Assembly (NCBI GenBank): GCA_965195285.1 | Contig: CBDAFS010000043.1 | Coordinates: forward strand, 1 to 64,000 | DNA length: 64,000 bases | Origin: an uncultured Aminicenantes bacterium | GTDB taxonomy: Bacteria; Acidobacteriota; Aminicenantia; UBA2199 | Direction: 5' to 3' | In this document: positions 1-64,000 of the stretch, piece after piece | How positions within the stretch are numbered: position 1 is the first letter of the stretch | Layout: each line of letters opens with the position of its first letter | The notes under the pieces: model-generated | The model's input: only the letters and a program-made list of their open reading frames with translations | What the model was told of the DNA's origin: nothing | Databases searched by the model: none | Position numbers and translations under genes: made by a program

Positions 1-1084
1 GTAGATTGTCAGGTTCATCAGGGGAAAATAGGGCTCCAAAAATATCGACTCCCGGTGCAACCACATCCACCTGAGACCCGAAATTTGAGAAATCAGCCAG
101 CTGGTCATAGGCATTACTGGCACCAACAGCCAGACAATAATCATCATACTGGGCCGGATAAAGCACTTGACCGGCATCATTTCCGGTTGCAGCAATCAAC
201 ACACAACCCTTTGAAAAAGCATATTGACAGGCATCTTCAAGAATAAAACTATCGGACTCTCCGCCAAAACTCATGTTGATGACCCGGGCTCCCTGATCCG
301 CAGCAAACCGAATGCCACCGGCTATGGCCAGATAACTGCCATCGCCAAGGCTATCAAAGCATTTGATGGGCATGATCATGGATTGCCAGCAAACCCCGGC
401 CACACCAATGGAATTATTGGTTTCTGCCGCGGCAATGGATGCCACCAGGGTACCGTGCCCGTTATCATCATAGGCATCAAAACTGTCTTCAATAAAGTTA
501 TATCCGGGAACCACTTTGGATATTAAATCTTCGTGATGGAGAGCCACCCCGGAATCAATCACGGCAATGACAAGTTCACTGTCTCCGGTGGACCAGTCCC
601 AGCCATCAAGTGCCTTGATATCACTCCCGCTGATCCCAACCAGGTCATCGGTAGGGAAATAAACCTGGCCATAATTGTATAATGCATATTGAAAAACGAA
701 AAAACTATCATTGGGCGGTTCGGAAGCCAGGCGAGCCATATAGTTTAGCGAAGCATCTATAACCAGGGGATTTTGTCTTAAATCCAAAAGCAACCCTTCG
801 GGATCACAGGACGGATGAATATGGCAAATATAATATCCGGTTTGACTGTGAATCCCTATTCCCGTGATTTCCGACGGGTATCTGGCCTGCAGAATCTCGG
901 AGGCCAACCTTTTTCCCCATTCCTGAGTCTTTAACTTCACAATAATCTGATTGGGGACAAAGCGTTGGTTACCGCTACTCCGGATAGGTTCGCCCCCATG
1001 ATAGTAGGCCCATCGGGTCAGAACAGGTGACAGATTTAAGGTCAAAACAAAGCAAAAAAGTAAAAATATGGTTTTTTTAACCAT
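1..1084 (-). CDS. Secreted S8 subtilisin/thermitase-like serine peptidase, 3' end outside window
   Basis: Not in the ORF track because it runs off the edge. Manual translation from ATG 1084: signal peptide MVKKTIFLLFCFVL, prodomain FVPNQIIVKLK, catalytic VIAVIDSGV and DDNGHGTLVAS, VINMSFGG, oxyanion AATGND, FSNFG..VDVVAPG. Confidence 0.9.
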   Translation of the reverse strand, partial: MVKKTIFLLFCFVLTLNLSPVLTRWAYYHGGEPIRSSGNQRFVPNQIIVKLKTQEWGKRLASEILQARYPSEITGIGIHSQTGYYICHIHPSCDPEGLLLDLRQNPLVIDASLNYMARLASEPPNDSFFVFQYALYNYGQVYFPTDDLVGISGSDIKALDGWDWSTGDSELVIAVIDSGVALHHEDLISKVVPGYNFIEDSFDAYDDNGHGTLVASIAAAETNNSIGVAGVCWQSMIMPIKCFDSLGDGSYLAIAGGIRFAADQGARVINMSFGGESDSFILEDACQYAFSKGCVLIAATGNDAGQVLYPAQYDDYCLAVGASNAYDQLADFSNFGSQVDVVAPGVDIFGALFSPDEPDNL

Positions 1085-1093
1085 GAATCTCTC

Positions 1094-1846
1094 CTAAAAC
1101 GAATAAAAAATACTGGCGGAGATCGTCAATTTCGAAAAATAATTGATTTCCAGACCGGCTTCCCAATTCCTGGTAAATTCAAAAACAACGCCGCCCACGA
1201 TCCCCAGAAGATTTTTCTGACGGTGTTTCAATTCAGTCTCCGCTTCAATTTCCGCAATGGTTTCCGATATGGTGAGTGTTCCTTTGATAATATTCAGCTG
1301 AGGCCCCGCATACAGAATAATGGCATCCAGGCCATGATATTTCAATACCAGATCCAGTGTGCCCTGGTAAAACCAGTGCTTGGTCAGTGAAGAACCGGTA
1401 ACAATGTCTAAATTTATTTCTGTCTCCTGCTCGAATCTTTTGAAATACAAAAATTCTCCGCGGGCTGAGATCGAGAAATCACCGGAGGAAAAAAATTCAG
1501 ACATCAGGCTAAGACCAAAAACCATTGAATTATTGCTTTGAGTATCGATCTCCAGGGATAATGGAAGCGAGGTGACCTGAAGGGAATCCTTGAAATGATT
1601 CCAGTTATATCCGGCAATCAAACCCAGCGATAAATAATCGAAAATGTCAACTCTCACTTCAAGCGCCAAAACCATAGAGATCAATGAATTTTCCATATCG
1701 GTATCACTGAACACCACTTTGGCATCCGAATAGGCGGTTCTCAAACCGGTGAAATAAGCAAGGTCATTTTGAGTGCTGTTCTCTTCCAGTGAAAACAGAG
1801 TGATATGAAAGAATAAAATGATCAGTGAAAAAAAAAGTTTTTTCAT
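1094..1846 (-). CDS. Outer-membrane beta-barrel-like protein
   Basis: Signal peptide MKKLFFSLIILFF, alternating beta-strand pattern, C-terminal aromatic FYSF; start moved to ATG 1846. Confidence 0.65.
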   Translation of the reverse strand: MKKLFFSLIILFFHITLFSLEENSTQNDLAYFTGLRTAYSDAKVVFSDTDMENSLISMVLALEVRVDIFDYLSLGLIAGYNWNHFKDSLQVTSLPLSLEIDTQSNNSMVFGLSLMSEFFSSGDFSISARGEFLYFKRFEQETEINLDIVTGSSLTKHWFYQGTLDLVLKYHGLDAIILYAGPQLNIIKGTLTISETIAEIEAETELKHRQKNLLGIVGGVVFEFTRNWEAGLEINYFSKLTISASIFYSF

Positions 1847-1999
1847 CACCACCATCCTGATTTAGAAATATACCGAAAAAAAAGCCAAAAGTCAAAGGAA
1901 AGTTATTTCTCCTGCTTTCTGGCAATGGAAGCTGAACCGGTATTATTACACAGCCGGGTATTTCCAAAAATAATCGAATATATTATAATAAGAAAAGAC

Positions 2000-2887
2000 A
2001 TGGCCAAACAAAAAACCGAAATCTCAATTATTATCCCTTGTTTTAATGAATCCCGAACTATTCTGGAAACCATCAAAAAACTAAATCAGGTATTTTCGAA
2101 ATCCCAAAACGGTTATGAGATCATTGTCATCAATGATGCTTCCACTGACGGCACTCAGGACCAACTGGACAAATTGGATGACCTCCGTGTCAGGGTTATT
2201 TCCAATCGTTTTCAACTGGGATACGGGGCTTCTATCAAAATCGGAATCAAGAATTCCCGGTTCGAATGGATCGGGATTTGTGATGCTGATGGGACCTATC
2301 CCCTAGACCGGTTTCCTGACCTGCTGAAATATGCGAATGATTTTGATATGGTAGTGGGAGAGAGAACCGGAAAAGTAAGAGCCATCCCGTTTTTCAGGCG
2401 ACCGGCCAAATGGTTCCTGAATCGCTTTGCTTCGTACCTGGTTAAACGCAAAATTAAAGACGTCAATTCCGGCATGAGACTATTCAGAAAAGAAATTGCC
2501 GGTAATTACCGGAAGCTTTTTCCGGATGGATTCTCATTTACCACCACCATGACCCTGGCCTTTATCATGGGCAACCATCGAATCAAAAACCTGCCCATCG
2601 ATTACATGAAAAGAAAAGGCAGATCCAAAATCAGGCCCTTTCGGGACACCTACAATTTCATTCTCCTGATACTGAGATTGGCCATGTTGTTCAATCCCCT
2701 GAGGGTATTCATGCCAGCCTTTTTTATGGTGTTCTTCATGACCCTTATTTCACTGGGCCGGGATATTTACAACCTGAACCTAACCGATACCACGGTCATG
2801 CTGTTTGTTTTTTCCATCATCATCCTCATGATCGGCTTGCTGGCAGATTTAATCAATAAAAAAAGTACTGAAAGTTGGGGAAGATAA
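2000..2887 (+). CDS. GT2 polyprenol-phosphate glycosyltransferase (DPM/ArnC-like)
   Basis: IIIPCFNE, INDASTDGT, DADGTY, C-terminal TM helices; likely start MAKQK at 2000. Confidence 0.9.
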   Translation: MAKQKTEISIIIPCFNESRTILETIKKLNQVFSKSQNGYEIIVINDASTDGTQDQLDKLDDLRVRVISNRFQLGYGASIKIGIKNSRFEWIGICDADGTYPLDRFPDLLKYANDFDMVVGERTGKVRAIPFFRRPAKWFLNRFASYLVKRKIKDVNSGMRLFRKEIAGNYRKLFPDGFSFTTTMTLAFIMGNHRIKNLPIDYMKRKGRSKIRPFRDTYNFILLILRLAMLFNPLRVFMPAFFMVFFMTLISLGRDIYNLNLTDTTVMLFVFSIIILMIGLLADLINKKSTESWGR

Positions 2888-4716
2888 ATATTATTGCCAT
2901 AATCGAATTGTTTTTGCTGCTCGGATCGGCCTATGGAATTTCCACTTTTTTTATCAAGCCCAAGAATCAGGGAGACCGGTTATCCCACCTGATTCTGGGT
3001 ATAAGCCTGGGGTTGGGTCTCATCTCCTATTTAACCCTGCTGGCAGCTTCACTGCATCTGCTGAGCACCTGGTTTTTCTGGGGAATCATCCTCATCGGGA
3101 ACATCCTTTTTCTTAAAAACATTCCTTATCTGAAAGAACTGTCCATCGATTGGAAAGCCTCTGTCCTCGGTATAATGCTATCGGTTTTTTTAGGCCTGAA
3201 CCTGTTCTACAGTTTGTTCCCTCCCAGTTTTTATGACTCCCTTTTATACCATCTGGCCATTCCCCAATTTTACCTGCAACAGGGTGGAATCACCGCCTGG
3301 AATTGTAATTTCAACTCCAACCTCCCTCTGAACGGTGAAATGTTATACTTGTTTTCTATGCTGGGCGGAACCATGCTGATTCCCAAACTGCTCTCCCTGT
3401 GGTCAGGAATTGCAATTCTCATCCTGATGTTCCGCTGGTATAAAAATCAGTTTTCGCCCACATTTACCCTGTTACCCTTGATTCTGTTTTATTCGATCCC
3501 CCAGGTCGGGTTTCTCTCCTCCTCGTCAAAAACCGATATGCTGGGGCTGATGTTTCTGTTTTCCGGGTTTTATCTGTTTTTTGAATATCTGGAGATGCCG
3601 GGATCAAAAAACAACCTCTGGTTGACCGGACTTTTTCTGGGAATGTCTGTCGGGACCAAGTATATATTTGCCATTTATGCTGTCGCCTTTATGCTGGCGG
3701 TTTTTTTGTTTACCAAAATCCCATTCAAGAAGAAGATGGTGGTCATTCCCCTGGTTTCAATCATGATATTTCTCTGCCTGCTCCCCTGGTTTATTAAGAA
3801 TACCATTATCAGCGAAAACCCGGTATACCCTTATTTAAATACAGTTTTCAAAAGTGATTTCTGGAGCCCCGAACAAGCTAAAAACTTTTCATCTATACTG
3901 AAAAGAGGAGCGGATCATCAGATCCTGGATTATCTGAAATATCCGATCGAATTGTTTACCCGACCCTATCAATACGGCTTGACAGCGGTCTGGGGAATTC
4001 TTTTTTTGTTTTCCCTGCCATTTTTGTTTTTCACCACCCGGAACACACAAATCCGGGTATTGATCTTTTCCTCTTTGTTTGCTTTTTTACTGTTGATGCA
4101 GTTTGCCAAAGTTCCGCGATATTTTTTAGGTTCACTACTGCTGCTTTCTATCCCTACTGCCCTCGGAATTGAAAAGGTAGTGATTCATATAAGACTGGTC
4201 AAAAAAATATTCATCCCCTTTCTGATCCCGCTACTCCTGCTTCATCTGATACTCCAGTTTGATCTGCAGGAAAAATTTTTTAAGGGTTTTCAATACCTGG
4301 GACTGAAAATCGGGGAAAAATCCGACAACCCCGACCTTGATTATTTGAATCTGATTCCCTATTACCGGGTAGCCAAGTTTATCAATCACTCATTATCACC
4401 AGATCATCGGATTATGATTCTGGGTGAGGACCGCACTTTTTACATTAAAAGACCTTTTCTAGCCTGCTCTTTTGCCGACAAACACCCCTTGATCGGAATG
4501 CTGAAAACTCAAATGGTTCCGGTCCAGATAATAACCCGGATGCATAAACAAAAAATTACCCACCTGATGTATAGTGAAAAGGGACTGAAACGACTGGAGC
4601 GATTATCAAGAATGTATCACCTGTCTGACACCCAATGGAAAAAATTGGGGCATTTATTGAAACACTTAAAACCCATTTACCGGGATCACCGGTACACGGT
4701 ATATCAAATCATCTGA
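2875..4716 (+). CDS. GT-C fold multi-TM glycosyltransferase (ArnT/PMT_2-like)
   Basis: About 13 TM segments, YDSLLYHL early-loop motif, ENPVYPY, overlaps the GT2 gene. Confidence 0.7.
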   Translation: MGKINIIAIIELFLLLGSAYGISTFFIKPKNQGDRLSHLILGISLGLGLISYLTLLAASLHLLSTWFFWGIILIGNILFLKNIPYLKELSIDWKASVLGIMLSVFLGLNLFYSLFPPSFYDSLLYHLAIPQFYLQQGGITAWNCNFNSNLPLNGEMLYLFSMLGGTMLIPKLLSLWSGIAILILMFRWYKNQFSPTFTLLPLILFYSIPQVGFLSSSSKTDMLGLMFLFSGFYLFFEYLEMPGSKNNLWLTGLFLGMSVGTKYIFAIYAVAFMLAVFLFTKIPFKKKMVVIPLVSIMIFLCLLPWFIKNTIISENPVYPYLNTVFKSDFWSPEQAKNFSSILKRGADHQILDYLKYPIELFTRPYQYGLTAVWGILFLFSLPFLFFTTRNTQIRVLIFSSLFAFLLLMQFAKVPRYFLGSLLLLSIPTALGIEKVVIHIRLVKKIFIPFLIPLLLLHLILQFDLQEKFFKGFQYLGLKIGEKSDNPDLDYLNLIPYYRVAKFINHSLSPDHRIMILGEDRTFYIKRPFLACSFADKHPLIGMLKTQMVPVQIITRMHKQKITHLMYSEKGLKRLERLSRMYHLSDTQWKKLGHLLKHLKPIYRDHRYTVYQII

Positions 4717-4719
4717 TCT

Positions 4720-5499
4720 CTATTCGGAGAAACCAATTTGACCCCGGATCGCAAGCTTAAAACTGAATTTTCTCAGCTTCTCGGGTAAATGGTTGATCAA
4801 CCATGAATCAAAACCGGCAGCCACCCGGCTCAGAGGCGAAAAAAAGAACTGAGGATACAGAACAACCTCAGCCAGGGGAGTCGAGAAATATCCCAAATAA
4901 TCAAATGATAAATTACGGACTCCGTTTCTCTGAAAAAGATCGATCAATTCATCTCTGGAGAAAAAAACTTGATCCTGGGAATAGGATTTGTCCACCCATC
5001 CCCGGACTCTGCGCATAACCTGGATGAGCGGATTGGCATTTTGAGGTTCGATGGCCAGAATGAAACCTTTTGGCCTGGCCAGTCGGCATAGGGAATCCAT
5101 AACCAAATCCAGTTCAGTCATATGATGTAATGCCCCGATGGAGAGAATCACATCGGCTGGCTCACCCGACAATTTCATGGTTTTTATGTTTCCGGCGATA
5201 AATTCAATCCGGGGATTCCCCCGATTGAAAATCCGGGCGGCCTCAATCATTTTTTCCGATTGATCAATTCCGATATATTTCCGGTAATACCCCTGCAGGT
5301 ATTTGGCCGGGGCTCCCACACCGCAACCGATATCTAGAATCACTCCCAGGGAATTCATCTGGCTAAGAAGAGGTTGAACCGCATCCAACAATAATTGTTT
5401 CCGGGAAATCAATGATGACCGGATCATATCTTTCCGGATATACTGCCAGGCAATTCTGTCAAATAAAGCCTGATCCTTTTGTTCTTTTTTATTAATCAT
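4720..5499 (-). CDS. Class I SAM-dependent methyltransferase
   Basis: ILDIGCGVG, GIDQS, GALHHM, AIEP. Confidence 0.9.
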   Translation of the reverse strand: MINKKEQKDQALFDRIAWQYIRKDMIRSSLISRKQLLLDAVQPLLSQMNSLGVILDIGCGVGAPAKYLQGYYRKYIGIDQSEKMIEAARIFNRGNPRIEFIAGNIKTMKLSGEPADVILSIGALHHMTELDLVMDSLCRLARPKGFILAIEPQNANPLIQVMRRVRGWVDKSYSQDQVFFSRDELIDLFQRNGVRNLSFDYLGYFSTPLAEVVLYPQFFFSPLSRVAAGFDSWLINHLPEKLRKFSFKLAIRGQIGFSE

Positions 5500-5584
5500 T
5501 TCATGAATTATATGATATAGCCATTTAAGTGAACAAACCGATCAGTACAAAAAACAGTCTGGATTATATCGATTGGATTTTTCA

Positions 5585-7153
5585 TTATTTTATCGGCTTA
5601 AACCCTATTCCAATACCAGAAGGTGACTTCAGCGCAAGCACCTGCCTAAGATAATAGTTATTAATCAGGGGGATGGGCTCGGAGAATTCAATCTGGTCTA
5701 TAAATTTATTGAAGGTCGAAGGGCTCAATCCATGCTTTTTCAAAACCTCCCGGACCGTCCCGGTCATTGAAGTGATTTCAGACAAAAAATAAACCGGTTC
5801 TCCCCGGTTCAGACCGATATCCAATTCCTGCTTCAGTAGATCGAAAGTGCTTCCCTTGCCCAGTTTCCAGTCAAGAATAATCACATTTCTCAGAGCAAAA
5901 TAGGGAATATATATTTTTCCGTAGTTATAAGAATTGCTTCCGCTGCCGGCAATGAACACGCTGGAATTTTTGGCGGTGTTATCCCCTATGGCCCGGGCCA
6001 ATAAATAATTTTTATTGGCGGTAATATCATTGCGGGGCTTAATATTGCCAAAAAAATTAACCAAAAACAGAAACAAACTGACCCCAATCAAAATACCTTT
6101 CCCCAATTTCCGACGTCTCAATCCGGACAATGAAAAAACAAAGAGAATTAGAATCGGGACCACCATATTGAGTTTAAATTCAATATTCTGGCTTTCCCAA
6201 AAACAAAAAAACAAAAAATAAGGGATAATCCAGAAGATGATTTTAAGCATTATTTGGCGGTTCCCCGATTTAAGTCTGAGGGCAAAGGCCATCAATATTA
6301 TGCCTGCGAGTAATCCAATTGAAATGATTACAAAACCATCAGATACCGGAACCAGCATACTGGCCCCAAGGGCCTTTACCGAATTAAACACTCCGTTTAT
6401 GGAGAGACCTTCCCAGCGGTTGATCCGGTAGCCACTGAACATATTTACCCCAAAAAGAATATTCAATAAATGTTTAACCAGGTTATGGTGGATGAATAGA
6501 GAATAGATCAAGTAAGGTACCGTAAAGAAGATTCCGTAAAAAGCAAAAAACTGTATCCCGGAAACCAGAGGCCTTCGTTCATAAATAAAATAAATCAATA
6601 CCGAAAAACAGATCAATCCATTGGTTAAGTGAAACCCGCTTGCCATGGACAGTAACAAGGCGGATAAAATTGTATTTTTAAGAGCAGGTGGCTTGAAAAA
6701 CAAAACATAGATCCCGGAAACGACGAAAAACAACCCGGCCATATGAACTTCGGCTTCAACCGCATAACTCCAGAACCCATGGGATCCGGCAATCAAGCAA
6801 ACCCCTAAAACCGAAAAAAACCGGTCAGGAATTATTTTCTTCATGATCCTGAATGACATCATCAGAGTCAATAGCCCAAAAACCAGTGAAAAAAGCTGAA
6901 GGTGAAAATATTCCAGAACCTGATAACCGGTTAACTGGTTGAGGGTCTTGTAGATGATAAAATTGAGCGGGAAATAAAATAAATGATGGGATTGAATCAC
7001 CGGACTCAAATTGTTTTCCAGAAGGGCATACCTCAAGAAATGACTAAAAACCGTTCCGTCAAAGTCATAGCTTACCGGTAAATAGATAAAGTACAAAAGT
7101 CCGATAATGAGCAGGACCATCCAGAAAATGGCCTTATCCGATAATTGCATCAT
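5585..7153 (-). CDS. GT-C fold membrane protein (DUF2723/PMT-like)
   Basis: YDFDG, HHLFY, WSYAVEAEVH, many TM helices; start moved to MMQLS to remove overlap with pbpC. Confidence 0.6.
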   Translation of the reverse strand: MMQLSDKAIFWMVLLIIGLLYFIYLPVSYDFDGTVFSHFLRYALLENNLSPVIQSHHLFYFPLNFIIYKTLNQLTGYQVLEYFHLQLFSLVFGLLTLMMSFRIMKKIIPDRFFSVLGVCLIAGSHGFWSYAVEAEVHMAGLFFVVSGIYVLFFKPPALKNTILSALLLSMASGFHLTNGLICFSVLIYFIYERRPLVSGIQFFAFYGIFFTVPYLIYSLFIHHNLVKHLLNILFGVNMFSGYRINRWEGLSINGVFNSVKALGASMLVPVSDGFVIISIGLLAGIILMAFALRLKSGNRQIMLKIIFWIIPYFLFFCFWESQNIEFKLNMVVPILILFVFSLSGLRRRKLGKGILIGVSLFLFLVNFFGNIKPRNDITANKNYLLARAIGDNTAKNSSVFIAGSGSNSYNYGKIYIPYFALRNVIILDWKLGKGSTFDLLKQELDIGLNRGEPVYFLSEITSMTGTVREVLKKHGLSPSTFNKFIDQIEFSEPIPLINNYYLRQVLALKSPSGIGIGFKPIK

Positions 7154-7319
7154 GGATTTCCAATTATCTATTGTAAGGATTTTTGTGAACAAATGCAATT
7201 TCATAATCGGATTTCGACCATGAACATTCCAAAAGACAGAAGTAAATGTTAGTATAAGAAAGGTCATGAAAACAATCCAAAAAAAAATCCAGGGCAGGCG
7301 GTTGTTGAATAATAAAAAA

Positions 7320-9650
7320 ATGTCCAAATTATTAAAAATATTTCTGATAACCCTGGCTGGCATCATTGTTTTTTTTACCTTGATTCCGGTTCCCCGCCCC
7401 CTGTTTCAGCTATCCTATAGTACGGTTGTGGTAGATGAACAGGGAAATATTCTCAGGGCATTCTTGAATGATGATCAACAATGGTGTTTTCCCCCTGATT
7501 ATCAGCTGAATATTCCGGAAAAACTGAAAACCTGTATCCTGTATTTTGAAGATAAATATTTCTTTCAGCACCCGGGGATTAACCCTGTTTCACTTTTCAG
7601 ATCTCTGTTCCAAAATCTGTCTTCGGGCAGGGTCAGGAGCGGAGCCAGTACCATCAGCATGCAGGTCATCCGGCTGGCCTTAAGTAAACCCCGTACAATC
7701 CCAAACAAAATACTCGAAATTTTTCAGGCATTGAAACTTGAATTCAAGTATTCAAAAAAAAAGATTTTACAATTCTATGTGAACCATGCCCCCTACGGGG
7801 GAAACATCATCGGGTACCAGGCCGCTTCACTAAAATATTTCAGCAAAAAACCCGATCATCTGACCTGGAGTGAATCTGCCATTCTGGCTGTTTTGCCCAA
7901 CTCTCCGGGACTCATTTCACCCCGGTCCAACAGAAAAGAACTGTTGAAAAAGAGAAATTCCCTTTTGAAAACCCTGTTGGGGGGGGAAGTGATTGACCGG
8001 GAAACCTATCTGGTTAGCATACAAGAGCCCCTGGCCCGCAAGTTTTCGCCATTTTTCATAAATGCCCCTCATCTGTCTCAAACCTTGAAAAACCAGCTCA
8101 ATATGAAATCCGGTTATATCCATACCACCATCATCCAGAGACACCAGGTCCGGGTTGAAGAACTGGTCAGGCAACATCTCCTTTTTTTACACTCACAGGG
8201 AATATACAACGGTGCTGCCCTTGTGGTGGAAACCCCGAACAGAAAGGTCCGGGCTTACGTGGGTTCCCAAGATTTTTTTGACAGGCAATACGGGGGACAG
8301 AACAATGGATTGATTTCCTCCCGCTCCACCGGTTCGATTCTGAAACCATTCCTGTATGCCTTGGCCATGGATGAAGGTGTCATACTTCCCCAGACCCTCA
8401 TCAAAGATGTCCCTTCTTATTTTGGCAGTTTCTCCCCTTCCAATGCCAGCCAAAAATATGCCGGCCTGATATCAGCCAAGGATGCATTGATTCATTCACT
8501 GAATGTTCCGGCCAGCCGTTTACTAAACACCTACGGCCTGCATAAATTCTATTTGTTTTTGAAATCAGCCGGAATGACTACCCTGTTCAGAAAACCGGAT
8601 GAATATGGTCTCACCCTCATTTTGGGCGGAGCCGAGGCCACACTCTTTGACCTGGCAAAACTGTACTGCGGACTGGCCAACCGGGGGAATTTCATGCCAT
8701 TGGCACTAACCCGCTCAGATCACCCGGAAACTACCGGAACCGGATTTAATATGATCAGCCCAGAAGCCTGTTATTTGACTTTGGATATTCTGAAGGATGT
8801 GAAGCGACCCGGATCGGAATTTTACTGGGAGCAATACCAGAACCGACACCCCATTGCCTGGAAAACCGGCACCAGCTACGGCCAGAGAGATGCCTGGTCG
8901 GTGGGGGTGACACCCCAGTGGACCATTGCCATCTGGGTGGGCAATTTCAACGGGGAGGGGAATCCCAATTTGTCCGGGGCCAGCTGCGCAGCCCCGCTCA
9001 TGTTCGATATCTTCAACTATCTTCCGAAATCACCCCGCTACAAATGGTTTGACCAATCAAAAATCAATTTGAAAAAAGTCAAACTATGCCTGGAAACCGG
9101 CTATATCGCCGGACCTCATTGTCCGAAAACCTATTGGGCCAAATCCCCGAAAAGCCTGAAACCCCTGAAACCCTGCCCCTACCATCGAACCATTTTCATC
9201 ACCCTGGATGAAAAATTCCAAGTTTGCTCCCTATGCTGGAAACCCGATGAATACAAACAAACCAATCGCCTGTTTTATCCTCCCGATGTATCCCAGTACC
9301 TGAGGGAAAAAGGCATGATCCTTTCCCGCATTCCACCCCATAAAGCAGATTGTCCCGGCAATTCTGAAACCAAAGCCATGCAGATCATCTACCCGGTACA
9401 GCGAGCTAAAATCTGGATTCCCCGGGACTTTGACGGTAAATTACAGAAAATCACCTTCAAAGTTGCCCACCGGATAAAAAACCGCACCGTATACTGGTAC
9501 ATAGATGATATCTACCAAGGGTATACCCGCAGAAATCACAAACGGGCATTTGAGATGAAAAAAGGATGGCACCGGCTGGATGTAATCGACAGTGAAGGAA
9601 ACCGGGATCAACGGAGATTTTCCATAACCATCAGCACCGATTCACACTGA
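7320..9650 (+). CDS. pbpC: Penicillin-binding protein 1C
   Basis: EDKYFFQHPGINP, SGASTISMQ, STGSILKPF (SxxK), SLN, KTGTS, C-terminal BiPBP_C-like domain. Confidence 0.93.
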   Translation: MSKLLKIFLITLAGIIVFFTLIPVPRPLFQLSYSTVVVDEQGNILRAFLNDDQQWCFPPDYQLNIPEKLKTCILYFEDKYFFQHPGINPVSLFRSLFQNLSSGRVRSGASTISMQVIRLALSKPRTIPNKILEIFQALKLEFKYSKKKILQFYVNHAPYGGNIIGYQAASLKYFSKKPDHLTWSESAILAVLPNSPGLISPRSNRKELLKKRNSLLKTLLGGEVIDRETYLVSIQEPLARKFSPFFINAPHLSQTLKNQLNMKSGYIHTTIIQRHQVRVEELVRQHLLFLHSQGIYNGAALVVETPNRKVRAYVGSQDFFDRQYGGQNNGLISSRSTGSILKPFLYALAMDEGVILPQTLIKDVPSYFGSFSPSNASQKYAGLISAKDALIHSLNVPASRLLNTYGLHKFYLFLKSAGMTTLFRKPDEYGLTLILGGAEATLFDLAKLYCGLANRGNFMPLALTRSDHPETTGTGFNMISPEACYLTLDILKDVKRPGSEFYWEQYQNRHPIAWKTGTSYGQRDAWSVGVTPQWTIAIWVGNFNGEGNPNLSGASCAAPLMFDIFNYLPKSPRYKWFDQSKINLKKVKLCLETGYIAGPHCPKTYWAKSPKSLKPLKPCPYHRTIFITLDEKFQVCSLCWKPDEYKQTNRLFYPPDVSQYLREKGMILSRIPPHKADCPGNSETKAMQIIYPVQRAKIWIPRDFDGKLQKITFKVAHRIKNRTVYWYIDDIYQGYTRRNHKRAFEMKKGWHRLDVIDSEGNRDQRRFSITISTDSH

Positions 9651-9677
9651 ATATCATGCCATACTCCCGCAAGTCAA

Positions 9678-9932
9678 TCAATCGGTAAGTTTGTAAACCG
9701 TATCCCCTACTCGAGCCCTCTCTGGAACCTTTATCCCCACTGAATCGCCCGGCTTGGCCTCTTCAACATTTACATTGTTTATCTGCATTGATTCGATATC
9801 CATCTGAAAATCAGTGGTGTGGCCTTTGATTTGGATTCGGTCTCCAACCCTGAGAACACCGGTTATTTCAATGCCCACAACAACGGGTTGGGCAAAAAAA
9901 TGACTTACCTTTCCGACAATCTCTTCTGGCAT
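9678..9932 (-). CDS. Small translation-elongation-factor-like beta-barrel protein
   Basis: VGKVSHFF, LRVGDRI, GHTTDF, EAKPGDSVGIKV; SD AGGAGG upstream. Confidence 0.8.
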   Translation of the reverse strand: MPEEIVGKVSHFFAQPVVVGIEITGVLRVGDRIQIKGHTTDFQMDIESMQINNVNVEEAKPGDSVGIKVPERARVGDTVYKLTD

Positions 9933-10098
9933 TTAAATACCTCCTGACCAATTGTTTAAAGTATAGGTCATTCTGTCTGAAAAAACAACATCTTCGGGAA
10001 TTTACACAAAATCCGAGTCCGGCTGACCGGTATTCAGTAATGACCATGAATTGACATTTTATTTCAATTTGCTACCCTATGAAAACATCCGGCCGAAA

Positions 10099-11955
10099 AT
10101 GAAAAAAGCCTTTACTATTTTACTGTTCCTGCTGGTAGGACTTTATCCCCTCAGTTCTGCCCCGGTAGAATTATCCTGTTCCACCCAAACCATCACAGCC
10201 TATCAAGGTGAAAAAATTCTCCTGAACCTGAAAGTAAAAAACAATTTGAACGAAAACCTGAGACCCGCAGATCAATATTTTCTCTCTTACCACCTGTATG
10301 ACCGAAAGGGAAACCTGATATCCTTTAACAACCGGCGATTCATACTGCCGGTGATAATAAAAAAAAAACACTTCTCCCATTTTACCTTGCCCATCTATTT
10401 TGATTATGACCAAAGCGGTTTATATCGGGTCGAATTCGATCTCGTCAAGGAGGGAGAATTCTGGGGAGCCGCCAGGGGCTGGAAGACATGCAGATTTCAA
10501 CTTGACCTGAAAGAACTAATATCGCCTGAATTTAAAAACAGATACTTAAAAACTTTTTACTCAACCGACATTCCCATTTTAAATAAAGAGCAATATGTTT
10601 TACGAATCACCCTGAAAAACTGTGAAATTATCAAAGACAATAGAATCTGGGGGTTTTCTACCGGATCGCTGTATCCCCAGATATGGATCAGAGACACCTC
10701 TACCTTTATCGCTTATGCCAAGCATCACTATCCGTTAAAAATTTTTCAAAATATGGTGGAGCTGTTTTTTGCACATCAAAAGGACAACGGTGAAATCGCA
10801 GACTGGATAGATATTTCGAGCAAAAGCGATAAGAACACGGTTTCGTCCGACCAGGAAAGCTCAATGGTGATGGCTGCCTATGAAATAGCCATTGAGCAAT
10901 CCCTGTGGTTGAAAAAGAAAATCCGGGGCAAAACCATAACAGAAAGGCTGGAAATGGCCCTGGCCTGGGTCTGGAAAAAGCGCCGGGATCCGAATTGGAA
11001 CCTTATTTACAGCGGCCTGACTGCTGACTGGGGAGACGTAGACAACTCCTATCCGGATCAGCGGGCCACCAAAATGTCCGATCGATCCACCCTGGTTTTT
11101 TCGACCTACACCCAGGCCAAATACCTTCAGGCCATGGAAAAACTGCTGTTTATTTTCAGCCACCTTAAAAAATACCAAAAAGTGGACATCTGGAAAAAGC
11201 GCCATCAGGTTATCCGTAAGCAAACATTGAAACATTTGTATTTAAAAGACAGGGGTTACTTCATCATCCACATTTGCCCCACATCCGACCGTCACCTGAA
11301 TATTGAAAAAGAAATCCTGCCCATCGGAGGTAATGCAGAAGCCATATTGGCCGGATTGATGAGCCCAAAACAGATCAAGAAATTTCTCGGGATATTGAAA
11401 CAAAAAAGGAAAACATACGAATTGCCTAACATTTGCTTTACCCTGCTGCCGCCTTATCCAGAGGGATTTTTTCCCCACCCGGCACTGTCAATCCCCTGGC
11501 ATTATCAAAATGGGGGCCAATGGGATTGGATTGGAGCCAAACTGGTAAAAGCGATGTTTTTATCAAATTTCCGTCAGGAGGCCAAAGCCTATTTGCTGGA
11601 AATAGCCAGTAAAAATATTACCAATTTCGGCATTTTTGAATGGGAAGACCGTAGAGGAAATCCACTCTGGAGTTCCATGTTCTACATAGGAGCCGCCGGG
11701 GTTATCGGTGACGCCATATTAAACGGATATTTCGGCTACAGATCGGATTTCGATCATTACCGACTGGATCAAACAGACGATCATTATCGCCTATTCATTC
11801 ATAAAAGAGATCAATTCACAATCACCCGGAATAAAGGCATTACCATTGATATTCAGCAGTTGAGAAAAAAATCTATCCTGTTCAAACAGAAATTTGGGGG
11901 AAAGACAATCCGTCTAAATAAAATAGGAACCCACAAACTGGACGACCTGGATTAA
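10099..11955 (+). CDS. Secreted six-hairpin glycosidase-like protein with N-terminal Ig-like domain
   Basis: Signal peptide, LSYH..FDLVKEG Ig-like module, YPQIWIRD, ADWGD, YQNGGQW, FEW. Confidence 0.6.
   Translation: MKKAFTILLFLLVGLYPLSSAPVELSCSTQTITAYQGEKILLNLKVKNNLNENLRPADQYFLSYHLYDRKGNLISFNNRRFILPVIIKKKHFSHFTLPIYFDYDQSGLYRVEFDLVKEGEFWGAARGWKTCRFQLDLKELISPEFKNRYLKTFYSTDIPILNKEQYVLRITLKNCEIIKDNRIWGFSTGSLYPQIWIRDTSTFIAYAKHHYPLKIFQNMVELFFAHQKDNGEIADWIDISSKSDKNTVSSDQESSMVMAAYEIAIEQSLWLKKKIRGKTITERLEMALAWVWKKRRDPNWNLIYSGLTADWGDVDNSYPDQRATKMSDRSTLVFSTYTQAKYLQAMEKLLFIFSHLKKYQKVDIWKKRHQVIRKQTLKHLYLKDRGYFIIHICPTSDRHLNIEKEILPIGGNAEAILAGLMSPKQIKKFLGILKQKRKTYELPNICFTLLPPYPEGFFPHPALSIPWHYQNGGQWDWIGAKLVKAMFLSNFRQEAKAYLLEIASKNITNFGIFEWEDRRGNPLWSSMFYIGAAGVIGDAILNGYFGYRSDFDHYRLDQTDDHYRLFIHKRDQFTITRNKGITIDIQQLRKKSILFKQKFGGKTIRLNKIGTHKLDDLD
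11839..11915 (+). repeat. Copy 1 of a ~76-bp imperfect direct repeat (3' end of glycosidase gene)
   Basis: ATTACCATTG..ATCCTGTTCAAACAGAAATTTGGGG..AAAGACAATCCGTCT matches 14108-14182. Confidence 0.92.
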
Positions 11956-11986
11956 AGTAAAGAAAATTGTTGGTGCCTTTACTTTG

Positions 11987-14059
11987 CTATAAATATCCAA
12001 GTGATTCCAACGATTTTAAATCCTCCTTCCGAAATTGCGGCTTCAGAATCTGCGGGTGAAGCTCTACTGCATTTTTTAAATGGTTGAAGAGATAAAACAT
12101 CAGGGTTTCTCTCACCAATTGGTGATCGGTCAAACAGTTTTGTTCATGCGGATCATCCGCCAAGTTATACAATTCCTCCCCCCCTGGTTTGATGGGGAAT
12201 CGAATGATTAATTTATAGGGAAACTGCTGGACCCGATATCCGGGGTAATTTTTGATGTTAATGCTTCGGGCGAACAACCGCCTCTCCTCAGGAAGATGAA
12301 AAAGGTTACGTCCGTGTGTAAATTCAATGTATGAATATTCCAGATCAAACAACATGGCTAAAGTCAAAACCAGATCAGAAGTGATGGAAGCCTGATGTAT
12401 GATTCGCGGAGTTACACCCGGAATTCGAATTACCAAGGGAATACGCAGACCGGTTTCGTAGAGAACATGGGCATGTCCAATCTGGCCATTTTCGCCAATG
12501 GCCTCGCCATGGTCGGAAATAAAAATTATTATTGTATTTTCAGACAATTGGCGCTGTTCGAGGATTTGTATTATTTGACCGGTTGCCCAATCGCCATAGT
12601 ATAGATTTTCATCGTAGATTTTTCTTAACAGATCGAGATTGTCATTTTTATCCACCGTGCTTTTCCAGAAGGCCTTTCCTATCTCGCTTAACGCCTCACA
12701 CTGTTCCAAATAGGTTTTTTGAAAACGGCCCAGAAAAGGGGGAGGCATTTTATATGGATCGTGGGGCTCGCGAACGTGGAGATAGATGAAGAACGGCTGA
12801 TTATTGATCCGGGTAAGCATTTCTTTAAAAGGAGCAATGAAGTCTCCGGCCAGAGGAGTCGGTTTGTCTTTAAACAGTTCAATAAAGGCAGAGAATCCCT
12901 TATCATACCGGTAGGCTTTACCGAAATTGGGATTCCCCGATATGGCACCGCTGAAGTATCCCTTTTTTTTAAACAGTTCGGATAGAGTGGTGGTTTTTTG
13001 ATCCAGGGAAGAATAATACTTTGATACGACACTGTGGTAATCGGGAGGGAGCCCGGTCAACAGAGTACCTGTCGAGGCCAGGGTGTAAGAGGCTTCCGAA
13101 TAACAGGTTTTAAAAACAAGTGAGTTTTTCGCCAATTGATCGATATTGGGAGTTGTCATCCGGCTGTAACCGTTGTAACCGACATGGTCGTTTCTGGTGG
13201 CATCCAGAAGAATGATCAACACGTTTTTATTAGCAGCCCAATCCTTAATTTCTTTTTGCCTCTTCAGATCGGCTCTGATTCTTGCCCGGTTTTGAATTAA
13301 AAAACTCTCCTCGACCCTCAGGTAACCCCTTTCCAGATTTAAGGGAGTAAGGGTCACCTCTTGGAATTGATTTTTCAAAAGGTTGATTCGGAACAATTGA
13401 CCGTTTTTAATCGTACGAACATCCTCGGTCCTATCAATTTGTCCCCTGATGTGAATCCTGAGTTTTATTTTATTCCGCTTGAAAAGGTTCAATCTCAGGG
13501 AAATCGCCTCTGATGGTAACGGTTTGATGTAGTACCTTAACGATCCGGGTAGAAAAAGCACGGTATCATCGTTAAGCAATTCCTTGAAGTTGCGGTATTT
13601 TGTTATCCTGGTTGGATAGATTTTGATTTGCTGAACCTTCAATCTATCGTCGGCAGACAAGAAGATAGTGTTTTCCCCCGGTTCCAGCAGATCGGCCGGG
13701 AGAAATTTGACAGATTGTTTCAACAGAATGGTTTTATCCTTAATTCTGGCAACCAGATTTGCCTGAGATTTTGCTACACCAATACTCAACACATACTGTT
13801 CAGGCCGGGCTACAAAAAAATGGATGTTTCCTCCGCCCTCACCCAGAAAACGATGAAATTTTTTATCCTCTCCCAGCAACGGGGCGCTCCAATTGCCTGA
13901 AAACAATCGCTCATTCGTATGGTAGCTTAAAGACACATTGTACACTCCGTCGATTGTGGTAGGAAAAAATTTTTCCGTTTTTTGTATGTTTGGGCCGCAT
14001 TGAATGCATATAAGCGATATGGCGAGCATAAAAACAGGTGACATTTTTGATATATTCAT
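11987..14059 (-). CDS. Sulfatase-like hydrolase/transferase (alkaline phosphatase superfamily), probable lipoprotein
   Basis: LDATRNDH, TPNID, SYTLAST, EPHDPY, SDHGE, ELYNLADDPHEQ, C-terminal SLGYL. Confidence 0.85.
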   Translation of the reverse strand: MNISKMSPVFMLAISLICIQCGPNIQKTEKFFPTTIDGVYNVSLSYHTNERLFSGNWSAPLLGEDKKFHRFLGEGGGNIHFFVARPEQYVLSIGVAKSQANLVARIKDKTILLKQSVKFLPADLLEPGENTIFLSADDRLKVQQIKIYPTRITKYRNFKELLNDDTVLFLPGSLRYYIKPLPSEAISLRLNLFKRNKIKLRIHIRGQIDRTEDVRTIKNGQLFRINLLKNQFQEVTLTPLNLERGYLRVEESFLIQNRARIRADLKRQKEIKDWAANKNVLIILLDATRNDHVGYNGYSRMTTPNIDQLAKNSLVFKTCYSEASYTLASTGTLLTGLPPDYHSVVSKYYSSLDQKTTTLSELFKKKGYFSGAISGNPNFGKAYRYDKGFSAFIELFKDKPTPLAGDFIAPFKEMLTRINNQPFFIYLHVREPHDPYKMPPPFLGRFQKTYLEQCEALSEIGKAFWKSTVDKNDNLDLLRKIYDENLYYGDWATGQIIQILEQRQLSENTIIIFISDHGEAIGENGQIGHAHVLYETGLRIPLVIRIPGVTPRIIHQASITSDLVLTLAMLFDLEYSYIEFTHGRNLFHLPEERRLFARSINIKNYPGYRVQQFPYKLIIRFPIKPGGEELYNLADDPHEQNCLTDHQLVRETLMFYLFNHLKNAVELHPQILKPQFRKEDLKSLESLGYL

Positions 14060-14107
14060 ATATTTATTATAAAGTAATCTGATCGATTTTTAAACATTAA
14101 TAAATGT

Positions 14108-14182
14108 ATTACCATTGTTATTCAGCAGCTGAGAAAAAACCCATCCTGTTCAAACAGAAATTTGGGGAAAGACAATCCGTCT
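14108..14182 (+). repeat. Copy 2 of a ~76-bp imperfect direct repeat (intergenic)
   Basis: Matches 11839-11915 with about 4 substitutions and 2 single-base indels. Confidence 0.92.
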
Positions 14183-14199
14183 GAAAATCAGGCCGGCCA

Positions 14200-15312
14200 T
14201 TAAAATGAACCATCAAGCAGATTAATGGTTTTTTCGACTTCATTTTCAAGATAATCCGGAAGCCCCAGGATTTTGGTATCCAGAAAACCCCGTACAATCA
14301 AAGATATCGCTTTTTCCTCAGATATCCCCCGGGACATCAGGTAATAGATTTCTTCTTCAGCTATCTTGCCAACGGATGCTTCGTGAGACATATCCACTTC
14401 CGGATGACAGGCTTCCAGTATGGGAATTGCTTGAATGGATCCAGATTCCTTCAATAACATCCCACTGCATTCAAGATGGGCCCGGATATTTTTTTTCCGG
14501 CCCACCAGTTCTCCACGGGCAATGATTTTACCCCCACTGGATATGGTCCTGGAGATCACCTCTGCCCTGGATCCGCTTCCCTCCAGGATAACCCTGGCAC
14601 CAATATCATAAACAGAATTTTCCGGGGCAAAAATCAGGGAATTAAAAACTCCGGAAGCATTGTTCCCCTTCAGGTAACAGGTGGGAAAGGTCTGGGTGAT
14701 TTTGGATCTTTTTATGGAAATATAGTTGGATATGAAAGTGGCATTGTTTTCCACTGTAATGGCAGTTCGGGGGCGGACTTCAACTTCTTCAGACCAATCA
14801 TGAATCATGGTGTAAGAGAGGCTGGCATTTTTTTTCAGATAAATTTCAGTCACACCGATGTGGGTTCCGGCCGTGACGTATTCGGCACTGGCACAACCAT
14901 TGATGATATTCAAAGATGACTCTGGCTCCATGATAATTAAATTATGAACTTGCTGTTTAAACCTCTCCGCTTTAATAAAAAAACAAGATTGAAGGGGCAG
15001 GACAGCCTGATGTCCCTTTTTCACCCGGATAAAATACCCGACCGGTTCGGCTTCATGAACGCTCCGGGTATATTCATCCTGATCAGGATCTACCAGTTTC
15101 CAGAAATATGACTTCTCCAGCTCAGGATATTTATTCAGCGCCTTGCTAATGGGCATCAATTCAATTCCAGGGGAATGACTCCGGAAACCTGCCTCCTGAT
15201 GATTCAGAATTGAATAGGATGCACTCCTCTGTTTTTCTTCCACATCAAACCCGATACTTAACAATTTTTTTCGGTCTTTCTGTTTTATTTCTGTTTTAAG
15301 CAATTCTGACAT
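14200..15312 (-). CDS. sufB: SufB/SufD family Fe-S scaffold (SmsB-like)
   Basis: QQVHNLII, HLECSG, AIPILE, SHEASVGKIAEEEIYYLMSRG, IVRGFL. Confidence 0.9.
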   Translation of the reverse strand: MSELLKTEIKQKDRKKLLSIGFDVEEKQRSASYSILNHQEAGFRSHSPGIELMPISKALNKYPELEKSYFWKLVDPDQDEYTRSVHEAEPVGYFIRVKKGHQAVLPLQSCFFIKAERFKQQVHNLIIMEPESSLNIINGCASAEYVTAGTHIGVTEIYLKKNASLSYTMIHDWSEEVEVRPRTAITVENNATFISNYISIKRSKITQTFPTCYLKGNNASGVFNSLIFAPENSVYDIGARVILEGSGSRAEVISRTISSGGKIIARGELVGRKKNIRAHLECSGMLLKESGSIQAIPILEACHPEVDMSHEASVGKIAEEEIYYLMSRGISEEKAISLIVRGFLDTKILGLPDYLENEVEKTINLLDGSF

Positions 15313-16025
15313 TCCTTATACCCCCGCTTTTGGATCAGTTCGAATATTTCCCGGGCATTGCCCGAACAGGTCAAACAACCATTAATCAGCATATATCCAC
15401 GATCCGCATTCAGATAGTTGAGAATGAGACCGGTGTGGGTGATAATGATGCCTGAGTTCTGTCTCTTTTTTAACCGGTCCTGTTTGTGGAGCAATCGTTT
15501 AATGGCCTTACCCAGGACGCTGATATTCTCAACATCAACTCCGGATTCCGGCTCATCGATTAAACTGAGTAACGGGTTCTGCAACAAGAGTTGAAGGATC
15601 TCCGATCGTTTCACCTCTCCCCCTGAAAATCCCAGATTAATATCCCGGTTCAGGTGTTGATCCAGTTTCAGTATCCGGGAATAGTATTCAATACGATCAC
15701 CATTGCCTTTATGGGAATTGATAATCTCACCCAGGCCCTTGAGTTTAACACCCTTTATGCTGGGAGGACGTTGAAAAGACATGCCAATTCCCAACCGGGC
15801 CCGCTCCGAAACCGCCAGGCGGGTAATATCTGTTCCCTGAAAAATGATTTGACCTTTTTTTATTTTATATTTCGGGAATCCCATAATGGCCATGAACAGA
15901 GAACTCTTACCCACTCCATTGGGGCCAAATAGAATTACGGTTTCCCCATCAGCCACATCTAAATTTATTCCTTTCAATATTGCCTTTCCCTCAACCTCTA
16001 TAAACAAATTTTTTATTTCTAAAAT
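15285..16025 (-). CDS. sufC: SufC ABC ATPase (SmsC-like); probable ATT start at 16025, alternative TTG at 16043
   Basis: GPNGVGKS, FSGGEVKR, IDEPESGVD, IITH, C-terminal C-x18-CxxC. Confidence 0.9.
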   Translation of the reverse strand: MLEIKNLFIEVEGKAILKGINLDVADGETVILFGPNGVGKSSLFMAIMGFPKYKIKKGQIIFQGTDITRLAVSERARLGIGMSFQRPPSIKGVKLKGLGEIINSHKGNGDRIEYYSRILKLDQHLNRDINLGFSGGEVKRSEILQLLLQNPLLSLIDEPESGVDVENISVLGKAIKRLLHKQDRLKKRQNSGIIITHTGLILNYLNADRGYMLINGCLTCSGNAREIFELIQKRGYKECQNCLKQK

Positions 16026-16048
16026 GGCACACCTCCCGAACAAATCAT

Positions 16049-16076
16049 ATTATACATTTTACGGCTTTGATATCAA
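16049..16076 (-). promoter_or_regulatory. Sigma70-type promoter of sufC
   Basis: TTGATA-N16-TATAAT on the minus strand. Confidence 0.55.
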
Positions 16077-16135
16077 TGTTCTATCAACCCTTATGATTAT
16101 CTTTACTATACTGGATAAGTTGATTACAATGGGAA

Positions 16136-17461
16136 ATGATTCTGACCGCATTATTGATTTACTTTGTTCTGCTCATCCTCACGGGTATGTTGCTATCCCG
16201 TAAAAACATAAATTTCGATGATTATTTTTATGCGGGCAGGAAACTGGGGAGTTTACTCATTTTTTTCACAGTGACGGCATCCTGGTTCGGCGCTGCCTCC
16301 ACCATCGTCACCCTTGAAGATGCGGTTAAAAACGGATTCCGTTCTATCTGGCTTCTGGGAATTCCGACAGTGATCACCATTCTGTTCTTCATCATACTGA
16401 ATAAAAAGATCAGAAAAACAAACTTTGTATCTTTACCGGTGCTTCTGAAAGAGAGCTACGGACCGGCTGTTGCCTCATTGTCCTCGTTACTCATATTCTT
16501 CTACATGGTCTTGTTGACTGCCTCTCAATTTGTGGCCTGGGGTAAGTTTGTGGGCCCAGTCATCGGTGAAAACTATTCCATCACCATTATTTTCGGTGCC
16601 CTGATCGTCATACTGTATTCATACATCGGAGGTTATCTATCGGTGGTGTTCACCGATGGCCTGCAATTCTTTCTCCTGGTCTCGGCCATCATTGTTCTGC
16701 TGTTGTACTTTTTTCGAACCCCACTTATTTTTTACCCGAACGATTTCCATCTTCTGGAGAATATCCAAAGAAATGGGTGGATGACCATATCCTTTACTCT
16801 GGCCTGGATTATATCACCCATTGTGTGGCAACGCATTGCCTCTGCCAGATCCAGTAAAACCTCTAGGAGAGGATTATTCCTGTCGGTCATGGTTTTCAGC
16901 CTTTTATATACGGCCATAATCCTGACCGCCATCTCAGTCAGAGCCATTCCCGGTGCCAGTTTTGAAAAACTTATCAACCATCTATTACCCCAGTCCGCCG
17001 GAATCCTGGTTTTCCTGGGCATTGCTGCTGCCATCATGTCAACTAGCGATACTGCCATCAACCTGGCTGCACTGACCCTGGTGAGAGACATATTGCCGCT
17101 TTCATCTTCCCATAGAACGATAGGTTATTCCAAAGCTGCTACCGTTGTTGCCGGTATTTTTGCGGCCCTGATTGCATTGAAATTTAATTCCATAATCAAA
17201 ACCCTGGGATTGGCATCGGAAATCATGGCTGAGGGCCTGTTTATCCCCGGCATGGCTGCTCTATTGTTTAAAATAAAAAAGCCTCTGGCCGGTCTCCTCA
17301 GCCTACTGGCCGGAGGGATCTTTGCCATTCTGGTTTTTCTGAAGGCATTCGGATTGGCATTGCCGGTACCTCAATGGCCCTATTCACTCCCTTACGGCTT
17401 GCTTCTGTCATTGCTGGGTTTTGTGACGGGGTGCCTGCTGGACAAATCATCTTCTGCATGA
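16136..17461 (+). CDS. Sodium:solute symporter family protein
   Basis: YFYAGR, TASWFGA, GGYLSVVFTD, WQRIASA, AAIMSTSD. Confidence 0.9.
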   Translation: MILTALLIYFVLLILTGMLLSRKNINFDDYFYAGRKLGSLLIFFTVTASWFGAASTIVTLEDAVKNGFRSIWLLGIPTVITILFFIILNKKIRKTNFVSLPVLLKESYGPAVASLSSLLIFFYMVLLTASQFVAWGKFVGPVIGENYSITIIFGALIVILYSYIGGYLSVVFTDGLQFFLLVSAIIVLLLYFFRTPLIFYPNDFHLLENIQRNGWMTISFTLAWIISPIVWQRIASARSSKTSRRGLFLSVMVFSLLYTAIILTAISVRAIPGASFEKLINHLLPQSAGILVFLGIAAAIMSTSDTAINLAALTLVRDILPLSSSHRTIGYSKAATVVAGIFAALIALKFNSIIKTLGLASEIMAEGLFIPGMAALLFKIKKPLAGLLSLLAGGIFAILVFLKAFGLALPVPQWPYSLPYGLLLSLLGFVTGCLLDKSSSA

Positions 17462-17474
17462 AAACCGGCGCCAA

Positions 17475-19292
17475 TCACTGGTTTTCCACCGGAACCCTGA
17501 ACAGGTTATCCAGATAGGAACCGGCCGGATAGGGATGCCGGATGGCCTTCCGGCGTATCTTTTTCATCCTCATGTCAAAAGAGACAATATCTTTGAAATA
17601 ACCGAAATGATCCCGCATAAAAAATAGTGCTGACACATAATCAGGTTCAATAGCCAGGGCTTCAAGGGTAGCTTTCCGGGCCAGGTCCCGATCCCCGAAT
17701 TCCAGATAAACCTGGGCTTTCATCAGACGAAGAAATGGATTCAGCGGGGCAATTTTCTCTGCAGCGTCAAGGGAAACCAGAATCTCGCTTTGTAGTGAGG
17801 CATATTTAAGGTTCTTTTTCAGGATGGCCTGGTAAAAATCAAATTCCAGCAAATAAGCAGGAAGATAATTCCGGTTCAGCCTCTGGGCTCTCTTCAAGTC
17901 ATTCAGCCCGTAGGAAAATGAATCCATATCTGAAGTTTTCTTGAAATAATCGAGATATAGAAAAGCTTTCGAATAATATACCTGATGACCGATCGGATTC
18001 AAAGCCCGGGAATGATTCAATAATTCAAAGGCTTCAACATAATTCTTGGTTTTGGTGGATTTTCTGATATACAGATCGGATAAAAATGGAAACAAATAAC
18101 TGAACAGAAAAATGACCACCAATAAACCGGAGTAGACAAGCTTTTGATATAGATGAAAAGTCTTAAAACCCAAATTGTCTTCAAAAAGATTTTTTAACAG
18201 GAAGATTAGTAAAAATAAGAAGAAGAATTGAAACAATATATTGAAGAAAAAGGCCTGAAACAATAAGTACAGAATCAAAATCTTGCTGAGATTAAAGAGA
18301 GAGGATGAAAAGAATTTCCTTAAAACAAAAAAAAGAAAAGTAACGATCAGCAACAGACCGGCCAAACCGGTTTCAGCCAGAATCTTCAGATAATCATTGT
18401 GAGGACTTCGGGGAATTTTGAAATAACGGGCTGGCCCCCTTTTCTGCCTGAAGTTGTACTTCTTGGAAATTTCTGAAAAATTATCCAACCCAACCCCGGT
18501 AATGATATGGTCCCGGTAGATGTTCAAAGACATTTTCCATATATCAATACGATTGAAAGTATATGGATCATGTTTGAGGGAAAAATAAAACATATTCCGG
18601 ATCGGATTGGGAATTAAGAAGGTCAGGATGAGCAAAATCAACACAACCGGAATAAGCCACTTTTTCTTGAGCAGAACCAGCAAAACAACTGCTAACAGCG
18701 TTCCCAGAAAAGCCGCCTTGGATTCTGAAACATAAATCCCGGCAACGTTTATGATTAGCAGGAGCAGGCCCGGCCATTTAAAGGCATTCAATAAATAAAA
18801 AACAGCAATGATGACTCCGATCCCCGAAACAATACCCTGGAGAATGGGATTTTCAAAAAATATGTTTCTTTTATCAAAAAGGCCCGAAACCGAATTGATG
18901 AAACAGATCAGAGAAAAAAGGGAAATGGAATATAATATCAAATTAAAGTAGTTTTCCCCATCATTATGATCATAATAAGAGAGAGAAAAATACAGTGAAA
19001 TCAGAAAAATATCAGAAACCAGCAGAACCGACTTGATATGATAACTGGAAAAGAAAACCGAAATGATGAATACCAGATTATAAACAAAAAGGCCGTAGGA
19101 AAAAGGAGAAACGCCAATATTTTTAATGAAATAAATATCCTTGAACAAAAAAAATCCAAAACAAATGGCACTGGTTAAAAAGTACAAATAGGACGTCTTG
19201 TCCGGGAAAAATAAAATCCAGCCCATAATAAGAAGGAATTCCACCTCCCTCTTGATCAGGCTCATTTTATAGGCAATTCTCTGTAATCTCAT
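17475..19292 (-). CDS. O-antigen ligase/O-oligosaccharyltransferase (Wzy_C) with C-terminal TPR
   Basis: RIDIW, GVGLDNF, PHNDYLKILAETG, TPR-like helices. Confidence 0.85.
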   Translation of the reverse strand: MRLQRIAYKMSLIKREVEFLLIMGWILFFPDKTSYLYFLTSAICFGFFLFKDIYFIKNIGVSPFSYGLFVYNLVFIISVFFSSYHIKSVLLVSDIFLISLYFSLSYYDHNDGENYFNLILYSISLFSLICFINSVSGLFDKRNIFFENPILQGIVSGIGVIIAVFYLLNAFKWPGLLLLIINVAGIYVSESKAAFLGTLLAVVLLVLLKKKWLIPVVLILLILTFLIPNPIRNMFYFSLKHDPYTFNRIDIWKMSLNIYRDHIITGVGLDNFSEISKKYNFRQKRGPARYFKIPRSPHNDYLKILAETGLAGLLLIVTFLFFVLRKFFSSSLFNLSKILILYLLFQAFFFNILFQFFFLFLLIFLLKNLFEDNLGFKTFHLYQKLVYSGLLVVIFLFSYLFPFLSDLYIRKSTKTKNYVEAFELLNHSRALNPIGHQVYYSKAFLYLDYFKKTSDMDSFSYGLNDLKRAQRLNRNYLPAYLLEFDFYQAILKKNLKYASLQSEILVSLDAAEKIAPLNPFLRLMKAQVYLEFGDRDLARKATLEALAIEPDYVSALFFMRDHFGYFKDIVSFDMRMKKIRRKAIRHPYPAGSYLDNLFRVPVENQ

Positions 19293-19313
19293 ATCAAAAA
19301 TCCTTTAATCGGG

Positions 19314-20774
19314 TTAACTGTCAGAAATCCGAATATTTTTCTGCAGATTATCTTTTAGATGGGTATACCAGTTCTGATATTGGAGGTTCAATCGGTTCTT
19401 TTGATAGGCCTTGGAGGCATGAACAAATGAGGTGAAAAACTGATTTTCCTGAAAACGTATTTTCGACATCAGGAAATGACCGAAGGCAGAATCCGGATAA
19501 ATCCGCAGGGCCTTTTGCAGGTGATATTCAGAAATGCGGAAGTCTTTTGCCTCATATTCAATAAAGGCCAGACCCATTATCGATTTGAAATTGAGGGGAT
19601 CCACAGCCAGGCACTTTTGATAATAGATTTTCGAGTTCACATAATCCTTTTGATTCAACAAGAAATCTCCCTTTTTCTGAAAGCCAGCCGCAATATTCTG
19701 AATCATCAACAAGGCTCCCAGCAACAACAACAGGACCAGATTGAATTTGAAACCGCGGACTTGAATCCGTTTTCGATCAGTGTGATTATGGTAGATCTGG
19801 GAAAGTACGATGATCAGGGCCAGGGCTGCTGAAAAAAAATACAAACCAATATCCAGTAAATTGTAAAACAGCAGAATGAAAAATGCAGACCCATAGAGAA
19901 TCCGGTTTTTTGAATCGGGTGGTTTAAACCGCTTTCGTTCAAAGAATAAAATAGCCAGTATTAAAACTGAAAAAATCAATCCGGTCTCCGACACAAATTG
20001 CAGCAAAAAATTATGTGAATAAATAGAACTCGACTCTCCGGTCCTGACATGGTATGAAATTTCGGCCTCGTAATTGCCCAGCCCGATTCCCATCAACGGA
20101 CTGGTTTTGATAACCCTCATGGACTGGTTCCAGTTGGATACCCTTAATTTTATCGGTTCCAGGCGTTTAAACTCTGAAAACCTCAATCCAGCCACAATGA
20201 AAAACAAAAGTGAGATCACCATCACTATGGGGGCCAGAAGTTTCAATTTCAAGATCCCGGACATGAACAAATAAAACAAAATTCCAACTGAAAGGTACAA
20301 GAGCCCCCCGAAAGATTGGGTTAAAATCAAATTTACCAGACCCAGAAGCATCAGTGACCCCCAGAAATATTTTTTTTTGGAAGAGATCAGGTAATGCAGT
20401 ATGAATATGATAAAAATCCCACATATGATGGCATACAGGGCCGGAAGGGGAAAAATCGAAAAAACTCTTCCGCTTTCAACCCTGGCAATCATGGCCCGTG
20501 AATAAAAGTTGTCCTCCGGATTTAAAGTTCTTATATAATGGGGAAAAAGAATAAATTTTTGAATGATTCCATAAAAAAAAATAATTAGAGAAGCTCCCCC
20601 AACCGAAAATTTAATAATCTTGTTCAGATCGAAACGTCTTAAAAAGAAAAAAAGTGAAATGAAAAATAAAAAATAGACCAATCGCCAGAAAAAAAAAACA
20701 TAGACCGAACTAACTAAGAAATTGATTAGCAAGAAAAAAGCAGCTGGTATAAAATACCAGCTGCTTTTTATCAT
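19314..20774 (-). CDS. O-antigen ligase/O-oligosaccharyltransferase (Wzy_C) with C-terminal TPR
   Basis: LRVSNW, GIGLGNY, SHNFLLQFVSETG, TPR-like tail. Confidence 0.85.
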   Translation of the reverse strand: MIKSSWYFIPAAFFLLINFLVSSVYVFFFWRLVYFLFFISLFFFLRRFDLNKIIKFSVGGASLIIFFYGIIQKFILFPHYIRTLNPEDNFYSRAMIARVESGRVFSIFPLPALYAIICGIFIIFILHYLISSKKKYFWGSLMLLGLVNLILTQSFGGLLYLSVGILFYLFMSGILKLKLLAPIVMVISLLFFIVAGLRFSEFKRLEPIKLRVSNWNQSMRVIKTSPLMGIGLGNYEAEISYHVRTGESSSIYSHNFLLQFVSETGLIFSVLILAILFFERKRFKPPDSKNRILYGSAFFILLFYNLLDIGLYFFSAALALIIVLSQIYHNHTDRKRIQVRGFKFNLVLLLLLGALLMIQNIAAGFQKKGDFLLNQKDYVNSKIYYQKCLAVDPLNFKSIMGLAFIEYEAKDFRISEYHLQKALRIYPDSAFGHFLMSKIRFQENQFFTSFVHASKAYQKNRLNLQYQNWYTHLKDNLQKNIRISDS

Positions 20775-20794
20775 GCAGAAAAAATGTGTGTGTT

Positions 20795-21265
20795 TTAGAT
20801 CTTGACTCTGGGGCTGTAGGTGAAAATTCCGTTCGAGAAAATGATGTCGTTGTTGAAATCAGAAAGCTGTGTGCAAAGGTAATCTCCGGTTTGGGTCCAA
20901 CCTCCAAAATTAATATCTCTTCCTGTAGAAGCGATGGAATAAATATCACCATCTCCACCGGCTGGGGTACCATGTGCATACATAACAACCCTTCCCCATC
21001 CATCTGCAGAAGGCATTACCTTAATATAGAAGGGGCAGAACCAGGTAGTGTTTGTGGTTGGCAGGGCGCCGCTTTGAGGAGCTATGGAAAGGTCAGCAAT
21101 GTAAGCTTCGATAGCCGTGCCAATGGATTTCATATCACCCATGGTTGCTTTCTGTTTACCTTTTTGAAGCGCAGTCAGCAAATTGGGTATTGCAATGGCG
21201 GCAACGATTCCAATAATTGCAACAACGATTAACAATTCGATCAGTGTAAAACCTTTTTTATTCAT
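20795..21265 (-). CDS. Type IV pilin/pseudopilin (prepilin N-terminal motif, GspG-like DGWG)
   Basis: MNKKG|FTLIELLIVVAIIGIVAAIAIP; SD AGGAGG before ATG 21265. Confidence 0.93.
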   Translation of the reverse strand: MNKKGFTLIELLIVVAIIGIVAAIAIPNLLTALQKGKQKATMGDMKSIGTAIEAYIADLSIAPQSGALPTTNTTWFCPFYIKVMPSADGWGRVVMYAHGTPAGGDGDIYSIASTGRDINFGGWTQTGDYLCTQLSDFNNDIIFSNGIFTYSPRVKI

Positions 21266-21298
21266 ACAAACCTCCTTAATGGTTATCGGCAAATATCA

Positions 21299-21314
21299 AG
21301 CATGATTGATGCCA
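21299..21314 (-). promoter_or_regulatory. Sigma54 (-24/-12) promoter of the pilin gene
   Basis: TGGCATCAATCATGCT, GG-N10-GC. Confidence 0.7.
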
Positions 21315-21375
21315 AAACAGGAATGCCCGTCATAACAGCATTTTGGTCTGAATGTCGTTTTATTTTCATAAAAAT

Positions 21376-21392
21376 TGTCATTTATTATGACA
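21376..21392. promoter_or_regulatory. Palindromic enhancer-binding-protein site (PilR-like TGT-N11-ACA)
   Basis: TGTCAT-TTATT-ATGACA perfect inverted repeat about 60 bp upstream of the sigma54 site. Confidence 0.55.
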
Positions 21393-21460
21393 TTTTTTGT
21401 CAACAGGGTCATTAAAAAGATATCCTTTCAAATTTTTACTTTTTTTGATATGATTGGCGG

Positions 21461-22477
21461 ATGAAATCATTGCAAGATCTTAAATACTGGGAAAAAGGTC
21501 AAGTTTTTCTGGGCGTCAGGTTTCCGATCCTGTCCGGCGCCATGACCTGGATCAGCTCCTCCAACCTGGTCAAGGCCGTCAGTGATGCCGGAGGTTTCGG
21601 CGTTCTGGCTGCTGGCAATATGCCTATTGATTTACTGGCTAAAGAAATTGAATTGCTCCAAAGGGGAGGAATCCATTTTGGAGTCAATTTAATTACCCTT
21701 GCCCCCAACTATCTGGACCATCTCCACAAATCCATTGAAATGAAAGTCCCCTATATCGTATTTGCCGGTAGTTTCCCCCGCAAAAATGAAATCCGCATGG
21801 CCAAGGAGGAAGGTGCCAGAGTCATGTGTTTTGCCAGCACCCAATCAATCGCACAGCGAATGATTGAATATGGCGCCGATGCCTTGATTCTGGAAGGAAA
21901 CGAGGCCGGGGGACACATCGGACATGTCTCCACCATTATCTTAATTCAACAGGTATTGTTTAATTTTCCGGATATCCCCATCTTTGTTGCCGGTGGTATA
22001 GCCACCGGCAAAATGATTGCCCACCTTTTTTTGATGGGTGCAAGCGGAATCCAGATGGGTACCATTTTCGCCATGTCCGAGGAAAGTCCCGCCCACAATG
22101 CCTTCAAAGAACGGTATAAAAAGGCCAGGGCCCGGGAGGCTTTTGCCACTCCCCAGTATGATTCGGCATTGCCAATCGTTGCCGTGAGGGCCATTAAAAA
22201 CAAGGGAACCAATGATTTTGGAAAACTTCAGCTGGACCTGTTGAACAAAATCAAAAACAAGGAAATATCCCGGATCGAGGCCCAGTTTGAAGCGGAAAAA
22301 TTCTGGGCCGATGCGCTGAGGAAAGCAGTTCAGGATGGAGATGTTCAATATGGCTCGCTAATGGCCGGGCAGAGTGTGGGACTTGTTGATAATATCAAAT
22401 CCATTGAAAATATTTTCAATGATCTGCTGTCAGAAGCCAACCGGGAATTTGAAAATATTCAAAAACTATTATCTTAA
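21461..22477 (+). CDS. FabK-like enoyl-ACP reductase II / nitronate monooxygenase family
   Basis: GAMTWIS, AVSDAGGFG, EGNEAGGHIG, AGGIATG, QMGT, MAGQSVG. Confidence 0.88.
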   Translation: MKSLQDLKYWEKGQVFLGVRFPILSGAMTWISSSNLVKAVSDAGGFGVLAAGNMPIDLLAKEIELLQRGGIHFGVNLITLAPNYLDHLHKSIEMKVPYIVFAGSFPRKNEIRMAKEEGARVMCFASTQSIAQRMIEYGADALILEGNEAGGHIGHVSTIILIQQVLFNFPDIPIFVAGGIATGKMIAHLFLMGASGIQMGTIFAMSEESPAHNAFKERYKKARAREAFATPQYDSALPIVAVRAIKNKGTNDFGKLQLDLLNKIKNKEISRIEAQFEAEKFWADALRKAVQDGDVQYGSLMAGQSVGLVDNIKSIENIFNDLLSEANREFENIQKLLS

Positions 22478-22480
22478 AAA

Positions 22481-23770
22481 TTATATTTCAAAAAGATTAT
22501 CTGATTTCCACTTGGCCTCGGTTAAAATATAGGGTGAGCCGATATTGAACGTATTATAAAAGAATTTTATTTCTCTGGAAACCTTTAACAGATTTACGAA
22601 ATATGAAACAAACGAGGTCTTGAAGTAGAAATGGACCGGTTCCTCAATGTTTCCTTCTTTGAAATTGAAACCGTAAGCAGAAAACACATATTGATTCTTC
22701 TCGGTATATTTTAACTTTAACAGGGAAACCAAAATACCCTGGCCGACTTCCTGTATCAGTTTATTTAAAGATACGACCGATGGCTTTATATAAAGATTGG
22801 AAAATCTTACCCGGGGAAACAGTGAGATTTCGCTGCGGAATCCATTTCCGGAGGATCCGGTATGTTTTTGAAAAGCAATTTCCAGATTGGAAATCGCTTT
22901 ATAAAAAATCCCCTTTTCGACCAGGTTTTTTTCACCGCTCTGGACACCTTCGTCATCAAAGGGAACTGAACCAGATTGTTCATTCATGAAGGGATTGTCA
23001 GCGATATTCAAAGCGGAAGACAGCCGCAGGTTTTGCAAACCTTCCTGCCTGTCCAATTTGAAATGATCGGAAAATTCATTCAAAATAAAAACCGAAGCTT
23101 CGGGTGAAAATATGAAATGATTCACTTTTTTATTGACCCGGGTATTATCGGTCAGAGAGTTCAATAAATTAAAGGCTCTGGGAACCAACTTATAGGGATC
23201 AATATTCCGGAAATAGGTGGTGTTGCGATTGATCTCTATGATATTGTCTTTCATTGAAAATTTTAACTTCAGATTGAAATTTGATTTTTTATACTTGACA
23301 TTCAGCTGCCGGGTATTGCCGATATAAACCTTTTTGAGGTTCTGGGAAAAATAAATTTTTTTCAAAATTAAGCCGGGAAAGGTTACCAGGATCTCGTTGA
23401 TGGTTTCAACCAAATCTGAAAAACGCTGGCTGTCTTCAAGATTTATAGAATCATCAAAAATAGCCAGCTGAATCCGTTCAACCGAATCGGGAAGCAAATG
23501 AGAATAGTTATGCTTCCGATCCGGCACACTCAGGGAACAGATATCTAAAAAAGCACTCCTGATCGATTCCATCCCGGGATTGGAAAGGGAAAAGCCAACA
23601 GGATCTCCATATTCCCAGAAAGCCCTGACCATTAGTCGGTCTTTTTTAACCGAATGATCCGCATGGTAATCAAAAAATTGTTCATACTCATTCTTTTCCA
23701 CTTTCTCACGGTAGGCCTCGACCTCTGAAAAACCCGATTTTTTACCCTGCTTCAGAACCGCATCAATCAT
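22481..23770 (-). CDS. PmbA/TldE-like protein
   Basis: PFDDEGV, SSGNGFR, SNLYIKP, GSPYI; overlaps the tldD-like gene. Confidence 0.75.
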   Translation of the reverse strand: MIDAVLKQGKKSGFSEVEAYREKVEKNEYEQFFDYHADHSVKKDRLMVRAFWEYGDPVGFSLSNPGMESIRSAFLDICSLSVPDRKHNYSHLLPDSVERIQLAIFDDSINLEDSQRFSDLVETINEILVTFPGLILKKIYFSQNLKKVYIGNTRQLNVKYKKSNFNLKLKFSMKDNIIEINRNTTYFRNIDPYKLVPRAFNLLNSLTDNTRVNKKVNHFIFSPEASVFILNEFSDHFKLDRQEGLQNLRLSSALNIADNPFMNEQSGSVPFDDEGVQSGEKNLVEKGIFYKAISNLEIAFQKHTGSSGNGFRSEISLFPRVRFSNLYIKPSVVSLNKLIQEVGQGILVSLLKLKYTEKNQYVFSAYGFNFKEGNIEEPVHFYFKTSFVSYFVNLLKVSREIKFFYNTFNIGSPYILTEAKWKSDNLFEI

Positions 23771-25040
23771 GGTAACCCCTGGTAACATAGAGATTATTGA
23801 TTTTCACGGTTGGCTGTCCGACTCTTACATTCACTGTCTGTCCATTCTTGTGGCAATAACTGATACCCTTATCATAACAAAAATCATTGGCAATCATATC
23901 CACAGAATTCAGTGCTTCAATGATATTTCCCCTGACCAAGGTATTGCCCAAAGGTGCCGTGATTTTTCCCTTTTCAATGAGATAGGCCGATTTGATATTA
24001 AAATAAAACAGGTTCTTATTGAAAAATATTTTTCCACCTCCCAGCTCTTTGGCGAATATCCCGTAATTGACCGAATGGATAAGCTCATCGACATGATAAG
24101 GCCCGGGCTGCAGATAAAGGGCATACATACGGGGCATGGGAATTTTACTGAAATCCTGAACCCGGCAGTGGCCACAGCACCCATTCCTTAATAATTTCTG
24201 ATAAAAGAAATCTGAAATAAAATTGCGAAGGATACCCCTTTCAACCAGAATAAAAGTATCGGCGGTCTCTCCTTCATCGTCACACACCCGGTTTCTGAAA
24301 AAGGGATCATTCCGATCATGAGTATGCAGATTTACGTTTTTTGAGACAATTCTCCTTCCAATATCATGTGGGGTAATCGAAGACATTTTTTGATAGATAT
24401 GATCGGCTTCAAGGGAATGTCCTAAAATCTCATGAAAGAGTATTCCCCCATCCCCGGAATTCAATACCACCACAACCTTTCCGTTTGGAGTCAACTTTTT
24501 CGATTTCTTATGATTGTCCAAGATTTCCCTGATTCTCGATTCCAGGCCACTCAAATTGAATTTCATGCTGATGGTATTTCCCTCACCCACTTCAATGAAT
24601 TTACTTAGACTATCCATTTTAATTTTGATCATAATGCTATAATGACTGAATTTCGGATTCAAAATTTCATTTCGATTATTGATGATTACCCGGTCAATCC
24701 GGTGGGACCTGAAATCCACCTGCCATTGCGACACGTTTATGGAGTTAAGAAAATTCAGAATATACTGGTTCTCATCAAGAATTTTTCCCGGATCAAATCC
24801 GGAGACATTCGGTTGCTTTTTGGCGAATTTGGGAAACACATTCTTGTTGATATGCTTTTGGGCACCCTTCTGGGAATCCAGTTCAATGGCACTGCTGGTC
24901 CAACTCCCATCATATTGTCTTCTCAGTATACCGTTCTGGTTGCGAAGGGAATACCGCTTCCGGCCCTGGGAATCAATCGTGAAGATATTTATTCTATTGG
25001 CTTCTATTAGATTGACGGAAAAGTCATCCATGAATTTCAT
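23763..25040 (-). CDS. tldD: TldD-like metalloprotease
   Basis: FHEILGHSLEAD, DDEG, PMPRM, YCHKNGQTVNVRVGQPT. Confidence 0.82.
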   Translation of the reverse strand: MKFMDDFSVNLIEANRINIFTIDSQGRKRYSLRNQNGILRRQYDGSWTSSAIELDSQKGAQKHINKNVFPKFAKKQPNVSGFDPGKILDENQYILNFLNSINVSQWQVDFRSHRIDRVIINNRNEILNPKFSHYSIMIKIKMDSLSKFIEVGEGNTISMKFNLSGLESRIREILDNHKKSKKLTPNGKVVVVLNSGDGGILFHEILGHSLEADHIYQKMSSITPHDIGRRIVSKNVNLHTHDRNDPFFRNRVCDDEGETADTFILVERGILRNFISDFFYQKLLRNGCCGHCRVQDFSKIPMPRMYALYLQPGPYHVDELIHSVNYGIFAKELGGGKIFFNKNLFYFNIKSAYLIEKGKITAPLGNTLVRGNIIEALNSVDMIANDFCYDKGISYCHKNGQTVNVRVGQPTVKINNLYVTRGYHD

Positions 25041-25063
25041 ACACCCCGATTAAAATAATTTTT

Positions 25064-27094
25064 TTATAATACATAACCGCCCAACTTTGCCTGCTGCTGA
25101 CACAGGTAATCAGATAATTTTTTGATTCCCGGCTGATCGGGATTTACCTTGAGCGATTCCCTGAAACAGATAAAAGCCTCATTCATGCGCTTCATTCTTC
25201 TTAAATAAAAAAAACCAATCCTGTTTCTAATCTGGAAATCACCCGGATATTGACGGAATACTTTTTCAACCCATTTCTGCGGATAAGCGGAATTTCCCAA
25301 CCGATAGTACAACTCATTCTTCAACAGATCGGTATCCATACCCGGCCGCTTCTGCTGGTTCAATAAATCAATCGCCCCTGAATAGTTTTTATGTTTCACA
25401 TAAAAATCAATTTTTTGATTCACTGACAGCTTATTAAAAACCTTTTGTTTCCTGAAAGTATTCATCTCATGAGGAGGCGGGAATCTTTTTTTAATGAGCC
25501 GTTCCAGATCCTTGGCTTTCTCCCATTTTTCATACCCGATCAACATATCATACAGGATACGGTAGATCTCCCGCCGCTGACCGTAGCGCTCAAGATTATC
25601 CAGTAACACTTTTTCAGCTAAATCAATTTTGCCCTGCGACATGTACATAAATGCCTGCAATTTGATGACCTGAAATTGATGGTAGGACTGAAGCTTGAAT
25701 TGGATTCGGTTCAACCAAGCCAGTGCCTTTGGGTAATCGCTCCGGTAATAGGCCTGTCTGGCAATACCGATAGAGATTTCAATGGCGGTTGTTTTTCCCA
25801 GGGGATTTTTGAGAGCCTGGCTATAATAATGCAGAGAGGTAAAATCATCACTCTCCTCAGAACAAACATTGGCCATTTTAAGCAGGACAAAACTGTTTGA
25901 CGGGTGGGATTCCAGGGCATCCTCCCAGAAATCCCGCTCACTTCGATACCGGTGCATACTGGAAATGAGTGTCGAACCAAACAGAATAATCAATGCGATC
26001 ACAATGATGTTTTGAAATTTAATCTTCAATCGACAGATATATCCGCTTGCCAGCCAGATAATGCCCAGGGATGCGACCATCATATACCTGGAGGATATAC
26101 GAAATGGCCACAATGTGGTGAAGGCCAGTATCACATAGGGGATAAGAAAAACAACCGTCAGGGCAATGGCGAAGAGATTTGAGGGTTTTTTTCTGGATAT
26201 ATATATCCCCAGCAGAATAATAATGAAAAACAGGATTCCCAGAACAGTATAAATGGGTGTAGATATTTTGTTCACAAAACTGAAATTATCAAAGAAAAAC
26301 GGGAAGATCAGGATTCTAATATAATAGCCAAAAACAGACAGGGTGGTTTTAACATACCCCAAGACATGAGTCGCCACCACAAAATGCAGGTTGTCTATAC
26401 CCAGAATGACATTCTTTATCCAGAAAAAAAACAAAGTAATTAGGGCAGTGGATATGTGGTAGGGCAAGGAAAACCGTTTTTCCCTGACCAGTTGGTATAT
26501 TACCAGCAGGGGCCAGAAAAAAACAAAGGTCTCTTTTGAAAAGATGCCCAGGGCAAAAAAAAGAACCGATCCGGCCAGATAAATCACCCTCTTTTTTTTT
26601 ATGAACATTTGAAAGAGAAGCAGGGTTAACGCTCCCCAGAGCATCAGAAAAAGATCACATCGCCCCACCACCCAAACAATATTTTCCGTGTTCAGCGGAG
26701 ACAGTGAAAATAATACAATAGCCACAAGAGGAAACCGTTCATCTTCACCCTGCAGTTTTAAAAACCAGAATAAAAAAACAATGGTCAGAATAAAAATCAA
26801 TAAATTGGTCAGGCGCAGAGATGTATTTTTCAGGCCCCATAATTTCTTCTCCAGCATGAAAGAAAGGTTGACCACCGGGCGGTAATAGAAACTCTGATCC
26901 TGCATACCCAACTGGCCATAAATGTAACCATATTTGAAAGCGGACAAGGGAGACACATCATTTTTTAAGAGAAAACTTTCCTGTATGAATGTTTGGGTAT
27001 CCCAGATCAGGTCATATTTCAGGGTGTGCTGGTAAATGATCACCACAACCGTAACCAGAACCAGGATAAAAAACATTTCTCTCTTTTTCTCCAT
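25064..27094 (-). CDS. TMTC-like GT-C glycosyltransferase with C-terminal TPR repeats
   Basis: LIWD, YYRPV, ENIVWVVGRCDL, FSKE, SRYM, FWEDAL, TPR tail. Confidence 0.8.
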   Translation of the reverse strand: MEKKREMFFILVLVTVVVIIYQHTLKYDLIWDTQTFIQESFLLKNDVSPLSAFKYGYIYGQLGMQDQSFYYRPVVNLSFMLEKKLWGLKNTSLRLTNLLIFILTIVFLFWFLKLQGEDERFPLVAIVLFSLSPLNTENIVWVVGRCDLFLMLWGALTLLLFQMFIKKKRVIYLAGSVLFFALGIFSKETFVFFWPLLVIYQLVREKRFSLPYHISTALITLFFFWIKNVILGIDNLHFVVATHVLGYVKTTLSVFGYYIRILIFPFFFDNFSFVNKISTPIYTVLGILFFIIILLGIYISRKKPSNLFAIALTVVFLIPYVILAFTTLWPFRISSRYMMVASLGIIWLASGYICRLKIKFQNIIVIALIILFGSTLISSMHRYRSERDFWEDALESHPSNSFVLLKMANVCSEESDDFTSLHYYSQALKNPLGKTTAIEISIGIARQAYYRSDYPKALAWLNRIQFKLQSYHQFQVIKLQAFMYMSQGKIDLAEKVLLDNLERYGQRREIYRILYDMLIGYEKWEKAKDLERLIKKRFPPPHEMNTFRKQKVFNKLSVNQKIDFYVKHKNYSGAIDLLNQQKRPGMDTDLLKNELYYRLGNSAYPQKWVEKVFRQYPGDFQIRNRIGFFYLRRMKRMNEAFICFRESLKVNPDQPGIKKLSDYLCQQQAKLGGYVL

Positions 27095-27175
27095 AAAAAT
27101 ATTCTACTAAAAAAGTATCAGGGATTCAATTATAAAACTGGTATGATGTATTCGGGAAGCGTCAGTTGATTAAAA

Positions 27176-27204
27176 TTGACAAAAGTACCGATCTATTATA
27201 TGAT
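27176..27204 (+). promoter_or_regulatory. Sigma70 promoter of the rpsA operon
   Basis: TTGACA-N17-TATGAT. Confidence 0.7.
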
Positions 27205-27271
27205 ATCCTCTAATTCTCCCAGAGCAAGCGGAAAAGTGAAAACTTTTTTTGAAAATTTTAAGGAGTAAAAA

Positions 27272-28984
27272 ATGGAAAAACCAAAAGAAAATTCACATCT
27301 AAAAAATGAAGAAGACTTCTCCAAATTGATAAAGGAATATGATCTGAAATCCATCAGTTATGACAGCCCCGTAAAAGGCACAATAATTGATATCATGGAT
27401 AATGATATTATTGTAGATATCGGACAGAAAACCGAGGGAATCTTGAAAAAAGAAGAACTTTTCGATTGGGACAGTAGTTTCAATTATAAAATCGGCGACA
27501 CTGTAACCGTGATGTGCCAGAAAGTGAATCGGAAACAGGGGTACATTACCGTATCCAAAAGGGAACTGGATATTTCTGAAGGCTGGGAAAAGGTAATCAA
27601 TTCTTACGAAAACAACATCTCGGTACTGGGCAAAATCATCAGGGTGGTCCATGACAACAAGGGCTTCATCGTTGATTTGGGTGTGCAAATGTTCCTTCCC
27701 ATGAGTCAGGCCGATATAAAAAATATAAAGAATCCTCAACATTTACTCGGAAAAGAATTCTGGTTTAAAATCACCAAACTTAACTCAAAGGACAAAACCG
27801 GGGTCATTTCCAGGAAAGTCATCCTGGAAGAGGAAAAAAGGGAGAAAATAAAACAACTTTTCAATTCACTCCAGGTTGGCGATATTATCAAAGGGGTGGT
27901 TTCGAGCATTACCGATTACGGTGCTTTTGTTAATATCGGGGGAATTGACGGCCTGATTCACCGGGATAACATTTCCTACGGCCGAATCAACCACCCCCGG
28001 GAAAAGTTAAGAAACGGCGATGAAGTGGAAGTGAAAATACTGGATATTGACAAGGAGCGTCAGAAAATCTCTCTGGGAATAAAACAAAAATATCCGGATC
28101 CCTGGATCGACATCGATAAGAAATACCCTTCCGGAAAGAAAGTCATTGCCAAAGTCACCAAAATTGTTGATTTCGGCGCCTTTATCGAATTGGAAGAAGG
28201 GGTCGAAGGCCTGCTTCACATATCGGATTTAACCTGGGAAGGTAAACCCAGTTCGGTTGAAGAATATGTGGCTGTTGGAGATAAATTGTGGGTGCAGATT
28301 GTTGATCTCAATAAAGAAGAAAAGAGAATCAAGATGGGATTGAAACAACTGGAAATGAGACCCGAAGAGAAATACCTTGAAAAACACTCCTCCGGCGAGA
28401 TTGTCAAGGGCATGGTAAAGAAAATACTGAAATCCAGGGTTTTTATCAGTTTGGATAAAAATGTCGAAGGGATGGTAAGAATCTCAGATATCAGTTACTT
28501 CAGGATCGATTCTCCCAAGGAATTTTTAACCGAAGGCGAAGAAGTTGAAACCATGATTTTAAGTGATGAACTGGACTCGAATTACAAGGTAAAGCTGGGA
28601 TTGAAGCATTTATCCGATGGTGAATGGAGAGATTTTTTCAACCTGTATAAACCAGGCAGTATTATTTCCATCAAAATAAAAAAGATCATTGAGCAGGGAA
28701 TCCATGTCGAAATATCAAAAAATATCGAAGGTTTTGTGAAAATCGGAGAAGTTAGCGAACAACGAATTTCAATCAAAGACATGAATCAGCAATTTAAAAT
28801 CGGGGAAACCAGGGAAGCCCTGATGGTCACCTCCATACCGGATAAGAAGAGAATCCATCTCAGTTTCAAAGCAGTTCACAAGAAAAAAGAAAGGGAAGAT
28901 ATCGAAAAATACCTGAAATCAAAGGATGAACCAGTCACAACCATTGGTGACTTGCTCCAGAATGAGATAGATAAAAAGAAATGA
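27272..28984 (+). CDS. rpsA: 30S ribosomal protein S1
   Basis: Six S1 domains (YGAFVNIGGIDGLIH, FGAFIELEEGVEGLLHISDL), C-terminal TTIGDLL. Confidence 0.95.
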   Translation: MEKPKENSHLKNEEDFSKLIKEYDLKSISYDSPVKGTIIDIMDNDIIVDIGQKTEGILKKEELFDWDSSFNYKIGDTVTVMCQKVNRKQGYITVSKRELDISEGWEKVINSYENNISVLGKIIRVVHDNKGFIVDLGVQMFLPMSQADIKNIKNPQHLLGKEFWFKITKLNSKDKTGVISRKVILEEEKREKIKQLFNSLQVGDIIKGVVSSITDYGAFVNIGGIDGLIHRDNISYGRINHPREKLRNGDEVEVKILDIDKERQKISLGIKQKYPDPWIDIDKKYPSGKKVIAKVTKIVDFGAFIELEEGVEGLLHISDLTWEGKPSSVEEYVAVGDKLWVQIVDLNKEEKRIKMGLKQLEMRPEEKYLEKHSSGEIVKGMVKKILKSRVFISLDKNVEGMVRISDISYFRIDSPKEFLTEGEEVETMILSDELDSNYKVKLGLKHLSDGEWRDFFNLYKPGSIISIKIKKIIEQGIHVEISKNIEGFVKIGEVSEQRISIKDMNQQFKIGETREALMVTSIPDKKRIHLSFKAVHKKKEREDIEKYLKSKDEPVTTIGDLLQNEIDKKK

Positions 28985-29460
28985 AATTTTTATCAGCTCC
29001 ATGGAGATGGGAATTTATTACAAAAATCGGTAAACAGAAAGGCTGCATATTCTGTAATATTCAAAAAAATGGCCGGGATAATACATTAATTTGTTACCGG
29101 GGAAAGCAATATTTTGTCATCTTGAACAAATATCCGTACAGCACTGGCCATCTGATGATTGTTCCCTACCAGCACCACTCCTCGCCGGATAGAATTTCTC
29201 CCGCAGATTCGATGGAGATGTGGGAATTAATGAACAAATCCATTGAAATTCTCAGGCATCATTTGCACCCGGATGGATTTAATATCGGCATGAACATCGG
29301 CCAATCGGCCGGGGCCGGAATTAAGGATCATTTTCACCTGCACGTGGTTCCCCGTTGGACCGGGGATGCTAATTTTATGTCTGTTCTGGGAGAAACCAAG
29401 GTCATGTCTTACCGGATTGATGACATATTTTCCATTTTAAAAAGAGACTTCTCAACATGA
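28981..29460 (+). CDS. HIT family hydrolase (Ap4A phosphorylase/FHIT-like)
   Basis: APWR, CIFC, LNKYPY..GHLM, HFHLHVVPRW. Confidence 0.92.
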   Translation: MKFLSAPWRWEFITKIGKQKGCIFCNIQKNGRDNTLICYRGKQYFVILNKYPYSTGHLMIVPYQHHSSPDRISPADSMEMWELMNKSIEILRHHLHPDGFNIGMNIGQSAGAGIKDHFHLHVVPRWTGDANFMSVLGETKVMSYRIDDIFSILKRDFST

Positions 29461-31082
29461 AAAAAAAACATATCATTATCCCCGTATTTTTGCTGATTGC
29501 CATAGCATCAGGGCTGATGGTTGTCTTATCAAGATCCGGAAGAGATACACCCCCTACCAGGATATTTCTGATCACCCTGGATACCACCCGGGCCGATCAT
29601 GTTGACTATTCATTGACCGGCAATACCCTGACACCCAATATAGCCAAACTGGCCCAAGAGGGAATTGTTTTTACCAGGGCCTACTCCCTGATACCCATCA
29701 CCCTGCCCTCTCACGCCTCCATTTTCTACTCTCAGCCTCCTCATTCCCTCAGGGTTTTCAATAACAAACAGGTCAGCCAAGCCCCATTCACCTCGGTTGC
29801 CCAGCATTTCAAAAAGCATGGTTACCGGACCGGGGCCGTGATATCCCTGGGCGTCCTAAGTACCCATTTTGGATTGGCCAAAGGTTTTGATGAATACATT
29901 GAAAATTTCAGGCCCGACATATGGTACAAAACCGCCGGGGAGGTCAACAGGGATGCGTTCGAATTAATCAAAAAAATGTCTTCGGAAAGATCCTTTTTCT
30001 GGATCCACTATTCAGATCCTCATGCTCCCTATTTTCCTCCCCATTACCGAGGTGATTTTTCGGTGCATTTCAACAATCAAAAAATATATTCCTGCAACAG
30101 TATCGATCAAACCCTGGTAAAACTGGAACTGGAAGCCAAACCCGGCAAAAACCTGCTGACGTTAAGAACCCGGTTCCCAAAATCCCCAAAGGTTGATGAT
30201 AAAATTGAAATCAAGGGAATCAACTTCATGAACTTTTCACTGTCCTCCGCTGGAACCGAGGAGGAAATCGAGATAAACCTGTCAAGGAGATGGAAAAAAA
30301 TTGAACCCCGGGGAAAACTGCATTACTTTTCCAAAAGAAAAAGATCCAGAATCGTTTTTCTGAATAAAACCAACCGGAACATCAAAATCAACATTCAGTT
30401 CAATTACAAAATCTTTTTGCATTTCCCTGCCAGTAAAATGCTTTACCGACAGGAAATGCAGTATATGGATTACCATTTTGGTCAATTAATCGATTTTTTA
30501 AAAAAGAATAATCTTTATGAAGATTCCTTTTTCCTGGTCATGGGTGACCACGGAGAAGGATTGGGAGAGCACCGGAAATGTGTGGGACACATTCATTACC
30601 TGAATAAACTCTATCTGAATGTGCCTCTTTTCCTGGCCGGGAAAGGGGTGAAAAAACACAAAACCCCGGATGATCGCCTGGTTTCAAATTTAAATATTGC
30701 GCCCACCTTACTGGAAGTTGCCTGTCTGAATAAACCGGACTCCATGCAGGGGGTATCACTGTTTCAAGCAGAATCCAGCGAGCAACTATTGCTGGAAACC
30801 TATGCGCCGGAAGCATTTTCAGACGGTTTTTCAATCATCAAATATCCCCATCAAATCATTTATTATCCTCAGCTGGAGAAGGACAAATTTGAATTTATCG
30901 ACCTATCCAATGATCCACTGGGGATAAACAATCTGCTCAGTCAATACCAGAATAAAAAAATCAAGGCCGAATTGATGAACACGGTTATAAAATTATCCAA
31001 AGTCATCATCAAAATCAAAAAAAAACCAGGAAAGATTTCAGCAGAGCAAATGGAAATATTAAAATCACTGGGGTACCTATGA
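29457..31082 (+). CDS. Sulfatase-like hydrolase/transferase with internal insertion
   Basis: LDTTRADH, PITLPSH, DPHAPY, GDHGEGLGEH, C-terminal KSLGYL. Confidence 0.85.
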   Translation: MKKKHIIIPVFLLIAIASGLMVVLSRSGRDTPPTRIFLITLDTTRADHVDYSLTGNTLTPNIAKLAQEGIVFTRAYSLIPITLPSHASIFYSQPPHSLRVFNNKQVSQAPFTSVAQHFKKHGYRTGAVISLGVLSTHFGLAKGFDEYIENFRPDIWYKTAGEVNRDAFELIKKMSSERSFFWIHYSDPHAPYFPPHYRGDFSVHFNNQKIYSCNSIDQTLVKLELEAKPGKNLLTLRTRFPKSPKVDDKIEIKGINFMNFSLSSAGTEEEIEINLSRRWKKIEPRGKLHYFSKRKRSRIVFLNKTNRNIKINIQFNYKIFLHFPASKMLYRQEMQYMDYHFGQLIDFLKKNNLYEDSFFLVMGDHGEGLGEHRKCVGHIHYLNKLYLNVPLFLAGKGVKKHKTPDDRLVSNLNIAPTLLEVACLNKPDSMQGVSLFQAESSEQLLLETYAPEAFSDGFSIIKYPHQIIYYPQLEKDKFEFIDLSNDPLGINNLLSQYQNKKIKAELMNTVIKLSKVIIKIKKKPGKISAEQMEILKSLGYL

Positions 31083-32329
31083 CCAAAATCATTGCCCCAA
31101 AGGGCACCAAAGACCTTTTCCAGCCGGAAATTCTCAAATGGCAATTTCTGGAGGCCCGGATCCGGCAATTTTTCTCACGGTTTCTTTATCAGGAGATCCG
31201 CACCCCGATTTTCGAGCACAGCGAACTTTTCCAAAAGGGTATCGGAAGCGAAACCGAGGTGGTTCAAAAAGAAATGTACACTTTCAGGGATAAGGCCAAC
31301 CGGAGTATTACCCTGAGACCGGAAAACACCCCATCGGTTGTGCGGGCAATAATGGAAAACAGCCTGCTGACCGAAATCTTCCCGGCCCGGTTTTTTTATA
31401 TCGGCCCCATGTTTCGCTATGATAAACCCCAGAAGGGGAGGTTCAGGCAATTTCATCAGTTCGGGGTTGAGATATTCGGGGAAACCAGTGCCGAAGTGGA
31501 TGCCGAATTAATTTTTTCGGCCTTTGGCTTTCTGAATGAAGTGAACCTTAAAGATATTGAAATCCATATCAATTCAGTAGGCTGCCCTCAATGCCGGCCG
31601 GGATTCCTGCCTGAACTTCAGGCAGCTGCCCAAAAACAACAAAATGAATTATGCCCGGATTGTCAGAGGAAAATATCAACCAATCCGCTTCGAATTTTTG
31701 ACTGTAAAAAACAGCAGTGCATAGATATATCCAATCAATTCCCCAAAATAACCGATTATTTATGCCAGGACTGCCACGACCACTTCCAGATTGTGCAGAG
31801 AACACTTTCCACATTTGAAGTCCCATTTACACCGAACCCACGCCTGGTCAGAGGGCTGGATTATTATACCCGGACCGTGTTCGAGATCACTTCCGGCCAA
31901 CTAGGGGCCCAGGATGCCCTGCTGGGTGGCGGTAGATATGATCATCTCTTTCAGGAATTGGGTGGAAAGGACATCCCCGCAACCGGTTTTGCAGCCGGAA
32001 TCGAAAGAATCATCCTGCATCTGGATAAAATTCCGGAAACCAAAACCAGTATTATATTCATCGCCTATCAAAATGCTGCCTTGAAAACAGAGGCAATCAA
32101 ATTGTCCGCCTCCCTGCGAAAAAAAGGACTGGCGGTTTTTATGGATTACAATGACCGGAATATCAAAAAGCAATTCAAGAAAAGTGACCGTGTGGGCGCT
32201 GCCTTTACCTTTATCCTGGGAGAGGATGAAATTGCCAACCAATCCATTTCGGTGAAGAACATGAAGACCACCGAACAAACCCAAATAAAAAGAGAGGACC
32301 TGGATCAATGGCTCCGAAAACACATGTAG
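31079..32329 (+). CDS. hisS: Histidine--tRNA ligase
   Basis: LRPENT, FRYDKPQKGRFRQFHQ, LVRGLDYY, GGGRYD. Confidence 0.98.
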   Translation: MTKIIAPKGTKDLFQPEILKWQFLEARIRQFFSRFLYQEIRTPIFEHSELFQKGIGSETEVVQKEMYTFRDKANRSITLRPENTPSVVRAIMENSLLTEIFPARFFYIGPMFRYDKPQKGRFRQFHQFGVEIFGETSAEVDAELIFSAFGFLNEVNLKDIEIHINSVGCPQCRPGFLPELQAAAQKQQNELCPDCQRKISTNPLRIFDCKKQQCIDISNQFPKITDYLCQDCHDHFQIVQRTLSTFEVPFTPNPRLVRGLDYYTRTVFEITSGQLGAQDALLGGGRYDHLFQELGGKDIPATGFAAGIERIILHLDKIPETKTSIIFIAYQNAALKTEAIKLSASLRKKGLAVFMDYNDRNIKKQFKKSDRVGAAFTFILGEDEIANQSISVKNMKTTEQTQIKREDLDQWLRKHM

Positions 32330-34080
32330 ACCAGAAACTGTATTGCGGCAAAATCAATGAAGAATTCATCGGTCAGCAGATAACCATTTACGGCTGGGTT
32401 CAGGTGAAAAGAGAGTTGGGAGGTATTACCTTCGTAGACCTGCGGGACAGAGAGGGAATTCTTCAAATCGTTTTCAATCCGGACTTTTCGGATAGGGAAA
32501 TCATAAAAAAAATTGGCAGAGAATTCATTCTGATGGTTGAAGGGGAAGTCATCCGGAGATCAAATCCGAATCCTGAACTGTTCTCCGGTCAGGTTGAGCT
32601 CAATGCCCGTAAGGTCACCATTTTAAGTGAGTCCGAACTGCCTCCTTTTTTCCCGGAAAACCGCCACCAGGTTTCTGAAGAACTCCGGTTCAAATACCGC
32701 TACCTGGATCTCAGAAACCAAAAAATGCAGAAAAACTTCAAAACCCGAAGTCAAATCAACTTAAAAATTCGAAATTATCTTTCAGATCTCGGATTCTTGG
32801 ATATTGAAACACCGACACTGACCAAGGCAACCCCAGAGGGTGCACGGGATTATCTGGTCCCCTCAAGAATGTACAAAGGGAAGATGTTTGCCCTGCCCCA
32901 GTCACCCCAGATATTCAAGCAATTGCTCATGATATCGGGATTTGATCGATACTACCAGATAACCAAATGCTTTCGGGATGAGGATTTAAGGGCAGACCGG
33001 CAGCCTGAGTTTACCCAGGTTGATATTGAAATGAGTTTTGTCCGGCCAGCGGATCTCATCGAAATCATCAATGGACTAATGCTGGATATTTTTCAACTGA
33101 AAAACAAAAAAAACAACACCCAATTCAAAACCATTCCCTATCAGCAATCCATGAACGAATACGGAACCGATGCTCCGGATCTCAGGATTCCCTATATCAT
33201 TCGCGACTTCAACTCAACGGCAGCTTTGCTGAAATCCAATATACTAAATGGCATTGTCAAAAACAACCAGGTCATAAAAGGTCTGGTTATCCCGGATTCC
33301 GGACAATTCTCCCGGAAGAACCTCGATATCTTAAACCGGTATTGCCAGGATCTGGGCGGCAAGGGAGCGATCTGGATCAAACATTCAGATCAGGGTTTCA
33401 AATCCTCCCTGAAAATCGAACCGGCGGACCTGGAAAAATTTTTCCGGGCCAATCAATTGAATAAGAGCGATATGGTGTTTTTGATAGGAGATGAAACGGA
33501 TAAAGCCCTGTTTCTGGCCGGAAAGCTCAGGGAATACCTGGGCAAATCTTTTCAGGACAAGGATCGATTGGAGTTTGTATGGATTACCGACTTTCCCCTG
33601 TTTTTTTACAATGAAGAAGAAAAACGACTGGATTCGAATCACCACCCCTTTACCTCACCACGGTTGGAGGATGTCGGTCTACTGGATTCAGATCCACTTA
33701 AGGTCAGGTCCATCGCCTATGACCTGGTTTTAAACGGAGTGGAAATCGGTGGGGGAAGTCAACGAATCAAGGATATTGACCTTCAAAAGCGGATATTCGG
33801 ACTTTTAAAACTTTCCGAGACCGAAATGGAAGAAAAATTCGGCTTTTTTCTGAATGCCCTGAAATACGGAGTCCCTCCTCATCTGGGAATTGCCCTGGGT
33901 TTTGATAGAATCATGATGCTATTGACCGGGGAGGAATCCATCCGGGAAATCATTGCATTTCCCAAGACTACCTCTTCTCTTTGCCTCTTAACCGGGTCAC
34001 CATCTTCTGTTTCTGAAAAACAATTGTTGGAATTGGGTCTCAAGGGCATGGATCCAGCTTTCAAAAGGAGCAAAAAATGA
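32308..34080 (+). CDS. aspS: Aspartate--tRNA ligase
   Basis: TPEGARDY, LPQSPQ, FRDEDLRADRQPEFTQ, HHPFT, GAD insertion. Confidence 0.98.
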   Translation: MAPKTHVDQKLYCGKINEEFIGQQITIYGWVQVKRELGGITFVDLRDREGILQIVFNPDFSDREIIKKIGREFILMVEGEVIRRSNPNPELFSGQVELNARKVTILSESELPPFFPENRHQVSEELRFKYRYLDLRNQKMQKNFKTRSQINLKIRNYLSDLGFLDIETPTLTKATPEGARDYLVPSRMYKGKMFALPQSPQIFKQLLMISGFDRYYQITKCFRDEDLRADRQPEFTQVDIEMSFVRPADLIEIINGLMLDIFQLKNKKNNTQFKTIPYQQSMNEYGTDAPDLRIPYIIRDFNSTAALLKSNILNGIVKNNQVIKGLVIPDSGQFSRKNLDILNRYCQDLGGKGAIWIKHSDQGFKSSLKIEPADLEKFFRANQLNKSDMVFLIGDETDKALFLAGKLREYLGKSFQDKDRLEFVWITDFPLFFYNEEEKRLDSNHHPFTSPRLEDVGLLDSDPLKVRSIAYDLVLNGVEIGGGSQRIKDIDLQKRIFGLLKLSETEMEEKFGFFLNALKYGVPPHLGIALGFDRIMMLLTGEESIREIIAFPKTTSSLCLLTGSPSSVSEKQLLELGLKGMDPAFKRSKK

Positions 34081-35444
34081 ACCAGGAAATCATTCAAAAA
34101 CAAAGAAAATTCCCTGCTTCGTTCTGGGCAGCCAATACCATTGAATTATTTGAAAGAGCTGCCTTTTACGCTACTGCATCTTTTGTGGTTATATATTTTC
34201 ATGAAATTCTGGGTATGAGCCCAACCTTTTCTACATTCCTAAATGGCTCTTTGCTGTGGGGACTGGTATATTTACTCCCTATACTCAGTGGTACTCTCGC
34301 AGATAAATTCGGATTCAGGCGATCATTGAGTATTTCATTTATCATTCTTTCATTGGGATATTTCATACTGGGGAATGTCCAAAATATCTGGCCTAAAATT
34401 ATTGGGGCAAAAACTGCGACAGCAATTGATTACAGTATTCCGGTTGTTCTGGGAATTATATTGATTGGCATCGGAGGTTCAATTGTTAAACCCTGTATTG
34501 CCGGTACCATTCAAAAAACATCCGGAACCAGAGCCACTCTGGGCTTCGGCATTTTTTATATGGTAATCAATATTGGATCTATCTCCGGTCGAGGAGTATC
34601 CTATTTTATAAGAACCAATTTCGGAATCCCGGCAATTTTTACCTATGCAGCCACAGTTTTTGCACTCATCGGATTGATCATAGTGGTTTTTATATATCGA
34701 GAACCTGAATATGTCAGTGACGGAAAAAAAGATGGCCAAGTAGTAAATAAAAAAACCCTGGGTCAAGCAATTGCCGGTATCTTTTATGTTTTAAAAAATA
34801 TTAAATTTGTTTTTTTTCTTATTGTAATCGGTTTATTCTGGTTTATTTACGTGCAAATTTATAATTTAATTCCCCTCTTTTTACGCTTTATCGATCCCGG
34901 AGCCCCGGTGGAAATATATACTCTGGCCAATCCAATAATGATTGTTACTTTTCAATTAATAATGACCAAGCTTACCAAAAAATGGACTCCGATTAAATCC
35001 ATACTTATTGGGGTTATTATAACCACAATAGGCATGCTGATAAATATTATCCCTATATTATTATTCACCGATATAGCCAGAAAAGTGACCCTGTGGGAAA
35101 TCATGATTCCCCTGGCAGGTATTTTTATGATCCTCTCACTGGCCGCAATGGCTGTGGGCGAGATGATGTTATCTCCCCGTATGTTTGAATATATAGGAGC
35201 CATTGCTCCAAAAGGAGAAGAAGGATTATACCTGGGATATGCCAATCTGCCTATTGCAATAGGAACAATTGTCGGTTCGCCAATCGGAGGAGCACTTTTT
35301 GAGTATTTTATCTCAACTCCCCATAAAAATGGAGAACCAATCAACCCTATAGCCATGTGGCTGATTGTTGGTTGTATGGGAATCATTTCCATGATAGGAT
35401 TGGCAATTTACGATAAAGTTCTGGTAAAAGAACGGGAATCATAA
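34077..35444 (+). CDS. MFS transporter, POT/PTR peptide-transporter-like
   Basis: ELFERAAFY, GIFYMVINIG, about 12 TM. Confidence 0.85.
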   Translation: MNQEIIQKQRKFPASFWAANTIELFERAAFYATASFVVIYFHEILGMSPTFSTFLNGSLLWGLVYLLPILSGTLADKFGFRRSLSISFIILSLGYFILGNVQNIWPKIIGAKTATAIDYSIPVVLGIILIGIGGSIVKPCIAGTIQKTSGTRATLGFGIFYMVINIGSISGRGVSYFIRTNFGIPAIFTYAATVFALIGLIIVVFIYREPEYVSDGKKDGQVVNKKTLGQAIAGIFYVLKNIKFVFFLIVIGLFWFIYVQIYNLIPLFLRFIDPGAPVEIYTLANPIMIVTFQLIMTKLTKKWTPIKSILIGVIITTIGMLINIIPILLFTDIARKVTLWEIMIPLAGIFMILSLAAMAVGEMMLSPRMFEYIGAIAPKGEEGLYLGYANLPIAIGTIVGSPIGGALFEYFISTPHKNGEPINPIAMWLIVGCMGIISMIGLAIYDKVLVKERES

Positions 35445-35507
35445 ACACTGCCATTCACTCAGACAGGTTATTCTGAAATTGGAATAACAAACATAGAGTA
35501 AAAAAAA

Positions 35508-37496
35508 ATGAATACTGTGAATTCAACAGTACATAAACCATATGTACCTGCATCAATTGTTCAGCGGGATTTTAATATTAAAACAGTCTTATTGGGTATA
35601 ATATTAGGAGCATTGTTTGGCAGTGCAAATGCTTACCTGGGCTTAAAAGTGGGGCTTACCATCAGTACCGCCATCCCGCTGGCAGTAATTTCAGTGGCAA
35701 TTTTAAAATTATTAAAACCGGTCTTTGGTCCTTCCACTATCCTGGAATGCAATATATCCCAAACCACTGGCTCAGCCAGCTCCTCTCTGGCCTCTGGAAT
35801 TATCTTTACTGTGCCAGCCTTGTATATCTGGGTGAATGAACTCAATTTGGACAAATCACAGGAACCTTCATTGCTGCAATTGACCCTGCTGGCGGCCTGC
35901 GGCGGAGTTTTGGGAGTTTTGTTTATGATTCCTCTGCGGAGATTTTTAATTGTCAAGGAACATCAATATCTCCCTTATCCAGAAGGGACTGCCAGTGCAG
36001 AGGTTTTAATCGCTGCCTCTGAGGGAGGATCGTCAGCCAAGAGTATTTTTATGGGACTTGGCATCGGGGCTTTTTTTAAAGGATTAATATCTTTACTCTA
36101 TTTATGGCCCTCAAATATCAAAATTCCAATTCCATTTCTTAAAAAAGGATTGATAGGAATAAAGACCTATCCTGCCCTGCTGGGAGTTGGATACATACTG
36201 GGACGCCGCATTGCCTCTATTATGGCAGGCGGCGGAGCTGTTTCTTGGCTGGTAATCATTCCCTTTATTGCCTGGAAATTTGGAGATCAAGCTATTGCGC
36301 CCCGGGTTCTCGATTATCTGCAATCAAAAGGAGTGGAAGGGGTTTCCCTGATCAGCCAACTTACTCCTGATCAGATTTGGGAGGGATATATTCGTATTAT
36401 CGGTGCTGGTGCTGTAGCAGCCGCAGGAATTTTAACAGTAATCAAATCCGTTCCAACCATGATCCAATCTTTAAAGATTGGAATAAAAGAGCTCCGCTCC
36501 AGTGCATCAGCTTTAAATCAGGGGAAACTGCGGACCGAACAAGACCTCTCAATAAAATATGTGCTTGCGGGTGTCACACTGGTTATTCTGGCTATTACCT
36601 TTATCCCGGGAATCATTGGTAAAGATACCACTATCTTAATGCGCTTTTCGAGTTCTATAGCCATAACCTTTTTTGCTTTTTGTTTTGTTACTGTGTCATC
36701 GCGGATTGTAGGTTTAATCGGAGTATCATCAAATCCTACCTCTGGTATGGCAATTGTCACTATACTCGGTACCGGACTCATATTTCTGACCCTGGGCTGG
36801 ACCGATTTGAGCGGCAAATTTACCGCCTTAACCATTGGAACCATTGTCTGTATCGCCGCCTCAATTGCCGGTGATATATCCCAAGATCTAAAAGCCGGTT
36901 ATCTTTTGGGCGCTACTCCCAGGAAACAGCAGATTGGTGAACTCCTGGGGGCAATCGGATCTGCATTTTTTGTTTGCCTGGCTGTATATTATCTGGGTCA
37001 GGCCTATGGTTTTGGTAGTGAAGAGTTAGCAGCACCTCAGGCAACTCTAATGAAAACGGTTTTAGATGGGGTAATGAATGCCAACCTCAACTGGCTGCTG
37101 GTGGGTATTGGGGCAATTTTTGCAGTTGTAGCCATGTTTTTTAAGATCCCGCCTTTACCATTCGCTGTTGGCATGTATTTACCTCTCTCCACCATGACCC
37201 CGGTGTTTATCGGGGGTATGCTCCGACATTTTATCGAAAAAAAATACGGAAAGGATAAGGAAAAAGTTGAAAAGGGAAAAGATGAGGGAATATTAATGGG
37301 TTCCGGTTTTATTGCCGGTGAAGGGCTGATGGGAGTGGTTATTGCTATTTTTGCAGTCATACTTGGCAGGACTCCAAATTTACTCGAAATTCATTACCCC
37401 GAAAAATGGATGGGCATGGCGGTCTCATCTCTTGTTTTTGGCATTTTAGGATGGTATTTATACCGGATCGCAGCCAAATCAAGGAAAAACAGTTAA
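35508..37496 (+). CDS. OPT family oligopeptide transporter
   Basis: NAYLGLKVG, LPYPEGTA, SNPTSG, QDLKAGYLLGATP, APQA. Confidence 0.95.
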   Translation: MNTVNSTVHKPYVPASIVQRDFNIKTVLLGIILGALFGSANAYLGLKVGLTISTAIPLAVISVAILKLLKPVFGPSTILECNISQTTGSASSSLASGIIFTVPALYIWVNELNLDKSQEPSLLQLTLLAACGGVLGVLFMIPLRRFLIVKEHQYLPYPEGTASAEVLIAASEGGSSAKSIFMGLGIGAFFKGLISLLYLWPSNIKIPIPFLKKGLIGIKTYPALLGVGYILGRRIASIMAGGGAVSWLVIIPFIAWKFGDQAIAPRVLDYLQSKGVEGVSLISQLTPDQIWEGYIRIIGAGAVAAAGILTVIKSVPTMIQSLKIGIKELRSSASALNQGKLRTEQDLSIKYVLAGVTLVILAITFIPGIIGKDTTILMRFSSSIAITFFAFCFVTVSSRIVGLIGVSSNPTSGMAIVTILGTGLIFLTLGWTDLSGKFTALTIGTIVCIAASIAGDISQDLKAGYLLGATPRKQQIGELLGAIGSAFFVCLAVYYLGQAYGFGSEELAAPQATLMKTVLDGVMNANLNWLLVGIGAIFAVVAMFFKIPPLPFAVGMYLPLSTMTPVFIGGMLRHFIEKKYGKDKEKVEKGKDEGILMGSGFIAGEGLMGVVIAIFAVILGRTPNLLEIHYPEKWMGMAVSSLVFGILGWYLYRIAAKSRKNS

Positions 37497-37512
37497 ACTT
37501 TTAAGAGATTTA

Positions 37513-37540
37513 TTGACATAAAAATACTTTTTTTTATAAT
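37513..37540 (+). promoter_or_regulatory. Consensus sigma70 promoter
   Basis: TTGACA-N16-TATAAT upstream of the DUF1015 gene. Confidence 0.75.
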
Positions 37541-37578
37541 ATAGATCGTTTAAGATTAGTAGTTCCAGGAGGTTCTCC

Positions 37579-38817
37579 ATGGTTCGAATTGAGCCTTTCA
37601 AAGGGTTAAGGCCCAAAAAAGACATTGCCCATCTGGTGGCATCGCCACCCTATGACGTATTGAATTCAAAGGAAGCCCGGCAGCTGGCTTCGGGAAATGA
37701 ATTTTCGTTTCTGCATATCATCAAACCAGAGATAGATCTGCCAGAGAATACCGATATCTATTCAGACCCGGTTTATCAAAAAGCAAAGAACAATCTGGAT
37801 TATTTCATCAAAGAAAAAATATTGATGCAGGATTCCCAAAAAAGCTTTTATATCTATAAACAGGTATGGGGGGACCACATCCAGGTCGGCCTGGTGGCCG
37901 GCGCTTCGGTTCAGGATTACCAAGAGAATAAAATCAAAAAGCATGAATTCACCCGGGCAGTAAAAGAAAAGGACCGGATGCGGCATATTGAATCCTTGAA
38001 TGCCAATACCGGCCCGGTATTCCTAACCTTCAAGCACAACCAGGAAATCCTGAAGCTGTTTGAAAAGGCCATGGAAGGCCATCCGGAATACGATTTCAAA
38101 TCGAAAGACGGGGTGCGCCACCTGTTTCACCTGGTCACCGATACACGGCTGATTCAAGACTTGCAAAGGGAATTTTCAAATCTGGATGCCCTCTATGTTG
38201 CCGACGGTCACCACCGGTCCGCAGCTGCAGCCCTGGTCAAGCAAAAGAGGGAGGCCCAGAATTCCGGTCATCACGGGGACGAAGAATACAATTTCTTTTT
38301 ATCGGTGATCTTTCCCCATAATCAGATGAAGATTCTGGCCTACAACCGGGTGGTAAAAAGTTTGGGCAATCAATGCAAAGCCGAATTTTTTCACCGCCTG
38401 TCTGAAAACTTCAGTTATGAAGAGTCAGAGATCAAGGTTCCTCAAAAACCCCGGGAGTTTTGTCTGTACATCGAGGGAAAATGGTACCGGTTGAATGCCC
38501 GGGAGAACAGCTTCAATGTGCACGATCCGGTTGATTCGCTGGATGTTTCCATACTGCAGAAAAATCTCCTGGATCCGGTTCTGGGCATTACCGATCCCAG
38601 AACAGACGACAGAATCGATTTCATCGGTGGTATCCGGGGCACTACCGAATTGGAAAAACGGGTTGATAGCGGGGACTTTAAAATTGCCTTTTCACTCTAT
38701 CCCACCAAAATCGAACAGTTGTTCGCTGTGGCCGATTCTGGCAATGTCATGCCGCCCAAATCAACCTGGTTTGAACCCAAGTTAAGGAGTGGTCTGGTCT
38801 GCCACCTGCTGGATTAA
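37579..38817 (+). CDS. DUF1015 family protein
   Basis: SPPYDV, IKKHEFT, VADGHHR, MPPKSTWFEPKLRSGL. Confidence 0.93.
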   Translation: MVRIEPFKGLRPKKDIAHLVASPPYDVLNSKEARQLASGNEFSFLHIIKPEIDLPENTDIYSDPVYQKAKNNLDYFIKEKILMQDSQKSFYIYKQVWGDHIQVGLVAGASVQDYQENKIKKHEFTRAVKEKDRMRHIESLNANTGPVFLTFKHNQEILKLFEKAMEGHPEYDFKSKDGVRHLFHLVTDTRLIQDLQREFSNLDALYVADGHHRSAAAALVKQKREAQNSGHHGDEEYNFFLSVIFPHNQMKILAYNRVVKSLGNQCKAEFFHRLSENFSYEESEIKVPQKPREFCLYIEGKWYRLNARENSFNVHDPVDSLDVSILQKNLLDPVLGITDPRTDDRIDFIGGIRGTTELEKRVDSGDFKIAFSLYPTKIEQLFAVADSGNVMPPKSTWFEPKLRSGLVCHLLD

Positions 38818-38850
38818 CATTGTTATCAAAAATCCCCAGGAACTCTTGGG

Positions 38851-39769
38851 ATGAGGAGTAAAACGGTGAATATTCTGGATGGAAAAAAAATTGCCGGAGA
38901 AATTCAGGAAAAAATAAAGGAGGAAATCGGTCAACTTAAAAATCAAACCGGTAAAACTCCCGGACTAACGGTTATCATTGTGGGAGAAAATCCGGCTTCC
39001 CAGGCCTATGTCAGGAAAAAACATAAAATTGCCCAGAAACTGAGCATCAATTCACACATCATTGAATTGAAAGCGGAAATTCCAACCCAAGATCTGATCG
39101 AGCAAATCCGGGCCCTGAACCAGGACCCCGGAGTACAGGCCATATTAATTCAACTCCCTCTGCCCGAAAACCACAATACCTGGGAAATCCTGGATCACCT
39201 GGATCCGAAAAAAGATGTCGATTGCTTCCTTCCCGTAAATCTGGGAAATATTCTGTTAAACCGGGCTGAAATCTTCCCCTGTACTCCATCAGGGGTAATG
39301 CAAATGCTGGATTATTACCGTATTGATTTGTCGGGTTTGAATGCAATCATGGTCGGAAGAAGTTTCATCGTGGGCAAGCCCCTGGCCAGCATGCTGACAA
39401 ACCGAAATGCCACGGTAATCCTCTGCCACTCAAAAACCAAAAACCTGCCGGGTTTGGTCAAACAGGCAGACCTCGTGGTAGCAGCCATTGGCAAACCCGG
39501 GTTTATTACCGCCGACATGATCAAAAAAGGGGCCATTCTCATTGATGTGGGGCAAAACTTCCTTTACCGGCAACATGAAGTATTGGAATTTTGTATCGAA
39601 TCCCAGCAGCAGAAATTCAAAAAAAAGGGCTATGGCATTGCCGGTGACATTCATATTAAGGCCTACCCAAAAGCCTCTTACTTCACCCCGGTACCCGGAA
39701 GTGTGGGTCCCATGACCGTGGCCATGCTCATGGCCAATACTCTGAAACTGTTTAAACGACAATATCACC

Positions 39770-39777
<8 letters not shown>
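38851..39777 (+). CDS. folD: Bifunctional methylenetetrahydrofolate dehydrogenase/cyclohydrolase
   Basis: SQAYVRKK, QLPLP, KDVD, PCTPSG, GRSFIVGKP, TPVPGSVGPMT. Confidence 0.95.
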
Positions 39778-41555
<1,778 letters not shown>

Positions 41556-41556
41556 T

Positions 41557-41880
41557 ATGCTTTTATACGGACAATCTGCCGGTGGAGCTGCCCAACCCAG
41601 TATGCTCAGTGCTCTGCTTCCATTCATCATTATCTTTGTCATCTTCTATTTTTTGATCATTATGCCAGCCCGGAAGAAACAAAAAAAACACCAGGCGCTG
41701 GTCGGAGGATTAAAAGGCGGAGAACGGGTGATCACATCCGGAGGTGTTTATGGTACGGTAACCCGGGTAATGGATGACCGGATTGAAGTTGAAGTGGACA
41801 AAAACACCAAATTGCAGATCGCAAAATCCTCGATTTCCGGAGTTGTTGATCAGACCGGAAGTACAGTCAAGGCCAAATAA
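41557..41880 (+). CDS. yajC: Preprotein translocase subunit YajC
   Basis: IFYFLIIMP, GERVITSGGVYG; between tgt and secD. Confidence 0.95.
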   Translation: MLLYGQSAGGAAQPSMLSALLPFIIIFVIFYFLIIMPARKKQKKHQALVGGLKGGERVITSGGVYGTVTRVMDDRIEVEVDKNTKLQIAKSSISGVVDQTGSTVKAK

Positions 41881-41997
41881 GCGGTCAGTTATTCATCTGT
41901 GTCATTCCATGAGCATCGAATAAAAACATTGTAATGTATAGAATCATTTAATAAAATTCTATCGGTTTGCTGATATCAACATTTTTTGGAGGAAAAA

Positions 41998-43557
41998 ATG
42001 AAAAAATCAATGACTTGGAAAATCGGATTAATCATACTGGTAATTGGTTTTTCGATTTTTATGTTTTATCCACCCAAAGAAAAGATCAGACTGGGGCTCG
42101 ATTTGAAAGGAGGCATCCATCTGGTTTTGCAGGTCATCACCGATGACGCTATAAAGATTCAAACCGATCAGAACATCGCCCAGCTCAAAAGCCTACTGAG
42201 TGAATCCAGTATCAAATTTGAAAAGATCTCCAGAAAAGATATCAATAAATTCGAGCTGAGCGGAATCGCCTATGAAGATGAAGGCAATATAAAAGATATT
42301 CTGGATGATTATTTCAGAGACTGGAACTATACCTTCTCTACCAGCCGGGTAACCTTAAGCATCAGGCCGAATATTGAAATGCAGATGCGGGATCAATCGG
42401 TAAACCAGGCCCTGGAAACCATTCGGAACCGGATCGATGAATATGGAGTCTCGGAGCCTGTCATCCAGAAAGAATTGCTGAGCGAGGATCGCTTGCTAAT
42501 ACAACTTCCCGGCATTGATGACCCGGGCAGAGTAAAGGATTTGATCAAGAGCACAGCCATGCTCACCTATCATGAAGTGGTTTCCGGGCCCTTCCCCTCC
42601 GAAGAGGAGGCTCTCAAAGAGTACAACAATGCTCTTCCGGAAGATTTCATCATTTTAAGGGAAAAACTCAGCCGAAGCGAAAGAAAAACCGAAAAGAGTT
42701 TTTACGTACTGAATAATAGAGTCATTGTTTCGGGAAATGACATTAAAAATGCCCGACGGGGCACCGATGATTACGGCGGCCCCGCTGTCAGTTTCTCCTT
42801 GAATTCCAAGGGAACCAAACAGTTGGAAAAATATTCCGCAGCCAATATCGGAAAAAAAATGGCTATCGTTCTGGATGAACGAGTCATTATAGTGGCCACC
42901 ATTCAAACCACCCTCTCATACGACAATCGTATCACCGGCGGTTTTACCGCCGAATACGTGGATGACCTGGTATTAAAACTCCGATCGGGCGCCTTACCCG
43001 CCCCACTGAAACCGCTCTTTGAAAGAACCATTGGCCCTTCACTGGGTGCGGACTCCATCCGCAAGGGTATCACTGCCGCCGTTACCGGCCTGATACTGGT
43101 CATGCTATTCATGCTGTTCTATTACAAGGCAGCCGGTATCAACTCGATCGTGGCCTTGACCCTGAACATTGTTATTCTCATGGGTGTTCTGGCCTATTTC
43201 AGGGCCACCCTGACTCTGCCGGGTATTGCCGGAATTATTTTGACCATCGGTATGGCAGTGGATGCCAATGTGCTCATTTTTGAGCGAATCAAGGAGGATC
43301 TCCGCCTGGGTAAATCTCCCAAATCGGCGCTCGACTCCGGATTTAAAAAAGCCTTTGTTACCATATTCGACGCCAATCTAACAACCATTATTGCCGCTAT
43401 ATTCTTGTTTCAATTCGGCACGGGGCCGATCAAAGGCTTTTCGGTAACCCTGATTATTGGAATTGCTGCCAGTATGTTTACCGCGGTTTTCGTCTCCCGG
43501 GTTATATTTGATCTGGTCTACGCCAAAAAGAAAAAATTGCAGAAAATAAGTATCTAA
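41998..43557 (+). CDS. secD: Protein translocase subunit SecD
   Basis: LGLDLKGG, LRSGALP, GMAVDANVLIFERIKE. Confidence 0.97.
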   Translation: MKKSMTWKIGLIILVIGFSIFMFYPPKEKIRLGLDLKGGIHLVLQVITDDAIKIQTDQNIAQLKSLLSESSIKFEKISRKDINKFELSGIAYEDEGNIKDILDDYFRDWNYTFSTSRVTLSIRPNIEMQMRDQSVNQALETIRNRIDEYGVSEPVIQKELLSEDRLLIQLPGIDDPGRVKDLIKSTAMLTYHEVVSGPFPSEEEALKEYNNALPEDFIILREKLSRSERKTEKSFYVLNNRVIVSGNDIKNARRGTDDYGGPAVSFSLNSKGTKQLEKYSAANIGKKMAIVLDERVIIVATIQTTLSYDNRITGGFTAEYVDDLVLKLRSGALPAPLKPLFERTIGPSLGADSIRKGITAAVTGLILVMLFMLFYYKAAGINSIVALTLNIVILMGVLAYFRATLTLPGIAGIILTIGMAVDANVLIFERIKEDLRLGKSPKSALDSGFKKAFVTIFDANLTTIIAAIFLFQFGTGPIKGFSVTLIIGIAASMFTAVFVSRVIFDLVYAKKKKLQKISI

Positions 43558-43570
43558 CAGGAGCAGGAAA

Positions 43571-44731
43571 ATGAAGTTATTTAAAAAAGAACCTGACTTT
43601 AAATTTATGAAGAAAAAGTTTTTTGCTTTTGCACTCTCCTCCCTAATCATGATAACCGGGCTCATCGTGTTCAATACCAAGGGATTCAACCTTGGGATCG
43701 ACTTTACCGGAGGTACACTGGTGGAAGTGAGTTTCAGAACGCCCACCAGCGAGAAAGAATTACGGAATAAACTGGCACGGATCGGTCTGGAGAAATCCAT
43801 CATACAGAGGGTGGGTGAAAAAGAAAACAAGTTTTTCATCAAAACCATAAAATTTTCCACTACCGAAGAAAAATCACTTGATCTGGATGCCCAGGAAAAG
43901 TTCTCCCAGACCATCAAGTTATTGTTGCTGACGGAAGAAGAAAAGGTTCTTCTGGAACAGGGTAAAAAGGATTTGAACAAGACATCTCAGAAAGATATGG
44001 CTGAATTTTTTATGGCCAGGGGAATCCCCGATCAGGAAGCGGAAGCCAGTGCAGAAAAACTGGCTGATCTCCGAAAAAACAATACGTCCGGACTGATCAA
44101 TTCAATGGCTGAAGTCGAAGCGCTTGATCTGAAAAAGACCGTTTTCTCAGCGCTGGAGAAAGACACCTTCCTGGGCAATTTTGTCTTTTTGAGCGTTGAA
44201 ATCGTGGGTCCCCAGGTGGGTTTTGATATGAGGAAAAAAGTCACCCTGGCTGCTATCTGGGCACTACTGGGTATGCTTGTCTACATCGGTTTCAGGTTTC
44301 GCTTCATTTACGGCCTGGCCGCCGTGATCACCCTGTTTCACGATGTGCTGATCAGCCTATCCTTTATCCTATTTTTCAATATAGAATTTTCCCTTCAAGT
44401 GGTAGCTGGCCTGCTTACTATTATTGGTTATTCGTTGAACGACACCATTGTCATCTTTGATCGTGTACGGGATAATGTGAAGATCATGAGAAGAGATAAC
44501 GCCGAACTTATTCTTGACCGAAGTATCAATCAAACCCTGAGCCGGACCATTGTCACTTCAAGTACTACTCTGGTTACGGTCCTGTCCCTGTTTTTTCTTG
44601 GCGGTGAAGTGATTCACACCTTTGCCTTCACCTTAGTTGTGGGTATCCTGGTCGGTACCTATTCATCGATTTTCCAGTCCTGCGTCTGGCTTAAAATCTG
44701 GGAAAAAAGTTTTCTGGGCAAAAAAAAATAA
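43571..44731 (+). CDS. secF: Protein translocase subunit SecF
   Basis: GIDFTGG, GYSLNDTIVIFDRVR, GTYSS; long periplasmic insertion. Confidence 0.96.
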   Translation: MKLFKKEPDFKFMKKKFFAFALSSLIMITGLIVFNTKGFNLGIDFTGGTLVEVSFRTPTSEKELRNKLARIGLEKSIIQRVGEKENKFFIKTIKFSTTEEKSLDLDAQEKFSQTIKLLLLTEEEKVLLEQGKKDLNKTSQKDMAEFFMARGIPDQEAEASAEKLADLRKNNTSGLINSMAEVEALDLKKTVFSALEKDTFLGNFVFLSVEIVGPQVGFDMRKKVTLAAIWALLGMLVYIGFRFRFIYGLAAVITLFHDVLISLSFILFFNIEFSLQVVAGLLTIIGYSLNDTIVIFDRVRDNVKIMRRDNAELILDRSINQTLSRTIVTSSTTLVTVLSLFFLGGEVIHTFAFTLVVGILVGTYSSIFQSCVWLKIWEKSFLGKKK

Positions 44732-44817
44732 ATAAATAAAATGAGACTTGCAATTTAGTTTAATTTGGTATATATATAAATTTTATTAATTATTAATAAT
44801 ATTTAGGGAGGTTTATT

Positions 44818-45561
44818 ATGTTAGAAGACTCGATGCTTGAATCCAGTGGCAAGAAAAAAACTACCAGGAAATGGTTAACCTTCCCGGTTTCATTACTTCT
44901 GCATGGAATAGCCATCTTATCTTTAGTCGTTTTTCCATTATTGAATGCCGACTCAGATTTACCTGAAATAAAAGTATTTGATGTATTCATGTCCACAACT
45001 CCTCCTCCACCCCCACCCCCCCCGCCTCCGGCAAAAAAGAAGGGTAAAAAAAGCAAAAGTAAAGAAAAGGAAGCTCAAAAAGAAGTCGAGCGAAAACCAA
45101 TCATGTCCGGCAGGCTGGTTGCCCCAATTGAAGTTCCAGACGAAATCATAGAAGAAGATGTCAGTGATTTTGGTTTTGAAGGCGGAGTAGAGGGCGGAGT
45201 TGAAGGTGGAGTTGAAGGCGGAGTCGTCGGCGGCGTGCTGGGTGGACTGGGAGATCCTTCTCAGATAACCGAAGCCATTCGGGTGGCCAGTATTCAAAGG
45301 CCCCGGTTAATCCGGAAGATCGAGCCGAAATACCCGGATGTTGCCCTGAGAGCTAGAATTCAGGGCCGGGTGATTATCGAAGCCACTACCGATATTTACG
45401 GAAGGGTCAGGACAGCCAGAGTGGTAAGCGGTCATCCTCTACTCAATAACCCTGCACTGAAAGCAATCCAACAATGGGTTTATGAACCATATATTTTAAA
45501 CGGAATTCCAAAACCGGTAAGATTTACCGTTATTATTACCTTTAATCTTCAAGGGCAATAA
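44818..45561 (+). CDS. tonB: Energy transducer TonB
   Basis: N-terminal TM with SxxxH, polyproline, GGVE repeats, C-terminal PKYP..QW.YEP. Confidence 0.9.
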   Translation: MLEDSMLESSGKKKTTRKWLTFPVSLLLHGIAILSLVVFPLLNADSDLPEIKVFDVFMSTTPPPPPPPPPPAKKKGKKSKSKEKEAQKEVERKPIMSGRLVAPIEVPDEIIEEDVSDFGFEGGVEGGVEGGVEGGVVGGVLGGLGDPSQITEAIRVASIQRPRLIRKIEPKYPDVALRARIQGRVIIEATTDIYGRVRTARVVSGHPLLNNPALKAIQQWVYEPYILNGIPKPVRFTVIITFNLQGQ

Positions 45562-45591
45562 TACCAATAACACACTAAAGGAGGTTTCATT

Positions 45592-46266
45592 ATGTCATTT
45601 GAATTATCATCAATGTGGGCATCAATGGGTGCATTACCCAGACTGGTGGTCCTTGTTATACTGTTCATGTCAGTATATGCTATCGCAATTGGAGTTGAAA
45701 GACTGATTGTATTTAACAAAGCCAAAAAACAGTCTCAAATCTTACTGAGACTGATGAGCAAGCTTTGGCAAGAAGGCAAAATTGACGAATCAATAAAATT
45801 ATGTTCTGATAAAAAATTCAAGAATAGTCACCTTGCTAAAGTATTGGTCGCCGGATTGAACGAACTGCAATATCAGGCAGATTCCAAAGCACCTTTTTCC
45901 GATCAGATTGAAGCGGCAAAAAGAGCCGTCGAAAGAGCAACCATTAAAGGTATTCTGGAATTCAAGAGGGGTATTAATGCTCTGGCAACCATTGGTTCGA
46001 CCGGACCATTTGTTGGATTGTTCGGTACCGTGTTTGGAATCATCACCGCTTTCCAGGGTATTGCTATTTCAGGATCTGGTGGACTGGGTTCCACTGCCCA
46101 GGGAATCGCCGAAGCATTGATCACCACCGGTGCCGGAATCGGAGTCGCGGTTATCGCTGTTTGGTTCTTTAATTTTCTTTTGAACAAAATCGATGTTTTT
46201 ACTGGTGAAATGGCCAATGCTTCTTCCGAGTTGATCGATCATTTCATCAAATTAAAACAGAAATAA
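45592..46266 (+). CDS. exbB: MotA/TolQ/ExbB proton channel
   Basis: GPFVGLFGTVFGI, GIAEALITT. Confidence 0.9.
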   Translation: MSFELSSMWASMGALPRLVVLVILFMSVYAIAIGVERLIVFNKAKKQSQILLRLMSKLWQEGKIDESIKLCSDKKFKNSHLAKVLVAGLNELQYQADSKAPFSDQIEAAKRAVERATIKGILEFKRGINALATIGSTGPFVGLFGTVFGIITAFQGIAISGSGGLGSTAQGIAEALITTGAGIGVAVIAVWFFNFLLNKIDVFTGEMANASSELIDHFIKLKQK

Positions 46267-46278
46267 GGAGCCCGGATA

Positions 46279-46707
46279 ATGGCTAGCAGCGAACTGGGTT
46301 CAACGACTGCGAAATCAGAGCCGAATGTAGTCCCCCTTTGTGATATTCTCCTGGTATTACTGATCATTTTTATGGTGATCACACCAATGATTCAGAAGGG
46401 TGCCAATGTCAGGCTTCCCGAAGCCAAAAACATTTCGGATCAAAAGGAAGCCGGCCAATTGATAACGGTTAGCATCAAAAGAGACGGTACCGTTTATGTT
46501 GGCGATAAAATCGTTGAAGATATCACCAAACTATCAACGATCATTGAAGACACCATGGAGGAAAAGCAAATTACCGACCGCAAGGTCCAGTTAAGAGCCG
46601 ATGTCGAACTGGAGTATGGAAAAATCATTGATGTGATGAATGAAATTAAAAATGCCCGGGTTGAATTATTGGCGCTTCTGGTTGATAAATTCGCAGAGTC
46701 TGACTAA
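46279..46707 (+). CDS. exbD: ExbD/TolR
   Basis: NVVPLCDILLVLLIIFMV, RAD..YG. Confidence 0.9.
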   Translation: MASSELGSTTAKSEPNVVPLCDILLVLLIIFMVITPMIQKGANVRLPEAKNISDQKEAGQLITVSIKRDGTVYVGDKIVEDITKLSTIIEDTMEEKQITDRKVQLRADVELEYGKIIDVMNEIKNARVELLALLVDKFAESD

Positions 46708-46766
46708 AATAATTTTTTTATTTAACTTTTTTACAGAGAGATCACTTCAGTAGGATAAGTTTCCTA

Positions 46767-47657
46767 TTAAACTGGAATTCTGATCTTTATTTTATGAGGT
46801 AACACCTTAATGGTGTACTCAAACTGATCTTTTTCCCCGTATTCCCCATCAATCGTACTGGGGATCTCTTTGTCCAGAGATTTAATGGTGACCGAATCAA
46901 ACTTGTATGATTTATAAAAAGGCAGTTTATGGATATTTCCAGTAAATAATTTTTGAATATGTAAGGATGCGGATACAAGTTTAAACTTGTTTATAATACA
47001 CATATCCAGAAGCTTATCATCGGGCAAGGCAAAGGGGGCAATGATGACATTTCCCCCGTACTGCTTGAAATTGGCAAAAGCCACAAGTGAGATTTCATCC
47101 TGAAACTCGATGTCTCCCAGATTGATCTGGACCCGAAAAGAAGGCCTTTCAAAAACTCCCCGGACCCCGTAATAGATATAGGGCACAATTCCCCTGGATT
47201 TTGATTCCAGGTTGAACCGTTTTGAAATCAATCCATCCAGCCCGATCCCAGCCACGTTCAGGAAAAACCGGTCATTAATCATTCCGGCATCGATATAGAC
47301 GTCCTTCCCGTAGATTAAAACATCCAGGGCCCGTCGCCAGGAAAGTGGGATATGGAGATTCCGAACCAGGCCGTTTCCGGAACCTCCGGGAAGAACTCCC
47401 AGTACTTTTTCCTGGTCTACCAGGGCCGAGGCAATGGAATTTACCGTCCCGTCACCGCCAAAGGCGGTAATGATATCAAATTGATCCAGGGCATTCTTGG
47501 TGATTTCATAACCGTGCTTGGGAGAATTGGAATTTATTATCGAAACCGTATCAAAGTGTTTTCTGAGTTTTTTGAATATAATCGCTGTGGCAATGTCCTT
47601 GCTTACGATACCGGAGGAGGGGTTTAAGATAACCAGAATTTTCTCGTTTCGTTTCAT
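46767..47657 (-). CDS. Diacylglycerol kinase family (YegS-like) lipid kinase
   Basis: NPSSG, GGDGT, PGGSGNG, YGG, IDGE. Confidence 0.92.
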   Translation of the reverse strand: MKRNEKILVILNPSSGIVSKDIATAIIFKKLRKHFDTVSIINSNSPKHGYEITKNALDQFDIITAFGGDGTVNSIASALVDQEKVLGVLPGGSGNGLVRNLHIPLSWRRALDVLIYGKDVYIDAGMINDRFFLNVAGIGLDGLISKRFNLESKSRGIVPYIYYGVRGVFERPSFRVQINLGDIEFQDEISLVAFANFKQYGGNVIIAPFALPDDKLLDMCIINKFKLVSASLHIQKLFTGNIHKLPFYKSYKFDSVTIKSLDKEIPSTIDGEYGEKDQFEYTIKVLPHKIKIRIPV

Positions 47658-47755
47658 ATCACATTATATCATATATCCGTCCCTGGTTTGCCTGGCGAAA
47701 ACCATTGCCTCTCTCCTCTTTCAATATCCGGGAAGAGTGACCTGTGTTGCAAGAC

Positions 47756-49147
47756 TTATTTATCCTGCCCCGTTAAATCCTTGAGCAAGTTAGCCACAAA
47801 TGAATTAAACGATTTCAGGTTTAAATCAAATTCAGAAGAAAAATTGATCTTGATCAAATTATCGTAATAGCGTAAAAATTTATTCCATTCTTTGAAGGAC
47901 AAATAATTGACATTGGTCTCGATGAATAAATTCAAATCGAACAATATGTCTTCCTGGGTAAGATTTCCCTTCTTGTTAAAATAATCATTTATTTTCTGAT
48001 TCAGCTTGGACAGTTTATTTTTCAATTCTCTTGATTGTTCTTTTCGTGAGATGTATCGTTCAAAAATATTGGAACCGGAAATTTCCGGTTTAAACAACTG
48101 GGCAATGGTTTCAATTAAATCTTGAATGGCCAGATCGGAAATCAAGATGATATTCTTGATGATCTTTCTCTTGTTTAACTTCTCATCGGATTCAGCAAAA
48201 AAGTTCGGCAACTCGCCTTCATATATTTTCTGGTATTCCAGATTCAATTCATCATAGACCTTTCTGACTTTTTTCAATAGATCCTTGTCCTTGACCTCTT
48301 TTTGCATGCTGGGTTCCAGGTACTTTTCATAAAAAACGAAAAGGTGCTCCAGGCTTCTTTTCAGAGCCAGTACCAGGGGAATAGTAACATCCACATTCCT
48401 GACCTTTTTCAGGTTCAGCCCGATAAAATTATTGATTCTCAAAATTCGGTATGAGAAAACAAAAAATATTCCCAGATATTTCTTGAGTTCCTTGTTTCGG
48501 ATGGTGGAAATGATATTGGAAATATCCGGCTGATAAATTTTGTCCATCTTGGGAATGAAACGTCTCCTCAATAGAGAAATGATAATGGGATTGCTGATCA
48601 ATTCCTTGTGATAAAGCTTTTTTAGAGAAGAAAAGGTCTTTTGGGGCACCATATCCTCTTTTACCAGTTCAGTGGCCAAAGTCCTGATATTTTGAAGAAA
48701 TATCCGCAAACTGTAAAACCAGGATTCAGGCACATAGACATCACGCAGATATGGCAGGGATTTGACCATGTACGATTCCAGAATGCTCTCTACGATGAAC
48801 TCTTCAAAATTCAGGGAATATTTATCTTTTTTAAAATCCAGGTCTTTCAAATGGGTGATGATTCGTCCCGAAATCTGGTTGAAAGTGGAGAGGTAAAACT
48901 CATAATTTCTCTGATTGGGAACAATAAAGCGGAACATCAATTTTTCCAGATAGGTCGAGGTAAAAAAGGCTTCCATGCTCTCCAGCCAGAGTTTCAGTTC
49001 GAAGAGATTCAGGGTTAGATTCTTCTGGCCGATTTTATTGATCCAATCATAAAAAATGGCATCCCATTTTTCCTCCGGAGTCATCTGAGAAGTTCCCCCG
49101 GGGAAAAAATCCTGTATGTTTTCAATGTCTTTGTCGGGCATGAGCAT
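47756..49147 (-). CDS. Hypothetical helical cytoplasmic protein
   Basis: 463-aa ORF with host-like composition, no recognised motif. Confidence 0.7.
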   Translation of the reverse strand: MLMPDKDIENIQDFFPGGTSQMTPEEKWDAIFYDWINKIGQKNLTLNLFELKLWLESMEAFFTSTYLEKLMFRFIVPNQRNYEFYLSTFNQISGRIITHLKDLDFKKDKYSLNFEEFIVESILESYMVKSLPYLRDVYVPESWFYSLRIFLQNIRTLATELVKEDMVPQKTFSSLKKLYHKELISNPIIISLLRRRFIPKMDKIYQPDISNIISTIRNKELKKYLGIFFVFSYRILRINNFIGLNLKKVRNVDVTIPLVLALKRSLEHLFVFYEKYLEPSMQKEVKDKDLLKKVRKVYDELNLEYQKIYEGELPNFFAESDEKLNKRKIIKNIILISDLAIQDLIETIAQLFKPEISGSNIFERYISRKEQSRELKNKLSKLNQKINDYFNKKGNLTQEDILFDLNLFIETNVNYLSFKEWNKFLRYYDNLIKINFSSEFDLNLKSFNSFVANLLKDLTGQDK

Positions 49148-49224
49148 ATTTTATATAAATAAAATGAAAATTGCAAGAGAAAATCCAATAACATCAGGAA
49201 TTTTTGAGTCAGGGTTTTCGGGCA

Positions 49225-49253
49225 GTGACTCGAGTCCGGATTTCTGTTATAAT
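49225..49253 (+). promoter_or_regulatory. tRNA-Arg promoter
   Basis: GTGACT-N17-TATAAT with extended -10 TG, 8 bp before the tRNA. Confidence 0.65.
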
Positions 49254-49261
49254 GTCCCCCT

Positions 49262-49334
49262 GCGCCCGTAGCTCAATGGATAGAGCGGTAGACTTCGAAT
49301 CTGCGCGTTGGGGGTTCGACTCCCTCCGGGCGTA
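49262..49334 (+). tRNA. tRNA-Arg(TCG), CCA not encoded
   Basis: Acceptor GCGCCCG/CGGGCGT, D-arm GCTC-AATGGATA-GAGC, anticodon arm GTAGA-CTTCGAA-TCTGC, T-arm with GGTTCGACTCC. Confidence 0.96.
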
Positions 49335-49338
49335 TTTG
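49289..49338 (+). repeat. attL core, 50-bp direct repeat
   Basis: TAGACTTCGAATCTGCGCGTTGGGGGTTCGACTCCCTCCGGGCGTATTTG identical to 59497-59546. Confidence 0.95.
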
Positions 49339-49386
49339 AATTATCAAGGGTATCCAGCCCTACACTATAAATTAATCTATCCGGTA

Positions 49387-49406
49387 TGTGTCAAATATGT
49401 GCCAAA
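49387..49406 (+). promoter_or_regulatory. Putative integrase arm-type site pair
   Basis: TGTGTCAAA and TGTGCCAAA 11 bp apart; same pairs at 59385/59396, 62078/62089 and 62157/62168. Confidence 0.65.
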
Positions 49407-49678
49407 CATCCCCTTATTTGGCGTTAGAACACCCCGCTAACATTCAATCTCTTTTGCCATGATATCTGATATAGATTGAAAATTATCGGGCCTCAGAATC
49501 GATTTTTCTGACTTCTAATTAATGACCGATTTGTGCCATGATTCCTATCCATCGATTAATACACAAATTGTATTCAAATCAAGTCACCTGATATATCAAG
49601 CCACTTTATTTCATTCCCTATAAGCTTGATATTTCTTACATTTTATAATAACATATAAAAATCACATGGGGAGTTTTT

Positions 49679-50752
49679 ATGGAAAAGAAAAATGATAAAC
49701 CAAAAAAGAAGCAACCAAAATCTCAAAAGGAAAGTAAACAAAATGAATTAACCATTATAGGACCGCTTGATAAGCAATTGGAATTATTAAAGGATAATTG
49801 GATTCCTATTACTCAAATGGAAAATAGCTTAAAACATTTGACAAAGGGCATTGAAATCGACACATCAAGCTGGACAAACTTACTTGGGAACATGAACAAT
49901 GAATTAACCCAGCCTTTTATTGAACTGCAGAAAGACATAAACATTCTGCAGGAGGAAATATTAAAAACACCAGAAAGAGAGCAACTTGAAAACTATCAAG
50001 AGAAAATTACTGAATTAGAAAAATATAAAAGGCTCAGACATCTTTATAACAGTGTTAATTCAAAAGCTCGAGAAAAATTATCAAAATCTCAATCTTTTGT
50101 TGGCAAGTTTGAATCTGACAAGCCTTTAGAATCGGTAGTTGTTTCAATTGATATAAGGCGTTCAACAGAACTTATGCTTAAGGCAAAGACCCCAAATCAC
50201 TTTGCTCAATTCATAACAGACTTATGCAAAAAGCTAACTGATATTATAATAGAAAATTATGGTGTAATTGACAAATTCACAGGAGATGGTATTTTAGCCT
50301 TTTTCCCTAATTTCTATTCAGGTAAGGATTCATATTATTATGCATTAAAATCTGCAAACGATTGTCATTATTTTTTTCAAAAACACTATGAAGAATCAAG
50401 AACATGTTTTACAACTATCTTAAAAGACATTGGTCTTGGAATAGGAATTGACAGTGGTTTAGTCAACCTCGCAAAAATAAATAATGAACTGACTGTTGTT
50501 GGTACACCAGTCGTTTATGCTTGCCGTTTATCGGGAACTGATCCTGGAATCACACTTGTAAATCAATCTGCAATGGAAACAATCTCCAATTTATATAGCA
50601 AGCATATAAGAATTGAAGACTCAGAAATACCAATAAAACATGAGGGCAGAGTATTAGGGTATTTAATTGATTTAAACTTCAAAGCAATTGAACCTGAAAT
50701 TCCTGATTGGAAAAAATTCCCTGATGATAAAACTGAAGACAAAAAAAAGTAA
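49679..50752 (+). CDS. Class III adenylate/guanylate cyclase domain protein with N-terminal coiled coil
   Basis: SIDIRRST, IDKFTGDG, GIGIDSG, TVVGTPVVYACRL. Confidence 0.88.
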   Translation: MEKKNDKPKKKQPKSQKESKQNELTIIGPLDKQLELLKDNWIPITQMENSLKHLTKGIEIDTSSWTNLLGNMNNELTQPFIELQKDINILQEEILKTPEREQLENYQEKITELEKYKRLRHLYNSVNSKAREKLSKSQSFVGKFESDKPLESVVVSIDIRRSTELMLKAKTPNHFAQFITDLCKKLTDIIIENYGVIDKFTGDGILAFFPNFYSGKDSYYYALKSANDCHYFFQKHYEESRTCFTTILKDIGLGIGIDSGLVNLAKINNELTVVGTPVVYACRLSGTDPGITLVNQSAMETISNLYSKHIRIEDSEIPIKHEGRVLGYLIDLNFKAIEPEIPDWKKFPDDKTEDKKK

Positions 50753-50763
50753 TACTTCAAGCG

Positions 50764-51870
50764 TCAATCTGAACTTTTTAATGCCTTATTTTTAAAACCT
50801 AAATTCATTGGAATGAGCTTTTTTACTGCCTTCTGCATCTGGATGAAATTTGAATGCGTATAAACAGCAGTTGTAGAAAGATTGGCATGACCAAGAAGGG
50901 ATGAAACAGTTTGGACATCTGCCCCACTATGGAGGAGGTTGGAGGCAAAACTGTGGCGCAATGTATACATGACTCCATCTATTTTTAGTGCTTTCTTCAA
51001 TTTTAACCACTGTAGCCTGAAGGCCTCTGAGCGCCGCTGTGTAGTGTTTATGATAAAGACACTATCTCTGGGCAAACTCATTAAAAGTTGATAGAGAATT
51101 TTGTGTATAGGTACTAACCGTTCTTTTCCCGTTTTACTCTTTCGGATTATCAATGAATCCTCTTTGATATCATCCCAGCGCAGGTTGAATATCTCCCCGG
51201 CCCTCATTCCGGTATAAGCGGCAATCATGAGGAAGGGGAAGAAATAGAGTTGTGAGGGAGATGTGGCATTTTCAGATATGCCCCGGGCATACTCCAGGAT
51301 TTCCTGGATCTGGTCTGGTGTATAGTATTCACTGCGCCGGGCTTCCTGGTAGTATTTCACATTAGATACAGGATTGCGGCCATCATAATCACCATCCTTT
51401 ATCAGCAGATTGATGGCTGATTTCAGCAGGGCCAGATACCGGTTTACAGTGGTTCCACTGATGCTCCTGCTTCTCTTCAGATACCCTTTCAGCTCTTCAA
51501 TTCTGGAAGGCTTGATGTCTTTCACCAGTATTCCAGCTCCAAAAAACTTAAGGATGATATCACGTTTGGCCCGGTCGTTTTGAAATGACTTTGAGTCTTT
51601 ATTGATTTCTGAATACTTCAGCCAGCGGTTAATGGCATCCTCCAAGGAAATATTTCCACTCAGGCCATAAGCTTCCTTCAAAATATCATCATAGACCTTC
51701 TGGGCCAATTGTTGGGCCATGGCCTTGTTTCCGGTCCTGAGAGAGGGGCGGTATCGTATTCCCTTGATTGAAAAATCCACATACCAGCTCTTCCTCCGTT
51801 TGAATAACGTGTAAGACATTGTATTCATAATATTCTTTTTTTTTTGATTTTCAACTTCACCCCGGCTCAC
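50764..51870 (-). CDS. Tyrosine integrase
   Basis: N-terminal arm-binding WYVDF..RYR.SLRT, TVNRYLA, TGMRAGE, KTGK, YTLRHS, LGH, TAVY. Confidence 0.95.
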   Translation of the reverse strand: MSRGEVENQKKKNIMNTMSYTLFKRRKSWYVDFSIKGIRYRPSLRTGNKAMAQQLAQKVYDDILKEAYGLSGNISLEDAINRWLKYSEINKDSKSFQNDRAKRDIILKFFGAGILVKDIKPSRIEELKGYLKRSRSISGTTVNRYLALLKSAINLLIKDGDYDGRNPVSNVKYYQEARRSEYYTPDQIQEILEYARGISENATSPSQLYFFPFLMIAAYTGMRAGEIFNLRWDDIKEDSLIIRKSKTGKERLVPIHKILYQLLMSLPRDSVFIINTTQRRSEAFRLQWLKLKKALKIDGVMYTLRHSFASNLLHSGADVQTVSSLLGHANLSTTAVYTHSNFIQMQKAVKKLIPMNLGFKNKALKSSD

Positions 51871-52124
51871 TCATTCAATTTCATAATGCTGATGTGTTTA
51901 TCAATAATACGTTTGGTAAGAATTCGCTTTTTTATTTTTTGTTCAGCCTCAATCATTCTCAGTCTACCCGGTCTCGAATTCTCTTCCATGAAAGTCTCCA
52001 CATCAGAATGTCTGTATTTAACCCGCTTCCCGATCCGGACAGTTCGTATGGGCAAAAGGGCAAGCGTGGGGCGGCTGACTTTCAGCACTTTGCATACCTC
52101 CTTTGGTTCTAGGATTTCAATCAT
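51867..52124 (-). CDS. Excisionase-like HTH protein
   Basis: LEPKEVCKVLKVSRPTL, VRIGKRVKY; ATGA overlap with integrase. Confidence 0.75.
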   Translation of the reverse strand: MIEILEPKEVCKVLKVSRPTLALLPIRTVRIGKRVKYRHSDVETFMEENSRPGRLRMIEAEQKIKKRILTKRIIDKHISIMKLNE

Positions 52125-52343
52125 TTATTCAATAACTATATCCTTCCGATTCGGGTCTCTCCACTGGTCATACATACGCCCATGTGTTTCTGTTTCTCCA
52201 GCCCATATAAAATCAGGGTGTTCTTTTTGGTATTTTTCACGCTCTGATTGAAGAGAAATACTCACATAACGAATAACAATTTTCTTTTTCTTCACTCCAA
52301 CAATTGATTCCAACTGTTTGAGCCGTCTGTGTAGTTCTCTCAT
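52125..52343 (-). CDS. Hypothetical protein
   Basis: Coupled to both neighbours; LHRRLKQLE N-terminus typical of satellite/phage small ORFs. Confidence 0.65.
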   Translation of the reverse strand: MRELHRRLKQLESIVGVKKKKIVIRYVSISLQSEREKYQKEHPDFIWAGETETHGRMYDQWRDPNRKDIVIE

Positions 52344-52732
52344 GGATGTTTTTTTTGGTCTTTTGATGATTGCTCCAGGGATTCAATCCGTTGAGTTAAA
52401 TTTTCAAGTTCAATGAATCGGGCAGCATGTTCAAGAATTAGGCTTGATGCTCTTAATCTTACATTGTCATTTTTGGCCTTCAACAGGTCGGTCAGGGTTG
52501 CTGAAGCTTCATCTGCCTGTCTAATCAATCTCAACCGGGCGGCATCCAGAACCTGCTTTGACTGGTTCAGAAATTCTTCGCGAAATTCTGGTTCAGCCAT
52601 CCACTTATAAAATGTGGAGCGATTTATTCCAGCCTTTTTACAACCCTCTGTTATGGTCCTAGCACTCAAGATTGCATAAATGGCATTTTTCTGGTTCGTT
52701 GAAATTTGTGTATTATTGTTGCTCACGCTCAC
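52340..52732 (-). CDS. HTH protein, small-terminase-like
   Basis: QKNAIYAIL..TITEGCKKAGINRSTFYKW..EPEF, then VRLRASSLILE helices. Confidence 0.6.
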   Translation of the reverse strand: MSVSNNNTQISTNQKNAIYAILSARTITEGCKKAGINRSTFYKWMAEPEFREEFLNQSKQVLDAARLRLIRQADEASATLTDLLKAKNDNVRLRASSLILEHAARFIELENLTQRIESLEQSSKDQKKHP

Positions 52733-53412
52733 CGTCCTTCCTCCTCATTAAATTGATTTGCTTTTGTGCTTTTTGATAAATAGTTAAAATCATTCTCAAC
52801 TATAATCTTTTGTAATCTTCCTTTTAGAGTTGATGTATCAATATTTTCTGGAATAATATTATGTATCTCTTTATCATCTTTTATATTATGATATATATTA
52901 TCTTGCTCCTTTATAGGAATAGTATTGTTATCTGTGTCCCTATCTTCAATTTCAACGGTGTCCCGCTGGCTCTTTTTTTTTGCCATTTCTCTGCTATATA
53001 TTTGAGTTCTTACGGTGTCCCTTTTTTCAACATTCTCGGTATCCCTTATTAAAACGGGAGTATATTCACCATAATCAAGTATTGTTATGATTGTCGTAAT
53101 CGTAAATCCCTTCTTAGGAAATTTTTTATAGCTCACCTTATTTTCATTTTCCAATTTATTAAGAAACCTCCTCACGCGCTTTATATTCCATTCCCAGATT
53201 CCTGAAAGATGCTTAAGGCTATAAGCGAGTTGGGCTCTTTGAAGTGGAATTTCTATGCCCTTTATTTTTACAAATCCATCTTTATAATTTGCTACTATTA
53301 ATAAAAACAACCAAGCTCGGGATTCATCAAATGGTTTTCTCATAAACCTAGTGTCATTCAATAATGTTTTTCTTTTTAATGGGAGGAAACCTCTATTAAT
53401 GTCAAGTATCAT
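52729..53412 (-). CDS. Phage-type replication initiator-like protein
   Basis: AWLFLLIVANY, LQRAQL, LSGIWEW..RVRRFLNKLE, TIITILDY, repeat-containing linker. Confidence 0.7.
   Translation of the reverse strand: MILDINRGFLPLKRKTLLNDTRFMRKPFDESRAWLFLLIVANYKDGFVKIKGIEIPLQRAQLAYSLKHLSGIWEWNIKRVRRFLNKLENENKVSYKKFPKKGFTITTIITILDYGEYTPVLIRDTENVEKRDTVRTQIYSREMAKKKSQRDTVEIEDRDTDNNTIPIKEQDNIYHNIKDDKEIHNIIPENIDTSTLKGRLQKIIVENDFNYLSKSTKANQFNEEEGR
52932..53045. repeat. Four 9-bp iterons inside the rep gene, putative origin
   Basis: CTGTGTCCC 52932, CGGTGTCCC 52956, CGGTGTCCC 53013, CGGTATCCC 53037; spacing 24/57/24; AT-rich tract adjacent. Confidence 0.7.
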
Positions 53413-53421
53413 TTTTTACTA

Positions 53422-53631
53422 TTAATCACCATCTAAAAATTGCCATTTAAGTTGTACTTTTTTTGGTTGAGTTGATTTTAACCACTTCTCTATTAAATCA
53501 CTGTCGAAAAGGATACTGCCTCCTACTTTTGAGTATGGGATATTATTTCCCTTTATTAATCTGTCTATCGTGGGAACACTTTTACCGAGAATGGCGGCAA
53601 CTTCTTTCTTACTAAGCATTTTTTTTGACAT
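53422..53631 (-). CDS. Excisionase/AlpA-like HTH_17 protein
   Basis: MLSKKEVAAILGKSVPTIDRL..IPYSKVGGSILFD..IEKWL; SD GGAGGT before MSKK. Confidence 0.85.
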   Translation of the reverse strand: MSKKMLSKKEVAAILGKSVPTIDRLIKGNNIPYSKVGGSILFDSDLIEKWLKSTQPKKVQLKWQFLDGD

Positions 53632-53689
53632 GACACCTCCTTTTATTACAATCAATTACCCGAATTGGATAATATGGGTTGAAATTTTT

Positions 53690-54166
53690 TTACTTTTGAA
53701 TCTCATCAATCCTCTTCAACAAAAAATCATTGATTTTGCTCAAATTAATCACCAAGCTCACAGGGTATTTATCCAGCTGTGTTTTAATCTCACTTACTTT
53801 TTCAAAATTCTCTCTATACCACTGTAACCCTACACTGTCTCTATAGCTTTTATGGTCTATGTTTATTATCCAATTTTTGCCAGTTTCAATATATTCCTTT
53901 ATCTTTTTTCTATTGAATTCAAACAGTTCATTCTGGCAGAATTCGTATTCCGAATATAGACCATGGCCAAGCAAATGCATTACTTCAATCTGGATTAAAT
54001 TGATAAAATCAAACAGATGTTTTTTCTTTCGCCTTCCCAAGGATTTTGATTCAATCGGGACGATAAATCGTCTCAAAATCCAATTGCTTACAGTTCTGAC
54101 TGTAATACCAGTAATTTCCTCAACTTGTTGGACAGTAAATGTCCTTTTTAAAATTTTATTATTCAA
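53690..54166 (-). CDS. MerR-type HTH regulator
   Basis: FTVQQVEEITGITVRTVSNW..RFIVP..HLFDF; TTG start. Confidence 0.7.
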   Translation of the reverse strand: MNNKILKRTFTVQQVEEITGITVRTVSNWILRRFIVPIESKSLGRRKKKHLFDFINLIQIEVMHLLGHGLYSEYEFCQNELFEFNRKKIKEYIETGKNWIINIDHKSYRDSVGLQWYRENFEKVSEIKTQLDKYPVSLVINLSKINDFLLKRIDEIQK

Positions 54167-54437
54167 TTTGTTTCACAGCCGATTATCCGATCTAATTAAT
54201 CTCATTCTATAATTATAATATAATTCCTTTCAAATGTCTACCAAATTGTTCAACTCAACTAATTTTAATCAAAAAAATATCAACACAGATATACGTTAAC
54301 ACCAGGATTGAGATTTTTGAACACTTTTTTCAATCTAAGCATAAAACAAATTTTATTGATATTTCTTTTTTATTTTAATACAATATATATCGATATTCAT
54401 CAATAGTTATCACAAACTAGATTGGGGAGAAGATTGT

Positions 54438-54641
54438 ATGGTAAATGAAATTAATAATGTAGGCTTTTCGCCAAATGTCCTACAAGTTTTAGAGAATTTT
54501 TTTGCTGCGCTGCGTGCTGATGATAAAATCGACGAACAATCGATTTCTAGACTTGAGAAGCTTTTTCAAAAAGGATGCATCCCGAAAGCAGAGGAAATCA
54601 ATTCGACCTTGTTCAATCCACCCAAAGATGGTGAAAGATGA
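54438..54641 (+). CDS. Small hypothetical protein coupled to the ATPase
   Basis: SD GGGGAG, 67 aa, ATGA overlap with the next gene. Confidence 0.75.
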   Translation: MVNEINNVGFSPNVLQVLENFFAALRADDKIDEQSISRLEKLFQKGCIPKAEEINSTLFNPPKDGER

Positions 54642-57109
54642 TTCGTATCAACTCTATTCATATTGAGGAATTTCGTGGTATCCGAAATCTTGACCTTGAC
54701 CTAGATGCAAAGAATTTCGGGATATGCGGTCCGAATGGAACTGGCAAAAGTGGTATTGTTGATGCTATCGAATTTTGTCTGACAGGAGATGTGACACGAC
54801 TATCAGGACAGGGAACCACAGGTCTCAGTGTAAAAAATCATGCACCCCATGTTGAACAACGTAATTCTCCTGAGAAAGCAAATGTGACAATCAGTGCAAA
54901 AATCCCATCAATAAATAAGGCAGTTCAGATTCATCGATCAGTCAAGAATCCGCGAAACATTAAAATTTTACCGGACGATGCAGATGTGGTGAGTATTATT
55001 GAAGAGTTACAATCACACCCGGAATTCGCTCTTTCACGTCGTGAGATTGTCAAGTATATAATTACCCCACCCGGCAAACGTTCCGAGGATGTTCAGACTC
55101 TTCTGCGACTTGAATATCTTGAAAAGCTCCGGAAATCCCTCACTACCTTTAACAACAAATGCAAAATCAGAATGGAGGAAGCTGAACGTAATGAAAAGCG
55201 GGCAAGAAACGAACTGAGAATCACCCTGGAAACAGACAAGCTAGATAAAGAAACAATCCTTAAAAAGGTTAATGAGAATCGAAAAATTCTTGACCTTGAA
55301 ATCCTTACGGACCTTACAAAAAACACCTCGTTTAAGGAAGGATTGGTTGCTCAAAAAAAAGAAGAAAAGAAACCTACCATAAGAAAAACCATAGCACTTG
55401 CTGATCTTTCATCACTTAAATCCACAATCGAGAAAAAAGCACCTGATGTTCTTATAAAAAATCAGCAAAAAGCGAAAGCCACCCTTGAAACACTTAGAGA
55501 CGATGAGAACGCCCTTATATTGGCGAAACGCTTTCATTTTATCAAGACTGGCTGTGACTTTATAACCGAAAATGCTTGCCCCCTTTGTGACAAGGAATGG
55601 GATGCAGATGAGCTTCGTGAATATCTAAACAAGAAACTTTTAACTGCAAAAAAAACCAAGCAGCTTTTAGAAAACATTCGTGGAAATATTAATACTGTTC
55701 TCAATTCATTATCAGAGCGAGTTCAGGCAATCGAAACAACCATAAAATATTGTAATAAACTCAAGCCACAAATCGAGACAACTGAACTGGATGCCTATCT
55801 TAGAAAGCTAAAAAGCACAGAGATAGCCTTGAAAGATTTCCTTGAAGATTACAATCAATTTGAACAAGCCTTGGAAGCCGTCACATTCACGTGGTGGTCT
55901 CCAACCAAAGAACAACAAACTAGCGTCAACAAATGTCATAAAGCTGTAAAAGCTCTGCCGGACATATCAGCTGAAGACGATGCTCGTGACAAACTGACAG
56001 TCGCACAGGAACGTTACGACAGGTTTTATGATTTTTTTATAACGGCCAAAAAGGAGAAGTCACAGAGCTCCATCGCCCAGAGGATACTGGAACATTACCA
56101 TAAAAGTAATGAGACAGTTCTTGAAGGTATTTACAATAATGTTGCAAAGGACTTCTCTACATTTTACAGTACTATAAATCGCCAGGATGAAGAGAAATTC
56201 GTTGGCAAGCTTACATCAGCGCCCGCCAAGTTAAGCTTTGATGTTGATTTCTACGAGTACGGACTTTTCCCACCAGGTGCCTATCATAGTGAAGGTCATC
56301 AGGACGGCATGGGATTATGTCTTTATCTTGCGCTGATGAAACACACTCTTGGCAATAAATTCACCTTTGCAGTACTTGATGATGTGCTCATGTCCATCGA
56401 CTCTGGTCATCGACGCGAGGTCTGCCGACTGTTAAAATCAGAATTTCCTAACACACAATTTATCATAACAACTCACGATAGAGTGTGGCTCCAATATATG
56501 AAAACCGAAGGTTTGGTTAACAACAGTAAATCATTCGGAGGGTGGCATGTTAAAACGGGTCCGCGAGTTTGGGACGACCATGATATCTGGACAGAAATCC
56601 AAAACGAACTCGGCAAAGATGATGTTGCAAAGGCTGCCGGGCTATTGCGTCGCTTCCTCGAATATACTTCTATAATCCTCGCTGATAATCTCCGGGCGCC
56701 TATTGAGTTCAAAGGAGATGGTAACTATGGCCTCGGAGACCTCATGCCTCATGTATTGAAAGTTTGGCGGAAAAGACTTGAGGATGGTGAAAAGTCTGCC
56801 ATCTTTTGGAAACAGGATAAGGAAAGAAAAATTCTTGCCGAAAAGCGTGTCATAGCAAAGGAACTTATTGCAAAAACGAATGCTGAGCAATGGGCTATAA
56901 ATCCATCCATTCATTATAACGAATGGGCAAATTTCCAACGCCACGAGTTTCAAGAAGTTGTAGATGTATTCAAACAGCTTCTTGAAAATCTCCAATGCAA
57001 AAACAAAGAGTGCAACTCCTACATTTATGTACTACCTCAGAAAGGAAAAGCAGAGGAGATGCGATGCAATTGTGGTGCAACTAATATCAATCTCAAAACT
57101 GATAAATAA
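54638..57109 (+). CDS. Rad50/SMC-like ABC ATPase with zinc hook, HEPN-like (RloC/PrrC-like) C-terminus and zinc ribbon
   Basis: EFRGI, GPNGTGKS, CPLC in coiled coil, HSEGH, VLDDVLMSID, ITTHD, LLRRFLE..INPSIH, CxxxxC..CxC. Confidence 0.85.
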   Translation: MIRINSIHIEEFRGIRNLDLDLDAKNFGICGPNGTGKSGIVDAIEFCLTGDVTRLSGQGTTGLSVKNHAPHVEQRNSPEKANVTISAKIPSINKAVQIHRSVKNPRNIKILPDDADVVSIIEELQSHPEFALSRREIVKYIITPPGKRSEDVQTLLRLEYLEKLRKSLTTFNNKCKIRMEEAERNEKRARNELRITLETDKLDKETILKKVNENRKILDLEILTDLTKNTSFKEGLVAQKKEEKKPTIRKTIALADLSSLKSTIEKKAPDVLIKNQQKAKATLETLRDDENALILAKRFHFIKTGCDFITENACPLCDKEWDADELREYLNKKLLTAKKTKQLLENIRGNINTVLNSLSERVQAIETTIKYCNKLKPQIETTELDAYLRKLKSTEIALKDFLEDYNQFEQALEAVTFTWWSPTKEQQTSVNKCHKAVKALPDISAEDDARDKLTVAQERYDRFYDFFITAKKEKSQSSIAQRILEHYHKSNETVLEGIYNNVAKDFSTFYSTINRQDEEKFVGKLTSAPAKLSFDVDFYEYGLFPPGAYHSEGHQDGMGLCLYLALMKHTLGNKFTFAVLDDVLMSIDSGHRREVCRLLKSEFPNTQFIITTHDRVWLQYMKTEGLVNNSKSFGGWHVKTGPRVWDDHDIWTEIQNELGKDDVAKAAGLLRRFLEYTSIILADNLRAPIEFKGDGNYGLGDLMPHVLKVWRKRLEDGEKSAIFWKQDKERKILAEKRVIAKELIAKTNAEQWAINPSIHYNEWANFQRHEFQEVVDVFKQLLENLQCKNKECNSYIYVLPQKGKAEEMRCNCGATNINLKTDK

Positions 57110-57154
57110 TAAAAAAATCATATCAATATAATGAGAACAAATCAAGCTGAAATT

Positions 57155-57415
57155 TTATTTATCAATCTTTTCATTTGCGAGTTGGTAATCTGATATCTTT
57201 ATAAATTTTATATTTTTCCCAGAATCCAATAAAGAGGCGTAATCTCTGATAATCATCCTTTCGAATGTGACCCGATATTTTGACATCTTCTTTGGTAAAA
57301 CATCATATCGATAATAATTCCAATTTGGAATAACAGAATAACATTGGCTCAATCTCTTTATTAAATTTTGAGCTTCCATATATTCGTTAAGTATCCTCTG
57401 AATACTTGGAATCAA
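57155..57415 (-). CDS. Hypothetical protein or remnant
   Basis: 86-aa TTG-start ORF immediately after the DUF4145 stop. Confidence 0.35.
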   Translation of the reverse strand: MIPSIQRILNEYMEAQNLIKRLSQCYSVIPNWNYYRYDVLPKKMSKYRVTFERMIIRDYASLLDSGKNIKFIKISDYQLANEKIDK

Positions 57416-57416
57416 C

Positions 57417-58043
57417 TCAACTTTCAGTTTTTTTTAATCCTTCAAGTCTACCCAACAATAGTTCATATTGATAAACTGCTTTTAAAATTTCTTTCGTCAA
57501 ATCCAATGACATCTCAATCTCTTCTTGTCCCACCTTCGAAAATGTCCTCGCCTCAACATGAGCTGCATCATTACCCAATAGTCTTAAATTATTCATAGCC
57601 TTAAAGAGGTCCTCCGGAAGTACAATTTTTGTTCTCAAATCTGCGATTCTGTCAATCAATCTTTCCCCTGTCGCAGCCTTATCTTTACATATTTCCTCAA
57701 GCGTTCTTCGTATTAACATTCCAGCTCCGATATAACACTTTTCTGCATGGCATATTATTGCTTCGCTGAATGTTTTCCATATCAGTGGAGGAATATTATT
57801 TTTATCAAACTCTATTTTTTGAGAGGGATACGTAAAAATCCCCCCTGCTTTGTTGATATAGAATACAATACCATGGCATTCATCATTAGGACATCTTCGC
57901 ATACCAAACCAAGTTTTATTAACATTCTCCATTAAGGATTCTTGACAATTTTCAAAAGTACCAATTGCCCCACAATATGGACATCTGATTTTTACAACTG
58001 GACCAGAGCCACCATGACTCAAGTCATCAACTTTAACATACAT
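57417..58043 (-). CDS. DUF4145 (HEPN) protein with N-terminal zinc ribbon
   Basis: CPYC..CPNDEC, EAIIC, RRTLEEIC, LRLLGNDAAH; SD GGAGGAG before ATG 58043. Confidence 0.88.
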   Translation of the reverse strand: MYVKVDDLSHGGSGPVVKIRCPYCGAIGTFENCQESLMENVNKTWFGMRRCPNDECHGIVFYINKAGGIFTYPSQKIEFDKNNIPPLIWKTFSEAIICHAEKCYIGAGMLIRRTLEEICKDKAATGERLIDRIADLRTKIVLPEDLFKAMNNLRLLGNDAAHVEARTFSKVGQEEIEMSLDLTKEILKAVYQYELLLGRLEGLKKTES

Positions 58044-58094
58044 TTCTCCTCCCTGTATAATCCCATAATATAAGAAACATACAATCACGTCAAT

Positions 58095-58120
58095 TTTGTG
58101 TTAAATATTTTGGTTAATTT
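58095..58120 (+). repeat. Degenerate internal copy of the element right-end arm
   Basis: TTTGTGTTAAATATTTTGGTTAATTT, 25/26 identical to 62166-62191. Confidence 0.7.
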
Positions 58121-58220
58121 ATTTTATTTTTTAGAATAATAGTATAAGCAATATATTAAATATTTCTAATAAATATGATACTATTAACATCAATCTTGAA
58201 TTTATTGGGGGTGATTTTTC

Positions 58221-59369
58221 ATGGCCTTTAATTTGAAAACAAAAAAATCAAAAAATCCTTATAAACAAATTTGGAAATACCTTCACTCTTATAAGGACCA
58301 AAATTTTAGTTTAAAAAAAATTAAATCATTTTCCCCAAAGGCTAATAAAGATACTTTAAAAAAAAAGGCGAAACAAATAGGATATTGTATTCGACAATCA
58401 GAAGAATATTTCTGCGCCTCAGAAGAAGTAAGTTTAGCTACTCGTCCATTACTCCTCTACTATGGTGTAATGTGTTTATCATATGCTTTAATCGTATTAA
58501 AAAATGATGACAACCATTCTATTGATTATCTTCGTCAAATCAAGAGTAATAAGCATCATGGATTACATATAAAAGGTGATTTTCAATTAATTAGTAAAAC
58601 AAGAAAATGGAAAACACTTTTTAGTGAACTTAAATCAGAAATTGCTAAGAAAAGTGGAAAGCCAATTGGAACATTTTCACTTTTTTATAAATCAATCGTT
58701 CCGGCTTCTTCAATGGTAAAAAGAGAGCTTCAGAACCTTGGAAGAGTTACAGTATTAAAAGGGTACATTATTAAAGAACTGCCTCAAATCCCAAAAATGG
58801 ACCTTCTGAATAATTCTGCATCCTGTTTAAGTTTATTCTCAAATATTCCAGATTTATATGATAATCTTGTTGAAGAAAATATATATTCAAATTTATGTAA
58901 AGGTAGCGCGAAAATAAGAATTCAGAGTCAATTTAAAAAACATTTTGAAGTATCTTCAGATATATTCTTAGATGATGTGACAGAACAGGAAAAAAAACAA
59001 TTTATAAAAAACTATAATTTTTTAAAGATATATTATGATATGAAAACCAACGTACATTATCAAATTAATAAATCATTCCCAAGCCAAGAGGAAATAGAGG
59101 TAGAATTGCCCTATTTTATTTTTGATATAAATGAACAGATGTATCATATTATTAATCCAGATAAATTTGAACCTGAATTGATTTCCTTCTATAGAATCCT
59201 GTTTTGTTTGGGAACACTCTCGAGATATTACCCAGATATTTGGATGAAAATTATCGATGAAAAAATATTGACGAACGAGTTTGTCAACACTTTATTAAAT
59301 ATCATACATACTAAATATCCACAATTAATTTTAGAGCAGATGAATCTTATTAGTTATAAATTTACATAA
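58221..59369 (+). CDS. YaaC-like protein
   Basis: IRQSEEYF, RPLLLYYG, HHGL, LGTLSRYYPDIW. Confidence 0.75.
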   Translation: MAFNLKTKKSKNPYKQIWKYLHSYKDQNFSLKKIKSFSPKANKDTLKKKAKQIGYCIRQSEEYFCASEEVSLATRPLLLYYGVMCLSYALIVLKNDDNHSIDYLRQIKSNKHHGLHIKGDFQLISKTRKWKTLFSELKSEIAKKSGKPIGTFSLFYKSIVPASSMVKRELQNLGRVTVLKGYIIKELPQIPKMDLLNNSASCLSLFSNIPDLYDNLVEENIYSNLCKGSAKIRIQSQFKKHFEVSSDIFLDDVTEQEKKQFIKNYNFLKIYYDMKTNVHYQINKSFPSQEEIEVELPYFIFDINEQMYHIINPDKFEPELISFYRILFCLGTLSRYYPDIWMKIIDEKILTNEFVNTLLNIIHTKYPQLILEQMNLISYKFT

Positions 59370-59383
59370 TTTCTCGAAGTCAT

Positions 59384-59504
59384 TTGTGCCACGTTTGTGT
59401 CAAATTTTTTGGTTATATTTTAATTTATTTTCAATTTGAGTGACCCGTAAGCTTGATTATACAAGGCTATACGGGAGTTTTGGGGGATATGCAATATAGA
59501 CTTC
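59384..59504 (+). repeat. Element right-end arm, copy 1 (121 bp)
   Basis: 107/121 identical and ungapped versus 62156-62276 (manual count). Confidence 0.93.
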
Positions 59505-59546
59505 GAATCTGCGCGTTGGGGGTTCGACTCCCTCCGGGCGTATTTG
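59497..59546 (+). repeat. attR core (3' part of tRNA-Arg)
   Basis: Identical to 49289-49338. Confidence 0.95.
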
Positions 59547-59684
59547 GCCTAACTTCCGGCTACAGATAAATATAGTGCCCAAGTTTCAAGGCAACATCTG
59601 TCATTTTTTTCTACAATAGTAGATTCTTAGACTCCTCTATTCGATATAATTTAAAAAAAAATCAATAATATTAAATATTGACCA

Positions 59685-59921
59685 TTATTCAACACATATT
59701 CGAAAGCCCAAGCTAGGATACGCACCGTCTCCCCATTCACAAGTGGGAGCAGAGATATCTCTTGAAAATGTTGTTACAGTATATGAAGATGAATAAAAAC
59801 ATCCACCTCGAACAACATGACACATTCCCGAACCTGGTCCAGTAGGATTCATATATGCTAATTCCGAATAATAAGTTTCAGAATACCAATCATAACACCA
59901 TTCACTAACATTCCCAGCCAA
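59685..59921 (-). pseudogene. C-terminal fragment of an FGE-sulfatase/CLec domain protein
   Basis: AGNVSEWCYDWY..NPTGP..VVRGG..LGFR; in-frame stop 8 codons upstream, N-terminal part absent. Confidence 0.8.
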
Positions 59922-59973
59922 TACAAAGTTTGTTGATGGATTTTAGGTTATGAAAAAAAATTGAAACTTTACA

Positions 59974-61791
59974 CTAACTGACGCGTTTCAGTTTTTCCGA
60001 CCGCTTTCTTTCGTGGATATTCAGAAACTTTTTTCTCATCCGGATATTTTTGGGGGTAATCTCAAGCAATTCGTCATCCTGAATATACTCCAACGCCTGC
60101 TCAAGGGTAAACTGCCTGGGAGGGGTCAACCGGATGGCCTCATCGGCGCCGGAGGACCTCATGTTGGTCAGTTTTTTGGTTTTACACACATTCACTACCA
60201 GGTCATTCTCCTTGCTGTGCTCACCGCAAATCATCCCGGCATACACCGGTACACCGCCCCCGATAAACAGGGTGCCCCGATCCTGGAGATTAGACAACCC
60301 GTACGGAACACTGGCTCCGGCCTCCAGAGCAACCAAGACCCCCTTGGCTTTCCGGATCATGGAACCCTTAAACGGTTCATACCCCTTAAAACAGTGATTC
60401 AGGATGCCGGTCCCATGGGTGAGGGTTAAAAATTCACTGTTGATACCGATAAGTCCCCTGGCGGGAATACAAAATTCCAGTCGTGAATATCCGTTCCGAC
60501 TGGGAGACATATTGATCAACTCACCCCGTCGCTCACCGAACATTTTTATGACGGCACCGGCATGCTCCGCTGCGACATCGATGGTGGCCCACTCAATGGG
60601 TTCACACTTTTTGCCGTTGATGGTTTTAAAGATCACTTCCGGTTTGGATACCTGGAACTCATATCCCTCCCGGCTCATGTTTTCAATCAGGATGGATAAT
60701 TGAAGGGTTCCCCGCCCCTTGACGACAAATGCCTTCTGGGATTCGGTCTCTTCGATTTTGATGCTGACATTGGACAGCAGTTCCTTGAAAAGACGGCTCC
60801 GGATATGACGTGAGGTGACATATTTCCCCTCGTTTCCTGCAAAGGGGGAATCGTTGACAAGGAATGTCATGACCAGGGTCGGTTCATCAATGGCAATCGT
60901 CGGGAGGCTCACCGGGTGATCTTTATGGGTGACGGTTTCACCAACATCGATGGTATCTATACCGGCAATGGAAACGATGTCTCCGGTGGCTGCCAGGGGG
61001 ATACTCTTTTTATTCAAACCCTCATAGGTGAAAACACCGGTAATTTTAAACGTCTGTTTCTCTCCATTGCGTTTAATCAAAAGGATCTCCTCTCCCCTCC
61101 GGAAGGTTCCGTTGTGAATCCTTCCGGTACCCATTTTCCCCAGGTAGGTGTCATAGCTAATGGCGGATGTGAAAAACTGGAGGGGACTGTTTGCGTCTCC
61201 TTCAGGTTCTTTTACGTGCTGGATGATGGTCTCAAAGAGGGGAATCAGATCCGTGTTGGTATCCGCCATATCATACCGGGCAATCCCATCCCTGGCGGAG
61301 GTGTATAAAACCGGAAAATCCAGCTGTTCATCACTGGCGTCCAGTTCCACAAAGAGATCAAAAATCGCATCAAGCACTTCATAGGGTCTGGAATTGGGCC
61401 TGTCGATCTTATTGATCACCACAATGGGATTCAGGTTTTCCTCAAGAGATTTTTTCAGAACATACTTGGTCTGCGGCATGGGACCCTCAAAGGCATCCAC
61501 CAGCAGCAGGACCGAGTCCACCATTTTGAGGATCCGCTGGACCTCCCCGCCGAAGTCAACGTGTCCCGGGGTGTCCACGATATTTATCTTAAAATCCCTG
61601 TAAAAAAAAGCGGCATTCTTGGAGAAGATGGTGATGCCCTTCTCCCGCTCCAGGTCATCGGAATCCATCACCCGTTCAGCGATATTCTGGTTGGTCCTGA
61701 ACACGCCCGCCTGTTTCAATATCCCGTCTATCAGGGTGGTTTTCCCGTGATCGACATGGGCGATAATGGCAATATTCTTAATTTTTTTCAT
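59974..61791 (-). CDS. typA: Translational GTPase TypA/BipA
   Basis: [49 protein letters not shown]. Confidence 0.97.
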
Positions 61792-62155
61792 AAAATTCAC
61801 CTGTATACATGCATGAGATGGATACTATTTCTCTCCGGAATTCTCAGATTTGATTTAGTGCGTCACGCAATGTTTCATTATACCACATTTTTAACCTCCG
61901 GAACAGACCCCCGGCCTCCCTGCTGCGCCCGTAGATGGCTGATTCAAGAGTCAATTCTACTCTTGACTCAAGCTTATATTATAAAAAATGGGTTTAAATT
62001 CTACCAGTAAAACATAATTCAGACTTAGCTAAATTTGTGCAAACAACTTATATTCATCTGAATACTTGTTTAAATGGTGTGTCATAACTGTGTCACCTGG
62101 TGGTACAATTCAGTGCAAATAATACAGATAATTAGAATAATGCCAATCAATACAA

Positions 62156-62422
62156 TTGTGCCAGCTTTGTGTCAAATATTTTGGTTAATTTTTAATTTAT
62201 TTTCAATTTGAGTGACCCGTAAGCCTGATTATACCTTACTATATGGGGGTTTTGGGAAATATGCAATATAGACTTCCCATGATTCACCTCAAAGTGAATC
62301 AGCATGACTGACCGAAGGGAGGGAACCGAAGGTGAGTGAGTGATGAACGAGCGAGTAAATCTGCGCGTTGGGGGTTCGACTCCCTCCGGGCGTATATTGA
62401 ATTATCAAGGGTTTCCAGCCCT
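62156..62422 (+). repeat. Third att copy with attP-like layout, interrupted by an 81-bp insert
   Basis: Right-end arm 62156-62276, insert 62277-62357, tRNA 3' part 62358-62394, left-end arm 62397-62422 (25/26 versus 49336-49361). Confidence 0.9.
62277..62357. mobile_element. Small hairpin-rich insertion in the att core
   Basis: Replaces the G of CTTCGAA; contains TGATTCAC/GTGAATCA stem and ACCGAAGG twice. Confidence 0.6.
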
Positions 62423-62446
62423 CAGTCACCCACAACCAGTGCCGCA

Positions 62447-62656
62447 GGTTCGACTCCGCTCATCGGCTTTTTAAAAACCTTCAAAACCCTCATCATTAAG
62501 TCATCTTCAGGATTTTGTCTCCAAAAGTATCTTTACTGAATATTGCCGGATATTACCGATATTTAGGACCGGTTTGTATTTATGGTCCCAAATGAGGTTG
62601 GTAGCGGTTCGACTTGTCCCATCGGTTCTCCCTCCACCCCTAAAACCCTCATCATT
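62447..62656 (+). repeat. Two degenerate 51-bp direct repeats beginning with a tRNA-like 3' end
   Basis: GGTTCGACT-N5-CATCGG-N16-AAAACCCTCATCATT at 62447 and 62606, ungapped, 159 bp apart. Confidence 0.65.
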
Positions 62657-62834
62657 CAAGCCTTTCACCTCGTTTCCCCAATTTCCCTCCATATGGCCTG
62701 ACCAATAAGGTATCCGCTCCTGTCTTTCTGGGCTCAGTTCTACCTGATTCTTATCACACATTATGACCTCCAAAAAAATATTTCTGTCGGCCTCATTATC
62801 CCACACCACTCCCACCTTGCAAGATGTACTTTAA

Positions 62835-62863
62835 TTGACGCTTACTATTAAGAAATTTATAAT
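62835..62863 (+). promoter_or_regulatory. Sigma70 promoter of the lipoprotein gene
   Basis: TTGACG-N17-TATAAT. Confidence 0.65.
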
Positions 62864-62949
62864 AAAATCATAGATTTTAGATTTTTAATATGCTACGATT
62901 GTATGAGGAAAAATGGATTTAGCAATATCTATTAAAAGGAGGGAAAAAA

Positions 62950-64000
62950 ATGAAAAACAAAATTCTAATGGTTTCTGCATTATTTATTGCATTAATATTT
63001 TCTATATTGTTTGTTTCATCTTGTGCATCTGTTGATATTGTTACTTTTGAAAGAGAACCGGAATATATTTACGGCACAGGGAGTGGACAGACGACAACAG
63101 AGGCAAAAGAATCTGCCCGGAATGATCTTATCGCTTCTGCCCTTGCTGAAACACAAGCAACTCAGTCCCATTTAAGGTCAAAACCAATTATCACTTCTGA
63201 AATGGCAGAATCTTTTAATCTGCCTAAATTATCTCCATATACTACAGAAAAAAAAGCAGGAAAGGTTTTTGTTGTCTTTCGCCTGAAACGGTCCAAATGG
63301 AAAGAAATTAAAGATGGCCGGGAAGCTATCCTGCGGTCAGAATTGACAGCTGAATTTGGTAATTCGGTGCTCAATAGTGAAAAATCCAGTTTAGACCGCC
63401 TGAATGTTGCAGTTGCTATTCTTTCCCGACTTTATAGTGAGGGTCTTTATTCCTCCTTGACAACAACTAAACAAGGATCGATTTTATTTTCTGATTCCAT
63501 CATAAACTGGTTCAAAGAACATCTGTCCTCAATTCAACCTACAGTGATGCTTGATAAGAACTTTATCAATGATGATTCTGTATTGGAAATCACTTTTCAT
63601 TCCGCTGATGGAAAACCCATAGCGTCTCTCCCTCTTTCAGCCAAATGGAAAGCTCCTGAAGTAGAAACAGAGGAAGAAATATGCCTTACGGATTCTAAAG
63701 GGATAGTCTCTCTTAAATTTCCGAATGACTCTGACCTCAAAGATAAATTTGTTACCCTCGTTCTGACGCCCGCTTTTTCTAAAAAAAGTGATGATACTCT
63801 TTTTCTTAAATCTTTAGATACTGCCCTAGACTGGGAATTTCAATTCCGTCACTTTACGGATATTTATAAATTCTTTATAAATGAAATAAAAATTCCAGGC
63901 GGAGAATTCACTGCTGGTGCGGTTAAACAGGACAGACGTGCCGAAGCAGATGAAGAGTCAAGAAAAGTAGAAGTTCGAGCTTTTAGTATTGACAAGTTCC
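62950..64000 (+). CDS. Lipoprotein with LPP20-like N-terminus and start of an FGE-sulfatase domain, 3' end outside window
   Basis: Not in the ORF track. SD AGGAGG, MKNKILMV..VSSC lipobox, YIYGTGSG..EAKESARNDL, IKIPGGEFTAG..VEVRAFSIDKF. Confidence 0.85.
   Translation, partial: MKNKILMVSALFIALIFSILFVSSCASVDIVTFEREPEYIYGTGSGQTTTEAKESARNDLIASALAETQATQSHLRSKPIITSEMAESFNLPKLSPYTTEKKAGKVFVVFRLKRSKWKEIKDGREAILRSELTAEFGNSVLNSEKSSLDRLNVAVAILSRLYSEGLYSSLTTTKQGSILFSDSIINWFKEHLSSIQPTVMLDKNFINDDSVLEITFHSADGKPIASLPLSAKWKAPEVETEEEICLTDSKGIVSLKFPNDSDLKDKFVTLVLTPAFSKKSDDTLFLKSLDTALDWEFQFRHFTDIYKFFINEIKIPGGEFTAGAVKQDRRAEADEESRKVEVRAFSIDKF

Follow-up and report, generated by a model that had tools for sequence, protein, structure and literature searches.

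What is the function of a gene pair in which a Rad50-like ATPase carries an additional C-terminal domain and its start codon overlaps the end of a gene for a 67-amino-acid protein? We studied such a pair in a 64,000-nucleotide stretch (the window) of contig CBDAFS010000043.1 from an uncultured Aminicenantes bacterium. The original prediction was of a DNA-end-sensing RNase with its own small regulator, matching neither of two known systems, RloC and Lamassu, exactly. The explanation that we favor, with modest confidence, is that the pair is a mobile two-gene abortive-infection system against phages that has an RloC-like HEPN-type RNase in cis; we infer the RNase activity, the DNA trigger, and the role in defense.

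Table 1. Features of the gene pair and of its island, with positions in the window.
Feature	Coordinates	Strand	Basis or remark
Left copy of perfect 50-nt direct repeat, 3' part of tRNA-Arg(TCG)	49289..49338	+	left island boundary
ORF read as tyrosine-type integrase	50764..51870	-	assigned from translation by eye
Promoter-like TTGATA-17-TACAAT, ~54 nt 5' of small ORF	54356..54384	+	consensus match only, 10/12 positions
Shine-Dalgarno-like GGGGAG, 8 nt 5' of small-ORF ATG	54424..54429	+	sequence read
Small partner gene, 67 aa, probably helical	54438..54641	+	ORF translation
Large gene, 823 aa: Rad50/SbcC-like ABC ATPase, C-terminal helical (HEPN-like) domain, zinc ribbon	54638..57109	+	
Walker A GPNGTGKS, residues 31-38	54728..54751	+	in 215/215 relatives
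Start of outgoing coiled-coil helix, residues 156-175; first half of predicted partner docking site	55103..55162	+	complex model
Zinc hook CPLC, residues 314-317, coiled-coil apex	55577..55588	+	sequence
End of returning coiled-coil helix, residues 476-498; second half of predicted docking site	56063..56131	+	complex model
ATPase C-lobe motifs: AYHSEGHQD, 548-556; AVLDDVLMSID, 578-588; TTHD, 611-614	56279..56479	+	
C-terminal helical domain, HEPN-like, ~residues 645-785	56570..56992	+	
C-terminal zinc ribbon C787-x4-C792 ... C810-x-C812, three short strands	56993..57106	+	
Right copy of 50-nt direct repeat	59497..59546	+	right island boundary

A conserved two-gene module

The anatomy that had been claimed for this locus is all present (Table 1). 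The stop codon of the small ORF and the start codon of the large ORF overlap as ATGA (54638-54641, read from the sequence), and the large protein contains the listed motifs of the ATPase (AYHSEGHQD is the ABC signature, AVLDDVLMSID combines the Walker B motif and the D-loop, and TTHD is the H-loop) as well as those of the C-terminal region (LLRRFLE at residues 669-675, AINPSIH at residues 753-759, and the zinc ribbon). Among 215 full-length relatives, Walker A and HSEGHQ were each found in all 215, the CPxC hook in 214, the zinc ribbon in 211, and the pattern R-x3-E...N-x3-H-x-N in 198. Given this recurrence, the motif set is far beyond chance. As to the promoter-like match in Table 1, the region contains 15 promoter-like sites, as compared to 9.5 ± 3.1 in shuffles.

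The small gene is constant too. We found a homolog of the small ORF directly 5' of the ATPase gene at 5 of 5 genome loci and at 71 of 71 testable metagenome loci (80 were fetched, and 9 that were without upstream sequence or without the N-terminus were left out), or 76 of 76 altogether. The small proteins from all 71 metagenome loci were united as one family by an iterated HMM. They are 55-70 amino acids long across loci, with protein-level conservation that extends to identities as low as about 15%. The genes overlap by 4 nt at 62 of the 71 metagenome loci and at 3 of the 5 genome loci. Furthermore, a second, divergent paralogous pair is present elsewhere in the same genome (locus L007). There, the small-protein HMM hits the small protein (7e-8), and the C-terminal HMM hits the C-terminal domain (2.9e-13), which has R-x3-E, N-x3-H-x-N, and CxxC..CxC.

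A search for a third conserved gene, across 78 loci and 352 neighboring ORFs, gave a largest cluster from just 6 loci (a C5 DNA methylase), and no Pfam family was found in more than 2 of the 120 neighbors that were scanned. The pair is a conserved, self-contained two-gene module.

The small protein itself matched no family in Pfam, NCBIfam, or PADLOC (for PADLOC, including LmuC, at E ≤ 0.1), and in the ESM Atlas it matched only unnamed clusters of 64-70 amino acids. We also found no longer proteins that contain its domain, such as a nuclease fusion, at E ≤ 0.01 in a search of weak power.

Distribution of the family

The pair lies in an island of about 10.2 kb that is bounded by the 50-nt tRNA-Arg repeats. 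Of 401 genomes of the phylum, we found the C-terminal domain in just 8, and 11 other genomes of the same bacterial family gave none. Identity is 37-41% for the matches within the phylum and reaches 70% for metagenome relatives that belong to other phyla, and the relatives span many phylum-level lineages and include one archaeal record. Thus the pair is horizontally mobile and patchily distributed.

The family comprises 648 representative clusters at 50% identity, and of at least 595 metagenome stretches, at least 553 proved to be relatives. Databases name these relatives only "AAA family ATPase," "RecF," SbcC, or "SMC." The C-terminal domain and the partner are covered by none of the models in PADLOC v2, Pfam, or NCBIfam; for the C-terminus and PADLOC, this supports the original prediction. 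The family is unnamed, but the ABC ATPase classification of Krishnan et al. 2020 may already describe it, and related families may be listed in the supplements of the Lamassu and HEPN papers.

The ATPase and the predicted binding site of its partner

The large protein matches the Pfam families SMC_N (3.2e-20) and AAA_23 (5.8e-14), and when the family profile was compared to the PDB, archaeal Rad50 heads led the matches (1.7e-14). Together with the near-universal hook, this bears out the description of the protein as a Rad50-like ATPase with a zinc hook. In 45 diverse sequences, C314, P315, and C317 of the hook are invariant. In the full-length model of the large protein (pLDDT 85.9), the coiled-coil helices span residues 159-197 and 445-513, and CPLC is placed in a loop between helices 299-307 and 323-374.

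The small protein is predicted to bind the head-proximal part of the coiled coil (the neck). Predictions of the complex gave scores of 0.67, 0.68, and 0.67, with 0.01 for the best control; in a benchmark of this score, 58 of 80 solved complexes came up to the mark, as did 2 of 110 mismatched pairs. At least 91% of the contacts were common to the runs, and the pLDDT of the partner was at least 75. The predicted interface consists of residues 156-175 and 476-498 (the ends of the two coiled-coil helices) along with residues 569-572 in the ATPase lobe. None of the contacts named falls in residues 645-823, where residues left unnamed are uncertain. In an alignment of diverse family members, L155, L156, and R165, near the start of the outgoing helix, are invariant or almost so. 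The small ORF had been proposed to encode a regulator. That it encodes a conserved partner holds, and its role can be sharpened to a predicted clamp on the head-proximal coiled coil rather than on the C-terminal domain.

The helix-loop-helix of Mre11 binds the base of the Rad50 coiled coil, and Mre11-Rad50 neck complexes are already among the solved structures, so the docking score, which supports binding, may reflect likeness to them. The same position has been proposed for the "long" LmuC and for the C-terminal domain of SbcD, according to excerpts of a Lamassu study (PMC12663957).

The C-terminal domain and its candidate active site

The last 200 or so amino acids were modeled as a helical bundle followed by the zinc ribbon (pLDDT 89, pTM 0.81), and the four cysteines of the ribbon are invariant in family alignments. 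R671, E675, N755, H759, and N761 show little or no variation among sequences that are just 30-45% identical, as is typical of an active site. E675 is part of the domain's first long helix and fits the upstream acidic residue of HEPN domains. As had been noticed at the outset, the arginine that would complete the HEPN Rx4-6H motif is not evident: Ile754 directly precedes Asn755, and none of the 215 members has R-N-x3-H; the Asn and the His are kept.

Searches with this region alone gave little to compare it to. Neither the sequence of the C-terminal 200 amino acids nor its profile matched any solved structure; Pfam gave only sub-threshold matches to IBR and FAM221 over the cysteine pairs; PADLOC found no family at E ≤ 1; and the ESM Atlas gave only clusters of "hypothetical protein." (In one row of the ESM Atlas search, at 0.83, 13% of the members carry AAA_13; we treat this as no more than a lead.) Similarly, Foldseek found no match to the C-terminal model at E ≤ 0.001. 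We took a HEPN fold to be a four-helix up-down bundle of about 100-120 amino acids, with inserts allowed. In a wide structure search, entries with HEPN in their titles make up 6 of the best 50 rows, and papers describe entries 5yep and 3jyy as HEPN. The HEPN matches include 2hsb (Z 5.9, rmsd 3.2, 114 residues aligned), 4nqf (Z 5.7), 3o10 (Z 5.3), and 7bxo (Z 5.2), and a second structure comparison returned HepT toxin entries at Z 5.2; all of these are within helical-bundle noise. Even the best VIA structure matches (Z of 6.2 and 6.8) are inside the tool's range for unrelated helical bundles. A HEPN fold is thus weakly indicated. What stands of the proposed HEPN-like C-terminus is a confidently modeled helical bundle with a zinc ribbon, among whose matches HEPN entries recur; the canonical arginine is missing, and no match rises above Z 6.8.

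Relationship to RloC

RloC is an anticodon nuclease that excises the wobble nucleotide; Pfam covers it with AAA_13 and PADLOC with its PDC-S06 models. For comparison, we used an RloC reference (locus L008) that matches AAA_13 with 88.8 bits and whose relatives are named "wobble nucleotide-excising tRNase." Aligning the two families with hhalign gave a probability of 95.3% (E = 2.4e-8). The confident alignment (residues 540-678 to residues 533-691 of RloC) runs from the ABC signature through Walker B, the H-loop, and a linker into the R-x3-E helix, where R671-x3-E675 aligns in register with the R-x3-E of RloC. By this alignment, the C-terminus resembles the anticodon-nuclease region of RloC at that helix, as the RloC-like RRxLE motif of the original prediction had implied. 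The region after the H-loop scored 23.8 against RloC, while column-shuffled alignments scored 13.4 ± 2.6 and 1 of 200 shuffles reached the observed score. The C-terminus alone reached a probability of 5% (P = 0.005-0.008), hhalign in global mode gave nothing useful for the two families, and H759 was placed on the "YHH" of RloC by a greedy, low-confidence alignment.

RloC and this family share an overall plan: about 800 amino acids, with an ATPase head, a coiled coil with a CxxC hook, a second lobe whose Walker B is of the hhDD type, and a C-terminal R-x3-E with a later His. The catalytic triad of RloC, which was proven by mutation, is Arg-X3-Glu-X36-52-His, and RloC is active alone when expressed in E. 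coli (extracts of PMC2610378). In contrast, Glu and His are 83 residues apart here. Also, the C4 zinc ribbon is a feature of the family, while the RloC that we examined has no cysteine in its C-terminal tail, and the constant partner of 55-70 amino acids has no counterpart at the one true RloC locus that we examined. Pfam's AAA_13 finds no match in the window protein at E ≤ 0.1; in four relatives, it matches the ATPase part only, with 24.4-29.7 bits, which is below the cut-off of 36 bits.

Relationship to Lamassu, SbcCD, and other ABC-HEPN fusions

Lamassu and the family have in common an SbcC-like ATPase that has one CxxC and an hhhhDD Walker B, and a small gene immediately before the ATPase gene. 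PADLOC's LmuB model (PDLC03859) matches residues 1-622 (1.1e-24), but it also matches true RloC (5.1e-22), so the match is not specific to Lamassu. Furthermore, Lamassu has a separate effector, LmuA, while this family has none and its putative effector is fused to the ATPase, and the small protein is far smaller than LmuC. We rejected an assignment to Lamassu because there is no LmuA among the neighbors and because the match to the LmuB model is non-specific. With AAA_13 below its cut-off, a constant partner, and no LmuA, the pair indeed matches neither RloC nor Lamassu exactly.

The likeness to Mre11-Rad50 and SbcCD consists of the best profile match among solved structures, the zinc hook, and the predicted partner at the base of the coiled coil. 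Unlike those complexes, the family has no phosphoesterase nuclease subunit, adds the HEPN-like domain and the zinc ribbon, has a much shorter coiled coil, and is mobile and patchy in its distribution. Among the conserved neighbors at 78 loci, we found no Mre11/SbcD phosphoesterase; the only calcineurin-like phosphoesterase domain that we identified among the neighbors is part of PnkP, an RNA-repair enzyme that is encoded directly upstream at one locus (L035).

In the excerpts of PMC3710099 (Anantharaman et al. 2013) that we cite, the PrrC, APECO1_4465, and ERFG_01251 groups are likewise described as an ABC ATPase followed by a C-terminal HEPN-type RNase. PrrC differs in that it lacks both the coiled coil and the hook, and in that a linked type I restriction-modification enzyme keeps it silent. 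The other two groups were compared to the family by description.

Proposed mechanism and alternative explanations

If the pair is an RNase-based defense system, as we favor, then two heads would be joined via the long antiparallel coiled coil and the CPxC zinc hook. In the resting state, the ATPase, the hook, and the partner would keep the two C-terminal domains apart or occluded, with the small protein clamping the neck, the site that descriptions or predictions assign to the C-terminal helix-loop-helix of Mre11/SbcD and to the "long" LmuC. Aberrant DNA at the heads (free ends, or phage or plasmid replication intermediates), along with ATP turnover, would alter how the neck and heads are arranged, whereupon the two HEPN-like domains would form a composite active site of R671, E675, N755, and H759, which would cut tRNA or other RNA and stop translation. 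The zinc ribbon may aid in holding RNA or in dimerization.

Alternatively, the pair might be a defense or plasmid-control module whose C-terminal domain is not a nuclease but a nucleic-acid-binding or regulatory HEPN-like bundle with a zinc ribbon, and which would act via ATP-driven DNA binding or an effector encoded elsewhere. We consider this unlikely, although it has some force: the canonical arginine is absent from all 215 members, the structural matches to HEPN are weak, and HEPN domains that lack the motif are described as probable non-catalytic binders (excerpts of PMC3710099). On the other hand, the same excerpts describe HEPN families in which another basic residue takes the place of the arginine, the near-invariance of five polar residues is typical of active sites, the R-x3-E...H pattern agrees with the proven triad of RloC (PMC2610378, in part), and there is no conserved third gene to supply an effector. 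A toxin-antitoxin system, with the 67-residue protein as a labile antitoxin that masks the C-terminal RNase and with the ATPase as secondary, seems improbable to us. In its favor, a small upstream gene is here translationally coupled to a putative toxin, and HEPN toxins often come with cognate antitoxins (PMC3710099, in part). We give this reading less weight because the predicted interface is at the neck and on the ATPase lobe, off the C-terminal domain, although the uncertain residues there mean that this is no proof. Also, a conserved ATPase of 620 residues that has an invariant zinc hook is unlikely to be an accessory.

The names RecF, SbcC, and SMC in databases, and the Rad50 heads as the closest solved structures to the ATPase, might instead suggest a housekeeping role in DNA repair or chromosome maintenance, by an SbcCD- or Mre11-Rad50-like machine minus its nuclease subunit. 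This is very improbable given the integrase-bearing tRNA island, the sparse occurrence within the phylum and the bacterial family, the close relatives in unrelated phyla and the archaeal record, and the absence of an Mre11/SbcD phosphoesterase as a conserved neighbor. We are just as skeptical that the large protein is a divergent RloC ortholog that acts as a single-protein anticodon nuclease beside an incidental upstream ORF. The domain order is the same, the size is similar (RloC proteins have 658-897 amino acids; PMC2610378, in part), and the C-lobe of the ATPase and the R-x3-E helix align to RloC. But the small ORF is present at every testable locus, is conserved as a protein, and is found again in the paralogous pair; AAA_13 stays below its cut-off; the true RloC locus that we examined has no such ORF; and the zinc ribbon and the longer spacing of the triad are added features.

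Returning to the favored explanation, an RNase-based abortive-infection system would add a common and compact two-gene defense to the catalog, and it would offer a simple system for studying how signals are transmitted via a coiled-coil neck. The family combines the fused ATPase-RNase design of RloC with a small subunit beside the ATPase, as in Lamassu and SbcCD. Because it lies between these designs, it could show how Rad50-type sensors gained different effectors. More speculatively, the family might be a third branch, as yet without a name, of immune sensors that arose from SbcCD/Mre11-Rad50, beside Lamassu and RloC. Its nuclease subunit would have shrunk to a separate peptide of about 60 amino acids, a remnant of the C-terminal clamp of SbcD/Mre11 that gates the neck, and the killing activity would have shifted in cis to the ATPase as an arginine-relocated HEPN RNase with a zinc ribbon. 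In that case, the small protein would act as the switch linking DNA-end sensing with dimerization of the RNase, and the pair would be a minimal, tractable model for signaling from Rad50-type heads through the neck to an effector.

Other genes in the island and at related loci

Besides the pair and the putative integrase, the island has a gene for a PycC-like cyclase and a DUF4145/PD-T7-4-like gene. According to excerpts of PMC3710099, ABC-HEPN fusions are often found in mobile islands or beside restriction-modification genes. By raw counts, restriction-modification methylases recur among the neighbors of this family as well.

A conserved two-gene unit

The pair consists of a small gene and the gene for a Rad50-like ATPase (Table). 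All of the motifs that the original prediction listed for the ATPase are present in the translated sequence. That prediction also remarked that the arginine before N-x3-H was not evident; indeed, residue 754 is an isoleucine, and the canonical R-N-x3-H occurs in 0 of 215 full-length members of the family.

Table. Features of the pair, of the surrounding island, and of two related loci
Feature	Position	Strand	Details
Promoter-like site	54356-54384		by consensus match only
Small ORF	54438-54641		67 aa; GGGGAG upstream, 8-nt spacing
Large ORF	54638-57109		823 aa; start overlapped by small-ORF stop as ATGA
Walker A	residues 31-38 of large protein		GPNGTGKS
CPLC	residues 314-317 of large protein		
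Signature	residues 548-556 of large protein		AYHSEGHQD
AVLDDVLMSID	residues 578-588 of large protein		
TTHD	residues 611-614 of large protein		
LLRRFLE	residues 669-675 of large protein		
AINPSIH	residues 753-759 of large protein		
Terminal cysteines	large protein		C787-x4-C792...C810-x-C812
Island direct repeats	49289-49338 and 59497-59546		50 nt, perfect
PycC-like cyclase	49679-50752	plus	357 aa
Integrase-like ORF	50764-51870	minus	identity read from translation
86-aa ORF	57155-57415	minus	no family; directly after DUF4145 gene
Zinc-ribbon + DUF4145 protein	57417-58088	minus	223 aa; PD-T7-4-like
YaaC-like protein	58221-59369	plus	382 aa
L007 ORF	814-1278		154 aa
L007 ORF	1305-1514		
L007 ORF	1450-3921		
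L035 PnkP	972-3596	plus	PNKP_ligase, 2.6e-166

A word-indexed search found 866 relatives of the large protein. The best 120 of these are 58-70% identical to it and nearly all are 820-832 amino acids long, the exceptions being three that are shorter (755 and 768 amino acids) or longer (920 amino acids). Among these 120, the few with organism labels are from Euryarchaeota, Thermodesulfovibrionales, Deltaproteobacteria, and Chloroflexi, and their names are only generic. When the C-terminal 205 residues alone were scored against 1.84 billion cluster representatives, 648 proteins matched (E ≤ 0.001). For most of the 150 listed, the matched region is roughly residues 610-820 of a protein of 810-850 amino acids, and the shorter entries look like fragments at contig ends.

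In 45 sequences, some as little as 30% identical, Walker A, C314/P315/C317, HSEGHQD, D581/D582, and H613 are invariant or nearly so, as are R671, E675, W752, N755, H759, N761, W763, and the four terminal cysteines. In the 215 full-length members, we counted Walker A in 215, CPxC in 214, HSEGHQ in 215, hhDD in 205, R-x3-E followed by N-x3-H-x-N in 198, and the zinc ribbon in 211.

The small gene had been proposed to belong with the ATPase gene, and the two do occur together. All five loci from species-representative genomes have an ORF of 65-72 amino acids directly upstream of the large gene, and these are 45-58% identical to the window's small protein. We also collected 80 metagenome loci whose large proteins are 39-70% identical, and left out 9 that lack the upstream sequence or the N terminus. 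In all 71 of the others, a small ORF ends at the start of the large gene (with a 4-nt overlap in 62), and a single iteration of a hidden Markov model (HMM) unites these ORFs in one family (31, then 71/71).

The source genome contains a second pair (L007; G000:C20:30902-35779), in which the gene for a 69-amino-acid protein is followed by one for an SMC-like protein of about 800 amino acids. The latter is 25% identical to the window's large protein over the ATPase. HMMs for the small protein and for the C terminus of the window's family match their counterparts in L007 (7e-8 and 2.9e-13), and the L007 C terminus shares R-x3-E, N-x3-H-x-N, and CxxC...CxC. Because so divergent a pair has both genes, the two-gene design predates either branch. 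(The 154-amino-acid ORF before the L007 pair has weak matches to GIY-YIG_2, at 6e-4, and to PADLOC PDC-M57B, at 5e-5.)

No third gene proved to be conserved when 352 neighboring ORFs from 78 loci were clustered. The largest cluster is a C5 cytosine DNA methylase found near the module at six loci, three of them near-identical (L051, L052, L054, L031, L043, and L060); at L051, L052, and L054, the ORFs after it resemble a Vsr-type endonuclease and a restriction enzyme. This suggests that the module is sometimes tied to restriction-modification systems. We scanned 120 of the 220 non-redundant neighboring ORFs of at least 160 amino acids with Pfam, and no family occurred in more than 2 of these 120; the recurring DNA methylases were C5, N6, Eco57I, and MmeI. 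At one metagenome locus (L035), the small gene is immediately preceded, on its own strand, by the gene for a full-length bacterial PnkP, a kinase-phosphatase-ligase RNA-repair enzyme. PnkP is also described as being encoded by some RloC-bearing bacteria (PMC2610378).

The ATPase and its predicted partner

The large protein matches SMC_N and AAA_23 in Pfam, and the top PDB matches of the family profile are the heads of archaeal Rad50 (1.7e-14), with SMC, PtuA, and RecN ranking below. In the full-length model (pLDDT 85.9, pTM 0.57), the head is split by an antiparallel coiled coil, with an outgoing helix (159-197), a returning helix (445-513), and the CPLC loop as its apex. The best PADLOC model for the protein is LmuB PDLC03859 (1.1e-24, residues 1-622). 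This LmuB model also matches a true RloC (5.1e-22), so the match marks the protein as SbcC/Rad50-like rather than as Lamassu.

The small protein matches no family in Pfam, NCBIfam, or PADLOC, and we found no longer relatives of it. Aligned members show three amphipathic segments, in many cases with an acidic tail, and Leu39 and Ala57 are conserved. Complex prediction using alignments of both proteins gave scores of 0.67, 0.68, and 0.67, while the best control gave 0.01; of 80 solved complexes, 58 reach this mark, as do 2 of 110 mismatched pairs. The runs agree on no fewer than 91% of contacts, and the pLDDT of the partner is at least 75. The predicted contacts join partner residues 10-59 to ATPase residues 156-175, 476-498, and 569-572, which supports binding of the small protein at the head-proximal coiled coil. 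L155, L156, and R165 of this neck are invariant or nearly so.

The head-proximal coiled coil is also where kleisins bind, as does the helix-loop-helix of Mre11. Because such neck complexes have been solved, the passing score may partly be a memory of that likeness, which is informative in itself. A structural study of Lamassu reports that the "long" form of LmuC is similar to the C-terminal domain with which SbcD binds SbcC, that its gene immediately precedes that of LmuB, and that its predicted place is at the heads (PMC12663957).

Relation of the C-terminal domain to RloC and HEPN

For comparison, we used a true RloC (L008; 88.8 bits on AAA_13, the Pfam family of RloC) that is encoded in a genome of this phylum. 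It carries a CPFC hook and R-x3-E, with His-His further on, and one source gives its relatives the name "wobble nucleotide-excising tRNase". In contrast, the window's protein does not match AAA_13 and its relatives score below the cut-off. When the profiles of the two families were aligned at full length (probability 95.3%, E = 2.4e-8), residues 540-678 paired confidently, residue for residue, with RloC 533-691; this stretch starts at the signature motif, takes in Walker B, the H-loop, and a β-hairpin linker, and reaches into the R-x3-E helix. Restricted to what follows the H-loop, the alignment covered 48 columns with a score of 23.8, which 1 of 200 shuffles of the RloC columns reached (13.4 ± 2.6); the reversed alignment scored 16.1. 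A greedy alignment of low confidence placed H759 on the first histidine of RloC's YHH. The proven triad of RloC is described as Arg-X3-Glu-X36-52-His (PMC2610378), whereas the Glu-His spacing in the window's protein is 83, because two long helices lie between. Our reading of these alignments is that the C-terminal domain is probably homologous to the HEPN nuclease of RloC and PrrC, at least through the first helix, but that the family is not RloC.

The C-terminal domain was modeled with confidence from a 58-row alignment (pLDDT 89, pTM 0.81) as a β-hairpin, a bundle of long helices (663-685, 699-723, 727-747, and 768-784), a short helical segment bearing H759, and a three-stranded zinc ribbon. 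The highest Z in an exhaustive VIA structure search was 6.2, and 6 of the 50 rows listed have HEPN in their titles (2hsb, 4nqf, 3o10, 1wol, 9bj5, and 7ae2). Two more rows, 5yep and 3jyy, are termed HEPN in published papers, and several others are probably HEPN-related. A second look gave 2q00 (Z 6.8, rmsd 3.0, 111 aligned) and HepT toxin entries (Z 5.2). HEPN proteins recur among the matches of this confidently modeled helical bundle, but Z values below about 13 are common among unrelated helical bundles, all of the matches are at most 6.8, and Foldseek returned none at E ≤ 0.001. The modeled fold leans towards HEPN, with matches within the noise range of helical bundles.

As for the missing arginine, section 6 of a HEPN survey describes families that keep the histidine, lack the motif arginine, and have other conserved basic residues (PMC3710099). 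The mutationally essential arginine and glutamate of RloC and PrrC are reported to be those of the upstream R-x3-E (PMC2610378), which makes R671 a natural candidate to stand in for the canonical HEPN arginine.

A putative abortive-infection module

The best-supported reading of the pair, at somewhat better than even odds, is an abortive-infection module. The ATPase, dimerized through its zinc hook, would sense aberrant DNA; the signal would run through the neck clamped by the small subunit; and the fused RloC-like RNase would be released in consequence. The build of the two proteins, their conservation and homology, and the predicted interface come from the data, whereas the trigger, the substrate, and the role in defense are inferred by analogy with RloC and Lamassu. 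For RloC, an internal nuclease switch formed by a zinc hook and a DNA-break-responsive ATPase has been suggested (PMC3458546). A full-text literature search (the main ABC-ATPase classification and supplements lie outside its coverage) found no published account of this architecture, nor do the papers cited here contain one.

Genomic island and distribution

The pair sits in a 10.2-kb island with a perfect repeat of the 3' part of tRNA-Arg(TCG) at both ends. The island has a lower GC content than its flanks, and it also contains small HTH/AlpA-like genes. Of 401 genomes sampled from the phylum, the C-terminal domain was found in 8, and none of 11 further genomes from the same taxonomic family has it. 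Matches within the phylum share just 37-41% identity, against up to 70% for relatives from other phyla. The patchy spread and the closer relatives outside the phylum point to horizontal transfer.

A gene flanked by the tRNA and the integrase-like ORF encodes a protein whose C-terminal part matches PADLOC models of Pycsar cyclases (PycC, 4.5e-14). It has no Pfam match above the cut-off, and no Pycsar effector gene is obvious beside it. Downstream of the pair are three genes, reported as convergent (57155-59369), one of which encodes a DUF4145 protein. (DUF4145 is listed as a HEPN family in PMC3710099.) These genes may be another defense unit of the same island.
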